Origin: Nanobdellati archaeon
Lineage (GTDB): Archaea; Nanobdellota; Nanobdellia; Woesearchaeales; GCA-2686295
Assembly (NCBI GenBank): GCA_014384375.1
Contig: JACNFY010000017.1
Location: 1 to 63,060, forward strand
Direction of reading: 5' to 3'
Length of the DNA stretch: 63,060 nucleotides
In this document: positions 1 to 63,060 of the stretch, in pieces
Layout of the letters: every line of letters begins with the position of its first letter
How positions within the stretch are numbered: the stretch's first letter is position 1
Position numbers and translations under genes: made by a program
The notes under the pieces: model-generated
The model's input: the letters and a program-made list of their open reading frames with translations, nothing else
Told to the model about the DNA's origin: nothing
Database searches by the model: none

Positions 1-25
1 TAATCTCAGGGCAAGCCTGAGATTA
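1..25. repeat. Palindromic element TAATCTCAGG-gcaag-CCTGAGATTA
   Basis: Perfect 10-bp inverted repeat with 5-nt loop; a near-identical core recurs at 7898-7918. Confidence 0.7.
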
Positions 26-235
26 CTAAAACAACTTTTTAATGCGACAAACTCGTTTTTTCACCAAAATATTTAAATATTAGTTCTTTCACTAATAAGA
101 TATACTTTGCCTTATTATCAAGTTTGAAAAAACTTTGATAAATAAAAAAAAGCTTTTTTGAGCTTTTTTCGGTGAAAAAAAGAGAAAACAAGTGTTTTTA
201 CTTGATAACAAAGAGAACAACCGCGGTGACAGAAA

Positions 236-424
236 ATAATACCAAATAGAGATGAGTTCATCGATTTCTTAAAGAATAATCCTAATCAGACCTATACCTC
301 TATCTCTAAACACTTTGACATCGAAATGGGGACAGTACGCGATCTCATCAAGATGTACCGCGAAAAACTTGAAATCCTCAAGATAGGCACAGCTCTAATG
401 GTGAATCTGAAGAATGAGAAATAA
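236..424 (+). CDS. Small putative helix-turn-helix DNA-binding protein (62 aa, apparent ATA start)
   Basis: Not in ORF track. My translation: IIPNRDEFIDFLKNNPNQTYTSISKHFDIEMGTVRDLIKMYREKLEILKIGTALMVNLKNEK, an HTH-like pattern. GGTGA SD-like motif at 225-229. Overlaps the start of the surface protein gene. Confidence 0.55.
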   Translation: MIPNRDEFIDFLKNNPNQTYTSISKHFDIEMGTVRDLIKMYREKLEILKIGTALMVNLKNEK

Positions 425-3400
425 GAGAATAATAGGAGTTGGCATAATAATTGCAATAATCCTAGCTATATTTGTATTAGCAAATGTAAGTACAGTAACG
501 CTCTTAGCTCCTTCAGACAATCTATGGACTAATGAAACAAATAATACCCTAGAATTCTCATTCAGATTTATAGCTGACACCGCAACAGAGACATGTACTT
601 TGGAAATAGATGGAGAAGGAACAAACTGTAGAACCAACGCTTCAACCCAAAATGATACTGATACAGTCTTGTACTCCTCTTGTCCACTAGTTAATGGGAC
701 TCATACATGGAATGTACGCTGTGGTGCTGGAGAAGTAAGAGGTACAGAAAGAACAATAAAAATAGATACTATAACACCATCAACATCACATGATGCACCT
801 GGTGGATGGCAGAGTAGTGATGTTACAGTAACCTTTACAAATAGTAGTGATGACGGGTTAAGTCCTATAACAATCTATTCATGTATAGGAGCAAGCTGTG
901 CTCCAACAGCACAAAGTAGTGTAACAGCAACCCAGGAAGGAAATAATACAATAAGATATTACTCAGAAGATGAAGCAGGAAATCAAGAATCAATAAGCAC
1001 AACTTATGTAGCTCTAGATAAAACAAACCTGGCAATCTCTTTGTCTGCACCTGCTGACGCTACGACATTCCTAAACCAAAACACTTTCAACTTCACATTC
1101 ACACCAACAGATGCTCTGTCAGGCACTCTTGACTGTGATTTAAAGATAAATGGAGTCATTAATCAAACTAACTCAAGCGTTACTAACAACACTGAAACTA
1201 AATTTGAAAATATAAGATTAGGTGATGGAAGCTACACATGGCTCATAAACTGCAGTGACTTAGCTGGCAATGATAATGTTTCTGAAACAAGAACACTAAC
1301 AGTTGATGTTGCTCCACATAAACCAGTTGTCTTTACACCTGATGCTGTAACAAGTGCAAGCAGAGTGAATATTTATGGATATGTAAACAGGAGTCAGTAT
1401 ACTACAAACGTAACTGTTTATGCTCAACAGTTAGATCTTGGAAGACAAAATGTAAACTCAACCTTGACAACTGAAGTCTCTAATCAAACAGGAACCGCAA
1501 TCATAAATGATTCGCAAGTTGCAGGTAGTGATTATTTCTACATAAACACAAATGGAGGAGCTCTACCTACAGGATTTGGTGTAGGTAACTTCACAGAGTT
1601 CTCAAATCATCAACCTTCTTACTGGATAAGATATCAAATAATAGCAGTTGAAAACTATGGAGACAAATACAAGATAAACATAAGTCCAACTCTAAGAGAA
1701 GCGATAAACATAACAGACTCAGTTACAGCCTATAATGGTTCAAGACCAACTGGTTGGTTCAACATCTCAGTACCGTTGTACCCAGGAAACAACACAATGA
1801 AGGTCACGGCTTCAAGATTAGGAACTTATGGACTAGTATCAGATGTTTTCTACATACACTCAGACCAGACAGAACCAACCATAAACCTGACATTAGTGAC
1901 TAACTACTCAACAAATACGCCAACAATTCAATTCACAGTATCAGATGACTATGGAGTAAATATATCAACAATATTAGTAAATATATCCAACAGCACCAAC
2001 AGCACAATATATAATAGCACACAAGTAGACTGCACTTCTCTACCACTATGCGAACTACAACCAACACTTGGAAATGGCTACTATAACATAACTGTGAATA
2101 TAACAGACTTTGTTGGAAGCAGAAACACAACAAACAAAACATTCCTAGTAAATACACAAGAACCAACAATCCAGTTAGTTAGTCCTTCAGATAATTATGA
2201 AGAGGACATGACAAATAATTTGACATTGAGTTTTAATGCGACAGATTTATTCGATTCAACACTGAACTGCTCACTCTACATCAATAGTGCATTAAACCAG
2301 ACAAATGAAACTGTGCAGACTGGAACAACAACACTCTTTAACTTGTACAACTTGTCTGACGCTACCTACAGTTGGAATGTGACGTGTCAGAATAGTGTAA
2401 TTAGCACTAACACTTCAGAGACAAGAAGCTTCACAATTGATAACATTCCTGATAAGGCGAAGGTATGGCCTTATGAAGTTGTAACCATTGAAAATACAAC
2501 TAATATAGTGGGAGTAATAGGAAAAAATAACACCTTAATCAACGCAACAGTTGAACAAGGAGAATTAATGCCATATTATAATACAACTACAAGCACGCAA
2601 GATTCAACCTTGAATGTCTCAACAACAACCTTGAGACAAGCTGTTTCACAAGGAGAGTACTGTATATATATAAACAAAACACTTAACTCGAGCTTCCTGC
2701 CAGGAAGATGGATAGAGTTCTCAAACCACAACAAGAGCGATGCATATTTCGCAAGATACAATATTACCAACCAGACAAATGACTGGGGTGAAGGAGAGAA
2801 CCAGTTCTACACCCAGGTATGCCTACAAGAAAACTTGACAGCAAATGTCTCTCAATACACTTTAATAGGCGTATATGATACTGAGTATCCGAAAGGATGG
2901 TTCAACATAACAGTTAGTCTAAGAACAGGAGCAAATAATATAACCTTAGTTGGCAGTAGATTAGGATTAACAGGCCCTACCTCAGACTTAATAGAAGTCT
3001 TTAGAGACGATGAAAACCCAATAGTCAATCTATCAACAATGCAAGGAAACTCAACAATTTCAACACCTACATTGAACTTTATATTACAGGATGATTACAA
3101 TGTTTCACTACAAACACTGTTTGTGAATATCACTAACGGAAGTAGCAACACAGTGCATGTTTGGAGTGGAGGAACTGCTTACAATACTAGTAACTGGACC
3201 ATGGGTGCAAATGTTAGTTGTACAAATAGTCTTCCAACATGGAGGAACTGCACATTAATTCCAACACTAAACGATGGAATATACAACTTTACATTCATGG
3301 TTAATGATAGTGTAAACTATCAAAACATAACATACTTCAACAACTTCATAGTTGAAACCACACCACCAAACATACTAGTGGTTGAAGATGAAGGAATAAC

Positions 3401-6400
3401 AACAAGCACAATCCAGCTATTTTTTAACTGGACTAATGTAACATCTGATATATACTTCAACTATTACGAAGTAGCCTTAGGAAGAGAGAGATACCAAACA
3501 GAAGGATATAATAGCAGCCGAGCATGGTTTAGTGTAGGAGCCAACATCTCTATCAACCTATCTTGGAATATAACACCAGGATATGTATACTACTTCCACG
3601 TTAGAGTAGTTGATGTATTTGACAACGCAGGAAACGTAACCATAAGCAATGGAGTAATATATGAGGATAACACGCCGCCTCAGTTAGTTAATATGACACT
3701 AATAGGAACAAGTGATAACAATGCATGGACTAATAACCCTGATGAGTTAAGAGCGACATGGAACTTCACTGACAATGAAACAGGAATAAGCCACTACGAG
3801 TATGCAGTTGGAAACACGACTTATCCAGTACCAGGTTGGAATACAATAAAGAATGTAACACAAACGAATTATAGTAATGTAACAGCAGCTAGCTTAACAC
3901 TTGAACAAAACGTTTCATACTACTTCAGTGTCAGAGCCAGGAACAATTACCAGTATGGCTATGGATGGAGTGACTGGTACAGCAGTTCAGCCAGTATAAG
4001 AGTAGATACAACAACGCCAATAGGCGGAATCATCTACTACACATACGGAGAGTACACTGCAAACTCCATCACAATGATATATGGAACAGGAGAAGACATC
4101 TACTCAGGAATTGACAGAGCAGCGTTGATGGAAGCAACAGCTCCGATGCAACCAGACAATGGAGGAACCTGTGGGGGATACTCAAGTTATAGTGAGATAA
4201 CAAACGCAACCTTAACAAATCCTAATGAAACAACCACTTATACATATAATGGATTAGCGAATGGAAATTGTTACAAATTCGCTTTGTATGTCTGGGATGA
4301 AGCAGGTAACAAAGCAGAGTACTACCTAGGAAACCAGATATATAATGTGAGCGTTGACACTACACCACCAACAGCTTTCTCAGTAACAGATGATGGTCAC
4401 CTAACAGCTTCAAAAACCATGGACTTCAGCTGGGACGGAGCGAATGACCCGGAGTCAGGGATAGATTACTACGAATACACTTTAACAGATTCAGATGGAA
4501 CAACAATAGTTGGCTGGGCTAATAACGGATTGACAACATCTATCCAGCTAGCAAATCTAAACCTGACTGATGAAAATACCTATTACTTGAGTGTAAGAGC
4601 ATGGAACAACATCGGATTACAAACAAACAGCACTAGTGACGGAATAATCTACTTAGACTTATCAACACCTGCTTCATTAACAGTGATGAGCGTTGACAGT
4701 GATACTAACTCAGGCGATGGATGGCTTGACTTGACTAATTCAACAAATACTACAATAAACTTGACAGGAGAGCAAGGATTAAGCTGCGTATGGTCATACT
4801 ATGACATAGCATTCACACAACCAAGTAATGCAACGAACTATTCATGGTGGTGTGATAACTCTGCTAACGCGACAGGACAATATCAATGCATAGCAACCGG
4901 CATAACAGAAGAAGAATGGAACTTACACGTAACATGTAGAGATACCGCAGGCAACAAACAGACACAGAATGAGAACACAGACTTCACATTCATAAAAGAG
5001 AATGCAGCTCCGCAGATAAACATAACATACCCAGAGAACAACTCAGTAGTGAATGGAGTGATAAACGCAAGTGCAACAATATGGGATGCCTCATCCTACA
5101 ATGCAACCTATGAACTAAAAGATCCAGATAATAATAGCGTAATGCTTTCCGGAGTGATAAATGACTCAAGTGCAATAGAACTAGATTTGACTAATTTAGA
5201 AGGAGAATATACTTTCATAGTAAATGCGACAGATGCTTACAATCACAGCAGTAATGCATCGATAAGTTTCGTAGTAGATAACAATATACCAACAGTGAAT
5301 ATAGTCTTAAGTAAAGCTTACTATGGCCAGGACTTCAACATCACATTAAGAGCTACATTATTCACAAACTTGACGTACAACATAACAAATACCTCAGGGA
5401 ATATAATCCAAAGTAGCAGATGGGATTATAGTCTCTTACAAAACACGACAACTATGAGCAACTTAAGCGTGAATCTCACACCTCTATCTGAAGAAACATA
5501 CACAATAACAGCAGCAGCAATAGACAATGAATCAAATACAACAACAGATACAGAGACCTTCACAGTTGACAAGACAGCACCCGAATATAAGGGAGCAGTA
5601 GATATAGAGCCTGATGAGCCGCACGAGAATGACTCGATAACATTATACCTGAACTGGAAAGAGCTTGTATCACTAGATGAGATATGGGTTAGACACAATG
5701 CTAACGGCTCATTTGTAAACTACACAGCAACAGCAACAACTCCGGGAACACAGATATATGAGAACGCCACGAGATACAAAATAGATATACTTGCATATCT
5801 AACAACAGTTAATGATACTATAACATACACATGGTATGCAAGGGATAGTGCAGGAAACGAGGCAAACTACTCAACACAGACACTACAGGTAGAAAACAGA
5901 CCGCCAATAATAACAACTACGAGCCTACCAGATGCATTTGAAGGAGCATTGTATGAACAGTTTATATACTTTGAAGACCTTGACGATACCCAGAAAAACA
6001 TCACATTCTTCAACTGTACAGTAGATGGACCAGCAGGAATGAATGCAACAATACAATCCAACACAATATGCTTAGTTGAATGGGGAAACCCAGTTGCTGG
6101 AAACTACTCAGTCAACATAACAGTGAGTGATTACTTGAATGGGGGATTGCTAAATAGCACGATTGGTGAATTCAACCTTTCGGTCCCACCGTCAGCGACT
6201 CAGAACAATACAGTGAACACAAGCCATACAATGACATTTGAATATTCAGTAAATGGAACAGTGACTAGCTCAACAACTACGACAGGCGATGTAAACATAA
6301 CACTACCAGAGGCGAACCTATACACAGTGACTTTCGAGGTAGATAATTTGATAATAAGTACTGATAACTTCAACGTCACAAACAACATGGATGTGTTCTT

Positions 6401-7643
6401 CCAGTTACTAAACAACAACACAATAGATAATAACAACACAGACATAGGTCCAAATAGAACCTATAGGCCATTGGAGGCATACGCATTCAGAATAACCTCG
6501 AGTCACAACGGAAACTACACCATAAGCTTCAACTACTCGGAGTATGGTGTTTCAGACACAAGCAGGTTGACGATATTCAAGTTCGGATATAATGAAAATA
6601 CTGGAGAGATAAACTACTCAGATCAGCAGAACATGACAACAAGTCTAAACACTTCAAGCTTGTTAGTATACACAACAGTGTCAAACTTCTCGACTTTCAT
6701 ATTAGCATATGACACGTCAGAAGGAAGTGGTGATTCACCACCGCCATCAAATCCACCTTCAGGCGGTAGAAGAAGGAGCTCATCATCGTTTTACTATGTA
6801 CCACCTGCTACTTGCGATGATAACATCTCAAACCAAGGAGAGATAGGAGTAGATTGTGGAGGTCCATGCGACCCATGCCAAACCTGTCACGACAGGGTAC
6901 AAAACCAGGGAGAGACCGGAGTTGACTGTGGAGGACCTTGTCTGCCATGTCAACCAGCGACCTGCACAGATGGTGTAATTAATGATGGAGAAGAAGGAGT
7001 TGATTGTGGAGGTCCATGCCTACCATGTCCTGGATGCGAAAATAACTATTTAGATGAAGGAGAGGAAGGTATGGACTGCGGAGGAGTATGTCCTAATGAA
7101 TGCGAGGTAGAGATAGTGGAGACAGTAGTTACAGAAACACAGATAGTTGAAACACCTGTCAAGACAACACCTTCATATGTGTGGCTGATAATAATAGGTA
7201 TAACCCTCTTCGGAGGAATAACCGCTCTCTGGATATATAACAGAGAAGAGAGAGTAGTGAAGGAAACAACTGTCAGAGCAGAAGTAGAGGAGAAGGAATT
7301 AGAAGAGTTGAAGGATGAAGAGCAAGACATAATGAGCAGATATGTCTACAATTATATGTCACAAGGACTATCAGAGAATGATATAAAGAACCAGCTAGTG
7401 GTTGATGGCTTCAAAGAACATCACATTAATACAGTGATGGTAGCCGTGTTAAGAGACAAAAAGATTCTTGAGATACAGGAGTACTTTGACAACTATGCAG
7501 ATCAAGGATACACTGTTGATGAGTTGAAGGATTGGGTACTAAGTCAAGGAGTAGATCAAAACTTACTTGAGGAAGCATTGGCTAAAAGAGGAGTAAATGA
7601 TAACCAAGGACCAGCAGATAAAGGAAGTGTTGTCCAACAGTAG
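414..7643 (+). CDS. Giant cell-surface glycoprotein/adhesin with Ig-like/FN3-like repeats, Cys-rich repeats and C-terminal membrane anchor
   Basis: N-terminal signal/TM segment; repeated D-x-T-x-P beta-sandwich boundaries and D-x-AGN motifs; very many N-x-S/T sequons; four DCGGxC repeats; TM helix (VWLIIIGITLFGGITALWIY) and charged cytoplasmic tail. Confidence 0.85.
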   Translation: MRNKRIIGVGIIIAIILAIFVLANVSTVTLLAPSDNLWTNETNNTLEFSFRFIADTATETCTLEIDGEGTNCRTNASTQNDTDTVLYSSCPLVNGTHTWNVRCGAGEVRGTERTIKIDTITPSTSHDAPGGWQSSDVTVTFTNSSDDGLSPITIYSCIGASCAPTAQSSVTATQEGNNTIRYYSEDEAGNQESISTTYVALDKTNLAISLSAPADATTFLNQNTFNFTFTPTDALSGTLDCDLKINGVINQTNSSVTNNTETKFENIRLGDGSYTWLINCSDLAGNDNVSETRTLTVDVAPHKPVVFTPDAVTSASRVNIYGYVNRSQYTTNVTVYAQQLDLGRQNVNSTLTTEVSNQTGTAIINDSQVAGSDYFYINTNGGALPTGFGVGNFTEFSNHQPSYWIRYQIIAVENYGDKYKINISPTLREAINITDSVTAYNGSRPTGWFNISVPLYPGNNTMKVTASRLGTYGLVSDVFYIHSDQTEPTINLTLVTNYSTNTPTIQFTVSDDYGVNISTILVNISNSTNSTIYNSTQVDCTSLPLCELQPTLGNGYYNITVNITDFVGSRNTTNKTFLVNTQEPTIQLVSPSDNYEEDMTNNLTLSFNATDLFDSTLNCSLYINSALNQTNETVQTGTTTLFNLYNLSDATYSWNVTCQNSVISTNTSETRSFTIDNIPDKAKVWPYEVVTIENTTNIVGVIGKNNTLINATVEQGELMPYYNTTTSTQDSTLNVSTTTLRQAVSQGEYCIYINKTLNSSFLPGRWIEFSNHNKSDAYFARYNITNQTNDWGEGENQFYTQVCLQENLTANVSQYTLIGVYDTEYPKGWFNITVSLRTGANNITLVGSRLGLTGPTSDLIEVFRDDENPIVNLSTMQGNSTISTPTLNFILQDDYNVSLQTLFVNITNGSSNTVHVWSGGTAYNTSNWTMGANVSCTNSLPTWRNCTLIPTLNDGIYNFTFMVNDSVNYQNITYFNNFIVETTPPNILVVEDEGITTSTIQLFFNWTNVTSDIYFNYYEVALGRERYQTEGYNSSRAWFSVGANISINLSWNITPGYVYYFHVRVVDVFDNAGNVTISNGVIYEDNTPPQLVNMTLIGTSDNNAWTNNPDELRATWNFTDNETGISHYEYAVGNTTYPVPGWNTIKNVTQTNYSNVTAASLTLEQNVSYYFSVRARNNYQYGYGWSDWYSSSASIRVDTTTPIGGIIYYTYGEYTANSITMIYGTGEDIYSGIDRAALMEATAPMQPDNGGTCGGYSSYSEITNATLTNPNETTTYTYNGLANGNCYKFALYVWDEAGNKAEYYLGNQIYNVSVDTTPPTAFSVTDDGHLTASKTMDFSWDGANDPESGIDYYEYTLTDSDGTTIVGWANNGLTTSIQLANLNLTDENTYYLSVRAWNNIGLQTNSTSDGIIYLDLSTPASLTVMSVDSDTNSGDGWLDLTNSTNTTINLTGEQGLSCVWSYYDIAFTQPSNATNYSWWCDNSANATGQYQCIATGITEEEWNLHVTCRDTAGNKQTQNENTDFTFIKENAAPQINITYPENNSVVNGVINASATIWDASSYNATYELKDPDNNSVMLSGVINDSSAIELDLTNLEGEYTFIVNATDAYNHSSNASISFVVDNNIPTVNIVLSKAYYGQDFNITLRATLFTNLTYNITNTSGNIIQSSRWDYSLLQNTTTMSNLSVNLTPLSEETYTITAAAIDNESNTTTDTETFTVDKTAPEYKGAVDIEPDEPHENDSITLYLNWKELVSLDEIWVRHNANGSFVNYTATATTPGTQIYENATRYKIDILAYLTTVNDTITYTWYARDSAGNEANYSTQTLQVENRPPIITTTSLPDAFEGALYEQFIYFEDLDDTQKNITFFNCTVDGPAGMNATIQSNTICLVEWGNPVAGNYSVNITVSDYLNGGLLNSTIGEFNLSVPPSATQNNTVNTSHTMTFEYSVNGTVTSSTTTTGDVNITLPEANLYTVTFEVDNLIISTDNFNVTNNMDVFFQLLNNNTIDNNNTDIGPNRTYRPLEAYAFRITSSHNGNYTISFNYSEYGVSDTSRLTIFKFGYNENTGEINYSDQQNMTTSLNTSSLLVYTTVSNFSTFILAYDTSEGSGDSPPPSNPPSGGRRRSSSSFYYVPPATCDDNISNQGEIGVDCGGPCDPCQTCHDRVQNQGETGVDCGGPCLPCQPATCTDGVINDGEEGVDCGGPCLPCPGCENNYLDEGEEGMDCGGVCPNECEVEIVETVVTETQIVETPVKTTPSYVWLIIIGITLFGGITALWIYNREERVVKETTVRAEVEEKELEELKDEEQDIMSRYVYNYMSQGLSENDIKNQLVVDGFKEHHINTVMVAVLRDKKILEIQEYFDNYADQGYTVDELKDWVLSQGVDQNLLEEALAKRGVNDNQGPADKGSVVQQ
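6813..7103 (+). repeat. Four tandem Cys-rich repeats C-x-D-x3-N-x-G-E-x-G-V-D-C-G-G-P-C-x-P-C in the surface protein
   Basis: Visible in protein and DNA (gaytgyggagg recurring). Confidence 0.85.
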
Positions 7644-8046
7644 GAATATAGCTGTTGTCGGTTGCTCCTCGACACCTTTCAAAGCAGCCCATGAGATACC
7701 AAAGTTCTTGCAGCAACACGGCTATAAGATAATACCAGTCAATCCATTTTCCAAAGAGATACTAGGTGAGAAATCCTACAAGTCAATATCTGAAGTCAAG
7801 GAAAAAGTTGATATTGTAAATATCTTCAGGCCAAGCGAAGAAGTGCTTGGAATAGTGAAGGAAGCACTTAAGATAAATACAAAATCAAAAGATTTTGAAT
7901 CTCAGGGAAACCCTGAGAAGCCGAAAGTCATCTGGATGCAGCTGGGGATAGAAAACAAAGAAGCAGAGAAATTAGCAGAGAGTCATGGTATAAAGGTGGT
8001 TATGAACAAGTGCATGATGGTTGAGTGGAACAGATTGATGAAATAA
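7597..8046 (+). CDS. CoA-binding protein (YccU-like)
   Basis: IAVVG-x-S, GYKIIPVNP, DIVNIFRP, WMQLG motifs; carries an apparent ~14-aa palindrome-encoded insertion. Confidence 0.9.
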   Translation: MITKDQQIKEVLSNSRNIAVVGCSSTPFKAAHEIPKFLQQHGYKIIPVNPFSKEILGEKSYKSISEVKEKVDIVNIFRPSEEVLGIVKEALKINTKSKDFESQGNPEKPKVIWMQLGIENKEAEKLAESHGIKVVMNKCMMVEWNRLMK

Positions 8047-8055
8047 AGAGGTGAG

Positions 8056-9228
8056 ATGATGCATTACTTTCCTTTAAAGCTAGGGTATTTTCTTAAGAGT
8101 GAGATAAATGAGCTATATATAACTAATGCTTTAAGGTCTTTTGCATTATCAACAATTGCTATTTTCCTACCAATATTTTTTCTGAAGAAAGGTTATTCTT
8201 TGTACGAAGTTCTTCTATACTTTTTGGTAATTGTTATTATTGCACCATTTTTTTGTGAGTCAGCATTAAGGTTTTCTTCTAAGAAAGGAGTTAAACACAG
8301 TATTGCTTTGAGTACACCTTTATTAATAGTTTTCTTCATAGGACTATATAATATTGACTACTTAATTAATTTTTTTGGAAGAATAAGCACGCTTGTATTT
8401 CTCTCAATTTTTTCTAGTATTTCGACATCTTTTTATTTTATGGGGTTTCATATTGACTTTGCAAGGTTTTCCGAGGTTAAGCAATCTGCAAGGCAAATCA
8501 GTATTATTCAGGCGCTGGGAATAATTTTCTCCATTATTGGACCTTTATTCGGGGCTCTTGTAATAAGCTTCTACTCGTTTAATGTGCTTTTTGTTATTGT
8601 GATGATAACCCTGTTATTCTCGGTGATGCCGTTATTTTTTTCAAAAGAAGTTCACGAGCCGTTTGAAGTTAAAATAAGAAATATATTTTCAAAGGAGGAG
8701 ATAAAGCGGTCATGGGTTTTTTTTGCAGAGGGAGTGAGCGATTATGCAGCTCGAATCTTCTGGCCTTTACTACTGTACTTCCTTATGATTAACCTTAATC
8801 AAATAGGAGGTCTTTTCACATTATCGAATGCGCTCTTAGCTCTCTTCACAATTTATGTTGGGAAAAAAATACACTCGCACAATAAGAAGAAAATACTACG
8901 TATTGGAGCAATAATAAGGTCATTAACACTTGTGATAAGAACTCTTTTAAAAACAGTATCTACTATTGCAATAGTTCAAGGTTTCGGGGGCATATCATTG
9001 GCATTGGTGAGCATACCATTTCAGTCTACTTTCTACAACAATTCAAAAAAGATAGGCATAGCTCACACAATATTTTCAAGAGAAGTATATTTGCATCTAG
9101 GAAGATTTTGCCTGATTCTTCTCCTTGCCTTACTGCTTCTCTTTACAAAAGCAATAGTAGCATTGATAGTAGCCATAATTGTTGGAGCACTCTTCACTCT
9201 TTTCATGATTAAAATAAGGGAAGAATAG
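8056..9228 (+). CDS. MFS transporter
   Basis: 390 aa, about 12 hydrophobic helices in two halves, IGPLFGA motif. Confidence 0.75.
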   Translation: MMHYFPLKLGYFLKSEINELYITNALRSFALSTIAIFLPIFFLKKGYSLYEVLLYFLVIVIIAPFFCESALRFSSKKGVKHSIALSTPLLIVFFIGLYNIDYLINFFGRISTLVFLSIFSSISTSFYFMGFHIDFARFSEVKQSARQISIIQALGIIFSIIGPLFGALVISFYSFNVLFVIVMITLLFSVMPLFFSKEVHEPFEVKIRNIFSKEEIKRSWVFFAEGVSDYAARIFWPLLLYFLMINLNQIGGLFTLSNALLALFTIYVGKKIHSHNKKKILRIGAIIRSLTLVIRTLLKTVSTIAIVQGFGGISLALVSIPFQSTFYNNSKKIGIAHTIFSREVYLHLGRFCLILLLALLLLFTKAIVALIVAIIVGALFTLFMIKIREE

Positions 9229-9278
9229 TTATTTTTTCATACAACAGTTTTTATATATGAAAACTTATTCCTTGTGTC

Positions 9279-10874
9279 ATGCCGAAGACGAAATGGATAA
9301 TCTTTACCGGCGGAGTTCTATCAGGTTTAGGCAAGGGAATCGCATCTGCAAGCGTTGGAGGTCTATTATCTTCTAAGTACAGGGTTATACCTGTAAAATG
9401 CGATGGGTACCTGAATGTTGATCCAGGAACCATGAACCCGATAGAGCATGGAGAGGTATTCGTTCTTGATGATGGTGCAGAAGTAGACATGGACTTTGGA
9501 CACTACGAGAGATTTATAGGTGTGAGCTGCAAGTCTGAATGGAATCTCACAATGGGTAAAGTATTTGATGCAGTTCGGAGAAAAGAGAGGCGCGGAGACT
9601 ATCTTGGGAAGACAGTGCAATATATACCCCACGTCATAGAGCTGATAAAAGATTGGTGGAAAGAAATAGCTCGCAAGGAGAAAGCTGATGTAGTGTTAAT
9701 AGAACTGGGGGGGACCATTGGAGATATTGAAAATGAATTATTCGTTGAAGCTGCTAGACAACTCAAGAAAGATGTCGGTGCAAAGAACATAATGTATGGT
9801 CACTTGACGTATGTGCCGGTTCCTTATGGTGTCAATGAGCAGAAGAGCAAACCTACACAGCAGAGCATCAATCTGCTTCGGGAGAAAGGCATAACACCTG
9901 ACCTAATAATTGGAAGATGTTCTGAGATACTAACAGATAAAATCAAACAGAAAATAGCTACTTTCTGTGACGTTCCTAAAGGTGGTGTAATATCAGGAGT
10001 TGATGTTAAGAATGTCTACAAAATACCACTAAACTTTGAGAGTGAAGGAATCTCTAAAATAATAAACAAATGCCTTCGTATAAAAGTAAGACTGAGAATG
10101 AGAAAGTGGAGACAACTAGTGAAGAATATGGATGAAGCAGAGATACCAGTCCATATAGCTATCTGCGGAAAATACACTAGATTAGAGGATTCATATGCAA
10201 GCGTTGTAGAAGCACTATTCCATTCATCAGCACACTTGAAGTGCAAGATGGAAATATCATTCGTAGAGACATCTGGCTTGAAAGATCCTGCAGAACTTCT
10301 GAAAGGGATTGATGGAGTAATAGTTCCTGGAGGTTTTGGAGGAAGAGGTGCAGAAGGAAAAATTAATGTAATAAGGTACTGTCGTGAAAATGATATTCCT
10401 TTCTTAGGAATATGTTACGGACTGCAGTTAGCAGTGACTGAATTTGCAAGAAATGTTTGCGGCTTGAAAGGAGCTGATAGCAGTGAGAAAAATAAGAAAA
10501 CAAATCACCCAGTAATAGATATACTCCCAGAACAGAAGAAGATTAAAGACAAAGGAGGCACGATGAGACTAGGGGCTTATCCTGCATTATTGAAGAAAGG
10601 AACGAAGATATTAGGGTTGTACGGTAAGGAAAATGTTTCTGAAAGACACAGGCACCGATATGAGGTAAATCCAATATATCACAAGATACTTGAAAAAAAC
10701 GGACTGATACTTGCAGGCATGTCACCAGATAAAAAGCTAGCAGAGTTCATAGAGTTCAAATACCACAAGTACTTTGTAGGCTGTCAAGGACATCCAGAAT
10801 TAAAATCTTCTCTGTTAAAACCAGCGCCATTGTTCTATGGGTTGGTGAAGGCAGCGTTGGACGGGAAGAAATAA
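9279..10874 (+). CDS. pyrG: CTP synthase
   Basis: GGVLSGLGKG, NVDPGTMNP, KSKPTQQS, GICYG, RHRHRYEVN, HPE. Confidence 0.98.
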   Translation: MPKTKWIIFTGGVLSGLGKGIASASVGGLLSSKYRVIPVKCDGYLNVDPGTMNPIEHGEVFVLDDGAEVDMDFGHYERFIGVSCKSEWNLTMGKVFDAVRRKERRGDYLGKTVQYIPHVIELIKDWWKEIARKEKADVVLIELGGTIGDIENELFVEAARQLKKDVGAKNIMYGHLTYVPVPYGVNEQKSKPTQQSINLLREKGITPDLIIGRCSEILTDKIKQKIATFCDVPKGGVISGVDVKNVYKIPLNFESEGISKIINKCLRIKVRLRMRKWRQLVKNMDEAEIPVHIAICGKYTRLEDSYASVVEALFHSSAHLKCKMEISFVETSGLKDPAELLKGIDGVIVPGGFGGRGAEGKINVIRYCRENDIPFLGICYGLQLAVTEFARNVCGLKGADSSEKNKKTNHPVIDILPEQKKIKDKGGTMRLGAYPALLKKGTKILGLYGKENVSERHRHRYEVNPIYHKILEKNGLILAGMSPDKKLAEFIEFKYHKYFVGCQGHPELKSSLLKPAPLFYGLVKAALDGKK

Positions 10875-10915
10875 TTTCAGTAATCTTTATAAACCCTCTA
10901 TTTTTCCACAAGCGT

Positions 10916-11083
10916 ATGACAGAACAGTGTATTTCATGCAAAACAACTGTGGCTAATGAGACTGGTTCAGTTAGATTTCTATGCCCAAAATGTGGCAAGT
11001 ATGAAATAGTTAGATGCAAGAATTGTAGGCAGATAGTAGCGAAGTACACCTGCCCTAAATGTGAATTTACAGGACCTAACTAG
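10916..11083 (+). CDS. Small Zn-ribbon protein (COG2888/DUF1610-like), 55 aa
   Basis: Not in ORF track. MTEQCISC...CPKCG...RCKNCR...YTCPKCEFTGPN, four CxxC motifs; usual position upstream of EF-1beta. Confidence 0.9.
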   Translation: MTEQCISCKTTVANETGSVRFLCPKCGKYEIVRCKNCRQIVAKYTCPKCEFTGPN

Positions 11084-11086
11084 AAA

Positions 11087-11365
11087 ATGACTAATGCAAT
11101 AGTGACGGTTAAGATAATGCCTGTATCTCCAGATGTCGATCTTGAAGCAGTTAAAGAAAAAGCTCTTGAAGAAATAAAAACATTTGCAGGAGAAGGCGAT
11201 ACAAAATCAGAGATACAACCAGTGGCTTTTGGCTTAAATGCTCTTAGTATAATCTTTATCATGGATGAAAGCCTTGGAAGTCCTGATGTCCTTGCTGAGA
11301 AAGTTGAAGCAATGGATGGCGTAAACTCAGCAGAAATAACAGATGTCAGGAGAGCTGTTGGATAA
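11087..11365 (+). CDS. ef1b: Elongation factor 1-beta
   Basis: VKIMPVSPDVDL, PVAFGLNAL motifs; 92 aa. Confidence 0.95.
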   Translation: MTNAIVTVKIMPVSPDVDLEAVKEKALEEIKTFAGEGDTKSEIQPVAFGLNALSIIFIMDESLGSPDVLAEKVEAMDGVNSAEITDVRRAVG

Positions 11366-11419
11366 TACTATTTTTTCTTATGGTAAAATTATAAGCAAAA
11401 TTTAAATAGTAATAAATTA

Positions 11420-12022
11420 ATGAAATACTATATGGATAGTGATTTATTAAAAAACAGTAAAAAAGTTGGTGCAATTTTCTTGGCAACTATATTAATTTCA
11501 TTTCTTTCTTTGATGATTATAAACTCTCAAGAAACATTTGAATTAGGTAATATAAGCAAAAGTTTATTTTTTCTATTTTTATTTTTCTTAATAATCTTTC
11601 ATTTTTTATTTAAATATCAAAAAGAAGTATATCATAAGAAATCCATGTTTTGGAAAATTCCTTTAATAGCAATTGCAATATGGATTTTAGGGATGGCACT
11701 CCTTTTTATTCAAGCAAGTTCTAAGTATTCTGATCCTGGTTGGGCATTGTGGGCAATAATCATGATTGGTTTAATTGGAGCAGTCATAATTGTAGTTTTT
11801 TCTCTTATACTAGTTGTAAATTCATGGTTCAGAACAAATCTTTTCATTGTTGCATGGACAATTTTTGTGTTTGTAACCATAGGATCATTATTTAAAGAAA
11901 GTGCTTTTTATATATTCTCATTTCCTATTGGTTCTTTAGTTGGAACATTACTTGCAATTTATTTTAAAAAACACCCTTGGAAATTAAAAGAACCACAAAA
12001 AGAAATATTTAATGAGGAATAA
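11420..12022 (+). CDS. Hypothetical multi-pass membrane protein
   Basis: 200 aa, about 6 TM helices, very AT-rich. Confidence 0.6.
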   Translation: MKYYMDSDLLKNSKKVGAIFLATILISFLSLMIINSQETFELGNISKSLFFLFLFFLIIFHFLFKYQKEVYHKKSMFWKIPLIAIAIWILGMALLFIQASSKYSDPGWALWAIIMIGLIGAVIIVVFSLILVVNSWFRTNLFIVAWTIFVFVTIGSLFKESAFYIFSFPIGSLVGTLLAIYFKKHPWKLKEPQKEIFNEE

Positions 12023-12053
12023 ATAAAATTAGAACTAATATCTTGATTTTTCT

Positions 12054-13085
12054 TTAAATATTTTTTATTATCAATACAAGATTCTCTTTTTCTATATCTG
12101 ACTTGATTCCAAAAGGATTGAAGTGAGTCCTGGAAACCTTGTAACCTTTCTTTTTTATCAAACCCATCAATGTTTCATATTTGGGAACCTGTATTTTGAA
12201 TTCTTCGCATATTCTATGTATGTCGTGAAATCCTACAATATCAAGCTCTTCATCAATAACTGAAAGAAACTTCTTTGTCTCTTCATCAGCATCCTTTAAC
12301 ATTTTCTTAACAAGTCTTTTGTCAAAAAGCTGTCCAAGCCATAAAGGGCCTGCTGTGTTAAAGAAATCATGCTTTCTTAATATCTTATCAACTTTCTTCT
12401 TGCCTTTCTCGCATTTGAAGAAAACCCTGAAATAATGATCCTTGCTGTATGTAAAGATAGGTGTCAATGCCTTGTCATACTGCGCGCCAACTAACTGCAC
12501 TTTTCTGATTAATATCCTCACTCCCATTTCATGCTTTAACTCGTTTCTCACAGGCTTTGCCCAGTACTTTCTCCTGCAAGCGTTTTCATAAGTGCCTGAA
12601 AGTGCAGAAGTGTCTGTGGCAGTCACTGCAAGAATTCCTTTCCTCGCAAGTCTTGTTATAGCTGCATCTAAGAAGGGATTTGGAGTTCCGAAAGGATCAA
12701 TGTCAATATAGTCAAAACCAGAGCTGTTTAATAAGAAAAGGTTTGCATCTTCATTAGAAATGAAAATATTATTTTTTCCTTTTATATTATTAATAGTAAT
12801 AGTATCTTGCATAGTTTTCAAGAAATCTTTTTTATTATCATTGAAAGAAATACTCTTGATTTTATTTCTCTTTAATTCCAATAGAAACCTGATCCCCCTT
12901 ATTCCAGTGCCTGATAATGGAAGTCCTATCTGTAACTTGCTTTTTCTCAAAGAGTTAAGAAGCAGGACACTAATATCCCTGTTTAATTTCATAACTGGAT
13001 TGTAAAATACAAGTAGTTTCTTTGAAATCTTCTTTTCTCTGGAAACCTTTATCTTTGCTTTTCCTTCCTGAATAATCTGAAACAT
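12054..13085 (-). CDS. trm1: tRNA (guanine26-N2)-dimethyltransferase Trm1 (compact form)
   Basis: VFYNP-x-M-x2-NRD, SGTGIRGIR, DIDPFGTP, VTATD, GPLWLG, SRTHF. Confidence 0.95.
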   Translation of the reverse strand: MFQIIQEGKAKIKVSREKKISKKLLVFYNPVMKLNRDISVLLLNSLRKSKLQIGLPLSGTGIRGIRFLLELKRNKIKSISFNDNKKDFLKTMQDTITINNIKGKNNIFISNEDANLFLLNSSGFDYIDIDPFGTPNPFLDAAITRLARKGILAVTATDTSALSGTYENACRRKYWAKPVRNELKHEMGVRILIRKVQLVGAQYDKALTPIFTYSKDHYFRVFFKCEKGKKKVDKILRKHDFFNTAGPLWLGQLFDKRLVKKMLKDADEETKKFLSVIDEELDIVGFHDIHRICEEFKIQVPKYETLMGLIKKKGYKVSRTHFNPFGIKSDIEKENLVLIIKNI

Positions 13086-13112
13086 TTAGAATAGAAAAGA
13101 AAATTTGTTTAT

Positions 13113-13520
13113 TTAGCTTTTCCTATAATAGAACACAATAACTGCAATAACCAATAACACAAAAGAACTTCCGTATAGGTTCAAATCAGTTATTGCTGTC
13201 TTGAAGAAACCACTAATTCCAGCTATTAATAATGAATGCAGCACCCAGCTTATCAATACAGGGTAACCATACTCTTCCCAGTATGTGTTGAAGATTCTGT
13301 GTTTGTAAATTGCTCTGAAGATGAACAATCCAGGCACGAAGAACATGTACAATGCACCGTAGAACTTGCTGAAAGTAGTTGTCATAGGAACTTTGAATGC
13401 CAGCAACACCAATGCAAGGACAATTCCTGTAACTATGTAATATCCAAAGAACTTCAACTCTTTCTTGCTAATCAATTCTTTTCTAGAACTTGGTTTATTC
13501 TTAGCTTTCTTTTTAGCCAT
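13113..13520 (-). CDS. Hypothetical membrane protein
   Basis: Four TM helices; ATG (MAKKK) at 13520 is more plausible than the upstream TTG. Confidence 0.6.
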   Translation of the reverse strand: MAKKKAKNKPSSRKELISKKELKFFGYYIVTGIVLALVLLAFKVPMTTTFSKFYGALYMFFVPGLFIFRAIYKHRIFNTYWEEYGYPVLISWVLHSLLIAGISGFFKTAITDLNLYGSSFVLLVIAVIVFYYRKS

Positions 13521-13662
13521 TATAAAAAAGAAAAATAAAAAGAATACAAAAACTTTTCGGTTTTTGAACAACAAAATATTTGGATTTTGAGTTCCAAAAA
13601 GCTTTGCTTTTTGTTATTCCAAAAACTTCTTTTTTGTAACTTTAAAAATTTATTGAAATTAT

Positions 13663-14040
13663 TTATACATGAGGTATATTATGTTCTTCTAATATATATT
13701 CTAATAATCCATGAGTTTTTCTTATGGATTGTATTACTCGATGGTTCTTGAGTCTTTCAATCTCTGTTCTTGTAGATTCTGTTTGAACTTGGTTATGCAG
13801 CCATATTGCTTGTCGGAGGTCTCTAACATTTGGATGATGATAGAGGTTTTTCATATGTGACGGGTACTCTTGTCTCTGGTCTGTGTGGTCTAATCTATGA
13901 CAGTTAACAACATCTAGAAATATTACTGCATCTATTGGAACCTGACTGAAATCTATTGTTCCACTTTTTTTATATTGTTCTGCAGCTGGCAGTAATTGGA
14001 TATCTATTGTATATTTGCTAGTTCCTTCTGATGACATCAC
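13663..14040 (-). CDS. Hypothetical protein
   Basis: 125-aa ORF filling the intergenic gap, no recognised motif. Confidence 0.5.
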   Translation of the reverse strand: MMSSEGTSKYTIDIQLLPAAEQYKKSGTIDFSQVPIDAVIFLDVVNCHRLDHTDQRQEYPSHMKNLYHHPNVRDLRQAIWLHNQVQTESTRTEIERLKNHRVIQSIRKTHGLLEYILEEHNIPHV

Positions 14041-14123
14041 TACTATAAAGTGATAAATTATTTATAAATTTTTCTATTTAGGGATAAATAACTTTTATAA
14101 AGCGACAATTATTTCTCCAAGGT

Positions 14124-15884
14124 ATGGCAACAAGAAGCCCAATAGTCTCTGTACTAGGACACGTGGATCACGGAAAATCCTCTATTTTAGATGCTATTAG
14201 AGGCACGAATATTGTTTCTGGGGAGGCAGGAGCTATCACACAAGCAATAGGTGCTTCAATAATACCATTAGAGGTTGTCAAGAAGAAATGTGGCAAACTC
14301 TTAGAAACCTTGAAGATGGACTTCACGATTCCTGGACTTCTATTCATAGACACGCCAGGACATGCAGCTTTTACAACCCTGAGAAAGAGAGGAGGCAGCC
14401 TTGCAGACATAGCAATCCTTGTTGTCGATATAAATGAAGGTTTCAAGCCGCAAACAATTGAAGCAATCGAAGTATTAAAAAGCTATAAGACACCATTCAT
14501 CATCGCAGCTAACAAGCTGGATTTAATACCTGGTTATAATAAAGTATATGGTACAGTTCTTCAAGACATCAAAGCACAGAATCCAAATGTTCAATCAGAG
14601 GTTGATAAGAGGTTATATGAGTTGGTTGGACAGCTTCATGACAGGTTTAGTCTTGTTTCTGAACGGTTTGACAGAGTAAGCAATTACACTGAACAAATCG
14701 CTATAATTCCCTGCTCTGCAAAGGAACGAATTGGATTGCAGGAATTATTAATGGTGATTACTGGATTAGCCCAGAAGTTTTTGGAGGAAAGCCTTAAGGT
14801 TGATGTTTCTGGAAGAGCAAAAGGAACAATACTTGAAGTAAAGGAGGAGAAGGGTCTTGGGAAGACAATAGATTTGATAATCTACGATGGAACCTTGTCT
14901 GTCAATGATACCATAGTTATAGGAAGTCTTGATGAGCCAATAGTTACAAAGGTGAGGGCTCTATTAGAGCCTGATTCTTTGGCAGAGATGCGTGACAAGA
15001 AGACCAAGTTTCGTTCCGTAAAGAATGTAAGCGCTGCTACTGGTGTGAAGATAGCTGCTCCTGAACTAGAAGGAGCAGTAGCAGGAATGCCTGTCAGAGC
15101 TTGTTCTCCTGAGGAAGTCGAGCAGGTCAAGGAGAGCCTGATGTCAGAAGTAGAAGAAGTCTTGATAGAGACGGATTCTTCAGGCATAATTATAAAAACA
15201 GACACCATAGGAAGCTTGGAAGCTGTGATCAAGATTTTGAAAGACAAGAACGTTCCTATTAGAAAAGCATCCATAGGTAATATCACAAAGAAGGACTATG
15301 CAGAAGCTGAGAGTAATTATGAAAAGGATCTTTTGCTAGCAGTGATTCTAGGATTTAACGTGATTGATGAAGCAATTGCTTCAAGTAAAGTTGTGAAAGT
15401 GTTGGTCAATGACGTCATTTATAAATTGGTGGATGACTTTGAGCAGTGGCAGGAAGAGACAAGGAAGTCTGAGGAAGCTAAGAGATTAGATGCTCTTGTC
15501 AGGCCATGCAAACTAGAAGTGTTGCAGAACTGTATATTCAGACAGAGCAACCCATGCATTGTTGGAGTGGAAGTAATTGTAGGTACTGCTAAGATAGGCA
15601 TGCCTTTGATGAAACCTGATAGGAAGCTATCTGAGATTAAATCAATCCAATCAGAAGGTGAGAATCTTCAGAAAGCAGAGAAAGGAAAACAAGTCGCAAT
15701 ATCAATACCAAAAGTCATGGCTGGTAGGCATATTAACGAAGGAGATATTCTCTACTCAGACATACCTGAGGATGATTTCAGGAAGATTAAGAAGTTCACT
15801 AATTTCCTGACAAAGGACGAGATAAATGTTTTGAAGAAGATAGCAGAGATAAAGAGAAAAGATAACCTTGTGTGGGGTGTATGA
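14124..15884 (+). CDS. infB: Translation initiation factor aIF5B (IF-2)
   Basis: GHVDHGKS, GAITQAIGA, DTPGH, NKLD GTPase motifs. Confidence 0.98.
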   Translation: MATRSPIVSVLGHVDHGKSSILDAIRGTNIVSGEAGAITQAIGASIIPLEVVKKKCGKLLETLKMDFTIPGLLFIDTPGHAAFTTLRKRGGSLADIAILVVDINEGFKPQTIEAIEVLKSYKTPFIIAANKLDLIPGYNKVYGTVLQDIKAQNPNVQSEVDKRLYELVGQLHDRFSLVSERFDRVSNYTEQIAIIPCSAKERIGLQELLMVITGLAQKFLEESLKVDVSGRAKGTILEVKEEKGLGKTIDLIIYDGTLSVNDTIVIGSLDEPIVTKVRALLEPDSLAEMRDKKTKFRSVKNVSAATGVKIAAPELEGAVAGMPVRACSPEEVEQVKESLMSEVEEVLIETDSSGIIIKTDTIGSLEAVIKILKDKNVPIRKASIGNITKKDYAEAESNYEKDLLLAVILGFNVIDEAIASSKVVKVLVNDVIYKLVDDFEQWQEETRKSEEAKRLDALVRPCKLEVLQNCIFRQSNPCIVGVEVIVGTAKIGMPLMKPDRKLSEIKSIQSEGENLQKAEKGKQVAISIPKVMAGRHINEGDILYSDIPEDDFRKIKKFTNFLTKDEINVLKKIAEIKRKDNLVWGV

Positions 15885-16342
15885 TGCAACACCTAAAAAT
15901 CCTTAACTCAAAGGAAACTAAGAGGATTCTTAAGTTGCTAAAACAACAGTTCGGCTTTGAAGGAAAACTTGGCTTTGTTTTTCTAGTGAATAATAAAGAT
16001 AGAGTTTATGTTGTTAATCGTGATATTGAAAGGGTTGAGTTGGAGAAGTTAAGGATTAATGCTCTTGGTCTCTACTTCGGCACTTTTATTAAAGGTGAGT
16101 TGAGGCTTAGCATAGAGGGAAGCCAAATAATTGGGCCGAGAGCAAAAAAGAACATCCTTGACATTAATGATAAGGAGTTTGAGATTTGGTTGAAAGGAGA
16201 AGATTTCAAGATGAATACTGACTTAGAAGGTTTTGTTCTTGTAAAATACAGAGATGACTTTGTAGGTTGTGGCAAGGTCAGTAATGGAACACTTCTAAAC
16301 TATGTTCCAAAAGCGAGAAGATTAATTGTTGTGAATAATTAG
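15872..16342 (+). CDS. NIP7/RsmF-C-terminal-like PUA-domain protein (ribosome biogenesis)
   Basis: GLYFG, RLSIEG, W-x2-G-x-D, GCGK, LLNYVPK-x-RR pattern; true start may be 15881/15884. Confidence 0.75.
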   Translation: MGCMMQHLKILNSKETKRILKLLKQQFGFEGKLGFVFLVNNKDRVYVVNRDIERVELEKLRINALGLYFGTFIKGELRLSIEGSQIIGPRAKKNILDINDKEFEIWLKGEDFKMNTDLEGFVLVKYRDDFVGCGKVSNGTLLNYVPKARRLIVVNN

Positions 16343-17538
16343 TTTTCTGGAGTGGTTTCTGGTATATTATCCACGTATTCCAGTCTCTCGAAAAGTGGTG
16401 CCAACTGTTTCTGTAGCTCATAGTGAATAGGTCTCCACTTATCTCTTCTTAGATTCTCTTGTCGCTCAACATACCTGGCGTGATTGAGATTCTTATCTTT
16501 CTTATCTTGGATTTCTCCTACAGTATCCTGCACTTGTATTTCAAATGTTTGGTAAACAGTATTACCTTGGAAATCTCTTATTTGGGTAGGAAGATCAATA
16601 TGTATGGCTGAGTGCTTGGATATGGAATCGAATTTTTCTCTTGGAAGATTGTAATGACGAACTTTTCCTTTCAGATTTGTTCCATACTCTGCTGCCAGTT
16701 CTGATAACTTTTTCAAGACCCTTAAAGCATTATCCTCATCTGATGTGACAATTCTTATGGCGGATGTATCGCAAATTAACAATTCTTCAGATTCTATTCC
16801 AGCTATCCTATCAGTAAACTTGCTTAGAAGTCTACCTCCTGACTTCATCCTCCCACCTATCTTTGTAGCACATTCAGATTCTGACGGGTTTTTTACAAAA
16901 TACCAGTTTCCTGCAGCTATGAAGAATGTATCTTCTGGATCTTTGCATCTTCTTGTTTCACATTGAGTATCAACTTCTCCCTTTTTGTAACTTGCAAAGA
17001 AATCTTTGTCCATGATTGCAGACTCAGTCTCTGTGTCATACAATGTTACCTCATCACAAGTGTTGCATCTTACTTCATGCATATGAATAATATAGTAATC
17101 CAAGGATCTGTTCCTTCTATCAACAAAAAGTTTTGGAATAAGTTTATGTTCTATGAAATCAATCATATCGAACTCTAACTTTCCAAGCACGCTGACCATC
17201 TCATTAGCTAATGTTCTTATTTCTTCTTCTGGAATGACTTTGCCAAGTATTTCTTGGATATACATGGATTCGATTTCTTTAGCTTCTCTCCTTATTGCCT
17301 CATTTCCTGATTTTCTCAAATCTGTTATTCTTGCTTGTTGTTTTCGTATATAGTTAAAATCTGTTTTTGTAAGATACCCTTTGAATATTTTTCTCGCATG
17401 TGTCCCTTTTGCTCCTCTATCAAATTTCTCTAGGTCTATGGTTATATCTTCTAATAGTTCGATGCGGGTTATAAGGCTCTCAAGAGTCTCCTGCATCTGT
17501 TGATTTGCAAAAAAAGCTTTGGTTTTTCTTTTCATCAT
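16339..17538 (-). CDS. Divergent RelA/SpoT-family synthetase-like nucleotidyl/pyrophosphotransferase with Zn-ribbon-like segment
   Basis: GRMKS-x5-SK, D-x2-AIRIV, HSAIH, FEIQVQD match RSH SYN motifs in order; CNTC...CETRRC upstream. Confidence 0.7.
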   Translation of the reverse strand: MMKRKTKAFFANQQMQETLESLITRIELLEDITIDLEKFDRGAKGTHARKIFKGYLTKTDFNYIRKQQARITDLRKSGNEAIRREAKEIESMYIQEILGKVIPEEEIRTLANEMVSVLGKLEFDMIDFIEHKLIPKLFVDRRNRSLDYYIIHMHEVRCNTCDEVTLYDTETESAIMDKDFFASYKKGEVDTQCETRRCKDPEDTFFIAAGNWYFVKNPSESECATKIGGRMKSGGRLLSKFTDRIAGIESEELLICDTSAIRIVTSDEDNALRVLKKLSELAAEYGTNLKGKVRHYNLPREKFDSISKHSAIHIDLPTQIRDFQGNTVYQTFEIQVQDTVGEIQDKKDKNLNHARYVERQENLRRDKWRPIHYELQKQLAPLFERLEYVDNIPETTPEN

Positions 17539-17539
17539 T

Positions 17540-19213
17540 TTATCCTACTGCTCCCCACCCAAAAACCCGGTATCTTTTATTTCTACTTTCTAGATTTATT
17601 TCTTTCTTTTTAATGATTTTGGGAACTTCCAGGTTTCTATCTCTGTACATATCATTAAGATATGTAAGCATTAATCTTTTGAATATTTGAAGATGGATGT
17701 ATTGTTTCCTGTAATCTCCTCTCAATGGTTCCATGAGAGTCCTTTCATCAGATACGAATTTATCATAATTTGCCTCTAGTATGTCAAATGGATACCTTCT
17801 TTCGTCCATTTTAAATCTTGTTCTTCTTGCAAGCCATCCAGCTCTTGTATAGTTATGTAGTCTTCTGTCAAGGTGTATTTTGTCCAATACATCAAATCTT
17901 TGATTCAAGTCTTTTATACTATAAAGGTTATTTATCCCTTTTATAGTTCCTATAACATTAGTGTCAAGCTTCTTTTTTCTTAATTCTTTTTCCAGCCAGA
18001 TTTGGTCTATTTGCATAATAGGTTTAATGACTAGTCTATCTTTTGAATATAATTTTTCATCGTCAAAACTAAGATATTCTCTTTTGAATCCTGCACAGTG
18101 ATATTTTAATAGATGTTGTTCCATGGATTGAATCCTGCCTAAAGTTGCTATTATAATGTCTTCTTTTAGTCTGCTTTGGAAGTATTCATAGCCTTCTTTG
18201 TTCAAGTATTTGTTTATGGTGTCTACAACACGGAAACTCTTGTATATTGCTAGGAGTTTTTCAGGACCTGTTATTGCTCTGTCACGCTCTGCCCTGTGAC
18301 TTAGACTTTGAAATTGTCTTCCTATTGTTTCTAATGTTTCATCTCTCCATTTTCTGAATTTTTTACTAAGAGTGTGTTTCACCACACTTATTTTTTTTGT
18401 TCTTCTCTTTTCTTCTCCTCCAAGCAAATAAACCACCATGTCTCTGAGGAAGAGCATCAGACGACTAGGAACATCCTTGTATAAGTCATCCAGTTCGTTG
18501 ATGTTTGCTATGATGTCACCTCCTTTGATTTTCAAGACTTTTGGTATGTATTTTGCCAAGTGTTTTTTTCCGTTTAAATCAATCATGTCATCGGTGAATT
18601 CATAGTAATCACGTGGCTCTCCTGTATCAACGTCATACTTTGTTAGTTTATCAGCAATGAATTCGAGACCTTCGGCATCTTCAAGGAAACGATCTTTATC
18701 TTCTATATCAGAGTTTATTATGAACTCTTCGAACTCCTTCTTTATATCAGCTGGCATTACAGGGTTATCTTCATCATGTGTTTCTTCGACTACGTCATGA
18801 AGCAATGCTCCTATAACGTCGAGATAGCTTAACTCGTCACCCATGACAACATCCTCAAGATGTATCTTTCTTACAAGTGGAAGAGATAATTGACGAAGAC
18901 TAGACATACTGTCTGTTGTTCTAAACTCTTTTTCATAAAGCTCAACCACTATTTTTGCTACATCTGTTGGGTGTCCTGAGTAAAGCCTCCCTGTTTTTCT
19001 CTTGTTTTCCCCGTGCTTTAAAAGCATGTATTGTAAGAAGTGAGTTATTACTTTCACTTCATCGTCGTCAAAATACTCTGATTTGTTGTAGTATTCATTA
19101 ACAAATTTTTCTAGTTTTAGCGTGTTTTCTTGTTGGGCGTAGAAGTATAATGAACTGACTTTTTTAGGTTCAAAGATTGGTTTGACTCTTTGGTCTATAG
19201 TGTCGACTAGCAT
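17540..19213 (-). CDS. RelA/SpoT-type HD hydrolase-domain protein with long unknown C-terminal extension
   Basis: H-x4-RKTG-x2-Y-x2-HP-x2-VA, ALLHDVVEET, LTK, IKGGD-x3-N correspond to RSH/Mesh1 HD motifs. Confidence 0.8.
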   Translation of the reverse strand: MLVDTIDQRVKPIFEPKKVSSLYFYAQQENTLKLEKFVNEYYNKSEYFDDDEVKVITHFLQYMLLKHGENKRKTGRLYSGHPTDVAKIVVELYEKEFRTTDSMSSLRQLSLPLVRKIHLEDVVMGDELSYLDVIGALLHDVVEETHDEDNPVMPADIKKEFEEFIINSDIEDKDRFLEDAEGLEFIADKLTKYDVDTGEPRDYYEFTDDMIDLNGKKHLAKYIPKVLKIKGGDIIANINELDDLYKDVPSRLMLFLRDMVVYLLGGEEKRRTKKISVVKHTLSKKFRKWRDETLETIGRQFQSLSHRAERDRAITGPEKLLAIYKSFRVVDTINKYLNKEGYEYFQSRLKEDIIIATLGRIQSMEQHLLKYHCAGFKREYLSFDDEKLYSKDRLVIKPIMQIDQIWLEKELRKKKLDTNVIGTIKGINNLYSIKDLNQRFDVLDKIHLDRRLHNYTRAGWLARRTRFKMDERRYPFDILEANYDKFVSDERTLMEPLRGDYRKQYIHLQIFKRLMLTYLNDMYRDRNLEVPKIIKKKEINLESRNKRYRVFGWGAVG

Positions 19214-19275
19214 GGGCTTACATAGAAATTAAGAGAAGTTTAAAAATGTTATGACTTTTCACTATTAACTAGTAG

Positions 19276-19521
19276 TTAAAGTATGTCTTCTATTGGTTTT
19301 TTCTTTTTCTTTTGGTCTTTAACCATTTCCTCAGCTTGCTTCTGCAAGTCGATACCAAGATCCTTTAGGGCTCCGATGTGCATCTGCATCAACTGCTCAA
19401 CAATCTGTAGAATCCTTGCCAACTCCTGCCTCTCCTTAGCAAGAGTGCTCAAAGCACCTTTGTGAAAACCAATTTGTTCTTCTTTTGATTGCGGTTCTGC
19501 TTCGTTCTTTTTCTTAGCCAT
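19276..19521 (-). CDS. Small hypothetical coiled-coil protein
   Basis: 81 aa, strong SD (GAGGAGG) upstream. Confidence 0.7.
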   Translation of the reverse strand: MAKKKNEAEPQSKEEQIGFHKGALSTLAKERQELARILQIVEQLMQMHIGALKDLGIDLQKQAEEMVKDQKKKKKPIEDIL

Positions 19522-19685
19522 TATGAATTCCTCCTCTTAATTATTAGTTGTATTATCGAAGAATAATGTTTGTTTTTTAAATCTTGCCATAACAAAAACA
19601 TTTTCATATTTTTGAATGCCAGAAAATCAATTACTTTTTTTTAGCATAGCAACATTAATAAATCATGAGCATTTCTAACTAATAC

Positions 19686-21614
19686 ATGATTTTAGGTCAA
19701 ATAGTAGGCAAGGTAACGCCAACAAACTTTTCATTTAAACTTGAGAAAGAAACGAAAAAGTTTGAGTACATCCAAGTCTACCATGGGGTATATGACTATG
19801 TTCTATGCCAAATTGTTGAGCTTGAAAGAACCAAAGATGGTACTATAGCCAAATGCAAAACCATAGGATACCAAGACAAAGATGGGAAGGTAAAGCAGAT
19901 AAGGATACCATTTGAACCAGGCGCAGAAGTGCTAGAATCAGATGATGAATTCATAAAAAGAATTATTAGTTTAGAAGACGAGGGAAAGGGAGCATACATT
20001 GGAAAACTGGAAGGAAAGGATATCAATGTATACCTTGATTTGAAGAAATTACTAACAAAGCACTGTGCAGTCCTTGCAAAATCAGGAGCTGGAAAAAGCT
20101 ACACAGTAGGAGTGCTGATTGAAGAGATACTTGACAAGAAAATACCTCTACTTATAATAGATCCTCATGGTGAGTATTCAAAGATGAGATTTGAAAATAC
20201 AGATGACAAAGAAAAGCTAGAGAAGTTTGGGTTGAAACCGCAAGGTTATGAAGTTAAGGAGTACGGAGATCCGGAGGTTAATGAAGGAGTTATACCCTTA
20301 AAGCTCACAAAAGATATCACAAATTCTGAATTGATACACTTACTGCCTGCAAAGCTTTCAAGTACACAAGTTGGTGTGCTGTACAGTGCCCTTAAAAATA
20401 TAGATGAGTTGAACTTCAACCAGTTGTTGCTAGAATTGGAGAAAGATGAAAGTGCAGCCAAGTGGACCATAATAAACGTTATAGAATATCTGAGTAACCT
20501 AAACATATTCTCAGATTCTCCAACGCCCTACTCTGAGCTTATATCACCAGGAAACTGCTCGATAATAAATGTTAAAGGAATGCCACCCGACATACAGGAG
20601 ATAATCGTTTACAAACTATGCAAGGATCTTTTTGAACTGCGAAAGAAGAACGAGCTACCACCTTTTTTTCTAGTGCTTGAGGAGGCACACAATTTCTGTC
20701 CTGAGAGAAGCTTTGGAGAAGCAAAGAGCTCGAAGATACTAAGAACAATCGCTAGTGAAGGAAGGAAGTTCGGTCTTGGATTCTGTGTGATAAGTCAGAG
20801 ACCAGCTCGAGTTGACAAATCTGTCTTAAGCCAATGCACAACCCAGATGATAATGAAAGTAACTAATCCTAATGATTTGAAAGCAATATCAAATAGTGTT
20901 GAGGGAATCACAGCAGAGTCAGAGTCTGAAATACAGAACCTGCCTGTTGGAACTGCTCTTGTCTCAGGAGTTGTTGACATCCCGTTGTTTGTCAATATAA
21001 GGCCTAGAAAAAGCATGCATGGAGGAGAGGCAGTCAACATCTTAGATGAAGAAGAAAGAGATGTTATAGAGGATTTAAAGAGTTTCGAGAAAAGAGATTT
21101 GATTCCTGTGATAAAACCAAGGACAACAGTGAAGGACATAAAACTAATGTCAGACAAGGAAGTCAAAGTCAAAGTCAAATTGATACCTGCTGCACTAGTC
21201 ACATGCACTGATAAAGAAGGAGACTTCAATGTATTGATAGAATTAGTTGATGGCTCAATAGTTGTTGACAAAGAGAAGTTCGTTATAAAGAAACTGCCTG
21301 ATATGAATCATCTCACAAGCCAGGAGATTTCTGTTTTGAAAAAAGCATTTGGGAAACAAGCATTGTCTGATGATGAAGCAAAAAGCTTGATTGATAAAGG
21401 ATACTTAAAAGATGATGGTTCTTTATCAAATGATTATATATTCTCAAAGCTCAGAAACCATGCTAGTTATGACAACATAGAGTTTCTCAGTATGACATAC
21501 GATGAAAAACTAGAACCTGTTCTAACCGAGGAAACAGTGAGGAAAAAACTCTCAAACATTGCAGAAATCAAAGCTTACAAAGAGTGTTTTATCGTGAAGC
21601 ACGAAATAGCTTGA
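19686..21614 (+). CDS. HerA/FtsK-like ATPase (HAS barrel + helicase core)
   Basis: Walker A AKSGAGKS, IDPHGEY, Walker B LEEAH, EGRKFG, SQRP. Confidence 0.9.
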   Translation: MILGQIVGKVTPTNFSFKLEKETKKFEYIQVYHGVYDYVLCQIVELERTKDGTIAKCKTIGYQDKDGKVKQIRIPFEPGAEVLESDDEFIKRIISLEDEGKGAYIGKLEGKDINVYLDLKKLLTKHCAVLAKSGAGKSYTVGVLIEEILDKKIPLLIIDPHGEYSKMRFENTDDKEKLEKFGLKPQGYEVKEYGDPEVNEGVIPLKLTKDITNSELIHLLPAKLSSTQVGVLYSALKNIDELNFNQLLLELEKDESAAKWTIINVIEYLSNLNIFSDSPTPYSELISPGNCSIINVKGMPPDIQEIIVYKLCKDLFELRKKNELPPFFLVLEEAHNFCPERSFGEAKSSKILRTIASEGRKFGLGFCVISQRPARVDKSVLSQCTTQMIMKVTNPNDLKAISNSVEGITAESESEIQNLPVGTALVSGVVDIPLFVNIRPRKSMHGGEAVNILDEEERDVIEDLKSFEKRDLIPVIKPRTTVKDIKLMSDKEVKVKVKLIPAALVTCTDKEGDFNVLIELVDGSIVVDKEKFVIKKLPDMNHLTSQEISVLKKAFGKQALSDDEAKSLIDKGYLKDDGSLSNDYIFSKLRNHASYDNIEFLSMTYDEKLEPVLTEETVRKKLSNIAEIKAYKECFIVKHEIA

Positions 21615-21694
21615 TATATTCTTCATTATAATTAATATAGAATATATTCTTTAGCATATAAATATTTAAAAATAAAAATAATATCTACCTTCTT

Positions 21695-21966
21695 GGGGGT
21701 GGAAATCGCAAAAGATTTTCAGCTTGAATCAGAACTCTCCTGATAAGGGTTTTGAGAAATTCGACGTTGCTTGCAACATCGAGCGTAAACGTCTTCGGAT
21801 GTTTGCAATGCCAATAAGAACTGACCAAGAGAAAAGAGATAAACTTGGAGAAGCTTAGTGGGAGACAAGCTCATAACCTGGAAAGGATGAACCAGATTCT
21901 CTTTTAAGGTTCACCAGGAGCGAAGATTCGCTAAAAAGTTGAGAAACGGATGCGATGGAAACCTCT
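21695..21966 (+). ncRNA. Candidate ~270-nt structured non-coding RNA of unknown class
   Basis: 5' and 3' ends pair in three nested helices; several internal hairpins including a C(UUCG)G loop; GC-richer than flanks; TATA-like element upstream and T-run downstream; no ORF in track. Confidence 0.65.
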
Positions 21967-21977
21967 AACTTTTTTCT

Positions 21978-21999
21978 AAGATTGTTGATTCAGACTAAT
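21978..21999. repeat. 22-bp direct repeat, left copy (AAGATTGTTGATTCAGACTAAT)
   Basis: Identical to 22911-22932. Confidence 0.9.
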
Positions 22000-22006
22000 A
22001 GGCATC

Positions 22007-22879
22007 CTAACCATAGATAGAAATAATTATGGTCCCTACAACCATTAACGAAGCAGCGATAATTCTCTTCTTTAAATCCTTTTCCTTGAACCAATAATAA
22101 CCATAAATCATAGAGAACAAAATACTAAGCCTCTTCAAAGAAATAACATATGGAGCTATGATGAACTTATTAGCAAAATTCCCGAGCATAACAGTTGAAA
22201 ATAAAGCCAATCCAATCAACAAGAGTTTATTGAAAGCGACATTTGGTTTCAAAATGGCCTCTCTGTCAAACAATAAGCCAATAACCAACATGCTCAAACT
22301 CAGACTAAATATTCCCATAGTAGAATGAAAAACAGGAGAAGTCATAACCACAAGCATACGATCAAAAGAAGCGCCAATAGCATAAAGAAAAGCGACAATT
22401 AACATATAATAAGAACCCTTGTTCTTAATCATGGCCTTGAAAGGAACTAATAAATTCCGAGTTTTACTAGCATGTAAAACATAAGATCCAAGCACTACAA
22501 ATAAAACTCCAACTAAGCCAAATAGAGAAGTAAACTCGCCAACAATCAAAGGAGACATGAACAATAAGAAAAGGGGAGTGAAAGCAAGCATTGGCATAGC
22601 AAGAGTTAGATCAGCGAGTTTGAAGGCCTTCAAATAAAGCAAAGTAGCAAAGATATTGACAATAAGCCAAGGAATGATAAATAAGAAATACTTGGCAGGA
22701 ACAATAGGAATACCAATCAAAAATAAAGAAACAAATAAAAAAGGAAGAGTGAACAAATAAGGATAAACAGCCATAGAGAAGATACTGGCGTTCTTGATAG
22801 TCTTTTTAATTAATGCATAATAAGAAGCACTTGCAAAACCAGTCAATATCGCTAGTATGTAACCAATCATAAACTTCAC
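22007..22879 (-). CDS. EamA/DMT family transporter
   Basis: 290 aa, about 10 TMs in two repeats, LIVGE and WFKEK motifs. Confidence 0.9.
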   Translation of the reverse strand: MKFMIGYILAILTGFASASYYALIKKTIKNASIFSMAVYPYLFTLPFLFVSLFLIGIPIVPAKYFLFIIPWLIVNIFATLLYLKAFKLADLTLAMPMLAFTPLFLLFMSPLIVGEFTSLFGLVGVLFVVLGSYVLHASKTRNLLVPFKAMIKNKGSYYMLIVAFLYAIGASFDRMLVVMTSPVFHSTMGIFSLSLSMLVIGLLFDREAILKPNVAFNKLLLIGLALFSTVMLGNFANKFIIAPYVISLKRLSILFSMIYGYYWFKEKDLKKRIIAASLMVVGTIIISIYG

Positions 22880-22910
22880 TAATAATGAATTAGAATAAAA
22901 ACTTTTTCAA

Positions 22911-22932
22911 AAGATTGTTGATTCAGACTAAT
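22911..22932. repeat. 22-bp direct repeat, right copy
   Basis: Identical to 21978-21999. Confidence 0.9.
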
Positions 22933-22968
22933 TTTATAAATATGTGAATATTCCCATTTTAGAGATCT

Positions 22969-24207
22969 ATGCAACAAAGAATAAGAACAGGAGAAATTCT
23001 CGAAAGGGATTATGGAATTACATTGCATCTTTCAGGTGTCAAAAAGATATTCATAAGTCCTGTGAAGTATGCAATCGCAGAATTGATGCTTGAGACACCC
23101 AGCAGAATAAGAGAGAGAATAAAGGAAAAAGCAAGACGCGAAGGAGTTTCTATAAAAGAGTTAAGCGACAAACTTGTCCAAGGAGTTCTGAAAAGAGAGA
23201 AATCAAAGGATTTTCTGAATAGAAACACTCGTGGTTCTTTAAGAAAGGTCGAACTTCACAGTGGAGTGACCTATTCTGCACAGGTAAGATCTAAGGAAAA
23301 AAGCGGACCAGATTTTTTCAATGTTTTGATCAGGAACCCTTTTATTTCAGATGACAGATTTTTTGAATATGAATTTATGAGATGTAGCTGTGATGATAAT
23401 TTCTGGAATGACATAAGGAACTTTTATGCTATGTGCATACATCTGTCTGAATTAGAGGTTGCGTTATACAGGGATGAACTTGAGGGCTTATCTGCTAAGA
23501 AAAATCTAACAAGACTTTTCCCAAGGGAGAGAAAACCGAATCCCTGGGATACTTCGTCAATGCCATTTACCTTCTTTGACAAGGGAACTGGCAGAGCTGA
23601 AAGAGACCGATTGCTAACAGATGTTCTCTTTGAAAGATATGTTGATGGCAAAAGCTATTCCAAAATAAACAGGGAATTATTTCAGAATAGAGATATATAT
23701 TCAGAAGCATTAATCTATGCAATAGAAGAAGGAGCAGGAAGATTTGAAGTCCTAAGAGGAAAAGAGAGAACAAGAGAAAAAAGACTTTTAGCACCTAATG
23801 ATAAGAGGAGATATGGAGCAATCAAAGCTTTGGAAAAGAGAATAATAAGAATGTTTGATTATTTCAACATGTGGAAGAAGAGTTATGTTCTGGAATTCCA
23901 AGGTACTCCTTGGGAAGTCACTGCTCAAAGATTTGAGAAAAAAGACAGCGTATATTCTTTATGCATAGGAAAAAATATGCTTCCACTAATAGTGAAAAAA
24001 ACGCTTAGGAACGGAATAGTTAGTGATTGGACAATCTCAGAAGATAGAAATCTGAATTCTCCTTTCAAAAGAAAAAGTACTTATGAATCAATTGATGACA
24101 CAATAAGAAGAATAGGGTTGACACAGATAATAATCCCTGGCATAGGCGCTGGTGCAAAGATAGATGTTCCTGGAATGCTAAGACAGGAGTATAGAAGATT
24201 AATATAA
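22969..24207 (+). CDS. Hypothetical basic protein with SWIM-type Zn finger
   Basis: RCSCDD...MCIHL fits C-x-C-xn-C-x-H. Confidence 0.6.
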   Translation: MQQRIRTGEILERDYGITLHLSGVKKIFISPVKYAIAELMLETPSRIRERIKEKARREGVSIKELSDKLVQGVLKREKSKDFLNRNTRGSLRKVELHSGVTYSAQVRSKEKSGPDFFNVLIRNPFISDDRFFEYEFMRCSCDDNFWNDIRNFYAMCIHLSELEVALYRDELEGLSAKKNLTRLFPRERKPNPWDTSSMPFTFFDKGTGRAERDRLLTDVLFERYVDGKSYSKINRELFQNRDIYSEALIYAIEEGAGRFEVLRGKERTREKRLLAPNDKRRYGAIKALEKRIIRMFDYFNMWKKSYVLEFQGTPWEVTAQRFEKKDSVYSLCIGKNMLPLIVKKTLRNGIVSDWTISEDRNLNSPFKRKSTYESIDDTIRRIGLTQIIIPGIGAGAKIDVPGMLRQEYRRLI

Positions 24208-24248
24208 TAATCAGAAACCCATATAAATGCGCAGATTTTCCCATTCCC

Positions 24249-24830
24249 ATGCCTAAAGAGATTGATGGTAAACTTTTCATAGACGCCAACGAACTCTATG
24301 ATTATTCTGTAGAATTGGCGGATAAGATATTGGCATCAGGTTTTAAACCTGATTTTCTAATTGCGTTGTGGAGAGGAGGAACCCCTCCTGGAATAGCAAT
24401 TCATGAAATCTTCAAGTATCTTGGTATAGAAACAGATCATATTGCTGTTAGAACTGATGGTTATACTGATGATAACAGACTAAAGAAAACAGTGAGAGTT
24501 TATGGTCTGAATTATTTGTTTGATAATGCAGGGCCAGAAAACAGTTTGTTAATAATTGATGATGTTTGGGATACAGGTACAACTATAGAAACTGTTCTAA
24601 AAAGAATTCATAGTAAGATGAGAGATAAAGCTCCTAATAATATAAGGATAGCTACGGCTTATTTTAAGCCAGAAGAGAATAAAACTAATATGACGCCTGA
24701 TTATTATTGTGAGGAAGTGAATCAGTGGATTGTCTTTCCACATGAGTTAATGGATTTAGACCAAGTACAAATAAGAAAAAAACATGCTGGAGTTGCAGAT
24801 CTTCTTGAGAAATACGGTGCTTTTGACTAA
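24249..24830 (+). CDS. Type I phosphoribosyltransferase (hypoxanthine/xanthine-guanine PRT-like)
   Basis: ALWRGG, LLIIDDVWDTGTT PRPP loop, PDYY, WIVFPHE. Confidence 0.9.
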   Translation: MPKEIDGKLFIDANELYDYSVELADKILASGFKPDFLIALWRGGTPPGIAIHEIFKYLGIETDHIAVRTDGYTDDNRLKKTVRVYGLNYLFDNAGPENSLLIIDDVWDTGTTIETVLKRIHSKMRDKAPNNIRIATAYFKPEENKTNMTPDYYCEEVNQWIVFPHELMDLDQVQIRKKHAGVADLLEKYGAFD

Positions 24831-24831
24831 A

Positions 24832-26028
24832 TCACATATTCTTTATTATCGCATCTGCAAATTGAGAGCATTTCAACAGAGTTGCACCTGTCATCTGTCT
24901 CTCTAAGTCATAAGTAACTGTTTTGGCTATGAATGTTTTCTCCATGCCTTTGATTATTAATTCAGCGGCTTCATCCCAGCCCATTAGCTCAAGCATCATA
25001 ACACCAGACAGGATTATAGAACTCGGATTAACCTTGTCCATGCCAGTGTACTTCGGAGCGGTGCCATGAGTTGCTTCGAAAACAGCTATGCCGTCACCAA
25101 CATTAGCACCTGGAGCAACACCTAATCCGCCAACTTGTGCGGCAGCTGCATCAGACAAATAATCACCGTTGAGATTCATAGTGGCGATAACATCATACTC
25201 ATTAGGTCTCAACAGTATCTGCTGAAACATTGAATCTGCAATCCTGTTCTTAACCAAGATTTTGCCTTTTGGAATCTCACTCTCAAGTTCTTCCTCGAAC
25301 ACAACTTTGTCACCAAAATCTTCTTTCAAAACCTCATAACCCCAATCCTTAAACGCGCCTTCAGTATACTTCATTATGTTTCCCTTGTGTACTAAGGTCA
25401 ATGATTTCCTGCTCTTTTCAATCGCATACTCAATTGCTGCTCTCACCAATCTCTTAGAGCCGAAAGCACTGATTGGTTTTATGCCGATGCCTGAGCCTTC
25501 TCTCACTTTCTTACCTTTGGATTCTAAGAAGGCAATAACTTCCTTGGCATCTTTTGAATTAGCCTCCCACTCAATACCCGCATATACGTCTTCTGTGTTC
25601 TCACGAAATACAACTACATCTAATAACTCAGGCTTTTTTACAGGAGCAGGCAATCCTTTGAAATAACGGACAGGTCTTATACATGAATAAAGGTCAAATA
25701 TCTGCCTGATAGAAACATTGAGGCTTCTATGCCCTCCACCAATAGGAGTTGAGAGGGGTCCTTTGAGAACTATCCGAATATTCCTTATCTGATTTAACGA
25801 ATCCTTTGGAAGAAGGTCTCCTTTTTTTTCTAAGGCCTTCTCACCAACAACTATTTCAGTCCATTCAATCTTTCTAGAACCTTTATACGCTTTCTTCACA
25901 GCTGCATTAATAACATTGATAGCGGCAGGAGTTACATCCATGCCGATACCATCACCTATTATATAGCCAATCTCTGGATTATTTGGAATAATCCATTTCT
26001 TGTTTTTATAAAGAATCTTCTCCCCCAT
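24832..26028 (-). CDS. icd: NADP-dependent isocitrate dehydrogenase
   Basis: GDGIG, KGPL-x-[40 protein letters not shown]. Confidence 0.97.
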
Positions 26029-26144
26029 GTAAACATTGAAAAATGCTTTTTTTATAAAACTTATCTTTTAGCAATAAAATTTAGTTTCAAGAATTAAACC
26101 AAAACTTTATAAATTTGGGCTATCTGGATTTACTAGGGGATAAG

Positions 26145-28403
26145 ATGTTACTTGACAACGAGCAGATTAAATCATTCTATGATTCTTATTCAAAAAAAGT
26201 TACCGGCATAAAGAATAAAATAAATAGACCAATGACTTATGCAGAGAAGATACTGTTCTCACATATGAAAAATCCTTTTACAGATATTCTGCCTGGCAAG
26301 ACAAGTGTTACTTTAAAGGTTGACAGGGTTGCCATGCAAGATGCAACTGCCCAGATGGCTATACTACAATTCATCCTGACTGGAAAGGACAAAGTTGTAG
26401 TTCCAACAACAGTTCATTGTGACCATCTAATTAGAGCACAAGTTGGAGCAAAAAAAGACCTCGATCTGGCTAAGCATGAAAACGATGAGATTTATGTTTT
26501 TCTTAAAAGCGCTGCTAACAAGTATGGCATGGGATTCTGGAATCCAGGCGCTGGAATAATCCATCAAGTAGTGCTTGAGAACTATGCTTTTCCTGGCGGC
26601 TTGATGATTGGAACTGACTCACACACTCCAAACGCTGGAGGGCTTGGAATGATAGCTATTGGCGTTGGCGGAGCAGATGCAGTTGAGGTAATGGCAGGAG
26701 AAGACTGGAGCATCACCATGCCTAAACTGATAGGTGTGAAGCTAATCGGAAAGCTTAATGGATGGACAGTTCCAAAAGACATCATATTAAAAGTTGCAGA
26801 AACATTGACAGTGAAAGGAGGAACAGGTTGTATAATAGAATACTTTGGTGAAGGTACAAAATCAATAAGTGCCACTGGAAAAGCCACAATCACAAACATG
26901 GGTGCAGAGGTTGGTGCGACAACATCAGTGTTTCCTTATGATGAGTATACAGAAGCTTATCTTAGAGCAACAAAGCGAGAAGCAATTGCAGATATGGCTA
27001 ATAAAATTAAAGAGAATCTTAGAGCAGACAAAGAAGTGGAGGAAAATCCTTTGAAGTACTATAATCAGATTATTGAAATAGATTTGTCAAAATTAGAGCC
27101 TCAAATAGTTGGTCCACACACACCTGACCTTGGACGTCCAATTTCAAAGCTAGGTGAAGATGCTAAGAAGAATAAGTGGCCTTTGCAGTTAAAGTATGCT
27201 TTGATTGGAAGCTGTACTAACTCTTCATACGAGGATATGCAACGAGCAGCGACAATTGCAAAGCAAGCAATTGAGGCAGGTGTGAAAGCAAATTGTGGTT
27301 TCATGGTAACTCCTGGCTCAGAGCAGATTCACAAAACAGTCCAACGTGATGGACAGCTAGAACTTTTTCAGAAGATAGGTGCTGTTGTCCTTGCAAATGC
27401 ATGCGGTCCCTGTATTGGTCAATGGAACAGGACAGATATCAAAAAAGGAGATAAGAATTCAATAATAACATCTTACAATCGTAATTTCAAGAAACGAAAT
27501 GATGCAAATCCTGAGACTAATGCATTTATAGCTAGTCCAGAAATTGTTACTGCTATGGCATTAGCAGGTAGGCTTGATTTCAATCCTTTGACAGATGAAC
27601 TTGAGACTACGAGTGGTGAAAAATGCAAGTTGCAACCTCCAATTGCTGACGAACTTCCATCAAGAGGATTTGTCTTTGATATTTCTGGTTATGAAGAACC
27701 AACTGGTAAAGGAGAAGTAAAGATTGACCCTAAAAGTGATAGATTATCGTTCTTAGAACTGTTTGATGAATGGGACAAGGAAAATGACTTCAAGGATTTG
27801 TTTGTGCTTGTAAAGGCTTATGGTAAGTGCACAACAGACCATGTTTCTCCAGCTGGTATATGGCTGCGCTTCAGAGGTCATCTTGACAATATTAGTGACA
27901 ATGTCTTCAGCGGTGCTGTGAATGCATTTACTTCTGAGACAGGCAAAGGAAAAAATATTCTAACAGGGGAGAGAGGTGTTGAATTCAACAAGATAGCTAG
28001 ATATTACAAAGAGAAAGATAAAGGATGGGTTGTGGTTGGAGACACTAATTATGGTGAAGGCTCAAGTCGAGAGCATGCAGCGATGGAGCCTCGCTACCTT
28101 GGTTGCAGGGTTGTTATTGTCAAGAGTTTTGCACGAATAGCAGAGACAAACCTGAAAAAACAAGGCATTCTTCCCTTATGGTTTGTCAATGGGAGCGATT
28201 ATGATAAGATAAGAGAGGATGACATTATAGCAATTATAGATGTTGATATTAAAGAAGGAAAAAATGTTGAGCTTTTAGTAAAACATTCTGATAGTTCAAC
28301 AGAGACAATCAAGACAAAGCACACTTTTACAAAGGAACAGATTGGCTGGTTCAATGCAGGCTCTGCGATTAATCAAATAAGAAAAAAGAATTTTAAAAAT
28401 TAA
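26145..28403 (+). CDS. acnA: Aconitate hydratase (mitochondrial/Bacteroidetes-type)
   Basis: DRVAMQDATAQMA, HCDHLI, GTDSHT, IGSCTN, ACGPCIG, SYNRNF, GSSREHAA; ATG at 26145 preferred over TTG at 26115. Confidence 0.95.
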   Translation: MLLDNEQIKSFYDSYSKKVTGIKNKINRPMTYAEKILFSHMKNPFTDILPGKTSVTLKVDRVAMQDATAQMAILQFILTGKDKVVVPTTVHCDHLIRAQVGAKKDLDLAKHENDEIYVFLKSAANKYGMGFWNPGAGIIHQVVLENYAFPGGLMIGTDSHTPNAGGLGMIAIGVGGADAVEVMAGEDWSITMPKLIGVKLIGKLNGWTVPKDIILKVAETLTVKGGTGCIIEYFGEGTKSISATGKATITNMGAEVGATTSVFPYDEYTEAYLRATKREAIADMANKIKENLRADKEVEENPLKYYNQIIEIDLSKLEPQIVGPHTPDLGRPISKLGEDAKKNKWPLQLKYALIGSCTNSSYEDMQRAATIAKQAIEAGVKANCGFMVTPGSEQIHKTVQRDGQLELFQKIGAVVLANACGPCIGQWNRTDIKKGDKNSIITSYNRNFKKRNDANPETNAFIASPEIVTAMALAGRLDFNPLTDELETTSGEKCKLQPPIADELPSRGFVFDISGYEEPTGKGEVKIDPKSDRLSFLELFDEWDKENDFKDLFVLVKAYGKCTTDHVSPAGIWLRFRGHLDNISDNVFSGAVNAFTSETGKGKNILTGERGVEFNKIARYYKEKDKGWVVVGDTNYGEGSSREHAAMEPRYLGCRVVIVKSFARIAETNLKKQGILPLWFVNGSDYDKIREDDIIAIIDVDIKEGKNVELLVKHSDSSTETIKTKHTFTKEQIGWFNAGSAINQIRKKNFKN

Positions 28404-28544
28404 TTAAAGTGTTATCACGTTTTCTTTCATTGCTTTCAATTGTTCACAATCGATAATATCTGCGACATTATCAAACCTGTCTTCACATTCAACTTTTGAT
28501 AAATCCACACAAATCCCGTTTTTACAAAACATCATTCTTTGCAT
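28404..28544 (-). CDS. Cys-rich microprotein (46 aa)
   Basis: Not in ORF track. MQRMMFCKNGICVDLSKVECEDRFDNVADIIDCEQLKAMKENVITL with GAGGTGG SD upstream. Confidence 0.65.
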   Translation of the reverse strand: MQRMMFCKNGICVDLSKVECEDRFDNVADIIDCEQLKAMKENVITL

Positions 28545-28637
28545 AAAAACCACCTCAAGAAAAAATAATTCTTTTTTTTATTTAGTTTTTACTTCAAAGC
28601 ATCAAAATAAAAATTAAGAAATCAAAAAAATAAATTA

Positions 28638-28760
28638 TTACAACACTTTAACGATTATAACTACAACCACAACTATAATTATTAGACCAAGCATCATTTT
28701 CTCATGCTTGCACATTCCTTTCTCCAGTTTACAGCTGTGATTTGGGCACATCAAAGACAT
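28638..28760 (-). CDS. Cys/His/Met-rich membrane-anchored microprotein (40 aa)
   Basis: Not in ORF track. MSLMCPNHSCKLEKGMCKHEKMMLGLIIIVVVVVIIVKVL with GAGGTGA SD upstream. Confidence 0.7.
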   Translation of the reverse strand: MSLMCPNHSCKLEKGMCKHEKMMLGLIIIVVVVVIIVKVL

Positions 28761-28787
28761 GTACATCACCTCATACAACTTTTTAAT

Positions 28788-28843
28788 TATCAAAACAAAA
28801 TTTTATTTATTATTTACTTAAGACTATCAAAACAAAGTTTTGA
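28788..28843. promoter_or_regulatory. Candidate operator in divergent promoter region
   Basis: TATCAAAACAAA repeated at 28788 and 28825; the second copy is part of palindrome TCAAAAC-AAA-GTTTTGA (28827-28843). Confidence 0.55.
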
Positions 28844-28892
28844 CAAACAAAGGAAAATATTTTAAAATAAGATTGTATTTTTTATACTTAAA

Positions 28893-29537
28893 ATGGGATA
28901 TACTATAATCGCACCTGTTGGTGATAATCCAAAAGCATTGTTTATTGGCATGAAAGAGTTTCCAACAGAGAAAGTTATCTTGATAACTCTTCACAACAAT
29001 TTCAAGACTGCTAAAAAGCTGAGAAAGAAACTTGAAGACTTTACTATCAAAACCAAGATTATTGAAATGAAAGGTAGTCTGATGGAGGAGATGTTCAGAA
29101 TATTTGGAGAACTTTGCTCTATCTACAATAATGATGATTTAATAGTTAATGTCGCAACAGGTGACAAAATGAGTACATGCGCAGCATTGAGCGCCGCTTT
29201 CGCTAATGGCTTGAAGTCTTTTGGGGTCATGGGTGACCAATGCATGCTTATGCCAATCATGAAATTATCATATTACAACGAACTAAGTGAGAACAAACTC
29301 AGGATACTAAAAGAGATGGATGGAAGTAATTACTTTTCTTTAAAAGAATTAAGTGCTAAATTAGAAATGTCAATATCATTGCTGTCGTATCACATAAACG
29401 GAAACTACAAATACAAGGGTTTGAAAGAGTTTCGGCTTGTAGAAGTGAAAGAAGAGAGCAATAACTTATTTGTCAAATTATCTGAGATGGGTAACCTGTT
29501 GTTGAAAGGTTATATTCAACCAAAGACTGAAAACTAG
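28893..29537 (+). CDS. CARF-like (DUF6293/Csa3-type) + winged-HTH transcriptional regulator
   Basis: N-terminal Rossmann strand IAPVG, VNVATGDK motif, C-terminal SLKELSAKLEMSISLLSYHI HTH. Confidence 0.8.
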   Translation: MGYTIIAPVGDNPKALFIGMKEFPTEKVILITLHNNFKTAKKLRKKLEDFTIKTKIIEMKGSLMEEMFRIFGELCSIYNNDDLIVNVATGDKMSTCAALSAAFANGLKSFGVMGDQCMLMPIMKLSYYNELSENKLRILKEMDGSNYFSLKELSAKLEMSISLLSYHINGNYKYKGLKEFRLVEVKEESNNLFVKLSEMGNLLLKGYIQPKTEN

Positions 29538-29569
29538 AATGTTAGCGTTGTTGGGTTGACTATTGGAGT

Positions 29570-29971
29570 ATGGATATAATGCAAAGAATACTTGTTGTTG
29601 ATGAAAAGGAGAAGTCTTTTCTGAAGAAGATAATTCCAGTATCCGCGTTTATCGGGGGATTGTGCTGTTTCACACCCGTTGTTTTAGTGCTGTTTGGCTT
29701 AGGGACTGTGGCTTATGGAGTATCTCTAGCTAATGTTTTCTACGGCACATACAAATGGGCATTCAGAGGAGCTGCATTGTTATTCCTGTTTGCTGGATTA
29801 TTTTGGTATATCTATAAGAAAGAAGAAATATGCACTCTCGACAAATTGAGGAAGAATAAGAGAAAAGTGGTGAATTTGATTTTAATAACTTTAATTTTCG
29901 GGATAATTGCCTACATAATCTGGCTTTATGTCATAGTAGAGCTTATAGGTATAGCTATGGGATTATGGTAA
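29570..29971 (+). CDS. MerF/MerT-like heavy-metal transporter
   Basis: LCCFTPVVLVLFGL resembles MerF LCCFTPVLVILLG; three TMs. Confidence 0.7.
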   Translation: MDIMQRILVVDEKEKSFLKKIIPVSAFIGGLCCFTPVVLVLFGLGTVAYGVSLANVFYGTYKWAFRGAALLFLFAGLFWYIYKKEEICTLDKLRKNKRKVVNLILITLIFGIIAYIIWLYVIVELIGIAMGLW

Positions 29972-29984
29972 GGGATGTGTCAAG

Positions 29985-30965
29985 ATGAGGAAAATGTTAT
30001 TTACATTAGGATTATTGGTTGCAATGTTTTTAGTAGGATGTGGTGCATCAGTAGATAAGGTGCCAAAAAGCTCTACACTTACAGATGAGGAAATTGAGAG
30101 AGGTATAAAAATAACTTCAGAAGGTGTGAAATATCTAGTACATCCAAGCAAAATACTTAGTGGAGGTCCTCCGAAAGATGGGATTCCATCAATAGACAAT
30201 CCAAAGTTTGTGACTGTTGAAGAAGCAGATGAATGGATTCAAGATAATGAACTAGTCCTTGGTCTTGTCTACAAGGGAGAAAAAAGGGTTTACCCGTTGC
30301 AGATTATGGTCTGGCATGAAATAGTGAATGACTTTGTTGCAGGTGATCCAATACTGATAACTTATTGTCCGTTATGCGGAAGCGGAATTGCTTACAAGCG
30401 TGAAATAAACGGTAACCCAGTTGAGTTTGGAACATCTGGGAAATTGTATAACTCAAACCTGGTAATGTATGATCGAAAGACAGATTCATATTGGGCACAG
30501 ATTGGTGGAAACGCTATTGTTGGCGAGTTGACAGGCACCCAGCTTGAGCCAATATCTGTTGATACAGTTGTCTGGCGAGACTGGAAAAAAGCTCATCCAG
30601 AATCACAAGTTTTAAGCCAGAACACAGGTTTCAGAAGATCCTATGGAAGAGATCCTTACGGCAATTATTATGAAGATACTTTCATCATGTTCCCTGTTGA
30701 GAATGAAGATGACAGAATACATCCAAAAACAGTTATCTTTGGCATTGAAATTGATGGTGTTTTCAAGGCTTATAGAGAAGATGACTTGATGGAATTAGGT
30801 GTTATTGAAGATGTTTTTAATAGTGTCAATATTAAGGTTGAAAGGGATGAAGCGGGAGTCATAAAGATAACAAATATTGAGACAGGAGAAGAGATAGTCA
30901 AGGAGAGAGACTTCTGGTTCGCATGGTACGCATTCCATCCAGAAACAGAGCTTTATGAGAAATAA
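29985..30965 (+). CDS. DUF3179-family lipoprotein
   Basis: Lipobox LVGC, GGPPKDGIPSID, WHEIVND, YCPLCGSG, NSNLVMYDR, FWFAW-x-AFHP. Confidence 0.9.
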   Translation: MRKMLFTLGLLVAMFLVGCGASVDKVPKSSTLTDEEIERGIKITSEGVKYLVHPSKILSGGPPKDGIPSIDNPKFVTVEEADEWIQDNELVLGLVYKGEKRVYPLQIMVWHEIVNDFVAGDPILITYCPLCGSGIAYKREINGNPVEFGTSGKLYNSNLVMYDRKTDSYWAQIGGNAIVGELTGTQLEPISVDTVVWRDWKKAHPESQVLSQNTGFRRSYGRDPYGNYYEDTFIMFPVENEDDRIHPKTVIFGIEIDGVFKAYREDDLMELGVIEDVFNSVNIKVERDEAGVIKITNIETGEEIVKERDFWFAWYAFHPETELYEK

Positions 30966-31480
30966 TGAAAATTAGATTAGGAGGTTATAAGATGAATATG
31001 AACTATTTATTTATAGGACTACTAATGTTGCTGTTAGTTTTCATTTCCGCTTGTACTAGTAGAACAACGACTAATACTGTGAGTGAGAATAGTGGTTTGA
31101 TAGAAGCAAGTGAGAGTGGCACTGTGTTAGCAGGCACTACAAGTAAATATATTGATTTTAACAAAGCAGATTATGAGAGAGCAAAGACTGAGAACAAAGT
31201 TGTGCTGTTGGATTTCTACGCGACTTGGTGTCTTATCTGTATAGAAGAGCAGAAAGAGACTGTTGCTGCCTTTGATGACTTAGATAATCCGAATGTTATT
31301 GGTTTCAGAGTTAACTATAAGGATTCAGATACTGATAGTGATGAGAATGCTTTAGCAGAAGAGTTCGGTATAATCTACCAGCATACAAAGGTCATAATTA
31401 AAGATGGTGAAGTAGTGCAGAAAGCACTTGACTCATGGGATAAGGATCGCTTTTTGAGTGAGATAAATAGATTTGTTTAG
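30965..31480 (+). CDS. Thioredoxin-like lipoprotein
   Basis: Lipobox ISAC, DFYATWCLIC CxxC motif; start may be a downstream Met. Confidence 0.85.
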   Translation: MKIRLGGYKMNMNYLFIGLLMLLLVFISACTSRTTTNTVSENSGLIEASESGTVLAGTTSKYIDFNKADYERAKTENKVVLLDFYATWCLICIEEQKETVAAFDDLDNPNVIGFRVNYKDSDTDSDENALAEEFGIIYQHTKVIIKDGEVVQKALDSWDKDRFLSEINRFV

Positions 31481-31489
31481 ATAAACAAA

Positions 31490-32230
31490 ATGAAGAAGAA
31501 AAGAGACTGGAACATTTTCATAAGCAGTGTTTTCTTTGTATTAGGATTCTCAGTGATTTTCTCACTTGTTGGAGTGTTACTGCAAAGCGTATTGTCAAAT
31601 GTTGCTTATACAGTTCAGCAATGGCTTGGCAGAATAGGAGGAGTCATCATAATACTGTTTGGAATTTACCTTTTAGGGCTTCTGAAAATACCGTTCCTTG
31701 AAAGAGAACACACGATAACTGTAAAGAAGAAATTTAAATCCATGCACCTAGCATCTTTTATGTTTGGAGCCGCATTTGCAGTTGGTTGGACTCCATGTGT
31801 TGGTGCTGTCTTGGGAGCTGTTCTTACATTAGCAATCAGCAACCCTTCAAGCGCTTTCTTTCTCATGCTAGCATACTCTCTAGGATTAGGGATACCATTT
31901 CTACTTGTTGGTTTGTTCACCAATGAGGCTCAGGGACTCATAAGTAAGTCTGGCAAGTGGTTGCAGTACCTGAGATACTTCTTTGGAATTGTATTGATAT
32001 TCCTGGGAATATTGGTGTTCACTAACAACCTAAGCCTCATAGCTAACTTAGCATTTGCTTCCAACATTTTATCATCGCTCGATGCAGGCATAAGCACAGG
32101 TGCCTCAATAAATTTAAGCATTTCGTTTCTTGCAGGTCTTGTCTCATTTCTAAGTCCGTGCGTACTACCATTAATACCTGCATTTCTATCATATTTGGCT
32201 TCAATAGGTGTGAAACCAAATGAAAACTGA
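31490..32230 (+). CDS. ccdA: CcdA/DsbD-beta thiol-disulfide transporter, circularly permuted
   Basis: GWTPCVG in the middle; the normally N-terminal AGLVSFLSPCVLPLIP motif is at the C-terminus. Confidence 0.85.
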   Translation: MKKKRDWNIFISSVFFVLGFSVIFSLVGVLLQSVLSNVAYTVQQWLGRIGGVIIILFGIYLLGLLKIPFLEREHTITVKKKFKSMHLASFMFGAAFAVGWTPCVGAVLGAVLTLAISNPSSAFFLMLAYSLGLGIPFLLVGLFTNEAQGLISKSGKWLQYLRYFFGIVLIFLGILVFTNNLSLIANLAFASNILSSLDAGISTGASINLSISFLAGLVSFLSPCVLPLIPAFLSYLASIGVKPNEN

Positions 32231-32288
32231 TTTTATAAAAAATTTTAAATAGAAGAACAAACAAACATCAGGTTTATGGGGTGGTAAT

Positions 32289-33113
32289 ATGGAAATATTC
32301 ATTGATACTGCAAAACTTGAGGAGATTGAGCAAGCTTATTCCTATGGTATTCTAGATGGAGTCACAACGAATCCTTCATTGGTCAAGAAGATAGTTGATG
32401 ACCTTAAGAGTAAAGGAAAAGATGTTAGTGTGGAATCCTACATTAAAAAAATCTTGAAATTAGCAAGAGGAACTCCTGTCAGCTTAGAGGTCATCGGAAC
32501 CACTTACAAAGAAATGGTTGAGGAAGGAAAAAGATTGTTTAAAAAATTCAATCCGGTTGCAAAGAATGTTTATGTGAAAATACCTGTCAATCCTGCGTTT
32601 GAAGAAGATTCAGAGAACATGTTTGATGGCATCAAAGCAATAAAGACATTAACAAAAGCAAGAATACCAATTAACTGCACCTTGATATTCACACCAGAGC
32701 AGGCATTGATGGCTGCAAAGGCAGGAGCATCTTTTGTCAGTCCTTTTGCAGGCAGAATTGATGATGATATTAGAAAACGTGTTGGTGTTAAGTTCGAGAA
32801 GAGTGATTACTTTCCTGCTTCTGGCTGGGAAAAAAGTGGAAAAATATTGGAAGACAACGGAGTAGTTTCAGGCGTTGACTTGGTGTGGCAGTGCGTAGAG
32901 ATTTTTAGAACTTACAACATAAAGACAAAAGTTTTAGCGGCGAGTATAAGAAACGCCAGGCAGACAAGAGAAGTCGCATTAGCAGGAGCGGATATCGCTA
33001 CACTACCTTTTTACGTTATCAAGGAAATGCTAACCCATTATAAAACAATTGAAGGGATGAAAAGTTTTACAGCAGATGTCGTTCCTGAATATGCGAAGAT
33101 TGTTAAAGGCTAG
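32289..33113 (+). CDS. tal: Transaldolase / fructose-6-phosphate aldolase family
   Basis: IFIDTA, GVTTNPSL, VKIP, NCTLIF, SPFAGR, LAASIR. Confidence 0.92.
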   Translation: MEIFIDTAKLEEIEQAYSYGILDGVTTNPSLVKKIVDDLKSKGKDVSVESYIKKILKLARGTPVSLEVIGTTYKEMVEEGKRLFKKFNPVAKNVYVKIPVNPAFEEDSENMFDGIKAIKTLTKARIPINCTLIFTPEQALMAAKAGASFVSPFAGRIDDDIRKRVGVKFEKSDYFPASGWEKSGKILEDNGVVSGVDLVWQCVEIFRTYNIKTKVLAASIRNARQTREVALAGADIATLPFYVIKEMLTHYKTIEGMKSFTADVVPEYAKIVKG

Positions 33114-33223
33114 ACAAAAAATCGCTTTTTCTAACAAAAATCCTTGAAAAAGAGAAAAATTAATATACTATGAAATTCAAAATAGTATACAGAGATAGAT
33201 TATTAGAGATTTGACAGACAAAG

Positions 33224-34063
33224 ATGAAAGGATTAGCAAGGATTGTTTTTTTGGCAACATTTGGCTTGGCAGTTGGCTGTTCTGAACTCCAAGCTTCAGA
33301 GCCTGAGTCAGAGGGTTCTAAGCCTGATAAGAAAGATAAGCAGGAGCAAACTATTTCTAAGTCAGATTTGGAAAAGATAAGACATATGTACAATGATCTT
33401 CACCTTCCTATTCGTGAAGTTTATCCTGTGAAAGGAGATGCATACACTTTTTTCAGACTTATAAATTTCAAGGATGATGTGACTAGTGGAGAGATTGGGC
33501 TGTATGAAGGAGATAGCTTAGTTGCAAAGATTGATAGTTCTAAGTACATATTTTTTAATAAAGATAACGAGACATATATTGAGAAAGTGACTACAAATGA
33601 ATATTCTGAGTTGTATGAGTGGAGGAAGATAGATGGTGAATGGGTGTTTTTTCAGTACGATGGGCCAAGAGAGGAGAAACAAACACTTTTTGATAGTGGA
33701 TTCAGAACCTCTGAGATGACTTTAGTAGAAGCTATGGATTCTGGTTTTAGGGGAGAGCTCGGAAAAGAAACTAACATAAATATTTTAGGTAACATTTATA
33801 CTATAACACAGGATGTGGTAAAAGTTGGAATAGACGATGATCAATATAGAAAAATGCTTAGATTTAGGGTTGGATGGAATAATGTTGAAGAAGGTGAGGA
33901 AAAAATCAGATTTAAAGATGATATTAATATTATAATTCAAGAAATTGCTGGTCGTTATGTTCCATTATTAGGTGAGATGTGGGTTACCAGAGTAGAGTTT
34001 CTTGGTTTTCCGTTTGTTGATGTTTTAGTCTATGGATCCATGGCTTCATTAGGTGGAAAATAA
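33224..34063 (+). CDS. Hypothetical lipoprotein
   Basis: Lipobox LAVGC followed by beta-rich domain. Confidence 0.6.
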   Translation: MKGLARIVFLATFGLAVGCSELQASEPESEGSKPDKKDKQEQTISKSDLEKIRHMYNDLHLPIREVYPVKGDAYTFFRLINFKDDVTSGEIGLYEGDSLVAKIDSSKYIFFNKDNETYIEKVTTNEYSELYEWRKIDGEWVFFQYDGPREEKQTLFDSGFRTSEMTLVEAMDSGFRGELGKETNINILGNIYTITQDVVKVGIDDDQYRKMLRFRVGWNNVEEGEEKIRFKDDINIIIQEIAGRYVPLLGEMWVTRVEFLGFPFVDVLVYGSMASLGGK

Positions 34064-34164
34064 TTCTAAATTTTCTAAAAGCAACCACTTTAGAATGCTA
34101 ACAAAATAGAAACTTATTTATATGAAAAAGTTCTTCGTTTTTCGAAAGGGTTTTATAGGGGGTT

Positions 34165-37100
34165 ATGATTGCTCAACAAGCTTTAGCTCAGGGTTTAAAC
34201 TTTGTTCTACCAAAGGGTGTGAAAGACAAAAGAGTGTCAGTCATAGAGGTTGGTCCCTTTCATGAACAACTTCTTGCAAAAGAGTTAAACAGATTCTTTG
34301 GAACTGAGATTGAAGAACTCAACAGAACAAATTCTTACTTGCTTGTTCATCAACCAGATTTGAAAGGTTTAGAGTCTCTTCTTACAGGAACACCATTTGT
34401 TGATTCGATAATCCACAGGGCAACACTGAATGAGTCACTAGCATTACAATTACAGATACCATTTGATTATGTTCTTCAAAGTATGCTGAATCCTGGAACA
34501 AGCGATGCAGAAGGAACAGTTGCTCTTGAACAGGCTTTACTTGCGTTGAACAGCGGAGTTTACGAGGATGACAGAGGATTCCTTTCACAGAATTATTTTC
34601 TAAAAGCAGACAATATAACACAGAAGCAACTAAGAGAGGTATCTGAATTTCTGGCAAATCCTGACTTAAAAGAATTAGTTACCATAACCAGACAGGAGTA
34701 TGAGAAAGGATTCAAAATAGAAGCACCAATAGTTGTTCTACCACCAAAAATCAAGGTTGAGAAATATGATATTGCAAATATGTCTGATGAAGAATTATTG
34801 GAACTGAATTCTAAAAGAAAATTAGCTGCAAGTCTTGAAGAGCTCCACCAGTTCAGGAATATGTACAAAGATGAGGAATTTCTGGCAAGGAGAAGAGAAG
34901 TCGGCTTGGATGAAAGAGCAACAGATGTTGAGATAGAAACATGGTTCAGCCTTAGGTCAGAGCATTGCTTCCATAAGGAATTCAACGCACGAATTACTTT
35001 AGATGACTTGGTTGATGATCCAATTTTCCAGAGAGCACATGATAGAGGTTGGTTTACAAAGAATGAAGATGGAGCATATGTGCTTGAGAAGGGATTGTTC
35101 AAGACATTTATTGAAGATCCTGCATTGGATGTTTATAACAAACTGGAAAAAAGAGGTAAGAACTGGATTGTTGACATGTTTAAAGACAACTCCGGTGTTG
35201 TTCTCTATAATGAAGATTATATGTTATGCATAAAATTCGAAACCCACAACTCCCCATCGAATAAGGAACCAATACAAGGGGCAAAAACAGGAATTGATGG
35301 GGTCAATAGGGATATCTTCGGAACGATGAGGGGAACATTCGAGGCGTTGGCTAATTTCTTTTTCTACTGCACTGGTGACCCAAGATATAAAGGCTGGTTG
35401 CCGGAAGGAGTCAAGCATCCGTACACTTTGCTGAAAGGAGTTACAGAAGGTGTGAAGCAGGGTGGGAATGAAATGCAGATTCCAACCTTTGGTGGGGGAA
35501 TGATTGCAGACCCAAGATACATGTTCAAAACCCTTGTCTATTGTGGAACTATCGGCTGGTCGCCAGTTAAGTCTTTTGAAGGCATAAGTTATATCGGTAA
35601 GAATCCTGGTGTTGGAGACTTGGTCTTTGTTGCTGGACAGGCAGTTGGTGTTGATGGCATTCATGGAGCAACAGAAAGCTCTTTATCAGCTGGCCGTCAT
35701 ATAAGCCTTGGCCATGTGCAAGCTGATTTCTCATTCATACAGGCGAAGATGCAAGGGTATTTGCTTGAGGTTGCAAGAGACAATTTGTTAACCAGTGTCA
35801 CAGACTTTGGAGCAGTCGGTTTGGGCTCAGCATCGCATGAAACAGCTGAGGCAACCGGTGGACTGTGGATGGACTTGTCTTTACACCCAAAGAAATACAT
35901 GGGTATACAACCATGGCAGATAAATATTTCAGAAACCCAGGACAGAATGCTATTGGTTGCAAAATCAGAAAACAGGGAAGAATTGTTGGAAAGAGCAAAA
36001 CTGCATGATGTTGATGTTACAGAACTCGGAAAACTAACAGATTCAGGATTTGTTGATTTGAAATATGGTGATGAAACAGTTGCTCTAATAGATATTAAGA
36101 AGCTTTTCAACAAAGAGCCAAGAAAGCAGATGCACGCTATCTGGAATGGAACTGAACGCAAGGAAGTAACTATAAAAGAAAAATACACGCTAGAACAAAC
36201 ACTACGTCTTGTGATGTCACGACCTGATGTGGCATCAAAAGAGTGGTTCTTCAGGCAAAAGGATTATTCTGTCAAGGGAGGAACAATACTTGCGCCATTG
36301 CAAGGAGCGAAGCAACAGATAGAGGCAGATGCAACAATCCAGAAACCACTGGATACAGAAGGAAAAGACTTTGGCGCTGTTGCTTATGCAATGGGTATAG
36401 CTCCGAAAGTATCAGACCTGGATCCTTATCATGCTGCCCAGAAATCATTCATTGACATGGCTGGAAAGATAATAGCAGTTGGTGGCGCTTTACCGGATAT
36501 GAAAAATGCTAAGTGGGATACTTGGGCTGTCTGCGGTAACTATTGCCAGCCAAACTCTGACTCTACAACAACCCTTACAGAAGAGGATGGAAAGCATAAT
36601 CTTGCCTCCTTGTTAAGAGAGGGAATGGGTGTCAGAGAAGCTATTGAAGCCACAAATATACCAGTTATTTCAGGAAAAGACAGCATGAAATGCTCTGGTT
36701 TCTATGAAGTTCCTAAAGACTTCAAGCTTGAACATATTCATCCAGATCTTAGGAGGCATATAACTCTTGTAGAGAACGAAAAAGGCAAGTTCATTGAAAT
36801 ACACGATCCAGACAGCTATCTTGCATCGGCAGCTGTCAAGATTGATGATTACAGGAAATGCGTTACTTCTGCATTCAAACAGGAAGGTGACTTGATATAT
36901 GTTGTTGGAACAACAAAGAATCATGTGGGAGCTTCGCAGTACTTGGAAGCTATTGGTTATGAAGAGCAGGAAGCTCCAATAGAAGGTGGAGAAGTTCCAG
37001 AAGCAGACCTTGAAGAGTTTGTAAGGATTGCAGGTAAAATTCACAGGACAATCGATAGAGAGTTTGTTGCTTCATGCAGTTACATCCATGATGGTGGTTT

Positions 37101-37425
37101 GTTGACAGCTGTTTCAAAAGCAGCGATGGCTGGAGATAAAGGTGCAGGAATAAATGTGAAAGATATTTTCTTTGAAGGAGATGCTAATACTGATGAAGAT
37201 GTATTGTATTCAGAAACTCCAGGTAGGTTTATTGTAACTATAGATCCTGAGAATAAAAGACGCTTCGAAAGAATAATGGGTTCGGATACTCGTATAATAG
37301 GGCAGGTAGGAAAAAGTAATCTATTTGTGACTGGATTAGATGGCAAGCATAATTTCATACATTTGGATACTGTAATGAAGAATTATCAGGAAACTCTAAG
37401 TTTCGGATTAAATGATGCAGCATGA
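34165..37425 (+). CDS. purL: FGAM synthase synthetase subunit with N-terminal PurS-like extension
   Basis: SEHCFHK, ETHNSPS, DGIHGA, DFGAVGL, SETQDRM, SGKDSM, LYSETPGR. Confidence 0.95.
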   Translation: MIAQQALAQGLNFVLPKGVKDKRVSVIEVGPFHEQLLAKELNRFFGTEIEELNRTNSYLLVHQPDLKGLESLLTGTPFVDSIIHRATLNESLALQLQIPFDYVLQSMLNPGTSDAEGTVALEQALLALNSGVYEDDRGFLSQNYFLKADNITQKQLREVSEFLANPDLKELVTITRQEYEKGFKIEAPIVVLPPKIKVEKYDIANMSDEELLELNSKRKLAASLEELHQFRNMYKDEEFLARRREVGLDERATDVEIETWFSLRSEHCFHKEFNARITLDDLVDDPIFQRAHDRGWFTKNEDGAYVLEKGLFKTFIEDPALDVYNKLEKRGKNWIVDMFKDNSGVVLYNEDYMLCIKFETHNSPSNKEPIQGAKTGIDGVNRDIFGTMRGTFEALANFFFYCTGDPRYKGWLPEGVKHPYTLLKGVTEGVKQGGNEMQIPTFGGGMIADPRYMFKTLVYCGTIGWSPVKSFEGISYIGKNPGVGDLVFVAGQAVGVDGIHGATESSLSAGRHISLGHVQADFSFIQAKMQGYLLEVARDNLLTSVTDFGAVGLGSASHETAEATGGLWMDLSLHPKKYMGIQPWQINISETQDRMLLVAKSENREELLERAKLHDVDVTELGKLTDSGFVDLKYGDETVALIDIKKLFNKEPRKQMHAIWNGTERKEVTIKEKYTLEQTLRLVMSRPDVASKEWFFRQKDYSVKGGTILAPLQGAKQQIEADATIQKPLDTEGKDFGAVAYAMGIAPKVSDLDPYHAAQKSFIDMAGKIIAVGGALPDMKNAKWDTWAVCGNYCQPNSDSTTTLTEEDGKHNLASLLREGMGVREAIEATNIPVISGKDSMKCSGFYEVPKDFKLEHIHPDLRRHITLVENEKGKFIEIHDPDSYLASAAVKIDDYRKCVTSAFKQEGDLIYVVGTTKNHVGASQYLEAIGYEEQEAPIEGGEVPEADLEEFVRIAGKIHRTIDREFVASCSYIHDGGLLTAVSKAAMAGDKGAGINVKDIFFEGDANTDEDVLYSETPGRFIVTIDPENKRRFERIMGSDTRIIGQVGKSNLFVTGLDGKHNFIHLDTVMKNYQETLSFGLNDAA

Positions 37426-38285
37426 AGCCTAAAGCATTAGTTGTTAACGGATTGGGAATTGGATGTCATAAAGAGATAAAGCACGCTTTTGAAGAAGCAG
37501 GCGCTGAGGCAGAGATAGTTCACATAAGGAGAATATTATCAGGAGATATAGATATATTTGGTTATCAGATACTCAACCTTTCAGGCGGATTCTTGCATGG
37601 AGATATGTTGGGTGCAGGTATATGCGCAGCTAATGAATTGGAGCATTCTGGAATAAAGGATAAATTATTGGAATATGCCGGGCAAGGAAATATTATATAT
37701 GGACAATGCAATGGATTCCAACTTTTAGTCAAAACCGGTTTATTGCCAGGCATAAATAATGATTATTCAAAACAAACAGTGACCTTAACTCACAATGATG
37801 TTGGCAATTACAGGGTTGATTTGATGGTTCCTCATATGGTTGAACATGGTCGCAAACACTTTGCGTTTGAAGGGATAGAATTTATTACATTGGCGTGCAG
37901 GCATGGTGAAGGAAAATTAATGTTCCATACTCCTTATGGCTTGATGTCAGGGGAGCAAGGAGAGACTAATAGGCAAAAAGTCAATGAAAATCATGTTTTA
38001 CTGAGGTATGTTGACCCATATAGATCTTATGAGCCAACAACAAGGTTACCCCACAATCCAAATGGCTCTGTTGATGGTATTGCAGGACTGGTTAATAGAA
38101 ATGGGAATATCTTTGGACATATGGCTCATCCAGAAGTAAGTGTCCATTTTTCAAGAAATCCAACTTTTTTCAGGATAAAGGATCAGAATAGAAGAGTGGG
38201 AATAAAATCAGCTGAAAGCAGTCAGATGTATGCTCATGATGATGGTTATAGTATTTTCGCTAATATTGTTAAACATGTAAGATAG
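37422..38285 (+). CDS. purQ: FGAM synthase glutaminase subunit
   Basis: GGFLHGD, CNGFQ, HGEG, NPNGS, MAHPE. Confidence 0.95.
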   Translation: MKPKALVVNGLGIGCHKEIKHAFEEAGAEAEIVHIRRILSGDIDIFGYQILNLSGGFLHGDMLGAGICAANELEHSGIKDKLLEYAGQGNIIYGQCNGFQLLVKTGLLPGINNDYSKQTVTLTHNDVGNYRVDLMVPHMVEHGRKHFAFEGIEFITLACRHGEGKLMFHTPYGLMSGEQGETNRQKVNENHVLLRYVDPYRSYEPTTRLPHNPNGSVDGIAGLVNRNGNIFGHMAHPEVSVHFSRNPTFFRIKDQNRRVGIKSAESSQMYAHDDGYSIFANIVKHVR

Positions 38286-38296
38286 GGTAGTAAAAA

Positions 38297-39613
38297 ATGG
38301 CTAAAGTTTTAATTATAGGTTCTGGGGGTAGAGAGCATGCTCTCGGTTGGAAGCTCGCTCAAAGTCCTCATGTCGAAGAAGTTATTTATGCTCCTGGAAA
38401 TGGTGGGACTGAAGTTGAGGAGAAAGGAAGGAATGTTAAAATTTCTAAATCAAGCAGTCAGAGTTTTAGAGATATAGCAGAGTTAATTGCATCTGAAAGC
38501 ATTGATTTGACAATTGTCGGGCCAGAGGATCCTTTGGCTAATGGTATTGTTGACTATCTTAATGGCAAAGGATACAATAGGGTTTTCGGACCAACCATGG
38601 CTCCAGCGAAATTAGAAGCGGATAAGTTTTATTCCTATCAAATAATGGAAGAGTTGGGTATCCAACAAGCTCAGTCTGAATTCTGTTATTCAACAACTGA
38701 GGCGATAATTGCGATTACTAGAATGGCGACTTCAAAAGGAATTGTTATCAAGGCCAGAGGTCTTGCTGCCGGGAAAGGAGTCGTTGTTTGTGATTCAAAT
38801 AATCAAGCCCTTGAGGAGATAGTAAAACACACACTTAAGTTTGGTGAAGATGTATTGATAGCTGAACGATTATTCGGGCAGGAGTTTTCGGTCTTTGGGA
38901 TATCAGACGGTAATCAAGTGTATCCAATTGAGATATCTTTACAGGATCATAAACCTCAACTTGATGGGGACAAAGGTCCGAACACAGGTGGAATGGGCGC
39001 ATATGGACCTGCACCAATTGCATCAGTTGATGTTGTCAGAGATGTAGCTGAGAATATCATGACACCTGTTGTTCAAAGAATGAAAGAAAGAGGAGAGGAA
39101 TACAAGGGATTCTTGTATGCAGGTATGATGATGACAAAAGAAGGACCTAAAGTTATAGAGTTCAATGTAAGATTCGGCGATCCAGAATGCCAACCAGCAA
39201 TGATGATGATAAAGAGTGATTTTTATGAAACGTTATCGTTAGCTATGGCCGGAAGACTTGATGAAGTAGACATGGAGTTCAATCCAGGCGCTTCTTGTTG
39301 TGTTGTTATGGCATCAGTAGGCTATCCTGGTAGTTATAGAAAAGGTCTTCCAATAAGAGGTATAGAAGAAGTAGAAAGTGTTGAAGGAGTAAAGGTATTT
39401 CATGCAGGCACTGCACAGCATAAACATGAAGGTTTAATAACGTCAGGTGGAAGAGTTTTAGGAGTGACTCCTTATTCTCCTGAAGGTATTAAGGAAGCAA
39501 GAGAGCTTGCTTATTCAGCAACAGATGTTATACAGATAGCATCTTCCACCAGTTATAGAGGTACTGTCTTTCACTTCAGGAGAGATATAGCTAGTAAAGC
39601 ATTGGAGGATTAA
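38297..39613 (+). CDS. purD: Phosphoribosylamine-glycine ligase
   Basis: GSGGREHA, GLAAGKGV, GPNTGGMG, EFNVRFGDPE, GGRVL. Confidence 0.98.
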   Translation: MAKVLIIGSGGREHALGWKLAQSPHVEEVIYAPGNGGTEVEEKGRNVKISKSSSQSFRDIAELIASESIDLTIVGPEDPLANGIVDYLNGKGYNRVFGPTMAPAKLEADKFYSYQIMEELGIQQAQSEFCYSTTEAIIAITRMATSKGIVIKARGLAAGKGVVVCDSNNQALEEIVKHTLKFGEDVLIAERLFGQEFSVFGISDGNQVYPIEISLQDHKPQLDGDKGPNTGGMGAYGPAPIASVDVVRDVAENIMTPVVQRMKERGEEYKGFLYAGMMMTKEGPKVIEFNVRFGDPECQPAMMMIKSDFYETLSLAMAGRLDEVDMEFNPGASCCVVMASVGYPGSYRKGLPIRGIEEVESVEGVKVFHAGTAQHKHEGLITSGGRVLGVTPYSPEGIKEARELAYSATDVIQIASSTSYRGTVFHFRRDIASKALED

Positions 39614-39614
39614 A

Positions 39615-40484
39615 ATGACTTTAGGAGATGTAGTTAATGAAGGTTTGTTGGAAGAAATCTTTGATCCTAGGACGGGGATTATGCACTCAGTTGCATTTGC
39701 CTCTGGCAGTGGCACTAATTTCAGAGAAGCAGTTTTAGAATCACAAAAAGAAGACTCTAATTTTTCTATTGATTTGTTAATAACAGACAAAAAAAAGAAA
39801 AAAGGAGAGATAATAGGCGCTTTGGAGTATGCTGAAAAGTTTGGGGTAGAATCTTTTACATTGAATGGCTACAAGTTCTGCGGAAGCTGGATTAAAGCAC
39901 AAGAAACAGTTGAAGGACGTATAGCTTATGAAGAAAGAACCCAAGCCTTCAACATGGAGTTGTTGAAGAAAATACAAGATTACGAGTCATCTAACATTAT
40001 TAATTTTGACCTTGCAGTGCTTGCAGGATATATGAGACTTGTAAAAGGAGCATTGCTTAGAAGGTTTGATAGGAGAGCAATAAATGTTCATCCAGCAGCT
40101 CTTGATATTTTCAATGATAATGGAACTAGGAAGTATATTGGTGAAAACGCAGTCTTTGATGCTCTGAGTGCTGGTGAGGAAAGAACTCGCTCATCAATAA
40201 TACTTTTGGACCCAGAGACGGATGCAGGCTCAGTGCTTGTTTCAGGTTCATGGGTTGAATACACAGGAAAGAGGCCTGTCACACAGGATGAAGCTGATGA
40301 ACATCAGGAAAAACAGAAAGAAGAAAGTGATTGGCCAGCATTGAGGTTTGCATTGAGTGCAATAGCTAATGGGGAATTAGAAATCCATAGAACGACTTTT
40401 CATCATGATGGCAATCCTGCTATTGTCTATAAAGGAATAGAGCAACCGTATCAAGGAGTTGAGTTGCCTTTAGAAAATGGCTAA
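39615..40484 (+). CDS. purN: Phosphoribosylglycinamide formyltransferase (divergent)
   Basis: ASGSGTNF, LAGYMR, INVHP, DAG motifs. Confidence 0.85.
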   Translation: MTLGDVVNEGLLEEIFDPRTGIMHSVAFASGSGTNFREAVLESQKEDSNFSIDLLITDKKKKKGEIIGALEYAEKFGVESFTLNGYKFCGSWIKAQETVEGRIAYEERTQAFNMELLKKIQDYESSNIINFDLAVLAGYMRLVKGALLRRFDRRAINVHPAALDIFNDNGTRKYIGENAVFDALSAGEERTRSSIILLDPETDAGSVLVSGSWVEYTGKRPVTQDEADEHQEKQKEESDWPALRFALSAIANGELEIHRTTFHHDGNPAIVYKGIEQPYQGVELPLENG

Positions 40485-41637
40485 AAAACTAGATGATTAC
40501 GAGGATAGAGAAAAGGTAGCTATTCAAAGTGGAAAGCAAGCTCTTGCTAGGGCTCCATGGCTTTTCAACAGAACCAATCCAAAAGCAAAAGGTTTTTTCT
40601 TTGAGTTGAAAGAAAATAATATTGTTCATCCATATCATTATGCAGTGCACTGTGTTGACGGTGTTGGTACGAAGTTGTTCCTAAGTGTATGGGCTAATAA
40701 TTATGCTCTCCAGCCAATTGATGGGATAGCTATGAATGCTAATGATATGGCAACAGGAATATATGCATTCCCAGATGTAGTTAATCTTTACTTTGCAGTT
40801 CAGAGCGAGATAGAAGAGCAGCACATGGGTGAGATAATAAGTGGCTTTGTCGATGCACTTGAGAAGATTAGAATTCCGAATGCTCCTTTCGACTTGAATA
40901 TTGGAAAGATAGAGACAGCTTCTTTGGAAGAGATGATATCACTAGGAGTGCCAAACAAAGGGTGGGATGTAGGTGTTGTGATGACTGGCTACATATTAAA
41001 AGATTATGTTCCTGCTTTGAATCCACATGACGGTCACATCATTGTGGGTGTTTCGTCAACTGGTGCGCATAGCAATGGTTATACAGGAGCAAGGCATGTC
41101 TTGTTTACGCCAGATGCAGAGTATAGAGAAGAGTGGAAACCACACTATAAGGGAAGATTCCAGTTTGATGACAAACCAGATATCTTGGAAGGAATGAGTG
41201 TTATCGAAGCACTTCAAGTTCCGACAGCGTTATACATGGTAGAAGCAGCACTCATAGGTCAAAAGTTTAATATTCGCGAGATTTATGGTGTTAACATAAC
41301 AGGAAATGGTCTTGAAAATTTCAACAGGGTTGGAGAAAGAGTATCTTTTGAAATAACTGATCCTCTTGATCCTTTACCAATTCACAAGTTATTGATTCAA
41401 GAATCAGGTTGGACTCCTGAGCAGGCATACAAAAAGCAGAATATGGGAATGGGGTTTGCGTATGTTGTTCCAACATTAAATATTGCTGAAGAGGTTGTAA
41501 AATTAATAAATACTGGAGGAGAACACAGAGCAAAGATAGTTGGAGAAGTCAAGGAGAGCAAAGAAGAAGAACTCACAACGACAATCCATAGGCCCTACGA
41601 AGGAGGACCAATAACATTCACAGGTTATGCTAATTGA
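40477..41637 (+). CDS. purM: AIR synthetase
   Basis: DGVGTK, AMNAND, ETA, STGAHSNGY, NITGNG, NMGMG. Confidence 0.92.
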   Translation: MAKKLDDYEDREKVAIQSGKQALARAPWLFNRTNPKAKGFFFELKENNIVHPYHYAVHCVDGVGTKLFLSVWANNYALQPIDGIAMNANDMATGIYAFPDVVNLYFAVQSEIEEQHMGEIISGFVDALEKIRIPNAPFDLNIGKIETASLEEMISLGVPNKGWDVGVVMTGYILKDYVPALNPHDGHIIVGVSSTGAHSNGYTGARHVLFTPDAEYREEWKPHYKGRFQFDDKPDILEGMSVIEALQVPTALYMVEAALIGQKFNIREIYGVNITGNGLENFNRVGERVSFEITDPLDPLPIHKLLIQESGWTPEQAYKKQNMGMGFAYVVPTLNIAEEVVKLINTGGEHRAKIVGEVKESKEEELTTTIHRPYEGGPITFTGYAN

Positions 41638-41646
41638 GGTCTTAAA

Positions 41647-42159
41647 ATGATTGATGAAGTATTCAAGGAAACAATGAAGTCAAATACTGGCTGTGCAGTA
41701 ATTTTGGCTGGATCAGACAGCGATAAACCGCACATAGATGCAGTTGTTAAATCGTTGGATAAGTATGGTATTCCATATGAAGTAAGAATCTGCTCAGCAC
41801 ATAAGCAGCCAGACACACTTATGGAGATGATTAATGAATATAATGATGTTGGTGGCTTAGTAGCATACGTTGCTATAGCTGGTGGAACAGATGCACTGTC
41901 AGGCACATTGTCTTTCCATGCACTTGGGCCTGTTATCAGCTGTCCACCTGATGCTCCAAACGAGAGTTGCTTGACAAATCCTCCTGGAAGCTCTAACGCT
42001 TACATTGCAAAGCCTGCAAATGTTGGAAAGTTTATTGCACAACTATATGCAGGTGTCAATCCAAGATTTAAGGAATTATTAATTCAATTCAATGATAAAA
42101 AAGTTGAGAATCTGCAGGGAAAAGATGCTGAATTCAAGCAAGAATATCAGAGGAGGTAA
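41647..42159 (+). CDS. purE: AIR carboxylase PurE (class II-like)
   Basis: GSDSD, SAHK, PVISCPP. Confidence 0.9.
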   Translation: MIDEVFKETMKSNTGCAVILAGSDSDKPHIDAVVKSLDKYGIPYEVRICSAHKQPDTLMEMINEYNDVGGLVAYVAIAGGTDALSGTLSFHALGPVISCPPDAPNESCLTNPPGSSNAYIAKPANVGKFIAQLYAGVNPRFKELLIQFNDKKVENLQGKDAEFKQEYQRR

Positions 42160-42870
42160 TTGAAAATGACAATAAGAGGAAATGAATATCCAATTCCGGA
42201 GTTAATATTTCCACAACATGTTTTGTTAAGTGTCTTTGACAAAGACGGTTTGGATGAATTGGTCCAAGGATTGTTAGGAATAAACCCTAACATAATGTTC
42301 TACTCAACTGGTGGAACTGGAAAGGCCATAACTGAAATTCTAGGAGATAGAGCTTCGCAGAACTACACTTCTGTTGAGGGTTTCACAGGTTCTCCTGAAA
42401 TGGAGGGTGGTTTGGTAAAAACGCTGCATCCGAAAATTCATGCAGGTTTGCTTGGTGAGAGAGGAAACCCAGAACATGAGAGATATATTGGGGATGTAAT
42501 GGAGCAAATGACTGGAACGCCAGGTGTATATTTTGACGTATTGGTCGGAAACCTTTATCCTTTTGAGCAAATAATTATGAAATCAGATGTGACTCCTGAA
42601 GAAGCAAGAATAAACATCGATATTGGTGGACCAACAATGGTTAAGGCTGCTGCAAAGAACTGGCACAGCGTTGCAGTCTTGACAAATCCTAAACAATATA
42701 GTGATTTTGTCAGTGATTTAGTTGCGGATAAAGGTATTTCTGCAAAGCAGAGATTCAATCTGGCAAGGAGAGCATTTATTCAAGTAGGAAATTATGAGGG
42801 TGCTATAGGTAATCACTTTGCAGGCTTTGATTATACAACTGATATCCTGCCAGGGCTAAACATACAATGA
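42160..42870 (+). CDS. purH: IMP cyclohydrolase (stand-alone N-terminal half of PurH)
   Basis: LLSVFDK, STGGT, VKTLHPKIH, NLYPF, IDIGGPTM-x2-AAAKN. Confidence 0.92.
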   Translation: MKMTIRGNEYPIPELIFPQHVLLSVFDKDGLDELVQGLLGINPNIMFYSTGGTGKAITEILGDRASQNYTSVEGFTGSPEMEGGLVKTLHPKIHAGLLGERGNPEHERYIGDVMEQMTGTPGVYFDVLVGNLYPFEQIIMKSDVTPEEARINIDIGGPTMVKAAAKNWHSVAVLTNPKQYSDFVSDLVADKGISAKQRFNLARRAFIQVGNYEGAIGNHFAGFDYTTDILPGLNIQ

Positions 42871-42880
42871 GGGGAATAAA

Positions 42881-44020
42881 ATGACAGAGAAAATTCAATT
42901 AGGAAGATACGCTGAGAATCCACATCAAATGGGTTGGATGGAAAAAGATTTTTCATATAAAGGTCCTACTGTGTTGAATGAACCTTTGCATGGTTCACCT
43001 TTAGGGTATAATAATATTTTAGATGCTAATGCTGCATTGGAAGTATTATTGGATTTCAAAGGAGGACCTGGAGTTGTTGTAATCAAACATAAAAATCCTT
43101 GTGGACTTGCAACAGGAGAAACACTGAAACAGGCTTTTGAAAATGCTTGGTTGGGTGATGAGGTAAGCGCTTTTGGTTCAATTGTCGGTTATTCTCAGAA
43201 AGTCACTGAAGACGTTGTGAAATTATTGATGGGAAAATTTGTTGAAGTATTGGTAGCACCTTCCTATGACAAAGCAGCTTTGGAGTGGATACAGAGCAAG
43301 AAAGCCAAGAAAAATCTAAGGGTTATTCAAACAGGGCAATTAGATAATCCTGGTTTTATAGAGGCTCATGAAATAAGAGGTGGAAGAATTTCGCAGGAGC
43401 AAGATGACACTCTGTATCTTTGTGATACTATTGATGGATTATTTGGAGACCCTGTTGAATTGAAAGAGCCAAATAGTGGTATTGAGTATCGGGTTGGGAC
43501 TGTTTCTGATAGAAAATTTGAGATTGGAATGCAAGGTCTTGTGGAGTTCTCAATAATGGCAGGTAAGCATACAAAGTCAAATGCAATTATCTCAGCGTAT
43601 GAGTATGAAGAAGGCCAGTATAGGGTGCTAGGAATGGGCGCTGGCCAGCCAAACAGATTAGATTCTGCTCAGAAATTGTCATTGCCAAAAGCAAGAGAGA
43701 ATCTTATGAGGCAATATTTCAGAGAAAAAGGTTTGAATTATGAAATGACTATGGATAAGATGATTCAAGATGGGACCTATAGAGAAGACTTAATTGGAGA
43801 AGTTAATTCATACATCGCAAGTGTTCTCTCATCTGAAAAGGTTGTAGCATTCTCAGACGCTTTCTTCCCAAAGAGAGATGGATTAGATGCTATAGCTCGA
43901 ATGGGAGTAAAATATGTGATTTGTCCAGGCGGTTCAAAAGCAGATGAGGAAGTCATACAAGCTGCGAATGAACATGGAATAGCTATGGTATTTACTGGAA
44001 TAAGACATTTCAGACATTAG
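42881..44020 (+). CDS. purH: AICAR transformylase (stand-alone C-terminal half of PurH)
   Basis: [44 protein letters not shown]. Confidence 0.92.
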
Positions 44021-44029
44021 GAGGTTAAA

Positions 44030-45472
44030 ATGAACCACGATGTTTATCAAGAACCCTTAGTAAGCAGATACACAGATAAGGCTATGCAGAGAATTTTCTC
44101 AGATGACTTTAAATTCAGAACTTGGAGGAGATGTTGGATTGCGCTTGCAGAAGCTCAAATGGAACTTGGACTAGAACAGGTAACGCCTGAAATGGTTGAG
44201 GAATTAAAGGCTTATCAAAATTTTATAGATTATGAAGTTGTAAGAAAGAAAGAAGAAGAGATAAGACATGATGTTATGGCTCATGTTTATGAGTATGGAC
44301 TTCGGTGTCCGACTGCAAAGGGAATAATACATCTTGGAGCGACATCACAGTTTGTTGGATGCAACACTGATTTGATACAACAGAGAGAAGCTCTGAAACT
44401 CATAAAGGTCGATTTGGTGAATACTATATATAACCTTGCAAGATTCGCTGAGAAGTATAAGAATTTAGTAACCTTAGGCTTTACTCATTACCAGCCAGCA
44501 CAACCAACAACAGTTGGAAAGAGAAACACTTTGTACATTAATGACTTGCTGTTTGACATCAACCAGATTGAAAACGTTGAAGGATTAGTAATGGCAAGAG
44601 GTGCAAAAGGCACTGTTGGCACACAGGCAAGTTACCTTGAGTTATTTGATAATGACTATGAGAAAGTCAAAGAACTTGATAGATTAGTAAGCGAGAAACT
44701 AGGATTTGAAGGATATTTTCCAGTGACAGGGCAAACATACACTAGGAAACTTGATACTATAATTGCTAAAACGCTAGCAGGGACTGGTGAATCTGCTCAT
44801 AAATTCGCAGTTGACCTTAGGTTACTATCAAATCTGAAAATGCAGGAAGAGCCGTTTGCAAAGGGGCAGACAGGAAGCTCTGCAATGGCTTACAAGAGAA
44901 ACCCTATGCGCTCAGAAAGAATGACTGGATTGACAGAGAAACTGATGAACTTGTCTGTTGACTTCGCACATATACATGCCAATCAATGGTTTGAAAGAAC
45001 ATTGGATGATTCAGCAATTAGAAGAATGGATATTCCGCAGATATTCCTCTTAGCAAACGCAGTGCTGAAGTTATATCAGAACATAACTGATGGAATGGTT
45101 GTCTACCCTGCACAGATAAGAAGACATCTGAAGCAAGAATTGCCATTCATGGCAACAGAGACAATACTTATGGACTTATCCAAGAAAGGACATGACAGAC
45201 AAGAAATGCATGAGATAATAAAGATACACTCAGTTGCAGCAGGAAAAGCAGTTAAAGAGAAAGGAAAACCTAATGATCTCTTTGAAAGGCTCGCAGCTGA
45301 TCCAGCTATACCTGTAAGTAGAAAATATTTAGATGAGCTGCTTAAGAATCCAGAGAGATTTGCAGGAGCTGCAGCACAACAGACAGAAGAATTCCTACAA
45401 GAAAATGTTCAACCAGTCTTAGATAAATACCAAGATTTAATAGGTAAATCAGATTCCACAATTAATGTGTGA
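44030..45472 (+). CDS. purB: Adenylosuccinate lyase
   Basis: RHDVMAH, HLGATS, THYQPAQ, GSSAMAYKRNP. Confidence 0.97.
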   Translation: MNHDVYQEPLVSRYTDKAMQRIFSDDFKFRTWRRCWIALAEAQMELGLEQVTPEMVEELKAYQNFIDYEVVRKKEEEIRHDVMAHVYEYGLRCPTAKGIIHLGATSQFVGCNTDLIQQREALKLIKVDLVNTIYNLARFAEKYKNLVTLGFTHYQPAQPTTVGKRNTLYINDLLFDINQIENVEGLVMARGAKGTVGTQASYLELFDNDYEKVKELDRLVSEKLGFEGYFPVTGQTYTRKLDTIIAKTLAGTGESAHKFAVDLRLLSNLKMQEEPFAKGQTGSSAMAYKRNPMRSERMTGLTEKLMNLSVDFAHIHANQWFERTLDDSAIRRMDIPQIFLLANAVLKLYQNITDGMVVYPAQIRRHLKQELPFMATETILMDLSKKGHDRQEMHEIIKIHSVAAGKAVKEKGKPNDLFERLAADPAIPVSRKYLDELLKNPERFAGAAAQQTEEFLQENVQPVLDKYQDLIGKSDSTINV

Positions 45473-46940
45473 TGGAGATGGTAAAATAACTAAAAAAATA
45501 ATCTTGGAACCCGGAAGAACTTTTGGAGAGTTTAGTCTCTTACCAGGTTATACTGGTAAGGATTGTGATATTCACACTGTTAGTCTTGAGACAAAGCTTG
45601 CTGATGATTTGGTTCTTGGAATTCCTTTTTTGAGCGCTGCAATGACTTCTGTAACCGGTTATGAGATGGCTTTAGCTCTTGGAATGGAAGGAGGGCTTGG
45701 AGTTCTTCCTGTAAGAATGCTAGTATCTGAACAAGTTAGTATTGTGGAAAGAATAAAACGTCATGAAATGGGATTTGTTGAAAATCCTGATACAGCATAT
45801 GATACGCAGACAATAGAGCAGGTTTTGGGAAAGATGGACAAGCATGGCCATTCAAAGATTCCAGTTGTTGACAGGAACAATGTTTTCAAGGGCATGTTCA
45901 CAAGGAGGCATTACTGGGATGTAGGAGGTCATCCTCAAGCTCCTGTAACTGAAATAATGATGCCATTTGATTCTGATGAAAAATTGCTTTGTCATAAAAG
46001 GTCAAATATTAATATTAAAACTGCAAGAAAGCTACTAGAGGATTCTGAAAGTGATTATCTTGTTGTTCTTGACGGTCAGAGCAGGCTTGTAAAGATGGCT
46101 TTTGCAAAAGATATGAAACCCATAAGAGTCGCTTCTGCTATAAATACTCATAGAGGTTGGAGAAAACGAGTAGAGGCCAATATAGATGCAGGGGTTGATT
46201 TGATAGTGATTGATACTTCAGATGCATACGGCTATTTTGCAGAGGATGTTGTTGTTAAAAAATACAAGGATATGGATACAGGAGTTCCGATATGTGCTGG
46301 CAATCTTGTTACTTATGATGGTGCTTTAATGTTGATGAATGCAGGAGCTGACATTATCAAGGTTGGAATGTCCTCTGGCTCAATATGCACAACCCAAAGA
46401 GAGAAAGCTGTTGGCAGAGCTCCTATGACTGCTTTGATAGACGTTGATGAAGCGAGAAAACGTTATTATGATAATGCAGGAAGATATGTTCCTTTGATTG
46501 CTGATGGAGGAATATCTTCAGCAGGCGATATGATAATCGCTTTAACAGTTGCAGATGCTATAATGATGGGAAACTATTTCAACAAATTCTTTGAGGCAGC
46601 AGGAGATAAACTAGATGAAGATGGAAAGGTTACTAGGCTGGAATCAAAAATGAGGAATGTGATAACCTATGGAGAAGGTTCTGAAGAAGCTAGGAACCTT
46701 GAAAGATATGGGCATTCTGATATGATGACTTTCTTTCCAGAAGGAGTTTCATCAACAGTTGATTATGCTGGATTTATGAAACCAAGTCTCAAAGCAGATG
46801 CTTTAAGGATAAAAGCAGCGATGGTGAATGCTGGTTGTATGAATTTGCAGGAATTAAGAGAAGAATCTGTTATTGAGTTAATGTCAGAATATAGCAAAAG
46901 AATAGTTACAGAAACTCATGATATAGATACTAAAAGGTGA
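45465..46940 (+). CDS. guaB: IMP dehydrogenase with CBS subdomain
   Basis: SAAMTSVT, KVGMSSGSICTT catalytic loop, IADGGI, RY dyad, PEGVS. Confidence 0.9.
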   Translation: MCDGDGKITKKIILEPGRTFGEFSLLPGYTGKDCDIHTVSLETKLADDLVLGIPFLSAAMTSVTGYEMALALGMEGGLGVLPVRMLVSEQVSIVERIKRHEMGFVENPDTAYDTQTIEQVLGKMDKHGHSKIPVVDRNNVFKGMFTRRHYWDVGGHPQAPVTEIMMPFDSDEKLLCHKRSNINIKTARKLLEDSESDYLVVLDGQSRLVKMAFAKDMKPIRVASAINTHRGWRKRVEANIDAGVDLIVIDTSDAYGYFAEDVVVKKYKDMDTGVPICAGNLVTYDGALMLMNAGADIIKVGMSSGSICTTQREKAVGRAPMTALIDVDEARKRYYDNAGRYVPLIADGGISSAGDMIIALTVADAIMMGNYFNKFFEAAGDKLDEDGKVTRLESKMRNVITYGEGSEEARNLERYGHSDMMTFFPEGVSSTVDYAGFMKPSLKADALRIKAAMVNAGCMNLQELREESVIELMSEYSKRIVTETHDIDTKR

Positions 46941-46944
46941 TAAA

Positions 46945-48456
46945 ATGTTAGAAAAAATTGTAGGAGATGCTCAGGTAATTGCAGTTATCTGTAATCAATG
47001 GGGTGATTCAGGAAAAGGTAAGTTCTCAGATTATTTTGCTCAACATTGGGCAGATATTATTGCAAGAGGAACAGGTGGAAACAATGCAGGTCATACATCT
47101 GTTATAAATGGACAGGAAAGAATTTTTCATCTAATACCTGCAGGTATTTTTTATGATTCTATTGGGAAGATAAACGTTCTTGGCAATGGAATGGTTATTG
47201 ATCCAGAAGTTTTATGTAAGGAACTGAGTGCTTTGGATGCTGAAGGTTTAACCTATGACAATCTTATCATAAGTAAAGAGGCACATGTTATTATGCCTCA
47301 CGAAATAGCAAAAGATAGAGCAAAGAATGTGTCTCTGAAAAAGGGAAGTATTGGTTCAACAGGTCGAGGTATAGGTCCGACGTATACTGATAAAACTGCA
47401 AGATTCGGAGTTATGATAAGAGACTTGTATGATCAAGATTCTTTGGTTAAGAAACTAAATAAAGCTCAAGATGAATATCCGGAAATAGAAATAGATATTG
47501 ATGAAACAATAGCCTATTTGAAACCTTTCGCTGAGAAAATCAAACCTTTTGTCAGGAACACTTACATTGAAATGCAAAGATTTGTGAGAGATGGCAAGAA
47601 GATTCTGGTAGAAGGAGCACAAGGATTATTGTTGAGTATTGAGCATGGAACAAATCCATTTGTTACGTCTTCTGATGCCTCAAGACACGGCACCTTGTCA
47701 GGGGTTGGTTTGTCTGGAGCTGATTTGGTGTTTGGAATAGTGAAATTCCCTTTTATGACAAGAGTCGGTGGAGGGCCATTCCCAACAGAAATTGGTGGAG
47801 CAGATTCAGAGGCGTATTGCGCTAAAGGCCTTGACCACGATGTTTTTTATGAAACATCTCATTATCTGAATGCACCTATTGATCTTGTCAGGATACGATC
47901 TCTTCAGAAAAAAGATGGAATTGAAGGTCTTTCAACAAGTGAGAGAGAAGAATTAGTTGGATATGAGAAACAGACTATTGATTATATAAAATCACACAGG
48001 GAAGAAGTTGTTGGTTTAATCAATTCAAATGATCTTTTAACAAGAGGAGTAGGTATTAGATTGGCAGCTTTTGAGTATGGAGCAACAACTAAGAGACCTA
48101 GAAGGATTGGATGGACAGATGCAGTGGCTGCAAAATACGCAGTAGGTATTAATGGTCCATTAATGATACTTACCAAACCAGATTCTGTTGGAGGTCTAGA
48201 TGAATTCTCTCTCTGTTATGGATATGAAACAGACGGAACCGTAACTGAGAACTTTGACAGGGACCCTAAAGTACTTTATAATGTGAAGCCTGTCAATACA
48301 CCATACCAAGGTTATGGGGATATATCTGATGTGAGAATGTACGACAAGTTACCAGATAGCTTGACAAAAGCTATTAACGAGTTTGAAAAATTTACAAACG
48401 GACATGTTGCAATAGTCTCTGTCGGACCAGAAGCAGAACAAACGATAATAAGGTAG
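46945..48456 (+). CDS. purA: Adenylosuccinate synthetase (with internal insertion)
   Basis: QWGDSGKGK, GGNNAGHT, GSTGRGIGP, EGAQG, TRVGGGPFPT, GATTKRPRR. Confidence 0.97.
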   Translation: MLEKIVGDAQVIAVICNQWGDSGKGKFSDYFAQHWADIIARGTGGNNAGHTSVINGQERIFHLIPAGIFYDSIGKINVLGNGMVIDPEVLCKELSALDAEGLTYDNLIISKEAHVIMPHEIAKDRAKNVSLKKGSIGSTGRGIGPTYTDKTARFGVMIRDLYDQDSLVKKLNKAQDEYPEIEIDIDETIAYLKPFAEKIKPFVRNTYIEMQRFVRDGKKILVEGAQGLLLSIEHGTNPFVTSSDASRHGTLSGVGLSGADLVFGIVKFPFMTRVGGGPFPTEIGGADSEAYCAKGLDHDVFYETSHYLNAPIDLVRIRSLQKKDGIEGLSTSEREELVGYEKQTIDYIKSHREEVVGLINSNDLLTRGVGIRLAAFEYGATTKRPRRIGWTDAVAAKYAVGINGPLMILTKPDSVGGLDEFSLCYGYETDGTVTENFDRDPKVLYNVKPVNTPYQGYGDISDVRMYDKLPDSLTKAINEFEKFTNGHVAIVSVGPEAEQTIIR

Positions 48457-48468
48457 GAGGTAAAGAAA

Positions 48469-49605
48469 ATGTCAAAATATGTTGAAGAGATAAGCAAGGC
48501 AACAAGTGTGAAAAGAATTGGGCTTATCTTAAAGCCAAGTCCTGAGAGTCCAGGTATTGGAGATATGGATTATCGACCTGTATTCTCAGTGTTTGATTAT
48601 GGAACTATAGAGCCATCTGTTCCATTGGACAACAGCACAGTGGCCCTGATGGCAGGGTTTAATTTTGAATTTTTAAGAGACCAAAATATTGACTCTCATT
48701 TTCTTGGGATGGTGAATGAGGATGGAAGTCTAACAACAACAAAGAACGCTATTAGTAGAAGCTACCTGTCAAATATTATGAGAGTTAGGTTTGTAAATAG
48801 GTTGTTGCCTGAATTTAGAAATGGTAGTTGGGATTACTCAGTGTTTCAAGATTCAGCAGTGAACAATTATGTGCAACCAATAGAATTCATAATGAGAAAT
48901 GAGCTTCCAGAGAGTTCATCAGTATGGAGAAGAGTAAAGAATAGAGAATTGACACTTGCAGATATTGGTTTACCTGATGATTTCAAGCCAGGTATGCCTA
49001 TTCCAGAAGAACTAGGTGGTGTGATGCTTGACTTTAGCACAAAGTTCGAACCAGATGACAGATACCTAACTCCAGAGCAAGCAAGAGAATTGATGTCTTT
49101 AAGTCCAGAGAGATTTGAAGGAATTAATGAGACGACAAAGATAGTTAATAGATTAATGACTGATTATGCTGAGTCAAGAGGTTTCAGAAGATTGGACGGT
49201 AAATTCGAATATGTAGTGATAGTTGAAGATGGTGAGCCAAAAGATGTCCTGGCAGATGCTGTATGCACATGGCATGAGGACAGACTTACATGGGATGGAT
49301 TTGGTGTAAGTAAGCAAAGGATAAGAGACGAGGTAAAAAAGCTAAATCCTATGTGGTATGCAGATATACAGAGAGCAAAGGAGCAAGCCAAGGAGGAAGG
49401 AGTTGCTGATTTTAGAGATTTAATGGATAAAAGCATTGAATACACTTCGCCTTCATCTGCATTCTTTGAAGCAATAAACACTTTATTCCAGGCTGCAACC
49501 AACCAATGGATAGGTGAAAGACTATATTCTGTTGGTTCAAAAGAAGAAAGTCTTGAGGATAGTCTTAACAGAGCAGTGGAAGAGTTTGAAAAAGCAAAAC
49601 TTTAA
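48469..49605 (+). CDS. purC: SAICAR synthetase (long form)
   Basis: TSVK, FSVFDYG, PIEFI-x-RN, STKFE, DGKFE, EDR, SKQ-x2-R; position at end of pur cluster. Confidence 0.85.
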   Translation: MSKYVEEISKATSVKRIGLILKPSPESPGIGDMDYRPVFSVFDYGTIEPSVPLDNSTVALMAGFNFEFLRDQNIDSHFLGMVNEDGSLTTTKNAISRSYLSNIMRVRFVNRLLPEFRNGSWDYSVFQDSAVNNYVQPIEFIMRNELPESSSVWRRVKNRELTLADIGLPDDFKPGMPIPEELGGVMLDFSTKFEPDDRYLTPEQARELMSLSPERFEGINETTKIVNRLMTDYAESRGFRRLDGKFEYVVIVEDGEPKDVLADAVCTWHEDRLTWDGFGVSKQRIRDEVKKLNPMWYADIQRAKEQAKEEGVADFRDLMDKSIEYTSPSSAFFEAINTLFQAATNQWIGERLYSVGSKEESLEDSLNRAVEEFEKAKL

Positions 49606-49656
49606 TTTTTTTCTTTTTTCTATAAATTTTTAAAACTTTATCCTTTCTTAAAAAAT

Positions 49657-51732
49657 ATGTGTGGGATTATAGGAGTATTCAGAAGAAAAGATGCTTTGAG
49701 ACTTGTAAGGCAAGGCATAACTATTTTGCAGAATAGAGGCAGGGATGGGAATGGATTTTATGAAGAAGATAATTTCTCGTTAGGACACTGCCTGCACTCA
49801 ATCGTTGGAAGAGTAAAACAACCTTTGACAGACAAGGATGTTTTTGTGTCTAACTGTGAGATTTATAATTGGAAAGAACTCAACGAGAAATATAATCTCA
49901 AAGCAAGAAACGATTCTGAGATGCTATTCAAATTATTGCAGAAAAAAGGCGTAAGTGAAAAAACTCTTGACGAGTTGGATGGTGTCTTTGCATTCGCATA
50001 CATATCAAAAAACAAGCTCTGGGTGGCAAGAGACATAATAGGTGTAAAACCTGTCTGGTACAGCCACACGAACGGCTTTTACTTTGCATCTGAAAAAAAA
50101 GCTCTTGAAAAACTAGGTATTATAGACATCAACGAGTTGAATCCAAGAAAGATAATAGAGTATGATTTGAGAAAAGACAAACTAAAATTCATAGAAAGAG
50201 AATTTTTTTCAATAGAGCCAGAGATAAAAGAATCAATTGAGATTATATCTAGAAAACTAGAACTGAAGATAAAGGAATCAATCTCAAAGAGAATTCCACA
50301 GAGAAAGTTTGGAATATTGTTCTCAGGCGGTATAGACTCAACAGTTTTAGCGCTAATCCTGAAACAATTCAAGCAGGAATTCACATGCTACACAGCAGTG
50401 CTTGATGATCCTGGGCTAAAAGAGCCACAAGACCTTGTTTACGCAAAGAAAGTAGCGAAAGATCTAGGGTTAAATCTTAAAGTCATAAAGATAAAACTCT
50501 CAGAGGTTGAGAATTATCTGAGAAAAATCGTTCCATTAATAGAAGACTCAAACGTTGTAAAAGTTGGAGTTGCACTCACTTTCTACACTGCTTGCGAACA
50601 AGCAAAGAAAGATGGCTGCAAGGTATTGTTCTCAGGGCTTGGAAGTGAGGAAATCTTTGCAGGCTACCAGAGACACAGAGAATCGTACAATGTTAACAAT
50701 GAATGTGTCTCAGGACTTTTGAAGATGTATGAAAGAGACCTTTACAGGGATGACGTCATCACTATGTATAACTGCATAGAACTAAGAATTCCTTTCTTAG
50801 ACAAGGGCTTAGTAGAGTATTCATTGAGAATTTCTGGGAAGCACAAGCTATATGACAATCATGAAAAATACATTTTAAGAGTTGTTGCTAAGAATCTAAG
50901 ATTAAAGGAAGAGTTCGCACTAAGAAAGAAAAAAGCAGCTCAATACGGCAGCAACTTTCATAAAGCAATACAAAAGCTAACAAACAAAAATAAATTCAAA
51001 ACAAAGTCAGAATATCTGAGAACTTTTTATCCAACGCATAATGTCAAGCTAGGAGCTTTAATAAGTTCTGGAAAAGATAGTGTGTTTGCAATGTACACAA
51101 TGATTAAGCAGAACTATTCAGTTGAGTGTATGATTACTTTAGAAAGCGAGAATCTGGATTCTTTCATGTTCCACACACCAACAGTAAAACTAGTTAGATT
51201 ACAATCAGAAGCGACTGGAATTCCCTTGGTCACATACCAAACAAAGGGAGAGAAAGAAAAAGAGTTAGAAGACTTGAAAAAAGCTATAAAGAAAGCGAAA
51301 GAGGAATATAAGATAGAAGGAGTTATAACAGGAGCTATTTTTTCCAACTATCAGAGAAACAGGGTAGAAAAGGTATGTGATTCATTATCATTGAAAATCT
51401 TCTCACCATTATGGCATATCAACCAAGAAACAGAGATGAGGGAAATAGTGAGAGAAGGATTTGAATTCGTGATTAGCAAAGTAGCTGCTGAAGGTTTGAA
51501 CAAAAACTGGCTTAACAAAAAAATCGACAACAAAATGATTAACAAGCTGGTTGAGTTAAATCAAAAGATCGGCTTCAATGTAGCTGGCGAAGGCGGAGAA
51601 TTCGAAACACTGGTTCTTAACGGTCCAGTATTCAATAAGAAAATAGAAATAAAGAAATCAAAAATAATCGAAGAAGATGAGAATACAGCGACGCTTGTAG
51701 TAGAGAAAGCAGAACTTCTTCGCAAAGTTTAA
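49657..51732 (+). CDS. Fusion of glutamine-hydrolysing asparagine synthase-like domains and diphthine-ammonia ligase (Dph6/DUF71)
   Basis: MCGIIG Ntn glutaminase, SGGIDS, SGLGSEEIFAGY, ELRIPFLD; then SSGKDS, SFMFH, PLW, GEGGEFET. Confidence 0.88.
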   Translation: MCGIIGVFRRKDALRLVRQGITILQNRGRDGNGFYEEDNFSLGHCLHSIVGRVKQPLTDKDVFVSNCEIYNWKELNEKYNLKARNDSEMLFKLLQKKGVSEKTLDELDGVFAFAYISKNKLWVARDIIGVKPVWYSHTNGFYFASEKKALEKLGIIDINELNPRKIIEYDLRKDKLKFIEREFFSIEPEIKESIEIISRKLELKIKESISKRIPQRKFGILFSGGIDSTVLALILKQFKQEFTCYTAVLDDPGLKEPQDLVYAKKVAKDLGLNLKVIKIKLSEVENYLRKIVPLIEDSNVVKVGVALTFYTACEQAKKDGCKVLFSGLGSEEIFAGYQRHRESYNVNNECVSGLLKMYERDLYRDDVITMYNCIELRIPFLDKGLVEYSLRISGKHKLYDNHEKYILRVVAKNLRLKEEFALRKKKAAQYGSNFHKAIQKLTNKNKFKTKSEYLRTFYPTHNVKLGALISSGKDSVFAMYTMIKQNYSVECMITLESENLDSFMFHTPTVKLVRLQSEATGIPLVTYQTKGEKEKELEDLKKAIKKAKEEYKIEGVITGAIFSNYQRNRVEKVCDSLSLKIFSPLWHINQETEMREIVREGFEFVISKVAAEGLNKNWLNKKIDNKMINKLVELNQKIGFNVAGEGGEFETLVLNGPVFNKKIEIKKSKIIEEDENTATLVVEKAELLRKV

Positions 51733-51757
51733 ATAACTCCTCCTCTTATTAATCACC

Positions 51758-52318
51758 ATGGCATTAACAGATTCAATTATAAATATTAGCGATGCATTTG
51801 TTCAGAACCAACTTCTAATAAAGATAGTAACAGCGATAATAATCTTACTCATAGGTTTCATCATAGGAAGAATAGTAGGAAGGATAATCTTAAAACTACT
51901 GAAAGAAATCGAGTTTGACAAAACTATAAGGAAAGCAACAGGTTACCAAGCTTCTTTTTCAGCCTTATTGTCTAAATCTTCCTCTTACTTCATATACTTC
52001 CTAGCAATCCTAATGGCATTGGAAAGTCTTGGACTAACACCGTTTGTTCTCAATATGATATCAGTCGTCATACTATTAATTGTCGGTATCTCAGTAATAC
52101 TAGCAATAAAAGACTTTATACCTAACTTCATCGCAGGTTACTCTGTTAGAAAAAAAGGCTTATACAAACAAGGAGATAGAATAAAGGTTGGGAAAGTAGA
52201 GGGTAAGATAACAAAGATAAGCCTACTAGACACACATGTCGTGACAAAGAAAAAAGACATGATAGTGATACCTAATTCTTATTTCATAAAAAATCTAGTA
52301 ATAAAGAAGTCAAGATGA
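51758..52318 (+). CDS. Small-conductance mechanosensitive channel (MscS family, short)
   Basis: TM helices, KDFIPNFIAG, GDRIKVG, IVIPNS. Confidence 0.85.
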   Translation: MALTDSIINISDAFVQNQLLIKIVTAIIILLIGFIIGRIVGRIILKLLKEIEFDKTIRKATGYQASFSALLSKSSSYFIYFLAILMALESLGLTPFVLNMISVVILLIVGISVILAIKDFIPNFIAGYSVRKKGLYKQGDRIKVGKVEGKITKISLLDTHVVTKKKDMIVIPNSYFIKNLVIKKSR

Positions 52319-52567
52319 ATTATTAAGCTTCTCAAGCATACTCGCTATGCCCCATATCTGAGTTCTAACGAAGGTGGGAAGATTGATATCATTAGCAATG
52401 TCATCAAGCTCAGATAGGGACTTGTTCACTTTAAGAGATAAATCCTTGTCGCTCTTCATATCAGAGGTTATCTCAGAAATCCTTTGTTTTATATTCTTAG
52501 GAACAGATGTGTCTTCCTCGAGTTGATTAAGAGCGTCAATGACATTCTTGATTTCCATTCTAATCAC
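52310..52567 (-). CDS. UPF0147 family protein
   Basis: DTSVPKNIK, LDDIANDINLP-x3-RTQIW. Confidence 0.9.
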   Translation of the reverse strand: MIRMEIKNVIDALNQLEEDTSVPKNIKQRISEITSDMKSDKDLSLKVNKSLSELDDIANDINLPTFVRTQIWGIASMLEKLNNSS

Positions 52568-52896
52568 TTCTTTTCTTTTTTGATTCCTTCCATCACTTCT
52601 TTTTGAATATTATCAGCTCTCTCTCGCATATTCTGCTCTTGCTTCTCAATAGATTTAAACCTTAGGTCCAGCATATCCTTCTTGGATTTTAAATCTTCCT
52701 GAAGCTTCTTCTTATCCACAGAAACCATAATATTGCCTATTATTTTATGAGCTTCACTGGCACTATTTAGCTCGTTAAGAGCAGTGTCCATCTCAACCAT
52801 CTGGGTCTGGAATTGCTGCTTCTGTGTAAGAAATCTCTGCAAATTCTGCTCAATAACTTGGAGTTCGCCTATTTTTTCTTCGGTTGCTTTATCCAT
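52564..52896 (-). CDS. pfdB: Prefoldin beta subunit
   Basis: Coiled coil - KIIGNIMV hairpin - coiled coil; conserved operon context. Confidence 0.92.
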   Translation of the reverse strand: MDKATEEKIGELQVIEQNLQRFLTQKQQFQTQMVEMDTALNELNSASEAHKIIGNIMVSVDKKKLQEDLKSKKDMLDLRFKSIEKQEQNMRERADNIQKEVMEGIKKEKK

Positions 52897-53117
52897 TTTT
52901 TAGTTTTTTCATAAACAGTCAGGTTTTTTGTGATGGAATTCAACACAGCCCTTAAAGCAGTTGAATCCTCAGCAGTGATTCTGAACTCTAGCTTTTCACC
53001 CTTCTTGTGTATTGAGTAAAAAGCTCTTTTGTTCTGAAACTCTTTTGTTTCAGGTTCAAACAACTTGGAGATGTTCTTTGCATCTCCATCAACTATTATT
53101 TTAGTAGTGTACTTCAT
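52869..53117 (-). CDS. pcc1: KEOPS complex subunit Pcc1
   Basis: ITAEDSTALRAVLNS; located between rpoP and pfdB. Confidence 0.88.
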   Translation of the reverse strand: MKYTTKIIVDGDAKNISKLFEPETKEFQNKRAFYSIHKKGEKLEFRITAEDSTALRAVLNSITKNLTVYEKTKKWIKQPKKK

Positions 53118-53251
53118 CTCGCTTTAACTTTAGTACCAACAGTTCTTTCCTTGAAGATTATTTTTGACCCACAATAAAGACACCTGACCCTCTTCCTTAT
53201 CTGTGTATCTGAAATCGTTTTATTACAAAAAAGGCATTTGTAAGAGCTCAT
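53114..53251 (-). CDS. rpoP: RNA polymerase subunit P (Rpo12), 45 aa
   Basis: Not in ORF track. MSSYKCLFCNK...VRCLYCGSKIIFKER...VKAR; follows rpl37ae. Confidence 0.95.
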   Translation of the reverse strand: MSSYKCLFCNKTISDTQIRKRVRCLYCGSKIIFKERTVGTKVKAR

Positions 53252-53499
53252 TCTTCCTTAACCTCTGCTTTGATAGTTGGTGGCTTGGCAACTGTGTAGG
53301 CCTTGCTAGTAAACTTGGCTCCGCACTTATTACAGCTCCATATACCTATAGCAACCCTCTTGACTTTAACATAGTTGCAATATGGGCATTTATGCTTCTT
53401 CCTCTGCTCAGCCTCAATAGCGCCGTACCTGTCTCTAAGCCTTTTACCATATCTCGAACCGAACCTCTTCATAGAGCCATAAGTTGCTTTCTTTGCCAT
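53248..53499 (-). CDS. rpl37ae: 50S ribosomal protein L37ae (eL43)
   Basis: RFGSRYG, CPYC, GIWSCNKC. Confidence 0.97.
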   Translation of the reverse strand: MAKKATYGSMKRFGSRYGKRLRDRYGAIEAEQRKKHKCPYCNYVKVKRVAIGIWSCNKCGAKFTSKAYTVAKPPTIKAEVKEE

Positions 53500-53768
53500 T
53501 CCGAGATGAAATTATGAACTATTTATAAAAGTTATGAAAAAATATATTTCAAAGCTTATCATGAATGAAATGCTAAGTGGAGTTATTGCATTCTTGATAC
53601 TTCTTATTATTCTTTTTGTATGATTTATCCTATTTTCTCAAAGTTTATCCCAAACAAAAAAAGTTTGTCCGAAAGACTTCTGAAACAACCGGAAAACTAA
53701 CAGAAAAGTTTAAATAAGATTATCAGAATAAAGTTTTATAGATTTGCTTAAAACTCGAACCTTGGGGG

Positions 53769-55535
53769 GTGAAGGCCACGAAGATATACTCGGTTGGTAA
53801 GCTAAATTTAAGCACATTTCTTCTGTTAGTTATTTTGAGTGTTTCTATCTTCTCTGCTGCGACTAATATAACTTTGAATGACAATATTTCTTACAATAGT
53901 TCTAATAATTCATTAAATATAACTTTGAATTTATCTTTCAATAATACTTTAGTAAATACTTCAATAAACATTACCAACACAACCACGATTAATGAAACAA
54001 ATGTTTCAGTCAATCTGTCTTCTAATAAAATAAAAAATATTCTTCCGCCTGGTTTATTGAAAAAGCTTCATAAGGACTTGGAGGGTTTATCTTATGAAGC
54101 AGAGGCAAAGGTTATTGTTCAGTTAAAAGATAAAAATTCAAGACACAAAATCAAGGATAAAGTAATTAAAGGAAAATCAAAAATTAGTAGAGATAGGAAC
54201 TTTATTTTTGCAGATGCTTTTGGTTCTGATGTTGTAGATGTTGTTTCTGATGAAGATGTTGTTATGGTCTGGCCTGACTTGGAGGTTACATCTTTCTTGG
54301 ATGATGCAGTAGACCAGATTCATGCAGACAGCCTATGGAATTTTAGTTTGAATGGCTCAGGTGTTAAGATAGCTGTATTGGATACAGGCGTTGATGCTTC
54401 TCATGAAATGCTTAATGGCAGGGTTATTTCTCAGGTTGATTTCACAGGTTCAGGCACTGGAGATTTTTATGGCCATGGAACCCATGTTGCAGGCATCGCT
54501 TCAGGAAACGGGTTATATAAGGGAGTAGCTTTTGATTCTCAGATTTATGATGTGAAAGTTCTTAATGATGAAGGAGTTGGTTATCTTTCATGGTTGATTG
54601 ATGGTATTGATTATGCCATTAGTGAGAATGTTGATGTTATATCTCTTAGTTTAGGAGCTATTTATTCAGGCACTCCTGAAAACCAGCTTAATAGTCCTGA
54701 AATCCTGAAAATTGAAGAAGCAATAAGCAACGGCATAACAGTTGTAATAGCCTCAGGCAACTGTGGCAGTGGTGTTTGCGGCGGTTTTGAAGGAGTCACC
54801 ACGCCAGGCATTACTCGTAATGCAATCACCGTTGGAACAGTTGATGACGCCAATGAATGGGCATACTTTAGTTCTGGAGATACAATTGATGATTATGTTA
54901 AGCCTGATATGGTTGCTCCGGGTGTTGATATTTGTAGTGCGGTTCCTTTAGATTATGATTGTAAGACAGGCACTTCTATGAGCACTCCCTTTGTCAGTGG
55001 AGCAGTTGCTTTGCTTTTACAACATAATAGTTCTTTGAATCCCACACATATTAAAGACATATTTGAAGATGGGGCTCTAGATTTGGGCGATTCTGGCAAG
55101 GATGTTCTTTATGGTAGCGGTCTGCTTGATTTGAGCAATCTAAACTTTGAGATTAGCCCTGTTGAAATAATCCCTGATGAGTATACTATCTCCTTTTCTG
55201 ACTTTGAGATTAGAAAAGAAGGCAAAGTTACTATAATATACCACAACAAAGAGACCTGTTACAGGAAAAAAGACTGCAAACCAAGAAAAATCAAAGTAAG
55301 ATTTGAAAGCGAAGAGCTAGACCGCACATTCCAATCAGAGAAAACCAAAACAATCCCAAATGACAAATACAAATCCTATAAATTCAAGACAACCTTCAAC
55401 CTGCCAGGCAAACACCTGCTCAAAATAACAATCGAAGAAGACAACGAACTAATCGAAGAAATAAACACCTTCATAGACGTAAAATCAAACTTTTTGGTTA
55501 ATTCATTAGGCACATTGAGGTTAAAGATAAGATGA
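53769..55535 (+). CDS. Secreted subtilisin-like S8 serine peptidase
   Basis: Signal peptide, Asn-rich stalk, I9-like propeptide, catalytic VLDTG / HGTHVAG / GTSMSTP, C-terminal beta-rich domain. Confidence 0.95.
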   Translation: MKATKIYSVGKLNLSTFLLLVILSVSIFSAATNITLNDNISYNSSNNSLNITLNLSFNNTLVNTSINITNTTTINETNVSVNLSSNKIKNILPPGLLKKLHKDLEGLSYEAEAKVIVQLKDKNSRHKIKDKVIKGKSKISRDRNFIFADAFGSDVVDVVSDEDVVMVWPDLEVTSFLDDAVDQIHADSLWNFSLNGSGVKIAVLDTGVDASHEMLNGRVISQVDFTGSGTGDFYGHGTHVAGIASGNGLYKGVAFDSQIYDVKVLNDEGVGYLSWLIDGIDYAISENVDVISLSLGAIYSGTPENQLNSPEILKIEEAISNGITVVIASGNCGSGVCGGFEGVTTPGITRNAITVGTVDDANEWAYFSSGDTIDDYVKPDMVAPGVDICSAVPLDYDCKTGTSMSTPFVSGAVALLLQHNSSLNPTHIKDIFEDGALDLGDSGKDVLYGSGLLDLSNLNFEISPVEIIPDEYTISFSDFEIRKEGKVTIIYHNKETCYRKKDCKPRKIKVRFESEELDRTFQSEKTKTIPNDKYKSYKFKTTFNLPGKHLLKITIEEDNELIEEINTFIDVKSNFLVNSLGTLRLKIR

Positions 55536-55909
55536 GAAAAAACAAAGGAGATTTGTCAAGTTCTTCTAGTGCAGACGAATTCACCTTCCCTAGCAATGGC
55601 GAAACAGATGGCTCTGACCATCCTGCTTTTGCAGATTTAGATGGTGATGGCAAACAAGAACTAATTGTTGGAACCAAAAAAATTGTTTTTATTGGTAATG
55701 TTTCCGAAGAAAGAGGAAGAGTTTTCTCCTTCAACTTCGATAAACAAGGTAAGGATAAGGCTTGGAAGAGTACGTCTTATAATAAAAAAATTGGAATATA
55801 CTTACCTGTTATTGGAACGCCAACCATTGTTGACATAAACGGTAACGGAAACAAGGAAGTAATATTTGGCGATATCCATGAAAAGATTATAGGAGGTAGA
55901 TATTTATGA
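55532..55909 (+). pseudogene. Headless fragment of the shared FG-GAP tail (two repeats)
   Basis: ADLDGDGKQELIVG and VDINGNGNKEVIFGD; collinear with the tail in 58270-59607; no signal peptide or head. Confidence 0.7.
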
Positions 55910-56181
55910 AAACTATAACACAATTATGGAGTAAGTTAAAGTATTGGCAGAAAGGAATATCTGTTGGTTTTTTGGGTTACATTTTATATTTTATAATAAT
56001 TGTCATTGTTCCTTCAATTTGGGATTTTAATTGTGGTTTCATCGCAGAGCACATACCTTGTTCTGCAACAGAATATTTTGCAGCCGTATTTTTTATGTTT
56101 GTGGCTTGGTTGAAGTATGGTGTACTTCTGATAATTGCAGGAGGAGTAATTGGGTCAATAATGGATTACTTAAAGAGATAA
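55906..56181 (+). CDS. Small membrane protein, array family member 1
   Basis: WSKLKYWQKG-x3-G start, Cys pair in loop, G-x2-IG C-terminal TM. Confidence 0.75.
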   Translation: MKTITQLWSKLKYWQKGISVGFLGYILYFIIIVIVPSIWDFNCGFIAEHIPCSATEYFAAVFFMFVAWLKYGVLLIIAGGVIGSIMDYLKR

Positions 56182-57968
56182 TGAAAATAAAAAGCGTTCA
56201 CATATTATTGTACTTTGTAATAGTTTCATTTACAATTATTAATGTGAATGCTTATAAAATGACTCCTCCTGATGAAGTAACTCACCAGTATATTACTAAT
56301 CAATCTAGGCGTATATGGAGTCTCATACCATATGAAATAATATTTCATCTTAATAATTCAGTAACCAAAGAATTAGATTACCGTGGAAAGGCAAATTTTG
56401 ATTATGAAGATGATATCATTACTGGTTCGGCAGAAGAAGATTTGGCATCAGATACTTTGAGCGCACTTTTCGGTAATCATTTTTGGCAACCCGACGATCC
56501 AGATACTTTGATGTTAGGTAATGATGATTATAATGATGGACTTGCAGAAAGAGATAGTTCCTATAGAACTGCGCTTGATTATTGGTATAAACCTTGCTCT
56601 TTTTGGGAGAATGATTGTGATGATGTTATAAACAATTATTTAAAAGGCAATATTGATGAATCTTATTATTGGCTTGGCAGAATCGCACATTTGTTGGAGG
56701 ATGCCGCTCAACCATCGCATGTTCTCCTTGATCCACACTTACCTGGTGATGATTCTGAATTGGAAATCTGGTCTGGGGATAATTTTCATAGCTATCAAGG
56801 AGTCAATTACGCTGGAAAACAATACAATTACGAAGATTTAATAGACAATTTTGATTGGTCTTCTGTCGAACCAACAAGAGCTCCTGACAGACAATATATT
56901 GAACTTTTCAGATTGTTTTGGTATACTGCACAAAAAACACAATATTGGGCTAGTGATGATGTAGATGCGAATTATGTTTATACCGATTTGAATGATGTTG
57001 AACAGAGTTGGTCTTGTAGTGGAAACGATAATCTTAATTTATGGGCTGATGAAGGTTATACAAGCTGTAGTGATTTTATAAGCACTGGTTTAAACGATTC
57101 TAATGTCGAACAGGAAGCCAACGCTACTATCCCTCACGCTATGAAAGCAGTTGCAGGTCTCTACAGATTGTTCTGGGATGCTGTTCATATTGATTGGCCT
57201 ACTTATCGTCATGATAACTTAAGAACTGGTACCACTGCTTTCAAAGGTGATTTATCCGAAGATACCGATGCTGAAGAGTTCACGTTCCCTATTAATGAGG
57301 ATACTGATAGTTCCAACAACTTGGCGTTCGCTGATTTGAACAAGGACGGAGATCAAGAACTGATAATTGGAACTAATAAAGATTTTTTAATTGAAAACAA
57401 TGAGGAGTATAGGGGTAGAGTTTTCACTTTTGAATTCAATAAGAATGATAGATATACTTTAGGATGGAGCACTTCTAATGAGAAGAGTGCTTCTTGGTTT
57501 AAGCCTGTTGTTGCTACTCCTGTAATCTCAGATATTAATAATGATGGTTTTAAGGAAATTATTTTTGGTGATAAAAGCGGGAAGATTTGGGTTTTGAATC
57601 CTGACGGAGAACCCCTTCCTCTTACTGAAGACGAGGATTATGTTCTTCCTAGAGGGGATAACAATTCTGCTATGTTCACTTCTTGGGCTATAGAAGATAT
57701 AGATTTAGATGGCACAAAAGAACTATTATTCGTTGAAAAGACAGACTCCACTACTCCATTATATGTTTTCGATGCTAAGATATATGTTTACAACCTCACA
57801 GAAGACGAGCTTCTAGAAGAATGGCAAGCTGATTTAGGTTCAACTTATGGCAGTGGAAGTTCTTCTGACCCTGCAATTGCAGACATCGATTCTGATGGTG
57901 ATATGGATATTATCGTTGGCACTCTATATGATGGAGATAAGAAAATAATATTCGCGGAGGTAATGTAA
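56181..57968 (+). CDS. Secreted Zn-dependent phospholipase C/S1-P1-like head + truncated FG-GAP tail
   Basis: Signal peptide from ATG 56181 (MKIKSVH...VNA); TH, EED, HFW, LGRIAHLLED-x2-QP-x-H metal motifs; WPTYRHDN-x-RTG junction then four FG-GAP-like repeats. Confidence 0.8.
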   Translation: MKIKSVHILLYFVIVSFTIINVNAYKMTPPDEVTHQYITNQSRRIWSLIPYEIIFHLNNSVTKELDYRGKANFDYEDDIITGSAEEDLASDTLSALFGNHFWQPDDPDTLMLGNDDYNDGLAERDSSYRTALDYWYKPCSFWENDCDDVINNYLKGNIDESYYWLGRIAHLLEDAAQPSHVLLDPHLPGDDSELEIWSGDNFHSYQGVNYAGKQYNYEDLIDNFDWSSVEPTRAPDRQYIELFRLFWYTAQKTQYWASDDVDANYVYTDLNDVEQSWSCSGNDNLNLWADEGYTSCSDFISTGLNDSNVEQEANATIPHAMKAVAGLYRLFWDAVHIDWPTYRHDNLRTGTTAFKGDLSEDTDAEEFTFPINEDTDSSNNLAFADLNKDGDQELIIGTNKDFLIENNEEYRGRVFTFEFNKNDRYTLGWSTSNEKSASWFKPVVATPVISDINNDGFKEIIFGDKSGKIWVLNPDGEPLPLTEDEDYVLPRGDNNSAMFTSWAIEDIDLDGTKELLFVEKTDSTTPLYVFDAKIYVYNLTEDELLEEWQADLGSTYGSGSSSDPAIADIDSDGDMDIIVGTLYDGDKKIIFAEVM

Positions 57969-57970
57969 AA

Positions 57971-58273
57971 ATGAACATAAAAGAAAAATGGAAAGGTCTT
58001 TCTTTTAGGACTAAAGGAATGTATCTTGGAATTATATTAAATATTTTTATTGGTCTAGCAACATTCAAGGGTTTGTTAAATGATTTACTTGGAGAAAGAT
58101 TCGGCTATGCTTTTGTGCTTTTTTATTCCTATCCAGGTGTTTTCGCGTTTTATTTTTGTAAAGCTTTAGAATGTATTGTTTTAGGATTTATAATCAACTT
58201 TATTTGGGTAGTTGTTAGTGGTGGTGCAATTGGATTATTGTTCGCTGTTATCATTGAAAAAATTAAAAAATGA
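57971..58273 (+). CDS. Small membrane protein, array family member 2
   Basis: WKGLSFRTKG-x3-G, C-x4-C, GGAIG. Confidence 0.75.
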   Translation: MNIKEKWKGLSFRTKGMYLGIILNIFIGLATFKGLLNDLLGERFGYAFVLFYSYPGVFAFYFCKALECIVLGFIINFIWVVVSGGAIGLLFAVIIEKIKK

Positions 58274-59607
58274 AATTTCAGAAATTGGTACTTATATTGG
58301 TTTTTGTTTTGATCAGTTTAAGTAATGTTGTGGCTTCTTCAGTTTCCAATGCTGTACCTGTTTCTGAAACCATTGTTAGAAACAATTCAACATTTCTTGT
58401 TGATGGGTGGGATGAATTACCTTTCAAACATTTGAAGGCAAATAAGTCTTGGGTTGAATATGTCAATACAAATTACGATCCTTCTCCTAATTGGATTACA
58501 ATCCTTTATGATGAGAACAATGAAAAAATATCGCCCAAGTGTCTAAGTTATTCTGCTGCAACTGTTGCTGACTGGTTTTCTCTTGAGACGGGCGAAGTTC
58601 TTGATACTTACACAAGCTACCTCAACAATAGAATTGAATATGGTCATAATCCTAGGGAATTAGAGGCCATTTACCATGATAGGCACACTTTTTATAATAC
58701 ATATACCTATTTGTTTTTTGATGCTTCCGTAACTTGGGAGCAAATTCCTTATAATTTAAAAGGATATGTTGATATTCTTACTAATCCACCTTCAGATTGG
58801 ATAAACGTTACTGATCCTGATTTAGGTTCAAATTATCTTCATACTGTGAAGCCTGGTGAATACTTGCCAGGGGGAGAGACAGAAAACTTGAAAAGGTCAA
58901 TTCCTATTGTTTCGAATAAAGAACAAGTACAAAGCGCTCTGGAGAGATATGGTATTTTATATGCTCATTTAGACAGCACTCTTGTTGGTTGGGACTTACT
59001 TGGTATTGAGTTTCCAATACATGCAGTGACATTAATTGGTTATGGTAATTATGGTGGAGAAGATGTTTTTTGGATTCATGATACATATGATAGACCTTAT
59101 GTTAACTCATCTTATCAGGATGTAAGATATAAAGCAATTGATGTATTTGATTTAGATTCAATTTATGCTTTCTTTGATCCAACATGGTCCACGTACCGCC
59201 ATGATAACAGGCGTACTGGCTCTTCTACTTTCAAGGGTGACTTATCCAACGAAACAAGCCCTGATGACTTCACTTTTCCTGGTGATGGTCAGACTGATGG
59301 CTTGGATCATCCGGCTTTCGCAGACTTGGATGGTGATGGTTATCAAGAAATTATCGTTGGCACGAAGAATGATGTTTTAATTGGTAATTCTTCTGAAGCA
59401 AGAGGAAGAGTATTCGCATACAACTTTGATAAACAAGGCAAGGATAAAGCGTGGTGGTCTACGACTAATGAGGATATTGGTTTATATCTTCCTGTTATTG
59501 GAACACCAACAGTAGCGGATTTGAATAATGATGGCAATAAAGAGGTAATCTTCGGAGATACTTATGGCAGGATGTGGGTTTTGAATAATAAGGGTGATAA
59601 ACTATGA
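58270..59607 (+). CDS. Secreted papain-fold cysteine peptidase-like head + truncated FG-GAP tail
   Basis: Signal peptide; KCLSYSAA (Cys), HAVTLIGY (His), WIHDTY (Asp); WSTYRHDNRRTG junction, two FG-GAP repeats then stop. Confidence 0.8.
   Translation: MKFQKLVLILVFVLISLSNVVASSVSNAVPVSETIVRNNSTFLVDGWDELPFKHLKANKSWVEYVNTNYDPSPNWITILYDENNEKISPKCLSYSAATVADWFSLETGEVLDTYTSYLNNRIEYGHNPRELEAIYHDRHTFYNTYTYLFFDASVTWEQIPYNLKGYVDILTNPPSDWINVTDPDLGSNYLHTVKPGEYLPGGETENLKRSIPIVSNKEQVQSALERYGILYAHLDSTLVGWDLLGIEFPIHAVTLIGYGNYGGEDVFWIHDTYDRPYVNSSYQDVRYKAIDVFDLDSIYAFFDPTWSTYRHDNRRTGSSTFKGDLSNETSPDDFTFPGDGQTDGLDHPAFADLDGDGYQEIIVGTKNDVLIGNSSEARGRVFAYNFDKQGKDKAWWSTTNEDIGLYLPVIGTPTVADLNNDGNKEVIFGDTYGRMWVLNNKGDKL
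59225..59339. repeat. Near-identical direct repeat with 61276-61390 (86-nt perfect core 59236-59321 = 61287-61372)
   Basis: Base-by-base comparison: two mismatches in 115 nt. Confidence 0.9.
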
Positions 59608-60023
59608 AGAAAATAAATAAATTATTGTGGTTATCAGTAGCTCTGATAATTATTGTTGATATAATTAGTTATTTTACTGCAGGTACAACGCAAAGAAACT
59701 TAAGAATTAATATTCCTCTCTTTATAATTTTTGTATTGGCGACTCTACTTTTTTTATTCTCAATAAGAAATTTTATAATGCAAAATCAGAAAGGGTCGAT
59801 CATAGGTTTGATTATAGGATTCATTCTTGGAGCTATTAGTTTTGGTGTTGGAATGTTTGCGTTATTTTTCTTGTTCCCGATATATGGCTTAATATGGGCT
59901 ATCGTTGGATGTGCCGGAGAAGACTGTTGGGGATTCATGATTATGTTAAGTCCAGTCATATTAGGATTAACAGGAATGCTAATAGGCGCATATTTACAAA
60001 ATAAAAGAACTAATCAGAGGTAA
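59604..60023 (+). CDS. Small membrane protein, array family member 3 (extra N-terminal TMs)
   Basis: QKGSIIG, C-x4-C (CAGEDC), GMLIG. Confidence 0.75.
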   Translation: MKKINKLLWLSVALIIIVDIISYFTAGTTQRNLRINIPLFIIFVLATLLFLFSIRNFIMQNQKGSIIGLIIGFILGAISFGVGMFALFFLFPIYGLIWAIVGCAGEDCWGFMIMLSPVILGLTGMLIGAYLQNKRTNQR

Positions 60024-60029
60024 AAAACA

Positions 60030-63060: not shown

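Follow-up and report, generated by a model that had tools for sequence, protein, structure and literature searches.

The segment 21695-21966 on the plus strand of the window (the whole 63,060-nt stretch of DNA that was analysed) encodes an RNA that is expressed and independently transcribed, has a conserved, covarying higher-order fold and falls into no curated family. That this RNA exists and is novel we regard as nearly certain. Our main reading, to which we assign a probability of about 0.55, goes further: it is a stand-alone, stable and highly structured non-coding RNA (ncRNA) of an undescribed family from a small Woesearchaeota-type clade of DPANN archaea, which acts in trans and probably serves as a protein-binding scaffold. 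The initial annotation of the window had proposed a candidate novel structured ncRNA of ~270 nt at this place, and the proposal was borne out, in that no Rfam family matches the RNA, covarying homologues exist and contigs from RNA libraries cover it.

The RNA gene and its transcription

The source genome (G000; 1.27 Mb in 39 contigs, 35.5% GC, 95.5% complete) holds a single copy of the 272-nt RNA. It is flanked on the 5' side by a gene for a HerA-like ATPase (19686-21614, plus strand) and on the 3' side by a convergent gene for an EamA transporter (22007-22879, minus strand). The wider surroundings are of a housekeeping kind, with genes for aIF5B, a NIP7/PUA protein, a phosphoribosyltransferase, isocitrate dehydrogenase and aconitase. 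The gene and its putative signals are as follows.

21665-21672, plus strand: TATA-like box TTTAAAAA (TTTAAAA at 21665-21671), at about -30 to -23 relative to the RNA 5' end, with equivalents at 9/9 homologous loci
21695-21966, plus strand: structured ncRNA, 272 nt, marked by the z-score of its minimum free energy (MFE), sharp conservation edges, a single copy and RNA-library contigs over 21694-21963
21970-21975, plus strand: T-run TTTTTT, 4 nt past the 3' end of the RNA, a likely archaeal termination signal

The 272 nt of the plus strand fold with an MFE of -86.3 kcal/mol, as compared with -64.4 ± 5.0 for dinucleotide shuffles (z = -4.41; none of 200 shuffles was as good), and the minus strand reaches -67.5 kcal/mol (z = -2.75; 1 of 200 as good). 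Among relatives, the edges of conservation coincide exactly with the RNA termini, from GGGGG (21695) to AACCTCT (21966). The initial annotation had pointed to an upstream TTTAAAA and a downstream T-run; both were found, and both have equivalents at all nine homologous loci. At these loci a BRE/TATA-like motif (RAAAC-TTTTTAAAT, TTTATAA or TTTAAAA) precedes the first G by ~24-33 nt, and T-runs lie 3' of the RNA, within ~12 nt of its end in most. In the RNA gene of the window, a purine-rich BRE-like stretch adjoins the TATA-like box on its 5' side. The conserved promoter and the T-runs support the earlier suggestion of an independent transcript. Three features together indicate the plus strand: how promoter and terminator are oriented, the better fold of this strand and its many G-U pairs. 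The G-U pairs had already been read in this way, and many of them (for example in P1 and P3) fit only that strand.

Evidence for expression came from public sequencing runs, where a search with a 701-nt query centred on the RNA returned RNA libraries that hold ~1/3 of its words. All four seawater metatranscriptome runs examined, which belong to two studies, contained one contig each (263, 259, 259 and 209 nt) with 99-100% identity, positioned at 21705-21963 in two runs, at 21694-21950 in another and at 21742-21950 in the fourth. Contigs from the two studies coincide with 21695-21966, as the proposal of an expressed RNA had anticipated, although such Logan contigs leave the strand and the exact ends undefined and DNA can be present in RNA libraries. 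In the contigs of the four runs we saw no joints, loose ends, or clustered starts or ends. The flanks at 21500-21691 and 21980-22200 had no contig cover in these runs, which is no evidence that they are silent. The contig ends of the two studies lie within ~13 nt of each other, a weak hint that they are the true ends.

The predicted fold and its covariation

Comparison of the homologues, which are referred to below by the handles of their genomes, gives a predicted fold in which a terminal rod (P1, a GGAR internal loop, P2, P3, P3a and P3b) is capped by a three-way junction. One arm of the junction is P4-P5-P6, which leads to the hairpins H2, H3 and H4, and the other arm is H6. The predicted elements are listed below.

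21695-21700 / 21961-21966, plus strand: P1, GGGGGU/ACCUCU; 98% of cells paired in nine sequences, with G-U/G-C exchanges
21701-21704 / 21957-21960, plus strand: internal loop, GGAA opposite GGAA, from the alignments
21705-21710 / 21951-21956, plus strand: P2, AUCGCA/UGCGAU; 92.6% paired, two two-sided changes in G004, G010 and G015
21716-21725 / 21936-21945, plus strand: P3, UUUUCAGCUU/AAGUUGAGAA; bulge insertion in G009, G010 and G015
21726-21730 / 21925-21929, plus strand: P3a, GAAUC/GAUUC; two-sided changes in 3/5 pairs, GAUUC/GAAUC in G015
21735-21737 / 21918-21920, plus strand: P3b, CUC/GAG; CUCUU/AAGAG in G015, CCUU/AAGG in G010
21738-21741 / 21884-21887, plus strand: P4, UCCU/AGGA; C-G to G-C in G006
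21747-21756 / 21870-21879, plus strand: P5+P6, GGGUU.UGAG/CUCA.AACCU
21729-21738 / 21746-21755, plus strand: H1, alternative hairpin UCAGAACUCU/AGGGUUUUGA, present in the MFE fold of G000; excludes P3a, P4, P5 and P6
21760-21783, plus strand: H2, hairpin UUCGA.GUUG-CUUG-CAAC.UCGAG; absent in G015
21785-21806, plus strand: H3, hairpin GUAAACGUC-UUCG-GAUGUUUGC; absent in G015
21811-21861, plus strand: H4, long hairpin with CCA/UGG, UAAG/CUUA, CCAAG/CUUGG and a purine-rich loop
21888-21913, plus strand: H6, hairpin UGAACC/GGUUCA with a pyrimidine-rich loop; 95.8% paired, two-sided changes in 4/6 pairs
21832-21839 / 21898-21905, plus strand: putative kissing interaction of the H4 loop AAAAGAGA with the H6 loop UCUCUUUU

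Homologues were found, and they covary, as a check suggested in the initial annotation required. With six sequences, 89.9% of the cells are paired and 17 of 87 pairs show two-sided changes, against 6.5 ± 1.9 after shuffling (0/500 as high) and 3-6 pairs in slid controls. With nine sequences, in a MAFFT alignment that was not fitted to the structure, 85.2% are paired and 29 of 79 pairs changed on both sides (12.7 ± 2.7 when shuffled, 0/500; 9-13 in slid controls), counts that stand on nine distinct sequences from two families, mostly of one genus, with events that are few and related. The distant G015 homologue, which is largely different in sequence, forms 62 of the 63 proposed pairs, and that of G010 forms 54 of 56.

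The rod shows compensatory changes in G004, G010 and G015. On the 5' side of its internal loop GGAR is constant in 9/9 homologues, and the 3' side varies (GGAA, UGAA, UUCA, CAAC). P3b is weaker inside the genus, with 75-83% paired. Beyond the rod, P4 has the equivalents ACUU/AAGU in G015 and CUUA/UAAG in G010, and P5/P6 corresponds to GGUUC.GAGU/ACUC.GAACU in G015 (9/9 pairs) and to UUUUUGAG/CUCAAAAA in G010 (8/8). In H4, 7 of the 12 pairs changed two-sidedly among the nine sequences.

All helix sequences that the initial annotation had named are literally present where it placed them. Conservation and covariation support its closing helices (GGGGGU/ACCUCU, AUCGCA/UGCGAU and UUUUCAGCUU/AAGUUGAGAA) as well as the hairpins CGACGUUGC/GCAACAUCG, GUAAACGUC-UUCG-GAUGUUUGC and GAACC/GGUUC, the last of which lies in H6. 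Three of its hairpins did not survive the comparison: AGCUU/AAGCU, CCU-GGAA-AGG and AGCGAA/UUCGCU are broken without compensation in G006, G009, G010 and G015 and are kept only in the closest relatives, covarying long-range helices being found instead. (The AGCGAA/UUCGCU hairpin really has 5 bp and a 4-nt loop.) Of the multibranch core as first drawn, several hairpins stand, but the flat loop with many hairpins does not; the predicted core is hierarchical, with the long-range helices P3a, P3b and P4-P6 and with kissing loops.

The putative kissing interaction joins the loops of H4 and H6, which can form 6-10 contiguous pairs in seven homologues from the alignment. The partner loops change together: GGUGAGAGAA/UUCUCUCGUC in G009 gives 10 pairs and UAGGAGAA/UUCUCCUA in G010 gives 8/8, and in G015 the loops AAAGAGA/UCUCUUU form 7 pairs (7/8). 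Since one loop is homopurine and the other homopyrimidine, so that shuffles often reach 5 pairs, the weight of this evidence lies on the coordinated changes. From sequence alone, pairing of the two loops within a molecule is indistinguishable from pairing between molecules.

The core also has two mutually exclusive pairings. The 3' strand of H1, AGGGUUUUGA, is the segment that forms P5/P6, and through its 5' strand H1 shares nucleotides with P3a and P4. The initial annotation had drawn UCAGAACUCU/AGGGUUUUGA as a core hairpin; this pairing is supported, but it is one of two competing pairings that both have support. H1 is 91.7% paired, with two-sided changes in two pairs, and an H1-type local hairpin is predicted in 9/9 homologues at -3.7 to -9.7 kcal/mol, with z-scores of -0.55 to -3.4, modest for several of the homologues. 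In G015 both states are possible, with H1 forming 8/8 pairs from different letters and P5/P6 9/9, and for the short form of G004 the H1 state is the only possibility. Constrained folding places the two states 0.5 to 8.7 kcal/mol apart. Without constraints, the MFE fold contains H1 in G000 and G002 and the long-range pairing in G007, G003 and G006, and the favoured state differs even between near-identical sequences. Models R1 and R2 score 58.5 vs 54.1 bits on G015 and 40.5 vs 29.8 bits on G004, a difference that is not decisive. The support for both folds may come from an intermediate that forms during transcription, from a genuine switch, or from the likeness of the two partner strands. A static scaffold leaves two mutually exclusive folds of comparable support unexplained.

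Distribution, size variants and gene neighbourhood

Homologues of 134-412 nt were found in 8 of the 11 genomes of the home family (G000 included) and in G015 of a second family, so that the RNA-positive genomes are G000, G002, G003, G004, G006, G007, G009, G010 and G015. BLAST against 61 related genomes gave matches over the full length in four congeneric genomes, at 89, 82, 80 and 78% identity, and in a further genome, from a second genus of the home family, at 67%. The covariance model added the short form of G004 (134 nt, 40 bits). The long form of G010 (412 nt) came to light when the region 3' of the HerA orthologue was inspected; its termini and helices agree with those of the other homologues, and it scores only 10 bits with the model.

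The range appears to be narrow. When the full model was run on a sample of the order (151 genomes from 136 families, one or two from each), only G015 was found outside the home family (235 nt, 58.5 bits), and a second model that covers the 3' domain (115 positions) had the same outcome. In 151 genomes of the class, the 3'-domain model gave only one match, of 29.7 bits in G530, which was rejected because the stretch reads as protein-coding. Among 401 genomes of the order, 6 contain the two terminal motifs as a pair, and each of these belongs to the home family; the reversed control gave 0. A scan of the species genomes of the whole collection for the 5' 26-mer returned only five known relatives. 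A metagenome scan for the kissing-loop/CAARCU pattern yielded at least 118 stretches, and two among the 80 fetched were true by the model, both identical to known genomes. In viral contigs, a single match to the 5' motif was rejected as chance (8 bits, GC 0.62). Also rejected was a 24-bit partial match in G023, which lies inside an AAA_28 ORF and is gone with model R3. Matches on contig C42 of G009 (19 bits) and in G040 were too weak and short. As these distributions rest on samples and the sensitivity of the model is limited (G010), they mean that the RNA was not found elsewhere, not that it is absent.

Even within the genus of G000, no RNA match was obtained in G001 and G008 (both 95% complete) or in G005 (84%), and the intergenic stretch downstream of HerA in G008 is short and holds no such RNA. 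In these three genomes the RNA would therefore be dispensable or replaced, which argues for an accessory role.

The homologues fall into size classes of 134 nt (G004), 235 nt (G015), 269-286 nt (two genera of the home family) and 412 nt (G010), which differ by whole modules. G004 consists of the rod with H1, H2 and H3 and is without H4-H6; G015 consists of the rod with P3a-P6, H4 and H6 and is without H2-H3; G010 carries ~110 nt extra on the 3' side. The terminal rod, with its invariant 5' GGGGGYGGARRU, is the sole module common to all size variants.

Across the nine loci no protein gene is constantly adjacent to the RNA. In five of them (G000, G003, G006, G010 and G015) the RNA is preceded on its own strand by a HerA-like gene, the downstream neighbour is convergent in four (G000, G002, G006 and G010), an asparagine-synthase-like gene is found downstream in two, and an adenosine deaminase gene lies divergently upstream in two. 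The lack of a constant neighbour and the four convergent downstream genes make a cis-regulatory role, or an origin as a fragment of an mRNA, unlikely. A 484-aa protein encoded downstream of the RNA in G007 and G003 (49% identical) was considered and rejected; it is unrelated to the neighbour in G004, was not found in G000 and shows no link to the RNA.

Possible functions and relation to known RNAs

Rfam 15 (4227 models, including riboswitches, introns, ribozymes, OLE, raiA, ROOL, GOLLD and HEARO/omega RNA) gave 0 matches at gathering score in the whole 63-kb window. In the RNA region there were only five chance-level matches, with E-values of 1.3-9.5 and at most 16.8 bits, the 16.8-bit one at E 8.8 against a cut-off of 50, and the RNA in five homologous loci gave nothing; the check that the initial annotation had named thus returned no family at any of these levels. 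Its remark that signatures of RNase P, SRP and tmRNA were missing also holds. RNase P RNA (RF00373), SRP RNA (RF01857) and 5S rRNA (RF00001, expanded forms included) have no match in the window, and the genome has its own copies elsewhere, at C20:15006-15332 (151.3 bits), C18:24989-25258 (121.3 bits) and C10:19402-19517 (76.2 bits), respectively; the 272-nt RNA has no similarity to these three RNAs. ARAGORN found 0 tRNA or tmRNA genes in the window. Shine-Dalgarno mimicry by the 5' end of the RNA was considered and dropped, as a short 16S 3'-end motif, an approximate query, matched no rRNA gene in the assembly. In the literature we found no description of this RNA.

Several further classes were considered. 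A Y RNA is not indicated, as the TROVE/Ro60 domain (PF05731) was not found in G000 (95.5% complete), with a control search that matches Deinococcus. Likewise, for a retron msr-msd or a DGR template, PF00078 was not found in G000 and no reverse transcriptase gene lies near the nine loci. A guide RNA of a transposon (omega or bridge RNA of TnpB, IscB or IS110) does not agree with a single-copy RNA whose neighbours encode HerA, EamA, adenosine deaminase, HAD hydrolase and AsnB. A cis riboswitch or leader is argued against by the T-run after the RNA and by a downstream gene that is convergent in 4/9 loci and differs in the others. Small ORFs of 44-51 aa in the region are crossed by indels of 1, 2 and 8 nt among relatives, and the substitutions in helices are compensatory. 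The K-turn that L7Ae binds in C/D and H/ACA sRNAs, which also carry box motifs, has a bulge of three nucleotides and, after it, tandem sheared G-A pairs; when the two purine-rich internal loops, GGAA/GGAA and GAUAA/GGAA, were compared by eye with this consensus, neither register fitted, which gives no indication of L7Ae binding.

We propose that the RNA would act in trans as a structural or protein-binding RNA, either as the scaffold of an RNP or in regulation. Of the several mechanisms considered the scaffold is the most likely, though we put it forward tentatively. The invariant 5' strand of the terminal rod, GGGGGYGGARRU, could be the recognition handle; apart from the rod, no module is retained across the whole size range of 134 to 412 nt. 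The distal domain, locked by the kissing loops, would be a rigid but evolutionarily replaceable body.

By comparison, it is unlikely that the RNA works as an active machine of a new class and not as a passive scaffold, be it a bistable switch whose two folds (H1 vs P3a/P4-P6) would gate an activity, a new ribozyme or a self-assembler through the loops of H4 and H6. A conformational switch or sensor, which taken by itself is rather improbable, would let GGGUUUUGAG pair either locally with UCAGAACUCU (H1) or over a long range with CUCAUAACCU (P5/P6), with H1 also competing against P3a and P4, and it would be toggled by a ligand or a protein, by temperature or as transcription proceeds. Such a switch would act in trans because no downstream gene is constant. 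The compensatory changes within the family in both H1 and P5/P6 speak for it, as do the G015 sequence that permits both (8/8 and 9/9 pairs), the H1-type hairpin in 9/9 homologues, the 0.5 to 8.7 kcal/mol between the states and an MFE choice that varies among members; in addition, several riboswitch aptamers are likewise built from a closing helix, a junction of several helices and kissing loops. However, a consistent downstream gene is lacking and the neighbour is convergent in 4/9 loci, the z-scores of the local hairpin are modest, the short form of G004 is limited to H1, and H1 may be a mere folding intermediate during transcription. Moreover, a segment that pairs with two partners forces these partners to be alike, so that the double support is partly non-independent.

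The remaining alternatives are less probable still. There is only a small chance that the RNA is a ribozyme of a new kind, with self-cleaving or other catalytic activity and an active site that the pseudoknotted core would build: its size, the multi-helix junction, the covarying loop-loop contact and the conserved junction sequences CAAGCU and AAUGCC are typical of large catalytic RNAs, but no ribozyme or intron family of Rfam matches even weakly, the RNA-library contigs span nearly the whole molecule without joints or clustered starts or ends, the core is partly dispensable (G004 is without H4-H6 and G015 without H2-H3), and beyond the 5' end the families have few invariant nucleotides in common. 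Marginally less probable is a self-assembling RNA in which the H4 loop of one molecule would pair with the H6 loop of another, to give head-to-tail dimers or larger oligomers. Each loop is complementary to the other but not to itself, over 6-10 nt that covary, and RNA-only assemblies have recently been reported for bacterial RNAs of large size, among them ROOL and GOLLD (bioRxiv 10.1101/2024.12.08.627333); H4 (~12 bp plus loops), on the other hand, is about as long as the P4-P6 stack that would lie alongside it, which would make a contact within one molecule geometrically plausible. We consider it very improbable, finally, that the RNA is a cis element or a processed 3' fragment of the upstream HerA-like mRNA. 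A HerA-like gene does lie directly upstream on the same strand in 5/9 loci, the second family included, but the other four loci have none, a conserved BRE/TATA stands between HerA and the RNA with an equivalent promoter at the right distance in 9/9 loci, no RNA contig of the four runs bridges HerA and the RNA, and G001, G005 and G008 keep HerA (70-76% identity) with no match to the RNA model beside it.

The RNA invites comparison with known RNAs of similar build. Archaeal RNase P and SRP RNAs share with it a length of ~270-330 nt, a G-rich closing helix, several helices, and a Pol promoter with an oligo-T terminator. Both score above the Rfam cut-offs at their own places in the genome; the 272-nt RNA has no sequence similarity to them, and its distribution is not universal. 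The Y RNA of the Ro60 RNP also has a terminal stem formed from the 5' and 3' ends, an internal loop and a variable distal domain, and is abundant and non-essential, but no TROVE/Ro60 gene was found in G000, Rfam gives no match, and the archaeal RNA is larger and has a kissing-loop core. The raiA motif RNA, at ~200 nt, is similar to it in size.

The RNAs raiA, OLE, ROOL and GOLLD are described as abundant orphan ncRNAs of bacteria, large and structured (PMC10861870, PMC9723947, 10.1101/2024.12.08.627333). The archaeal RNA resembles them in being stand-alone, with an intricate fold, covarying helices, long-range tertiary pairing and a restricted range; it differs in being archaeal, in showing similarity to none of them by sequence or by model (all four are in Rfam), in its much narrower range (two families of one order) and in modules that vary between 134 and 412 nt. 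Closer in phylogeny are cultivated nanohaloarchaea, DPANN archaea with tiny genomes, in which organism-specific ncRNAs are expressed far above the level of mRNA; of the five that were predicted, four could be assigned to no known family and matched nothing beyond close relatives in BLAST, according to La Cono et al. 2023 (PMC10266531). The present RNA is likewise from a DPANN archaeon with a tiny genome, unclassified and restricted to its lineage. Compared here by their description in PMC10266531, the nanohaloarchaeal ncRNAs differ in that they are from another phylum and are described as hairpin-hinge-hairpin (H/ACA-like) on the strength of RNAfold pictures, without comparative support.

The narrow range, two families, limits the generality of this RNA family. 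Nevertheless, the nine-sequence seed, with its structure and pseudoknot, is a basis for a new RNA family model, and an expressed RNA of ~270 nt with a tertiary contact, a modular build and possibly two folds is an experimentally tractable object. We know of few classes of structured RNA in archaea beyond the universal ones, and of none that is specific to DPANN; if the RNA were a switch, a ribozyme or a self-assembler, it would be the first such RNA specific to these archaea. DPANN archaea are host-dependent and have shed most regulatory proteins, and genomes of ~1.3 Mb leave them little space for non-functional DNA. The RNA offers a handle on the question of which roles accessory RNAs have in host-dependent archaea.

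Size variants of the RNA

The RNA was found in a shortened and an extended form in two related genomes:

L138:1501-1634, 134-nt short form (genome G004)
L143:1702-2113, 412-nt long form (genome G010)

The short form is missing the entire half of the core that spans hairpins H4 to H6, and it is richer in GC (0.53). The long form carries extra hairpins of ~110 nt on its 3′ side and contains the GCUUU segment twice; therefore, the 5′ strand of P3, the third helix of the terminal rod, could pair with either copy.

Protein-coding genes around the RNA

A HerA-like ATPase gene lies directly upstream of the RNA in the window, and three sizeable ORFs flank the locus:

19686-21614 (+), HerA-like ATPase (DUF87 + HerA_C)
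16339-19213 (-) and 22969-24207 (+), ORFs of 399, 557 and 412 aa

The HerA-like ATPase orthologues are 70-78% identical within the genus. The gene in the window is solitary in that none of the scanned neighbouring ORFs matched the NurA, Mre11 or Rad50 families, and the 399-, 557- and 412-aa ORFs gave no Pfam match.

In genomes G007 and G003, the RNA is immediately followed, on its own strand, by a gene for a conserved ~480-aa protein:

L004:1820-3271 (+), one copy
L006:5-1450 (-), the other copy

The two copies are 49% identical and contain no Pfam domain, and searching G000, the genome of the window, with this protein did not find it. Searching the 39 contigs of G000 with a short conserved 16S rRNA 3′-end motif gave no rRNA-like site, and the 16S gene may be absent from this assembly.

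A sequence variant 3′ of H6

In one study (X14, X16), the metatranscriptome contigs show a C>T change at window position 21915, in the junction 3′ of H6. G007 carries the same letter at the matching position, and the change appears to reflect a difference between strains, not editing.
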